Of a DNA stretch of 20,000 nucleotides, positions 1 through 20,000 are shown one piece after another. The notes below the pieces were generated by a model. That model saw nothing but the letters and a program-made list of their open reading frames with translations. It was not told where the DNA came from and did no database searches. Numbering within the stretch: position 1 is the first letter of the stretch; the number at the start of each line of letters is the position of its first letter. Origin of the DNA: Elsinoe ampelina (lineage: Eukaryota); the NCBI GenBank assembly GCA_010093995.1, contig ML992511.1:403801-423800 (forward strand), in the 5' to 3' direction. A program made the position numbers and the translations under genes.

Positions 1-2479
1 CAAGGAGATCAAAGGCCGAGGTACGAGCTTTTTCGTTGACTTCCTTGACCGCAATGACTGCTTCGGAGATGATGGATGGGATGAAGCTGAGGTCAGAGGC
101 GGGAAGAAGAGGAATCAGCACAGAGATGGCTTGAAGTCGATCATGGCGGGCGGGTGCCGTGGCAGTTGGAGCAGCTGCGAGAAGAAGAGCTTGCAATTCT
201 GAGGAGCGTGCTGAAAGTGCTTCCTGTCCGATAGCAGACTCGGAAAGACGCGGGATAAGCTTGTAGGCCTTCTTTTGAAGTTGTGGATCGTTGTCCTTGT
301 TTATGACCGCTGATGCGATGCTGAACAATTGAGGGTAGGTTTCGCGAGGGAGATGTATTGACATGGTAATGATGAGATCTATGAGCGTGTGAGAGGTTGG
401 TGGCATTTTCGGGCCTTTGCTTGGGGCATCTTTCTGCTTGTCGGCCTGGGTCTGTGAGCCTTCTTCTGTGACGGCATTCGATAGAAGATCGGAAACCCGA
501 GTGAAGGTCTCGGTCAGCTCCGCCACTGGGATGATTGAGAGGTATGCATTGGTGCACTGCAATATCAATCCCCGATATTGTGGAAGCGTCTCGCCGTACA
601 CGTTGAATAAGACAGCTAACAGGTTGCTGGCGAAATTTGAGAGATGGGCAATATTCAGCTGTGCCTGAGCCTTTGACACGCGTCCTTGAGCGAGTAGATC
701 CTCTTCACCCTCGACAGATAGGATGATCTGGTTGGAGGCAACAAGGTTCTGCAACGCTCGGCATAAATTAGTCCTCAACTGAGGCTGCTGGTAGAGCAGA
801 TTTGCCAGCAATTCTGCAAAAGTCTGATCGAACGCTTCAATCACGTCCAGTGGCAATTCGCAGTATCCAGGAAGTGTATCCCAGATCTGCTGGACGATAG
901 TCTCGAATATCTTGACTTCCATTGTCTTTGCCGAGTCGCCATGATCGAGAACTCTCTGGAACATGAATTCGCTCAGAGGCACCAACTCTTGTCGGAAATG
1001 CGCAAGCTTCGTGTTCCTTACAGCTGGTCGCATGAGTGGCAGCATCCATGCCCGGCCGACTTGTCCTTTCTTTGGTTTCACTAGGTTCAGAGGAAGGACG
1101 TCAAGTACGAAATCCGGCCCGGCAGCTCTGATGGCAGCTGAGATGACTGTGTCTGCTTCCTTCTTGCCTGCGAAAGCGTCATTGCTTCTCAGATCTCCGA
1201 TAGCCTTGAGAGCGGTCCGTAGAACAGGATTCGACCGCCATTTGAGGGCTTCAAACATGGCACCAACCACATTGAAGACTTCCATCCATGCCGCTTGATA
1301 CTTAACGCTGAGTAGGTCGTCAAGAGATCGTGCCAGCTGCTCGAAGACCTTTTCGTCAAAGATGCTCGGCTCCAAGATGACGCTCGGGGGAATGCAATTG
1401 GTCAGAAAGCTGACCAGACACTCGCTCGCGCTGACTCTAATGTTGTGGCTACCGGAGCCAAGAAAGACAGCGACCATGTTGAAGAGCTCGGGAAGCTTCT
1501 GGAAGGTGTCCTCGGCATCAATCTGAGCAGCTACATCATAGGCTCGACTTAACACGGCGATCCAGGGTGGAAGAAGCTGAGCATCGTCTTTGCTGGGTTG
1601 CAACTCCGTGATGACCTCGAGTAGCCGAGGTAGCTTCGCGCTCGATGTCTCGTCCGCAAGACCGCTGAAGAGCAGCTCAAACACCTCGAACGCCGCCATG
1701 ACCAGGTACTCGCTGCTGCTCTTTGCGATGCCCAATAGGAGCTCGCATAACGCATCAATCTTTCTTGTGGGCCAACCATTGGCTGCTGTGGCCACGGTCT
1801 TGATCAGTTGGAGTCCATGTATCAGTTGTGGTTCGTGACCCTCCCTCTGTGCTCGGTTCCGCTTCGTCTTTCCTGCCTTTTGCGCCTCCTCGGCCAGTAT
1901 CTTCAACGCTGCTTCCGCGCATTGATCTGCCGCGGGATGATCTAAGGACGGGCTTGGGGGCGGGTTCTTCAACACCGTAGCCAGCGCTTCCAGAGCTCGT
2001 TTGCGTACCTTGGGTCGAGGATCGATTGAGAGATTGAGTAGACCGGCTACGGCTCTGCGAGGCGATATTGAAGAGGACGGTAGAGACCAGGCTTGTGAGT
2101 CCTGGACTTTGAGAAGAGATTCGAGGCAGCCGATAGCGCTCCGTACGAGTGGTGCTTCAGCTTCTTGATGTGTGAGGGCCGGGGCGAGGCCAGCGAGAAT
2201 CTGAGAGAACTTTCCTCTTACTAGAGGCGCAGGGACGTGCGGCGTGATCAAATCTAGCAGATACACTACCGCATGTGCCAGATCCTTGTTCACAATTGTT
2301 TCGCCCGAGATGTATTGTGGTAGTAGAGAGAGAAGGGCGGCGAAGTAGGCGGTGGGGGTGAGTTCGGCTTTCTGTGCTCGGAGGGTATCCTCTATGCTCG
2401 AGAGTACCACTGCATTATGTTGTTGGTTTTGCAGCTTGGGCTGCGACCGTATCTTGTCGAGTCTCTCGGTCAGAGACAT
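1..2479 (-). CDS. RRP12: Ribosome biogenesis HEAT-repeat protein Rrp12 (NUC173 family), 3' end beyond the window edge
   Basis: Manual translation from ATG at 2479: MSLTERLDKIRSQPKLQNQQHNAVVLSSIEDTLRAQKAELTPTAYFAALLSLL..., internal TVLKNPPPSPSLDHPAAD, and at the window edge in the same frame ...PSIISEAVIAVKEVNEKARTSAFDLL. These match fungal Rrp12 motifs. Absent from the ORF track, presumably because no stop codon lies inside the window. Confidence 0.93.
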   Translation of the reverse strand, partial: MSLTERLDKIRSQPKLQNQQHNAVVLSSIEDTLRAQKAELTPTAYFAALLSLLPQYISGETIVNKDLAHAVVYLLDLITPHVPAPLVRGKFSQILAGLAPALTHQEAEAPLVRSAIGCLESLLKVQDSQAWSLPSSSISPRRAVAGLLNLSIDPRPKVRKRALEALATVLKNPPPSPSLDHPAADQCAEAALKILAEEAQKAGKTKRNRAQREGHEPQLIHGLQLIKTVATAANGWPTRKIDALCELLLGIAKSSSEYLVMAAFEVFELLFSGLADETSSAKLPRLLEVITELQPSKDDAQLLPPWIAVLSRAYDVAAQIDAEDTFQKLPELFNMVAVFLGSGSHNIRVSASECLVSFLTNCIPPSVILEPSIFDEKVFEQLARSLDDLLSVKYQAAWMEVFNVVGAMFEALKWRSNPVLRTALKAIGDLRSNDAFAGKKEADTVISAAIRAAGPDFVLDVLPLNLVKPKKGQVGRAWMLPLMRPAVRNTKLAHFRQELVPLSEFMFQRVLDHGDSAKTMEVKIFETIVQQIWDTLPGYCELPLDVIEAFDQTFAELLANLLYQQPQLRTNLCRALQNLVASNQIILSVEGEEDLLAQGRVSKAQAQLNIAHLSNFASNLLAVLFNVYGETLPQYRGLILQCTNAYLSIIPVAELTETFTRVSDLLSNAVTEEGSQTQADKQKDAPSKGPKMPPTSHTLIDLIITMSIHLPRETYPQLFSIASAVINKDNDPQLQKKAYKLIPRLSESAIGQEALSARSSELQALLLAAAPTATAPARHDRLQAISVLIPLLPASDLSFIPSIISEAVIAVKEVNEKARTSAFDLL

Positions 2480-2610
2480 TTTGTCGCGCCTGCTCTGGGT
2501 AGCAAAGTGACATGGTGCGTTCGACAAGATCGTCACCCAAAGCCAGAGAATTAATTTCTGCCGGGTTCCGAAGAAGGCGGTGAGTTGCGTAAGGTACTCC
2601 GCATTGACGG

Positions 2611-2618
2611 TCACGTGA
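2611..2618. promoter_or_regulatory. Palindromic E-box TCACGTGA (candidate bHLH site) upstream of RRP12
   Basis: Perfect TCACGTGA palindrome about 130 bp upstream of the RRP12 ATG in a 188-bp intergenic gap. Function is inferred only. Confidence 0.4.
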
Positions 2619-2667
2619 GCAGAAATGAATTTGAAGGAACATACCACCCATTATCAATCTATTCTGT

Positions 2668-5600
2668 CTACAATCCAAGAGCCTCGTTGGTCACATAATG
2701 ACTACCGCCTGCACATCGGTAGCCACCCGCCTGCTTGATCCACCTATATCCCATGGGACAGACACCCAAGTTCTGCAGCTTCTGCTGCATTTGCTGCTCA
2801 CGCTTTTGCTCCTCTCTCTGACGCTCCTGCAACAGTCTCAACCTTTCAGCCTCATCGTCCGCCTTTCGCGTAGCCTCCACTGCTGCGAGCCTCATCTGCT
2901 CATGAAGTCGTCTTGCTTCGTCATCCTTGTTGTCTTGTTCTCTGCTCCGTGCCTCCTCCTCCTTTCGCTTCTGCGCCTCGTCACGTAGGCAATCGTGCTT
3001 CTTCTGAGCTTGACTGACTTCGGCGGCAAGGGCAGCTTCTACTCTCTCATTTTCTCGCCGGTCTGATTCGAGCTGGTCCCACACCGCGTCAGCAACCCCA
3101 GCATCGCGCGACCGTGTAGTGTCGGTGATCAGCTCGATTTTGTCATCGTCTTCATCCTGAGACGCTTCGTCTTCATTACCGGCAGAGTAAGTCTTTGCCT
3201 GCGATATGGTGAGGTCTGCTGTCGCACCGGCTTGTAGGTGGTCGAGCGGATGGACAGTTCGGGGAGGGCGTCCGCCAAGGCGACGCTGCTTCTCCTCAAG
3301 CATTCGCTTGATCTGCTCAAGAACAACATCCCAAGTATAGCAAGGTGGTGAAGACCCAGATAGCACTGCCATACGAACCCAACTCGCCAGAGTCTCGACA
3401 TCTCGTCCATTGCCCCATCCTTGTAACTGAGTAAGCTGACCAAAATATCGCAAAGCAGGCGGCTGCGCATTGCTGGTGGCTGTAAGCTGCTGGGGAATCT
3501 TCTGGTCTTGTAGCAATCGCTTCATCAACAGGGTCAGACAGTCTTCAGGCGTGAGGTTGGCGAACATGATCTCCTCCGGAAATCTACTGGAAAGACCTGG
3601 ATTGACACCAAGGAGATGGTTGATTTCATGCTCATAGCCGGCGAGCATAACTAGCATCTTGCCCTTGTATCTCGGCTTGGTCAGACAGTCGACAATTTCG
3701 TCAAGGGCTTCTTTGGCGAACTGTCCCTCGCCGAGACGATATGCTTCGTCGATGAACAGTACCTGGCCAAGCGCTTCCTCGAATTTCGCCACAACTTTGG
3801 GTCCGGTGTGCCCAAGGAAGCTTCCGACCAAGTCGGTAACGGAGCACTCCAGCACGTTGTCTGACGCCAGGAAGCCCATGTCGCAGAAGACCTTGCCAAT
3901 TTTACGTGCTGTAGTAGTCTTGCCGGTGCCTGCGCATGTTAGCCAATAGACTCAGTTGAGCCCGAGGTTACGAATCTTACCTGGGGGTCCTTTGAGAACG
4001 AAATTGAAGGGAATGACATCCAGTGGATCGAGGCCAGTCAACTGGGCGTTCTGATACGCACGAATGTATCCCACCAGCTTGTTGACGATGTGCTCAGTAT
4101 GGATCGTGCCGTTGAAAAGGTCCTTACAATTGCTGATAGCATCCTTGGTTCTGCCAACGTCCGGGTCGAAATCCTCAGGCTCGAAGATCATATCATCAGG
4201 CCTGTTGCTTGCCGGTAGCCTTTGCTGTCGCAGGCGATAGTGCTCCTTTGCTCTGGTAAGCAAATTCTCAACTTCTCCTGCGTTGCCGAAATTTGGCTTG
4301 CGCCGGAGCTTAGCGAGGAGGCCATGCGCTGTCTTTTTGGCGTCCTCAGTGGCACCTATCTTCTGCTTCGACAGCTTGTAGTCCAGGATCACACGCAGCT
4401 CGTTCTCGTCGTAGTCTTCGAAGATGAAAGCATTCTCAACTGGAAAGCGACGGCGAAGGCCGGGGTTCACCTGGCGCAGCATGTCTTCCATTTGATCCTG
4501 GTAGCCCAGAAGCAACACAGCACGATCATCCCCAGGCTCAGAATGGACTTCTGATACAATCGTGTTGACGATGGCTTCACGGAATATGTCCTTGCCATAA
4601 TGGGATGTGCCCTTGGGATTGGAACAGAGGTCGTAAGCTTCGTCGATGACCAAGACTTTACCCCTAGTGTTTTCCAGGATGCCTTTGGTATTCTTCTCCG
4701 ACTCGCCCAAGTGAGCTCCGACAAAGTCAGACGGCGTCTTGACAAGGCACTCGGAAGTGCTGAGGAGCCCAATTTCGGCGAGAATCTTGCCATACAGCTT
4801 GGCTACTGTTGTCTTACCGGTCCCTGGAGATCCCAAGAACAGTCGGTTCAAACTGACGTCGATGGGTGGCTTCTCCTTCAGCTCTCGATGATACGACTCA
4901 GTGACCGAGTCAAGTAGAGTCCGAACTGAATCCTTGACGGTTTGGAGACCTGGAAGCTCTTGAAGCTCCTTCCATGGCTTGCTATGCTGCAGCACCCCTC
5001 CGGGTTCGGGGCCAATCAAGTCTTCCTTCGACAACCAGAAGTCATCAGGCTTCTTGCCCTCCTTACGTTCGGCAGCTATGCGCTTCGACTGCGATGTAGT
5101 GATCCTGGCGATGGTGTTTTCGAGAGCTCGAGCATTGCCGAAACCTTCCTTGCCGCTACCACGGTGAAGGCGTCGAATGACAATCCGTGAATACAGTCCT
5201 GCATTCCCATCTTCGAGCTTCATGCGGCCTTTGAATTTCTGGAAGATCTTCTGCACCATCATATGTAGGAGCTCAGCCGGCGAGTAATCTGGAAAGACGA
5301 TCTGGACGGGTAGACGACTGGGGATCCCTGGGTTGTGCTGGAAGAACTTTTCCATCTGCTTCTCATAGCCGGCAAAGATGAAGACAACCTGCCCTGTGGT
5401 GTTCTCGATCTCTGCAAGGAAGAAGTCGAGCACTGCGGTCCCTCCATTGCCTCCAGCCCCTACACTACCACTCTGAGGTACCAGTTGATACGCTTCGTCT
5501 ACGAAGATAACACCGCCACCAGCCTGCAGAACCTCGTCAAGGGTTTTCTTGGCACCTGTGACGCCTTCATTTGCGATCTTCGAGCTTGTAGTTTCAACAA

Positions 5601-8600
5601 AATGATCACCAGGAATAGCCTCGGTCTCAGCGAGGAACTCCGCATATAGTCGCGCAACTGTCGTCTTGCCTGTACCAGGATTCCCCAAAAATGCTGTGCC
5701 GAGACGCTCATCCTTGAGATCTACGCCCTGTCTCTTTGCAATTTCGATCTTTTGAAAGACATTCAGGAACTGTGACTTGACGGATTCGAGACCGGTCATC
5801 GTCATCAGTTTATCGATCGCCACGTTGCTTGCGCCGTCGTCGTGCTTCATACGGTTCCAAAGGGTCTGAGCTTGACTTGGTGGAAGGGCTGGGATCGTGT
5901 CCCGCTCGAAGCCTGGATGCGTATGCTTGGGTGCAGGTACCCGGCTGACAGATGCGCCACCGTCGGCCTGAGTATCGTCGCTAGATGAATTTTCGTCGTC
6001 GTTCACCTCGTTCTGCGGGTGCTTCGGTTCTGATTGATTTCCAATCAAAGACTTCTGAGACGCGGCATCAAGAGCTCTGACTTTCTTTAAGTATTGGACT
6101 TTCTGTGCGATAGCAAGCCTGCGCTGTTCCTCGAGGTCGCTGAACTGCAGCTTCTGCCGCTCAGCTTCGATCTCAGCATTGAGTTGAGCAATCTTTGCGT
6201 CGTGTACCTGTTGAGCTGCAGCGCTGCGAGTACGCCGATCGTGCTCCTTACGTTGTCGATCTTCTGCGACCTTTCGTTTCTTCTCACAAGTTGGACACGT
6301 TGTTGGACGACCATCGCTACATTGCCACGACAATCTGTGGCGATCTGGGCAGACATCAAGAACGACTGCTTCGCAGCGAATCTTTGAATGATCGTATAAC
6401 TGGTGACATTTCTGCGGACATTCATGAATTCCACAGCTCAACATCGTCCCGCAGGGCATGTCGCAGCCGCCATCGGGACAAGCCTTGTCGAAAGCCTGAA
6501 GATCAGAGAGGACAGCAGTTCGGTCTGGATGGCGCTCACAGCGTACTGGCAGACCGTCGTAAACATGATGGCCTTCTTGTAGTTGTTGGAACAGATCACG
6601 CCAGAGCTCTCGACTTTTGCGAGCTTCCAAGAATGTCTCACTGTTGCCGATGAGGATGAGACCATTCCGGGCTCGAGAAAGCAGCACATTGAGTCTTTCA
6701 GGAGATGACAGAAAGCCAATGTCATGTTTCAGATTACTTCGGGTCAGTGAGACGACAACGACATCGCTTTCTTCACCCTGATAGTTGTCGACGGTGGAGA
6801 TGCGTAAGCGACGACGAGCGAGGTTCGCGGTTGCCTGTGGCATGAGACCAGCGCGGACCAGGTCGAAGGAGTCCATGTCGTTGAGCACAGGATCGTTTTC
6901 GGCGGCAAGGACGTCGTAGAGTAAGCCCAATTGTCCGAGGTAAGGTGTCAATACTACCACTTGATCGGTGCGGTAGCCCTGCTGGGCCAGATAGCGCACG
7001 CATCTCAGCGTCAAGTGAGCCTCGTACTCGTTCGTCTTGGATGAGGTTGCGCCGCCTTCGCGTGGATCGAAGATCACATCCTTCTCCACCTCGAGCTGCC
7101 GGTGATCCACGAAGACGACGCTGTCCTGAAACCCTCGCAGAGCCTTCCTTTCCAGGGTAGATCCCGCATCTCTCAGGTCAGGGTATGTAAGCGACCGTAC
7201 CAGCGCCGATATCTCGGGTCGCATGCGATGCTGCTCGGCGAGAGTTTCATGTGGATACCCTTTGAGAACCAGCCTCTCGAACAGAGACCGATTGAGGTCA
7301 TATCCTGTGCCTTTCTCCACACTCAAATGGTAGTGTGCCTTGGGACGGAGTTGTTTGTGGTCGCCGATAAGGATCAATTGTTTCGTAAATGGACCCAATG
7401 CCGTGATGATATGACTCTCGAGGATCTCGCCTGCCTCCTCCACAAGGACAATGTCTGGCCGGGCAGACTGAATCTCACGGACATACTTGGCAGCTGCTGT
7501 AGTAGTGCATCCAATGATTCTCTTACTTGCCAGTAGCCGTCGACTACCCTCGTTGGAAGCGAGATTGACGGCGTCAAGTTGATGATTGTATTGATCACCA
7601 TAGTTGGCGACTCTTTCAAGTCTTTCTTCCAGGATATCAGCCAGCCAACCACGTCGAAGCTTGTCCCGCTCGTCTTTTGGCAAGGTCCAGATGTGATCAT
7701 GGGTGGATGGGCGATCTTTGACAACACCGGCGTCTTTGCCGCGGCACCATCGATCGAGCAGGTAGAAGTCTTTCAGAGCGCGACCCTTTTCGTCGACGAG
7801 CGTGAACTCTCCTGCTTTCGGGAGCTGGAAAGCTTCAAAGTAGATTTCATGCTCGGTCGAGAACTCAAGGTATTCCATCAGGTCACTGTGACGAGCGCCA
7901 TCCGTTGCAAAGTCGTTGTATGCAGATTTGAGTCTTTTCGCCGTGAGTGCCAGGTCATCTTGGCGAGGACGGATCATGTCCCAATCGGAACGCGTTCTTC
8001 GATATCTTGGATCCGTGGTCACTTGTTGCTGCAAAACCAGGGATTTGGTTGAAGCACTCGCCTTCTGTTGAGATCCTAGTCGGACAATATCAGACTCCGA
8101 TATACCAGTACCAATCAGATCCTCAAGGAATTGGTCGAGAGCATGATTTGTGTACGACAGAACAAGGATCCGAGCCGAGGACTTGAGGTACAGCGCCTTT
8201 GCCACGAGTGCTCCTATGAAGCTCTTGCCCGTGCCGGGTGGTCCTTGGATCAAAGCGACTTGCTGCTGTAGACCCGCGACAAGGCTCTTCGCCTGACTGT
8301 GATCAAGTGTGGTCGTTTTCGGTAGGGAGAGGCTGGCCTGAAGATCCAGAGAGGGGTTGGATCCGAGATCTTCCACGAGTGTGCGGAGCATCCCGTCTAG
8401 CTCGATGTGAAGCGATGGATCGCCGTCCGACCATTCGAGGATATCTGATGCGAGAGGTATGGATCGAGCTGCTTGTAGCTGTTTGAGAATGGGCTCATAA
8501 GCGAAGACTGCCGTTCTGAGGTTGAGTAGCTGTATTTGGCTGGTAGCTCTGATACCGCGAAGGATGGACCTGGTTGCGGAGAGATTTCGCGGTAATTGTA

Positions 8601-9675
8601 GATGGATGACAGGCTGCTGAGAGGCCAAAGTGTCCTCCTTCCTCATAATCCTCCCAAGACCAACGATAGTACCGTCAGCCACGAGGCAGGTTAAAGAATC
8701 GTTGGCCAGAATCTTTGGGTGCTTCTTCAGGAAGTCTTCCCGTTGTGCCGGAGTACCTTTGGGAATGAAGGACAGTTGCTTGGAGCGCTGGAGTGCGATT
8801 GCCCAGGGCTGTTTGTTATTGACGGCAATGCCGATGAGGCGAAGACCATCTATCTTCTGCCGTGTCTGCTTGCTCTGGCCGGATAGCTCATCTTTCAAAT
8901 CTCTGAGCATATCCTCCCTAAGTAGCCTGAATTGGTTATCCAGGTGCGTAGCCAATCTCTGGTCTGGCTCCAATCCATCAATCTCGTCGGCATGGCGTAG
9001 AAAAGGTTCTTCTCGTGCCTGCAATTCATCGACAGAGGGTAAGATGGCGATCTTACGGAAATCTGCATAGTCATTATCGTGGCGACCACCAGGTCCATCC
9101 GGAATCGCCAGAATAGTGCCGGCAAGTGCTGCCAAGACGTGCTTTATACGACTGTAAGTGTTCCTGGTGTCAGCTGATGGCGCATGCTCGAGGACATCGC
9201 GAATGGTAGATCGATTGGCGACCTCAATGTATGAGACGACTTCGCTGTTGGGGACAGAGAGGAGCTGGAGAAGAAGCCATGCGAAGCTGTGAGTAGCGTG
9301 TGCGCCTAGGCTGTGCGTCTCGACCAAGTTACAGAAAGGAGACCAAAAAGTATGGGGCTCGACTATGAGGCGGACCAGATCTTGCAGAAGTTGACCACTG
9401 CAAGCAGCAGCAATCTGAGGTGATTGTATGTACCGGAGGATTTGATCGGAGGTGTCGTTGATGAAGGAAGCGGTGACGTCCACGCGCAACGCCTGTTGGA
9501 GAGCTTGTACGCCATGAGTGGTACTCAATACAGCGGCGATACATTCGACTGGGTCAGACCGCGACACGATAGCCTCTGCGAATCGTTTGGCGCTCGCTGG
9601 TGAAAGAATGGTCTCGGCACCACTGATGACCTGGCGGAAGAAGTGATTTAGCCTTCCTCGCCGCCGGTCGTCCAT
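2668..9675 (-). CDS. ZNFX1-like SF1 RNA helicase with NF-X1-type Cys/His fingers fused to three CbbX/SpoVK-type AAA+ domains; join(9675..3981,3929..2668), ~2318 aa
   Basis: ZNFX1-family motif GPGGRHDNDYADFRKIAILPSVDEL. SF1 motifs QGPPGTGKS, VEEAGE, LIGDHKQLRP, SLFERL, QHRMRPEIS, TPYLGQ, TVDNYQGEE, RLNVLLSRAR. Cys/His cluster CERHP...CPDGGCDMPCGTMLSCGIHECPQKCH...CPTC. Three AAA+ modules: GNPGTGKT/IFVDEAY/NPGIPSRLP, GSPGTGKT/LVIDEAY/NPGLRRRFP, GPPGTGKT/LFIDEAY/NPGLSSRFP. The 1907-aa and 403-aa ORFs join in frame after removal of one intron. Confidence 0.92.
3930..3980 (-). other. Spliceosomal intron (51 nt) splitting the third AAA+ Walker A
   Basis: Minus strand GTAAGA...GCTAAC...CAG with an in-frame TGA. 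Removal restores GPPG|TGKTTTARKIGKVFCDMG. Confidence 0.95.
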
Positions 9676-10001
9676 ATTGTATTGCCGTGATGAGAAGAGG
9701 ACAAGAATGAAAATCCGCTGGGAAATGGCGATACTCCTGACATGCTGGGAGCTTCCAGCTCACATCTGCCTAGTGCTATAGCTCCGTTTGTCGACGTGAG
9801 CCAATGACATGCGTGACTGCAGCGGAGGTGAGCACTGGAGTCGCCCGACCTTGCTTGTCACTGGCCGATGCGCGTTCCAGCAAACGAGATCCCTGCAACC
9901 CCTCCGACCAGGTCTTGCATCGCAGAAAACAAAGAAAGACGACTCACAATTTCAATTTCACGTTCATCATTTCACTTCCTGTACCATACACAACATACTC
10001 A
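9676..10001. promoter_or_regulatory. Putative shared bidirectional promoter (326 bp) between the helicase-AAA+ gene and the DXO-like gene
   Basis: Two divergent ATGs (9675 minus, 10002 plus), a CCAAT at 9801-9805, and a pyrimidine-rich tract before 10002. Confidence 0.6.
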
Positions 10002-11571
10002 ATGGCGCAAAGAGGTCACTGGCGAGGACAGGGTGCCCGTCGTGGGAGAGGGGGTCGTGCTGGGCATGCATACCGTCCAAATACATCATTGTACTCGCAC
10101 CCGAACATGGTTGAGCTACCACCGCTTTCGGTTTCACAACAACTCCTCGAGCGGATTCCTCTGTCGGACGCGGCACATCTCAAGACGGAAAAAGAAGCCA
10201 AGATCAAAGACGTAGAATATGTTGCAAGTTACAATTGGAAGGAAGCAGGAAAAGATCCTACGATCATTGTCCCCGGTGCGTAAACCCTGTTACTAAGCTC
10301 AGACCATTGATCGTCAACCACATCTTCCCTATCATCAATTTTCACTGTGACTCCCCTTCAGAGATATATCTCTTCCATCTCAGCGTGGCAGTAACATGTC
10401 AATGTAAGTCCTATGCTGATAAGCTCCACCAGGTCGCCCACCACGATGGCAGCCGAGCAGGTCCCCGCAGAAACTGCATGAGGACTCGGGCGTCTATTAC
10501 CGTGACGTGAATGGAGCACACTTTCCATCATACCCTGTTGAGCCAGCCTTGAGGGCTATTCTGGTCCAGAGGCCCGGTATCACGTTGGCCGACATCCAGA
10601 TCTTCGGCTGCGGGAATACCTTCGGAAGTCTTCTATCCTTCGTTAGGAACGAAGAGCGCACCTTTCGATTCGGGGTCGAGCAAGTTGGATCCAGTGTCTT
10701 CTTTGTGCGTAAGACGAACACGCCACGAGAGACGCTCGACGATGTCCGGAGATTTGGTCATGCTTTTCCAGATGCCAACACTATTTGGGAGAAGGACGTC
10801 ACGACCACGAGTTCGCACCAGCGGGTCATCAGTTACACATTTGCTGGTCTCAAATGCTTCATCAGGTCCGAGAGCGACGGCTATCTCCCACACAAGGCAG
10901 GTGTTGTGGTGGCGTCAGACTCCGACAAGCGCGATGACCTGGGCTCTCCCAACTCAAGTCGCATGGGCGCGCTCTCACTTGGCCTAACTTCTTCACCCAC
11001 ATCTCGGAGTCTTGTTGTCGAAAAGGCAGGACAGTCCATCCCCCAAGCCGCCATATTCGACCTCAAGACTCGTACCATCAAGAAGAAGACAGACCACATC
11101 TCCGCGGACGACTTCCTGCATCGCCTTTGGGTGAATCAGACTCCCAACTTCATCATCGCGTTCCATACCCACGGCACTTTCGATCCCAAAGACGTGCACG
11201 TCATCGATGCGGGGCCTGGCATTCAGAAGTGGGAGAGCGATCACGCCCACGAGCTGGCGCTTCTCGGCGGCGTGCTTCACAAGCTCAAGGACATGGCGCG
11301 CACCGTGAAGGGCAACAAATTTGAAGTCAGAAGATCTGTGAATGGTCCACTCGAGATCTTCTCAGAAGTACAGTCCTTTTCTGCCCTTCCAGACGATCTG
11401 AAGAAATTGTGGGGCAGTGCAGAGGAGGAGTTTGTTGATGCAGTGGAGCAGCAGGGCGGCGCGAATGATCACAGCGATGATCACGACGGTGATCAGGATG
11501 GTGGTGCGCCCATCGACGTCGGCAGCGAGAGCGATAGTGACGAAGGCGATGAGGACTATCTCAAGTTCTGA
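10002..11571 (+). CDS. Divergent RAI1/DXO-like PD-(D/E)XK-fold putative nuclease; join(10002..10275,10433..11571), ~470 aa
   Basis: Spliced reading: MAQRGHWRGQGARRGRGGRAG...VASYNW...PTIIVPG|RPPRWQP...DSGVYYRDVNGAHFPSYPVEPALRAI. Ordered motifs resembling RAI1/DXO: FGHAFP (cf. GhxhE), SHQRVISYTFAGLKCFIRSESDG (cf. EhD), IFDLKT (cf. EhK), LWVNQTPNFIIAFHTHG (cf. WxQ...GhR). Acidic C-terminal tail. The gene model is well supported; the nuclease assignment is my inference; the exact start codon is uncertain. Confidence 0.75.
10276..10432 (+). other. Spliceosomal intron (157 nt)
   Basis: GTGCGT donor, GCTGAT branch-like motif at 10415-10420, CAG acceptor at 10430-10432. Splicing joins exon 1 in frame to the 354-aa ORF. 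Confidence 0.85.
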
Positions 11572-12731
11572 GGATCTACCGCGAGCATCATCGACGACCA
11601 CTTGGCCGTTACAGATGTATCTTCCTTGCTCGGATAGCGACACGCTGGTTCATGGTCAGAACAGTATAATCATAATAGCATGATACCCAAAATGAAAACG
11701 AAATGCAGACCAGACCTACCTGCATTGCCAAATGAATCGTCTTCTCCGCGGCCGTTCCATAATTCAAAATCACATCGCCATCCCATTTCAATTCATTTAC
11801 CTATTCATTTCCACTCGCAAGACAGACGTGTTCCGACCACCATCGCACAGAATACAGAAGGCAAGTCCTCCCGACCTGCACGAACTGATCTACGCTCAAG
11901 ATCTCCACTGCAGCGGCACAGCAACGACGCACCACGGCACTCATGCACAGCGACGATCCAGGCATGGCAGCCGCAGCGGTGGAATCGCAGAGCCGCACTG
12001 CAAAGCAAGGGAGGTGCACACGGGATCACACAAAACACTTGTCTCCCTCACCCTTCCTGTCCTTTATCCCTTTCCGTGATCCTACTTCCTCTGTCTGCCG
12101 CTTCCACACCCTCTCAAAGCTCCCACGCCCCTCCCCCTCACTCCAACCCCATCCTGACTTCCTCCTCTTCAACGGCCAGCTCCAGCCCTGACTGTAGCAA
12201 GACTCTGCGTCGGCAGGTGCCAGGAAAGTGTACTCGTCACCTCCCTCCAACCCCTCAATCGCCAGCCCCACACCTTCACACCCTGTGCGAAATCCAGCCA
12301 AGGGAGCCTCGATGTGGCTTGCGTCCAACGAAGCCCCTCCCACCCCGAGCGCAACGCCCGGCGTCGGGTGGCATCTGGCTCACTGCAAAAAACCCAGCGG
12401 CGCCACCTCGAACCTACAGCCCAGTAGTAAGTCCTCGACCCTACGCGTGGACTTTTGGATCAGCAAGATCGAATACCTGCTCGGCGGCGTCGGGTCCAGA
12501 AACTCAAGATATGCTGGTCCGTGGCGCTTTTTTTTTTCTTTGGCGGCGAGTCATGTTCGCGCTCTGGAGGGGTCCGGGATCGCCGCGGTGTGGGCTGCGG
12601 GCGTTGACCACGTGGGTCTCTGACTCTCTGCGAGATTGATTGGCCTCTGGAGGGGGGGAGTCGGTGGGGGTTTGTCGGTGTGATGAGCCATGGACTTGGG
12701 ATTTTGGCTACGGGAGTTGGCGGGAGCTGCT

Positions 12732-12784
12732 GGGATTGGGGAGGGAAGCTGGGATGGGACGGGGAAGCTGGGACGGGGCATGGG
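12732..12784 (+). repeat. G-tract cluster / imperfect GGGAAGCTGGGA repeat with G-quadruplex potential
   Basis: gggattggggagggaagctgggatgggacggggaagctgggacggggcatggg: nine runs of 3 or more G with 1-5 nt loops. Confidence 0.6.
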
Positions 12785-13160
12785 TCACTTATTAGCTGGT
12801 AAGGTGAGATTCCGTGAGCGTCGTGGTGTGAGTATTGATGGTCAGTGGTACCCTGGGGGTCAGGAGCAGTCTGTAATGTAGGACTGGTACATGTGAGTGA
12901 GCTGTGACATGTCAGGAATGGTTCATACAGGCAAGTACAGGCGTGAAGAAAAGTGAAGAATGGTAACGTCAAATTAGACTAGGTATTACACTACTCATTG
13001 TTCTCGTCGTCGTCGTCAGAAGCGTACGGTATGGTATAGTACCCTGCACAATCAAGCCTCGCATCTCTCTTTCCCTTATCCCCCTGCCACGAAACATGCA
13101 CCTCTATGCCCTCCCTTCCTCCCCTCCCCGATACACGCTATGCACCAAACCCTCACCATC

Positions 13161-14471
13161 TCAATCCCTATGCCTCCTGAACAAATCAAACAAACTCCTC
13201 CTCTTCTTCGGGGGACTCTTATCCCCATCCCGTCCCTTGACCTCCCCCTTCTCCGCCTTCAACGCCACCGCCGAGTCCTTGCTGTTATCCCTCCACGGCG
13301 CGCTAGGCCTCTTCATCGCGCGCTTCTCCTTCGCCGCTCTGGCGCCTGATACATCCTGCACTGTCGGGGCGGCTTCTCCCTCCGCTACACTGCCCAACCG
13401 CTCACGGCTCATCAGTCCGGCTCTCGTGCCCGGTCGTCCTTCCGTGCCGGGGATGAAGCTCATGCGGGCGCTGGGTCGGCGGCCTTCGATGCCAGTGGCG
13501 GGTGAGGCGGAGGGGATGAAGCGACTGCTTCGCCTTGCCAGGCGGCCGAGGAAGGATTGTCGCTCTGCGTCGTCTTGGGCGCAGGTTTGGCTTGCTTGAG
13601 CCCAGTCGTGGCGGTCAGCGGGTGCAGGCCGCCAGGACTTGCGGTGGGACTTCTTCGCCTCGCGGTCGGTGGAGGGGTCGTTCTCGTCTTGTTGTGGGGA
13701 GAGATAAGGGTTGCGGGGCATTGGAGGGGCGATATGGTGGAGGTCTGGCATGGTGATGTTCTCAAAGGCGGTGCTGAGGGCACGATTCTTGCGGGCGCTG
13801 GGTTTGCGCTCGGGTGATTGCTTGTCTGCTGTGGATTTTGTGCTGGGTTGCCGGTTGAGGCGCGAGGCGCTGGCGGGTTCGAGGAAGAACGAGCGGCGGT
13901 TGGCTGCTTTTCGTGCTTTGGTGAATTCTGCCTCTTCACGACTGCGTTCTTGGGAGAGGTGATGGAGGGCTTCGTTCTCGCTCATGCCTTTTTCCCGTGC
14001 TGCGAGGAGCTGCTTCGGGTTTAGCCACTGAGATGAGCGGCCCGAGTCGACACGGTCGTCGTCTGACTTGTCAGATCGATCTGAGCGGTCGGACTTGTCG
14101 GAATAGTCGTGATACCGACTCTGGCGACGAGACTTGGTGTCTGGTCCAGCAGTATTTGGTCTGGCAATCTCGCCATTGCTATGTAGCGAAAGGCGGGATG
14201 CGTAACGAGGTTGGTAAGTAAGATTGGATGATCTCTTATCCTGCAATTGCTTGCTACGTTGTCGTACTTGCTCCAACTTGAGCTCCAGACGGTAAGCTTC
14301 CAGTCGACGACATAATTCGTTGACGTCGAATGGTTCTAGTTGGCGGTGCGGGCGATCTGCAGGAGGGATCTAGAAATAGTCAGTAAGCATGAACAGCACA
14401 AAAGAACACCTCCAACTCACATCCAACTCCATAGACTCCGCCCTGTATAATCCAATATCGACAGCAGCCAT
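13161..14471 (-). CDS. Hypothetical Arg/Ser-rich, probably disordered protein; join(14471..14421,14369..13161), ~419 aa
   Basis: ATG at 14471 gives MAAVDIGLYRAESMELD, then a canonical intron, then IPPADRPHRQLEPFDVNELCRRLEAYRLELKLEQ... in frame with the 371-aa ORF. No recognisable domain. Confidence 0.8.
14370..14420 (-). other. Spliceosomal intron (51 nt)
   Basis: Minus strand GTGAGT...ACTGAC...TAG, phase 0; the acceptor TAG is an in-frame stop if the intron is retained. Confidence 0.88.
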
Positions 14472-16401
14472 ATTTGACTCTATGTGAAATTCCAATGTCA
14501 ACACAATGTTCGACCTCCTGTGAAGTCCGAGTGCCGATCTATTCCAGATGCAGACTTGTGAATGGTCGAGGTGCGAGGTGTATTCGATATGCGACAACCA
14601 GGATGCAAATGTGTAAGAGTATCCGGAGCAGGCGAAAGGAGAGTAAAAGACATTTACAAAAGGTTATGGACAAGACAAAAGAAATTTGGACGGGTATAAT
14701 GTTTGTGGTCGGAGTGAGTCCAGAAACAAAGACGCGACAGACAAGGACAAGTCGAAGCAAAAGGGCAAGATAACTCTATGGGTGTGGTGGTGGCTGATGG
14801 CTGATGGCTGACCCCCCCCCCACGGCTATCTTTGACGGATTTGTCGAGAGATGCTCGCGTGCCACATTGGAACAAGTGTAGGTTTCTGGTACGGCGAGAC
14901 CGAAAAGAGTCAGAAAAGGAGTTTCGACGTGCCTGATTCACTCTCCTGCGAGAGCGAGTGTCGTGGTAGGTTTCTGGTTCTGTAGCGGTTGTGGATCGTG
15001 GATGGCGGTTGGCGGATAACGGTGACGAATGTGTGGAGGGAATCCGTGGTTCTCAACAGTCAGGCGAGAGCTGAGCGAGGCGTCTGGAAGCTCTCCACCG
15101 CGAGATGTGGTTGGAATGTGGGCTGTCCAAGGGAATTGTGGAAGATCTGGGTCTCGTGGACCTTTTTGGGGGACAAGCAGAGCGAGGGCGAGTTGTGGTT
15201 GCTCGGACTGGTACGTGTTTCACTCGCTGACTCGTTCCCAAGCAGGGTTGAAACGCAGCGAGGGCGAGCAGAAAACGTCGAGACCAGCGGTGGTGGTGTG
15301 TTGACGGTTGAAAACAGCCGTTTCAACACATGGCCGGCGACTTGGCTAGAGGGGGGGGTCGTGCAGAAAGTGCAGGTCACAATTCCTTGTTAAACTCTCG
15401 ATTCCAAAGTATCTGATAGGGATCCTTCGGTGCCTCCATGTGCTCTGTGGGCAGGACACGAGCATGGTCAGGGTGCTCGCTGCTCCGGGGTATCTTTGCG
15501 GTGGATAGCAGTCGATAGGCTAGCGGAGCGGTAGCATAGATGATTGCCGGCTAGTGATCCAAATGGCTGCAAGCGATGTGCGATTGATTAATGAACAGAG
15601 CTACTCGATTGGACGGCGAGGATATCAGGCTTGATCAAGCACAATCGGACTCGGTCGGCAGGACATTCACGATCGGTAAGTGGCTTGAAGTAACGCAGCC
15701 TGATCAGAGGTCGCACTACGCGCACCAGAGGCACCAAAAGGCTGTCGCAAAACACTTTGACCGCAGAGTGACACGCTCATTTCGCATGTTTCGGTTTTTG
15801 GGTACCAAAATGTCTGAATGCGTCGAGAGGTATGCGCGTTTCTTTTGTTCTTTGTCTCTGGTTCCCCACTCGACGTCTGCGAGCAATTTCGAGTGGCTCT
15901 GCGACTCTCTGCGAGACGACGTAAGAGGTGCAGGCGTCCTGGCGAAAAGAGCCAAGAGACACCGCTTCAGGTTGCCCTTATCAGTGATTGCTCAATGATC
16001 GCTCTTTGACAGGACGGCCGGTTGCCTTGGATCTCGCACTAGCAATTTGGCACTGTCACTACCCCCTTCTCACTATACTGTATCTACTGTGCCGCTCCTT
16101 TGTACCCATGTAGAAATGTAGATTCAATAGCCAAAAGCTGTCCGACCAAGTGTGGTTCGACAGGGATTATTCCTGATAGTGCACCTGCTTGCAACTGATT
16201 TCCCATTCGCACAGATAACTTAACCTTGACTTTGCAATTTTGCCCCTCCGGGAAAACACGGTCAGGTCGCGTTGCGGTCAAGGATCTGTCCATGCAAGCA
16301 CTAGCACGCGGCACCGATGTGTAATATAAATTAATATGGCGCCCGTGAGGAGTCATGGACGTTTTCGGCTGTCTGCAACCGACCGACCTCGTATGGAGCC
16401 C

Positions 16402-19209
16402 TTACCATCTCGGTCGTGATTGGTCGCTTTTATCGATATTATGCATGGAATCAAGCTCCGATTTGACAGCTGACACGCATTCGTCCATCACGTCCGTTCC
16501 CACCCGCCAGCTTCGTAACATGACCCCTTGACGGTCCATGATGTCCTTTGCTCTGCGCCATCGTCGCTTCCATAGTTCTTCACGCTTGTTCACTGACTGC
16601 CCAGTAGTCTCATCGATAGCTTCTGTCCCGTTCCAGTAACCGCTCAGGCGTGACGCCGTAGAAGCTGCTGAGGAAGCAACACCTTGGCTCCGCCTTTGCG
16701 GGGGAGGTGCTGGATTATTGAGTCTAGTCGTCGAATGCAAACTCCTGGTATCTGCAGGTGAGATGGAAGTATTGGATGCAATACTCATGGACCGCGGGCT
16801 GTTTGCGTAACCATATGATGGGTCCGTGCCGTAGCCGTTCTGTGGCTGTCCGCTCAGTGAAGGCAAGGCGTTGTACGCCGCATTCAACTTGTGCATTGCA
16901 TACCCGCGCACGCCTTGGCCTTGTCTGTCAGGGTACACGGGCGCTCGAGTCTCGACAGGCGAACTCTCTTGTACCTGATGTAGTGGTGACGGACTTGTCG
17001 GTCGCACACTCGACGAAGGTTTTCTTGGCCTCGGTGGTGGAGGCTTGATGGTGTTCTGGCTACCAGTTGCCTGTTCAGATGCATCAGATGCACTCCGCAA
17101 TCTCACAGGCTTCGATGGTGGCTGCGGCTTGGGTGTAGATGACGGCGAGCTCAATCCTGCCGGTTTGGCGGGCACCGAAGGTGGTGGTCGGCTAAAGGCG
17201 TTCTGTTTGGGAGTAGGATCGTCGTCGCGCAGGTCAATCAAATCCCCTATATCGGAATCGCTACTTGGCTGATAAGAATCGATAGTCGACTGTGATGGGC
17301 GTTGTGGTAGTGGTGGCCTCTCCTCCCGATCATACCTGCTAAATTGCATTTTTGTCGGTGATGGTCCGTCAGAGAAGATATCCCTTCGTTGACGGGCAGT
17401 ATCACGCTCCATGTCTTGTAAGGATGCTGCGATTGCTGCTTCGAGATCCTTGTCATCGTTCTGTATATCCGATGGTCTAGAGAAGCGCTTTGCATGTGAC
17501 AAGCTATCGACACTTGGATTCCGTGAGTGTCGATCTCGAGGAGTAGTAGCACCACTGCCGCTCAATGGTCCCATGGACGGGTCAAAGAAGCCTCTATTGC
17601 CTGGCATGGTCACATCACGGATGAAGACTCCAATGACCCGGCCCGGATTTTCCATGACCACGTCAGTGTACACCTCGAGATCCGCCTCTCCACTATCGCC
17701 AATCAACAGGAAGCGTCGTTCAGGGAAGTCTCTGAACAGTCTTTCCAGCGTGGCTTTCTTCCGCTCTGCTACTGGTTCGAAAATTCCCTGAAGCATACCA
17801 CTGTACTGCTTGAGATGGAATGAACCTCTAGGCAGACCTGCTATCGAAAAGAAGCTGGTCATGACGGGAAAGAGTTGCCAGGGCGAGTTGGAGACATAAT
17901 GTAGCTGGACACCAAGATCAGACATCTTGTTATACCACTCCTTGACGCCTTCCACTGTCAACTCGCTCAGATCTCGGATAAAGGCGTTGCGGAATATCTC
18001 TCGGGCACCTCGTGTGATGGCTGAATGCCGAATGGTATCATCGATGTCGCTGATCAGACTGACACCTTTCGATTCTACCACTTTGACCTCTTCTTGGATC
18101 GACAAGTCTTCCATGGCGATGACACGGACGTGAGTCGGCACAAAATCGAGAGCTGCCCTGAAAGAAAAGTGTCCATATGCATCTGTCGTGACGGATTTCT
18201 GGCGTGACGTCATCTCATTGTAGAAAAAGGCATTGATGGTCGTACTCGTCAAAGGGTTGTGCATGAAGGGTTTGAGTCGAGTCATGAGGTTGGCATTTGC
18301 GATGGCGAGTTCAGCTGCCGACATGGACATTTGGGTCGTCGTTTGATTCTGATGGATGGAGCTGCTCTGGTTGGTACTCGAAATGGAGGCGAAACTCTCC
18401 GTACGCTTCGGCGGAAAGCTAGGTCCTTGATCTTGCAGCTCGTGTATACTATCCTTGTCCGAGTCGGGAGGTCGTTCACTAAAGCGCCCCTGCCGTGCTG
18501 CCTCAGCTTCTGCTTCGCCTTTGCTAATTATTGCTGCCGCTTCCTTTGATGCGAGCTCCTCTTCTGCGCGTATCGAAGTATTTCGAGAAGGACTCGCAGG
18601 ACGACTGCTTGGCGCACTGGAGCCAGCATTGCTTGATGGAGCAGGAATACCGACGAGTTGTCTTGCAAGAGCTATCATCAAACGTTGCTTGCGAGTCATC
18701 TGGCCTTTGTGAGGAGTGAATACCCAGCCTCGAACGTCGACGTCTACTATCGCGCGGTCGTCCTCGTAATTTTCCCATTGCTGCTTCCAGAATTCCGCAT
18801 CGCCAGCTCCTACGGTGTCTCTGTAGTCTCGTCCTGTGCCGGGTACTTCTTGAATGCTACCAGGGACTGCTTCGGGCTTGTATGTCAAAATCAGCAACAT
18901 TTCGTTATTCAGGGATATCACGCCTACCTTGACCTTGATATGTCGCCGTGCGTAGCTTGGGAACAAGATCATCTGCTCCTCACCAGTCGAGACCATGGCG
19001 ACGTTGTTGAAATCAGCATTATTACCATTCTGATTTTCACCCTCTGGCTTGTTCCAGCTTTGAACATATGTTTGTCGCAATTCGTTCGCAGCCTTGAGGT
19101 ACCCAGCTATCTTTCTGCGCCTCCCCCCTGATTCGCGAACCTCCTGCCGGCCATCTGAGTAGTTCTCATCGTTGTAATATCCTCTTTCTGCTTGGCCTCG
19201 GTATGCCAT
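16402..19209 (-). CDS. APP1: Phosphatidate phosphatase App1 (actin patch protein 1); probable join(19209..18928,18876..16402), ~918 aa
   Basis: HAD-like catalytic motif GVSLISDIDDTIRHS (DxDxT), HYVSNSPWQL, FPERRFLLIGDSGEADLEVY, IFIRDV-like VFIRDV, and a Pro-rich C-terminus. First in-frame ATG is at 19209; the track's 19548 start is a TTG. Confidence 0.92.
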   Translation of the reverse strand: MAYRGQAERGYYNDENYSDGRQEVRESGGRRRKIAGYLKAANELRQTYVQSWNKPEGENQNGNNADFNNVAMVSTGEEQMILFPSYARRHIKVKVGVISLNNEMLLILTYKPEAVPGSIQEVPGTGRDYRDTVGAGDAEFWKQQWENYEDDRAIVDVDVRGWVFTPHKGQMTRKQRLMIALARQLVGIPAPSSNAGSSAPSSRPASPSRNTSIRAEEELASKEAAAIISKGEAEAEAARQGRFSERPPDSDKDSIHELQDQGPSFPPKRTESFASISSTNQSSSIHQNQTTTQMSMSAAELAIANANLMTRLKPFMHNPLTSTTINAFFYNEMTSRQKSVTTDAYGHFSFRAALDFVPTHVRVIAMEDLSIQEEVKVVESKGVSLISDIDDTIRHSAITRGAREIFRNAFIRDLSELTVEGVKEWYNKMSDLGVQLHYVSNSPWQLFPVMTSFFSIAGLPRGSFHLKQYSGMLQGIFEPVAERKKATLERLFRDFPERRFLLIGDSGEADLEVYTDVVMENPGRVIGVFIRDVTMPGNRGFFDPSMGPLSGSGATTPRDRHSRNPSVDSLSHAKRFSRPSDIQNDDKDLEAAIAASLQDMERDTARQRRDIFSDGPSPTKMQFSRYDREERPPLPQRPSQSTIDSYQPSSDSDIGDLIDLRDDDPTPKQNAFSRPPPSVPAKPAGLSSPSSTPKPQPPSKPVRLRSASDASEQATGSQNTIKPPPPRPRKPSSSVRPTSPSPLHQVQESSPVETRAPVYPDRQGQGVRGYAMHKLNAAYNALPSLSGQPQNGYGTDPSYGYANSPRSMSIASNTSISPADTRSLHSTTRLNNPAPPPQRRSQGVASSAASTASRLSGYWNGTEAIDETTGQSVNKREELWKRRWRRAKDIMDRQGVMLRSWRVGTDVMDECVSAVKSELDSMHNIDKSDQSRPRW
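18877..18927 (-). other. Probable spliceosomal intron (51 nt, in frame, stop-free)
   Basis: Minus strand GTAGGC...GCTGAT..TTGAC..AAG; AT-richer than flanks; reads as an out-of-character peptide VGVISLNNEMLLILTYK. Confidence 0.7.

Positions 19210-20000: not shown

Follow-up and report, generated by a model that had tools for sequence, protein, structure and literature searches.

The fusion gene described here is a genuine, widespread fungal gene, lying on the minus strand (9675-2668) of the window, the 20,000-nucleotide stretch of Elsinoe ampelina DNA that was analysed as a whole. Its 2318 aa product is best read as a ZNFX1 paralogue whose ubiquitin-ligase tail would have been exchanged for three AAA+ modules of the SpoVK/CbbX clade. 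The protein probably works as a homo-oligomer whose AAA+ modules form three tiers one above the other, the helicases being carried on stalks and the third module (AAA3) gripping the substrate. The architecture is already annotated in many genomes and receives one sentence in the accessible text of PMC11513918, and a literature search, with most subscription papers outside its reach, found no study devoted to the protein; what is new here is a testable assembly model.

The whole gene (2668..9675; this and all features below, unless indicated, are on the minus strand) comprises two exons, 9675-3981 and 3929-2668, separated by a 51-nt GT..AG intron (3930..3980) within the Walker A motif of AAA3. 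Removal of the intron joins the open reading frame 9675..3952 (1907 aa) to the frame ending at 2668 and restores this motif, and Walker A motifs stand at four places in the spliced chain, residues 478, 1331, 1615 and 1896. A single chain with a helicase and three AAA+ modules, as proposed by the first-pass annotation, is upheld, and the motifs it quoted were all found in the modules to which it assigned them. Exactly these 51 bases are absent from a contig of run X1, whose RNA status is the tool's guess, and many ORF-called relatives stop just past the same GPPG of the AAA3 Walker A motif. Frameshifting or read-through at 3952 was discarded in favour of the intron, since the Walker A motif is rebuilt and the X1 contig skips the 51 bases. 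This contig is unbroken from 2682 to 6544, covering the zinc-finger region and all three AAA+ modules. Other contigs carry the helicase core, and no single one links it to the AAA+ block. Contig depth is about 20 over the 3' half and 0-9, with uncovered gaps, over the helicase half, values that cannot rank the parts of the gene, and no run among those listed is recorded as RNA.

The helicase (aa 191-1040; 6556..9105) is an SF1, UPF1-like enzyme of ZNFX1 type with 1B and 1C insertions, matching Pfam AAA_11 and AAA_12, with K484 in Walker A and an EEAG Walker B at 746-749. Its best PDB match and best solved relative is human ZNFX1 (9q9z), at E 8.7e-82 versus 2.9e-36 for UPF1, and the family profile gave 3.3e-141 for ZNFX1 versus 6e-51; with its EE-type Walker B it is nearer ZNFX1 than UPF1, Aquarius, Sen1 or IGHMBP2, in agreement with the initial assignment. 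Among the 97 full-length homologues (out of 120 matches) on which the conservation counts are based, the helicase motifs are kept in 94-97/97 and VEEAG in 95-97/97. The N-terminal helical domain (aa 1-190; 9106..9675) is possibly the armadillo-type domain of ZNFX1: the family profile could be aligned with 9q9z starting at position 37, this stretch of the alignment having low confidence, and aa 1-190 gave no alignment to the canonical ZNFX1 encoded by the same genome. Behind the helicase, a short Cys/His zinc-finger stalk (aa 1041-1131; 6283..6555) matches the first ZNFX1 fingers, about 90 residues aligning to 9q9z 1350-1426 with conserved Cys/His. The HMM scan suggested earlier returned AAA_11, AAA_12, AAA and AAA_lid_6, and the expected zf-NF-X1 was not among the Pfam matches listed. 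The fusion protein thus shares with human ZNFX1 the SF1 helicase, the EE-type Walker B, the 1B/1C insertions and a zinc-finger stalk behind the helicase, but its stalk is short, and in place of the ligase end it has three AAA+ modules followed by a small finger of C-C-H type. No RZ or RING match for a Miz/RING-like or RZ ligase domain was found by Pfam or profile comparison, and the same genome encodes a canonical ZNFX1, RZ finger included, as a protein of its own.

Both AAA+ flanks carry a long charged helix. The first (aa 1132-1205) is followed by a low-complexity linker (1206-1265; together 5881..6282), and the second follows a conserved RD-x-GV-x-D-x-x-W-x-QL motif (aa 2173-2287; 2764..3108). 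Coiled coils had been proposed at both places; the helices are present, but heptad enrichment was seen in the second only. The chain ends in a finger, C2289-x14-C2304-x4-H2309 (2671..2766), modelled as a helix and three short strands, which matches no known Pfam family and gave no usable Atlas match, a best Z of 4.4 among 48,161 chains, and nothing at E 0.001 in Foldseek searches against PDB and viral models, searches that prove neither a new fold nor an absence of relatives. It was also considered as an RZ finger, with Cys, Gly-Gly and His in register, yet when its profile was compared with that of the RZ finger in the paralogue the probability was 0.4% (E 0.14), and the catalytic Cys was without counterpart.

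The three modules are AAA1 (aa 1266-1556; 5008..5880), with K1337, E1394, finger R1454 and sensor-2 R1516; AAA2 (aa 1557-1845; 4141..5007), with K1621, E1679, a double finger R1742-R1743 and G1800 at the sensor-2 position; and AAA3 (aa 1846-2115; 3280..4140, across the intron), with K1902, pore F1936, E1960, finger R2014 and sensor-2 R2074. Their best sequence and fold matches lie in the SpoVK-CbbX-EccA clade (PDB 3syk, 3zuh, 9lur), with E 1e-28 for CbbX versus 1e-8 for p97, in support of the earlier CbbX/SpoVK assignment and against modules of Cdc48 type; the curated whole-protein cut-offs for CbbX, SpoVK and EccA (423-467 bits) lie far above the 87-148 bits reached per module. AAA3 had been called the most CbbX-like module, which is true of its pore loop only, as whole-module CbbX scores are 118, 121 and 87 bits for AAA1 to AAA3 (the AAA3 query being short of about 54 N-terminal residues). 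Features common with the clade, as given in the accessible text of PMC11513918, are the GY sensor-1 signature, an Asn before the finger, the Walker motifs and the lid; here GY and the N of NPG upstream of the finger are each present in 97/97 in every module. The Asn sits six residues ahead of the invariant Arg, versus four in that text. The fusion protein differs from the clade in having three modules per chain and in AAA2, where the sensor-2 position is Gly in 97/97; the sensor-2 Arg is kept in 96/97 in AAA1 and in AAA3. Grouping of the modules with classical eukaryotic AAA clades had been named in the first-pass annotation as a refutation, a criterion that is ill posed because the accessible text of PMC11513918 places this clade inside the 'Classical AAA+' assemblage.

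The Walker A Lys, Walker B Asp-Glu and arginine finger are present in 97/97 in each module, which accords with the expectation that rings form in some way. The 'unequal conservation' of the modules is real as regards motifs, but it is a fixed family pattern, and mean pairwise identity is higher in AAA1 (0.63) and AAA2 (0.65) than in AAA3 (0.55); decay of AAA1 and AAA2 was dismissed on these grounds. The AAA1 pore loop is short and without an aromatic residue, and AAA3 is the only tier with one, in 97/97 homologues.

As read from the alignment, AAA2 is shown to have given up the Arg at its sensor-2 position and gained another one adjoining its own arginine finger: the residue preceding the finger is Arg in 96/97 in AAA2, and Ser in 96/97 in AAA1 and 97/97 in AAA3. 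This rule, sensor-2 loss with an extra finger Arg in the same module, is obeyed by 904 of the 916 modules in which both motifs were callable (of 1125 extracted; 209 uncallable modules were left out). In tandem proteins it holds in 868/880 comparisons within the same module, in 157/505 with the next module and in 155/505 with the previous one. Related fungal sequences carry most of the weight in these raw counts; the test on a tree is the fair measure. On a 604-module tree built with the two positions masked, there are 21 changes of state (at least 15 forced), and about 13-13.5 of 15 independent pairs go in the same direction and none in the opposite (median p 0.00024), with p of 1 and 0.5 for neighbouring modules and 0.008 for same-row controls. 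Because the changes go together within one module and not with the neighbouring modules, the covariation points to like-with-like contacts between chains. This trans reading rests on textbook geometry, and the coupling could also act within one subunit. According to the available text of PMC5039278, lid-bearing AAA+ proteins use sensor-2 in cis and the classic clade is without it, and ClpB NBD1 has two neighbouring trans arginines in that of PMC4239642. A mutual-information scan of 170 three-module cassettes was uninformative, its top pairs being variable linker columns.

The fusion architecture is common in Asco- and Basidiomycota and occurs also in algae and protists. The helicase, three AAA+ modules and C-terminal finger are found together in 102 of the 120 best homologues, and no close relative was detected on viral contigs in a search by single-protein patterns. 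The AAA1, AAA2 and AAA3 positions form old, separate eukaryote-wide clades, and helicase-fused relatives with four or five modules originated through repeats of AAA3 or AAA2. Bacterial tandem SpoVK-like proteins likewise carry same-clade tandem modules (1-4 in GTDB loci and as many as 8 elsewhere) and show the same arginine swap, but their repeats arose independently, and none of 83 bacterial tandem ORFs from 80 loci matched the helicase, zinc stalk or C-terminal finger. The same cassette also occurs without a helicase, or behind ankyrin repeats, NACHT_N, MSP or a large GTPase plus VWA; together with the unlinked X1 contigs and a public gene model that begins at Met567, this could suggest that the AAA+ block is an independent effector for many sensors, the helicase being one docking domain and the block maybe made alone. 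We regard this as improbable, since helicase and AAA1-2 share one open frame of 1898 codons, all 120 best matches combine a helicase with two or three modules, and the helicase motifs are near-invariant.

Consecutive module pairs of a relative, P0143 (AlphaFold2 model, pLDDT 89, pTM 0.71; 48% identical to the fusion protein over AAA1-AAA2), overlay on stacked D1-D2 chains, and the prediction favours stacked-ring placement. AAA2-AAA3 overlays were obtained with Sec18 (9cru_A, 5.9 A over 457 residues), Rix7 (7swl_A, 5.9/452), NVL (9bji_A, 6.3/458) and Drg1 (7z11_A, 6.3/468), and AAA1-AAA2 overlays with Rix7 (6mat_A, 7.1/456) and Pex1 (8u0v_F, 8.8/483); these 6-9 A overlays are loose, the values for other double-ring chains were 10-15 A, and a bias of AlphaFold towards common folds may play a part. 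The modules would thus share a stacked placement with type II double-ring ATPases (p97/Cdc48, Rix7/NVL, Drg1, NSF/Sec18, ClpA/ClpB), from which the fusion protein differs in its three tiers, its AAA+ clade and its fused helicase. Three copies of AAA2 modelled together with ATP scored 0.00 twice, the alignment being unused, a result that weighs neither way. RNF213, dynein and midasin are also large chains, with several AAA+ modules side by side within one chain, and RNF213, an immune sensor, is connected with ZNFX1 through the RZ finger; unlike in these, the evidence for the fusion protein favours like-with-like stacking and no RZ finger was detected. No dynein, midasin or RNF213 chain was among the overlay matches listed, chains of more than 3000 residues being excluded, so that dynein-like rings were not fairly compared.

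The pseudo-hexameric dimer of the first-pass annotation, two chains closing one dynein-like ring (AAA1-2-3-1'-2'-3'), would satisfy 2 x 3 = 6 and suit three old, separate module clades, perhaps aided by N-terminal dimerisation, as human ZNFX1 dimerises through its armadillo domain (bioRxiv 10.1101/2025.10.14.682297), and red-algal CbbX is a 1:1 hetero-hexamer (PMC5385338). The results turn against it, and it has little probability: the compensating Arg is in the finger of AAA2 itself and not in that of AAA1 or AAA3, with no association with neighbour modules; the predicted pairs superpose on stacked chains; four or five modules occur in helicase-fused relatives; and an aromatic pore loop would stand at only two of six positions. 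Homotypic covariation suits spirals as well as rings, so that like-with-like contacts could instead form open spirals or filaments, with RNA triggering polymerisation and the assembly serving as a signal or sequestering body. CbbX spirals without RuBP (PMC5385338) and ZNFX1 polymers in vitro have been published, and module number varies among relatives; the aromatic pore loop of AAA3 in 97/97 homologues speaks for threading through a closed or near-closed ring, and we consider spirals unlikely.

In the preferred stacked homo-oligomer, several chains, most likely six, would assemble by AAA1-AAA1, AAA2-AAA2 and AAA3-AAA3 contacts into three ATPase tiers, akin to p97 or ClpB plus one storey. AAA2 may be an active tier of the ClpB-NBD1 type, its two adjacent arginines acting in trans without a sensor-2, AAA1 and AAA2 could build and regulate the stack, and AAA3 would grip and pull polypeptide. 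The helicases on their long helical stalks might bind RNA and hand RNA-protein targets over to the pore. The likely cellular role is in RNA surveillance or antiviral defence, as suggested by ZNFX1 homology and the partner domains, the two grounds for it. Among the points against the model are the size of a hexamer, about 1.5 MDa, and the papers listed, none of which gave a hint of induction by virus or RNA.

A head-to-head neighbour gene of an uncharacterised fungal family (10002..11571, plus strand) starts 326 bases from the start codon of the fusion gene and is a possible partner, and the same arrangement recurs at a second locus (L018). It has a weak RAI1/DXO lead and no Pfam, NCBIfam or PDB sequence match, and none of the AAA+ proteins fetched was fused to it. 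We raise, tentatively and as something that may well prove otherwise, the possibility that a three-tier AAA+ machine of about 18 ATPase sites under six RNA helicases represents a branch of ZNFX1-type RNA defence, spread across eukaryotes and independent of ubiquitin, that remodels or strips proteins on foreign RNA, in fungi with a head-to-head RAI1/DXO-like nuclease. To our knowledge, stacked AAA+ machines have two tiers, and a three-tier ring would be structurally unusual. The arginine swap supplies exact residues for testing the assembly model and, if the model is true, its recurrence would show how classic AAA sites arose and would provide a sequence rule separating stacked from side-by-side tandem modules. 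Should the fusion protein have RNA-protein complexes as its targets, fungi and protists would possess, next to canonical ZNFX1, a further and so far unstudied branch of RNA surveillance.

The open reading frame starting at 9675 and the one ending at 2668, both on the minus strand, are two pieces of one gene: removal of a 51-nt GT..AG intron (3980-3930) links the two in frame and restores the P-loop of AAA3. The spliced product of 2318 aa contains four Walker A motifs, and all motifs quoted in the first-pass annotation were found in it. A contig of sequencing run X1, which the tool guesses to be RNA, covers 2682-6544 and lacks exactly these intron bases; the helicase core lies on other X1 contigs. 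The public Elsinoe ampelina protein model P0003 has the identical splice and matches from Met567 to the end, so that the first 566 residues (window 7977-9675, minus strand), including the helicase Walker A, are missing from it. The window is of fungal origin, and the locus is flanked by an RRP12 gene cut by the window edge (2-2479, minus) and an APP1-type phosphatidate phosphatase gene (16402-19209, minus). A low-complexity ORF at 13161-13985 (minus), extending upstream to about 14470 and without Pfam match, probably represents the terminal exon of a small gene, and the sharp G+C fall and TA-rich sequence at 19740-20000 would fit the margin of a repeat mutated by RIP.

The top solved relative of the N-terminal half was human ZNFX1 (9q9z, E 8.7e-82, versus 2.9e-36 for UPF1), and the match extends past the helicase into the first zinc fingers. 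Since a canonical fungal ZNFX1 with a long zinc-finger array and a terminal RZ finger is also encoded in the same genome (L016:3006-8830 in G000:C15, minus strand; ZnF_RZ-type Pfam E 3.4e-23), the gene in the window is a paralogue whose tail differs. Its protein terminates in a conserved C-x14-C-x4-H finger with a confident predicted fold (pLDDT 89), which matched no family or structure tested. For the AAA+ modules, CbbX (E 9e-29) and EccA1 were much closer matches than p97 (1e-8). The modules matched the SpoVK, CbbX and EccA models well under the model cut-offs and carry the GY and Asn signatures given for the SpoVK-CbbX-EccA clade in PMC11513918. This paper also mentions poorly characterised eukaryotic clade members containing an SF-1 RNA helicase domain, for which a function in RNA processing is predicted. 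The architecture is already annotated and mentioned in passing in print, and the earlier observation of four NTPase domains in one chain is confirmed; the literature searched yielded no study of a helicase plus three-AAA+ protein, and PMC11090510, as far as accessible, deals with bacterial systems only.

From 8000 scored candidates, 1585 matches were obtained at E 0.001; the best 120 all carry a helicase with two or three modules (complete layout in 102/120), and those with organism names belong to the Asco- and Basidiomycota. A wider survey of 150 representatives, in which organism names cover 30 proteins, also gave helicase fusions outside fungi: in Chlorochromonas danica, in Diplonema papillatum, with four modules, and in a cluster that includes Cymbomonas tetramitiformis, with five modules, the last a partial match. 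The cassette is preceded by ankyrin repeats, NACHT_N, MSP or a large GTPase plus VWA in other members; P0162, P0217, P0215 and P0219 have URGCP-like GTPase plus VWA and MSP (Mesostigma), ankyrin repeats, and NACHT_N (Trichoderma) in this position. Helicase-less three-module fungal paralogues were also seen (proteins P0174, P0176, P0230, P0232; loci L019, L021, L025), some with changed AAA1 Walker motifs and long inter-module inserts. In bacteria, 80 GTDB loci kept from 389 confirmed contained 83 ORFs of one to four modules each, none of the 83 with a helicase or finger match. A FastTree phylogeny of 184 modules, with CbbX and EccA sequences not among them, resolved AAA1, AAA2 and AAA3 as separate eukaryote-wide groups (support 99, 99, 95) standing apart from bacterial repeats, and additional modules as duplicates of AAA3 or AAA2. 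Two unnamed proteins have tandem SpoVK-like modules, eight in P0123 and six or seven in P0171; those of P0123 are placed with Bacteroidota modules.

The ZNFX1 homology, the cassette partner domains and the head-to-head neighbour suggest a role in RNA surveillance or defence; the literature searched gave no expression or phenotype evidence for the protein. This neighbour (10002-11571, plus; start at 10002, intron candidate between 10280 and 10432) belongs to a family auto-named 'geranylgeranyl pyrophosphate synthetase', and its only, weak lead, to RAI1/DXO, comes from an Atlas cluster in which 49% of members carry RAI1 (score 0.88). The divergent pairing is repeated in L018, the only fetched locus that contains the complete gene together with a long upstream flank.

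Over 97 full-length homologues from the 120 best matches, the Walker A Lys, Walker B Asp-Glu and arginine finger did not vary in any module. The aromatic pore residue is confined to AAA3 (97/97), and AAA2 has Gly at the sensor-2 position (97/97) and Arg immediately before its finger (96/97), a position occupied by Ser in AAA1 and AAA3. Overall conservation is higher in AAA1 and AAA2 than in AAA3, which speaks for specialisation and not for decay. Loss of the sensor-2 Arg goes with gain of a second Arg beside the module's own finger: 904 of the 916 modules with both motifs callable, from 1125 in all fetched proteins and loci, obeyed this rule, and 235/236 double-Arg modules lacked the sensor-2 Arg. 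Within tandem proteins the rule held in the same module in 868/880 cases, with agreement in 157/505 for the next and 155/505 for the previous module. As raw counts are weighted by related fungi, a tree-based test was adopted (604 modules, sensor-2 and finger-adjacent residues masked), giving 21 state changes, at least 15 of them forced, and 13.5/15 independent pairs in the same direction with 0 opposite (median p 0.00024); neighbouring modules gave p 1 and 0.5, and same-row controls p 0.008. The swap also occurs in some AAA1, some AAA3 and bacterial modules, and no study of it in the SpoVK-CbbX-EccA clade was found in the literature searched.

Sensor-2 works in cis in lid-bearing AAA+ domains, with the classic clade lacking it (PMC5039278), and ClpB NBD1 has two neighbouring arginines acting in trans (PMC4239642). 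For a module that has lost sensor-2, a new Arg at its own finger would compensate only where the finger contacts the same module of another chain, and the swap points to such contacts. The first-pass proposal that two chains close a dimeric pseudo-hexamer is unlikely: its AAA2 site would need the finger of AAA1 or AAA3, yet both keep Ser, the two changes are associated within one module and not with its neighbours, and module pairs of a modelled relative overlay stacked chains. This AlphaFold2 model of P0143 (65 sequences, pLDDT 89, pTM 0.71) agrees with like-with-like stacking, its predicted AAA2-AAA3 overlaying the D1-D2 chains of Sec18, Rix7, NVL and Drg1 at 5.9-6.3 A over 452-468 residues, and AAA1-AAA2 overlaying Rix7 at 7.1 A and Pex1 at 8.8 A; other double-ring chains gave 10-15 A, in a comparison that excluded very long chains. 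Spirals or filaments instead of rings are possible, because both CbbX (PMC5385338) and ZNFX1 (bioRxiv 10.1101/2025.10.14.682297) form such assemblies. The four- and five-module relatives are easier to reconcile with extra tiers than with a ring fixed at 2 x 3 modules. Given the swap logic, the P0143 overlays and these relatives, the favoured arrangement is a stack of three tiers in which AAA3 would be the motor that grips substrate; CbbX remodelling requires a Tyr-Ile-Gly pore loop (PMC5385338). For this family, the proposed three-tier stack is the new element and can be tested.
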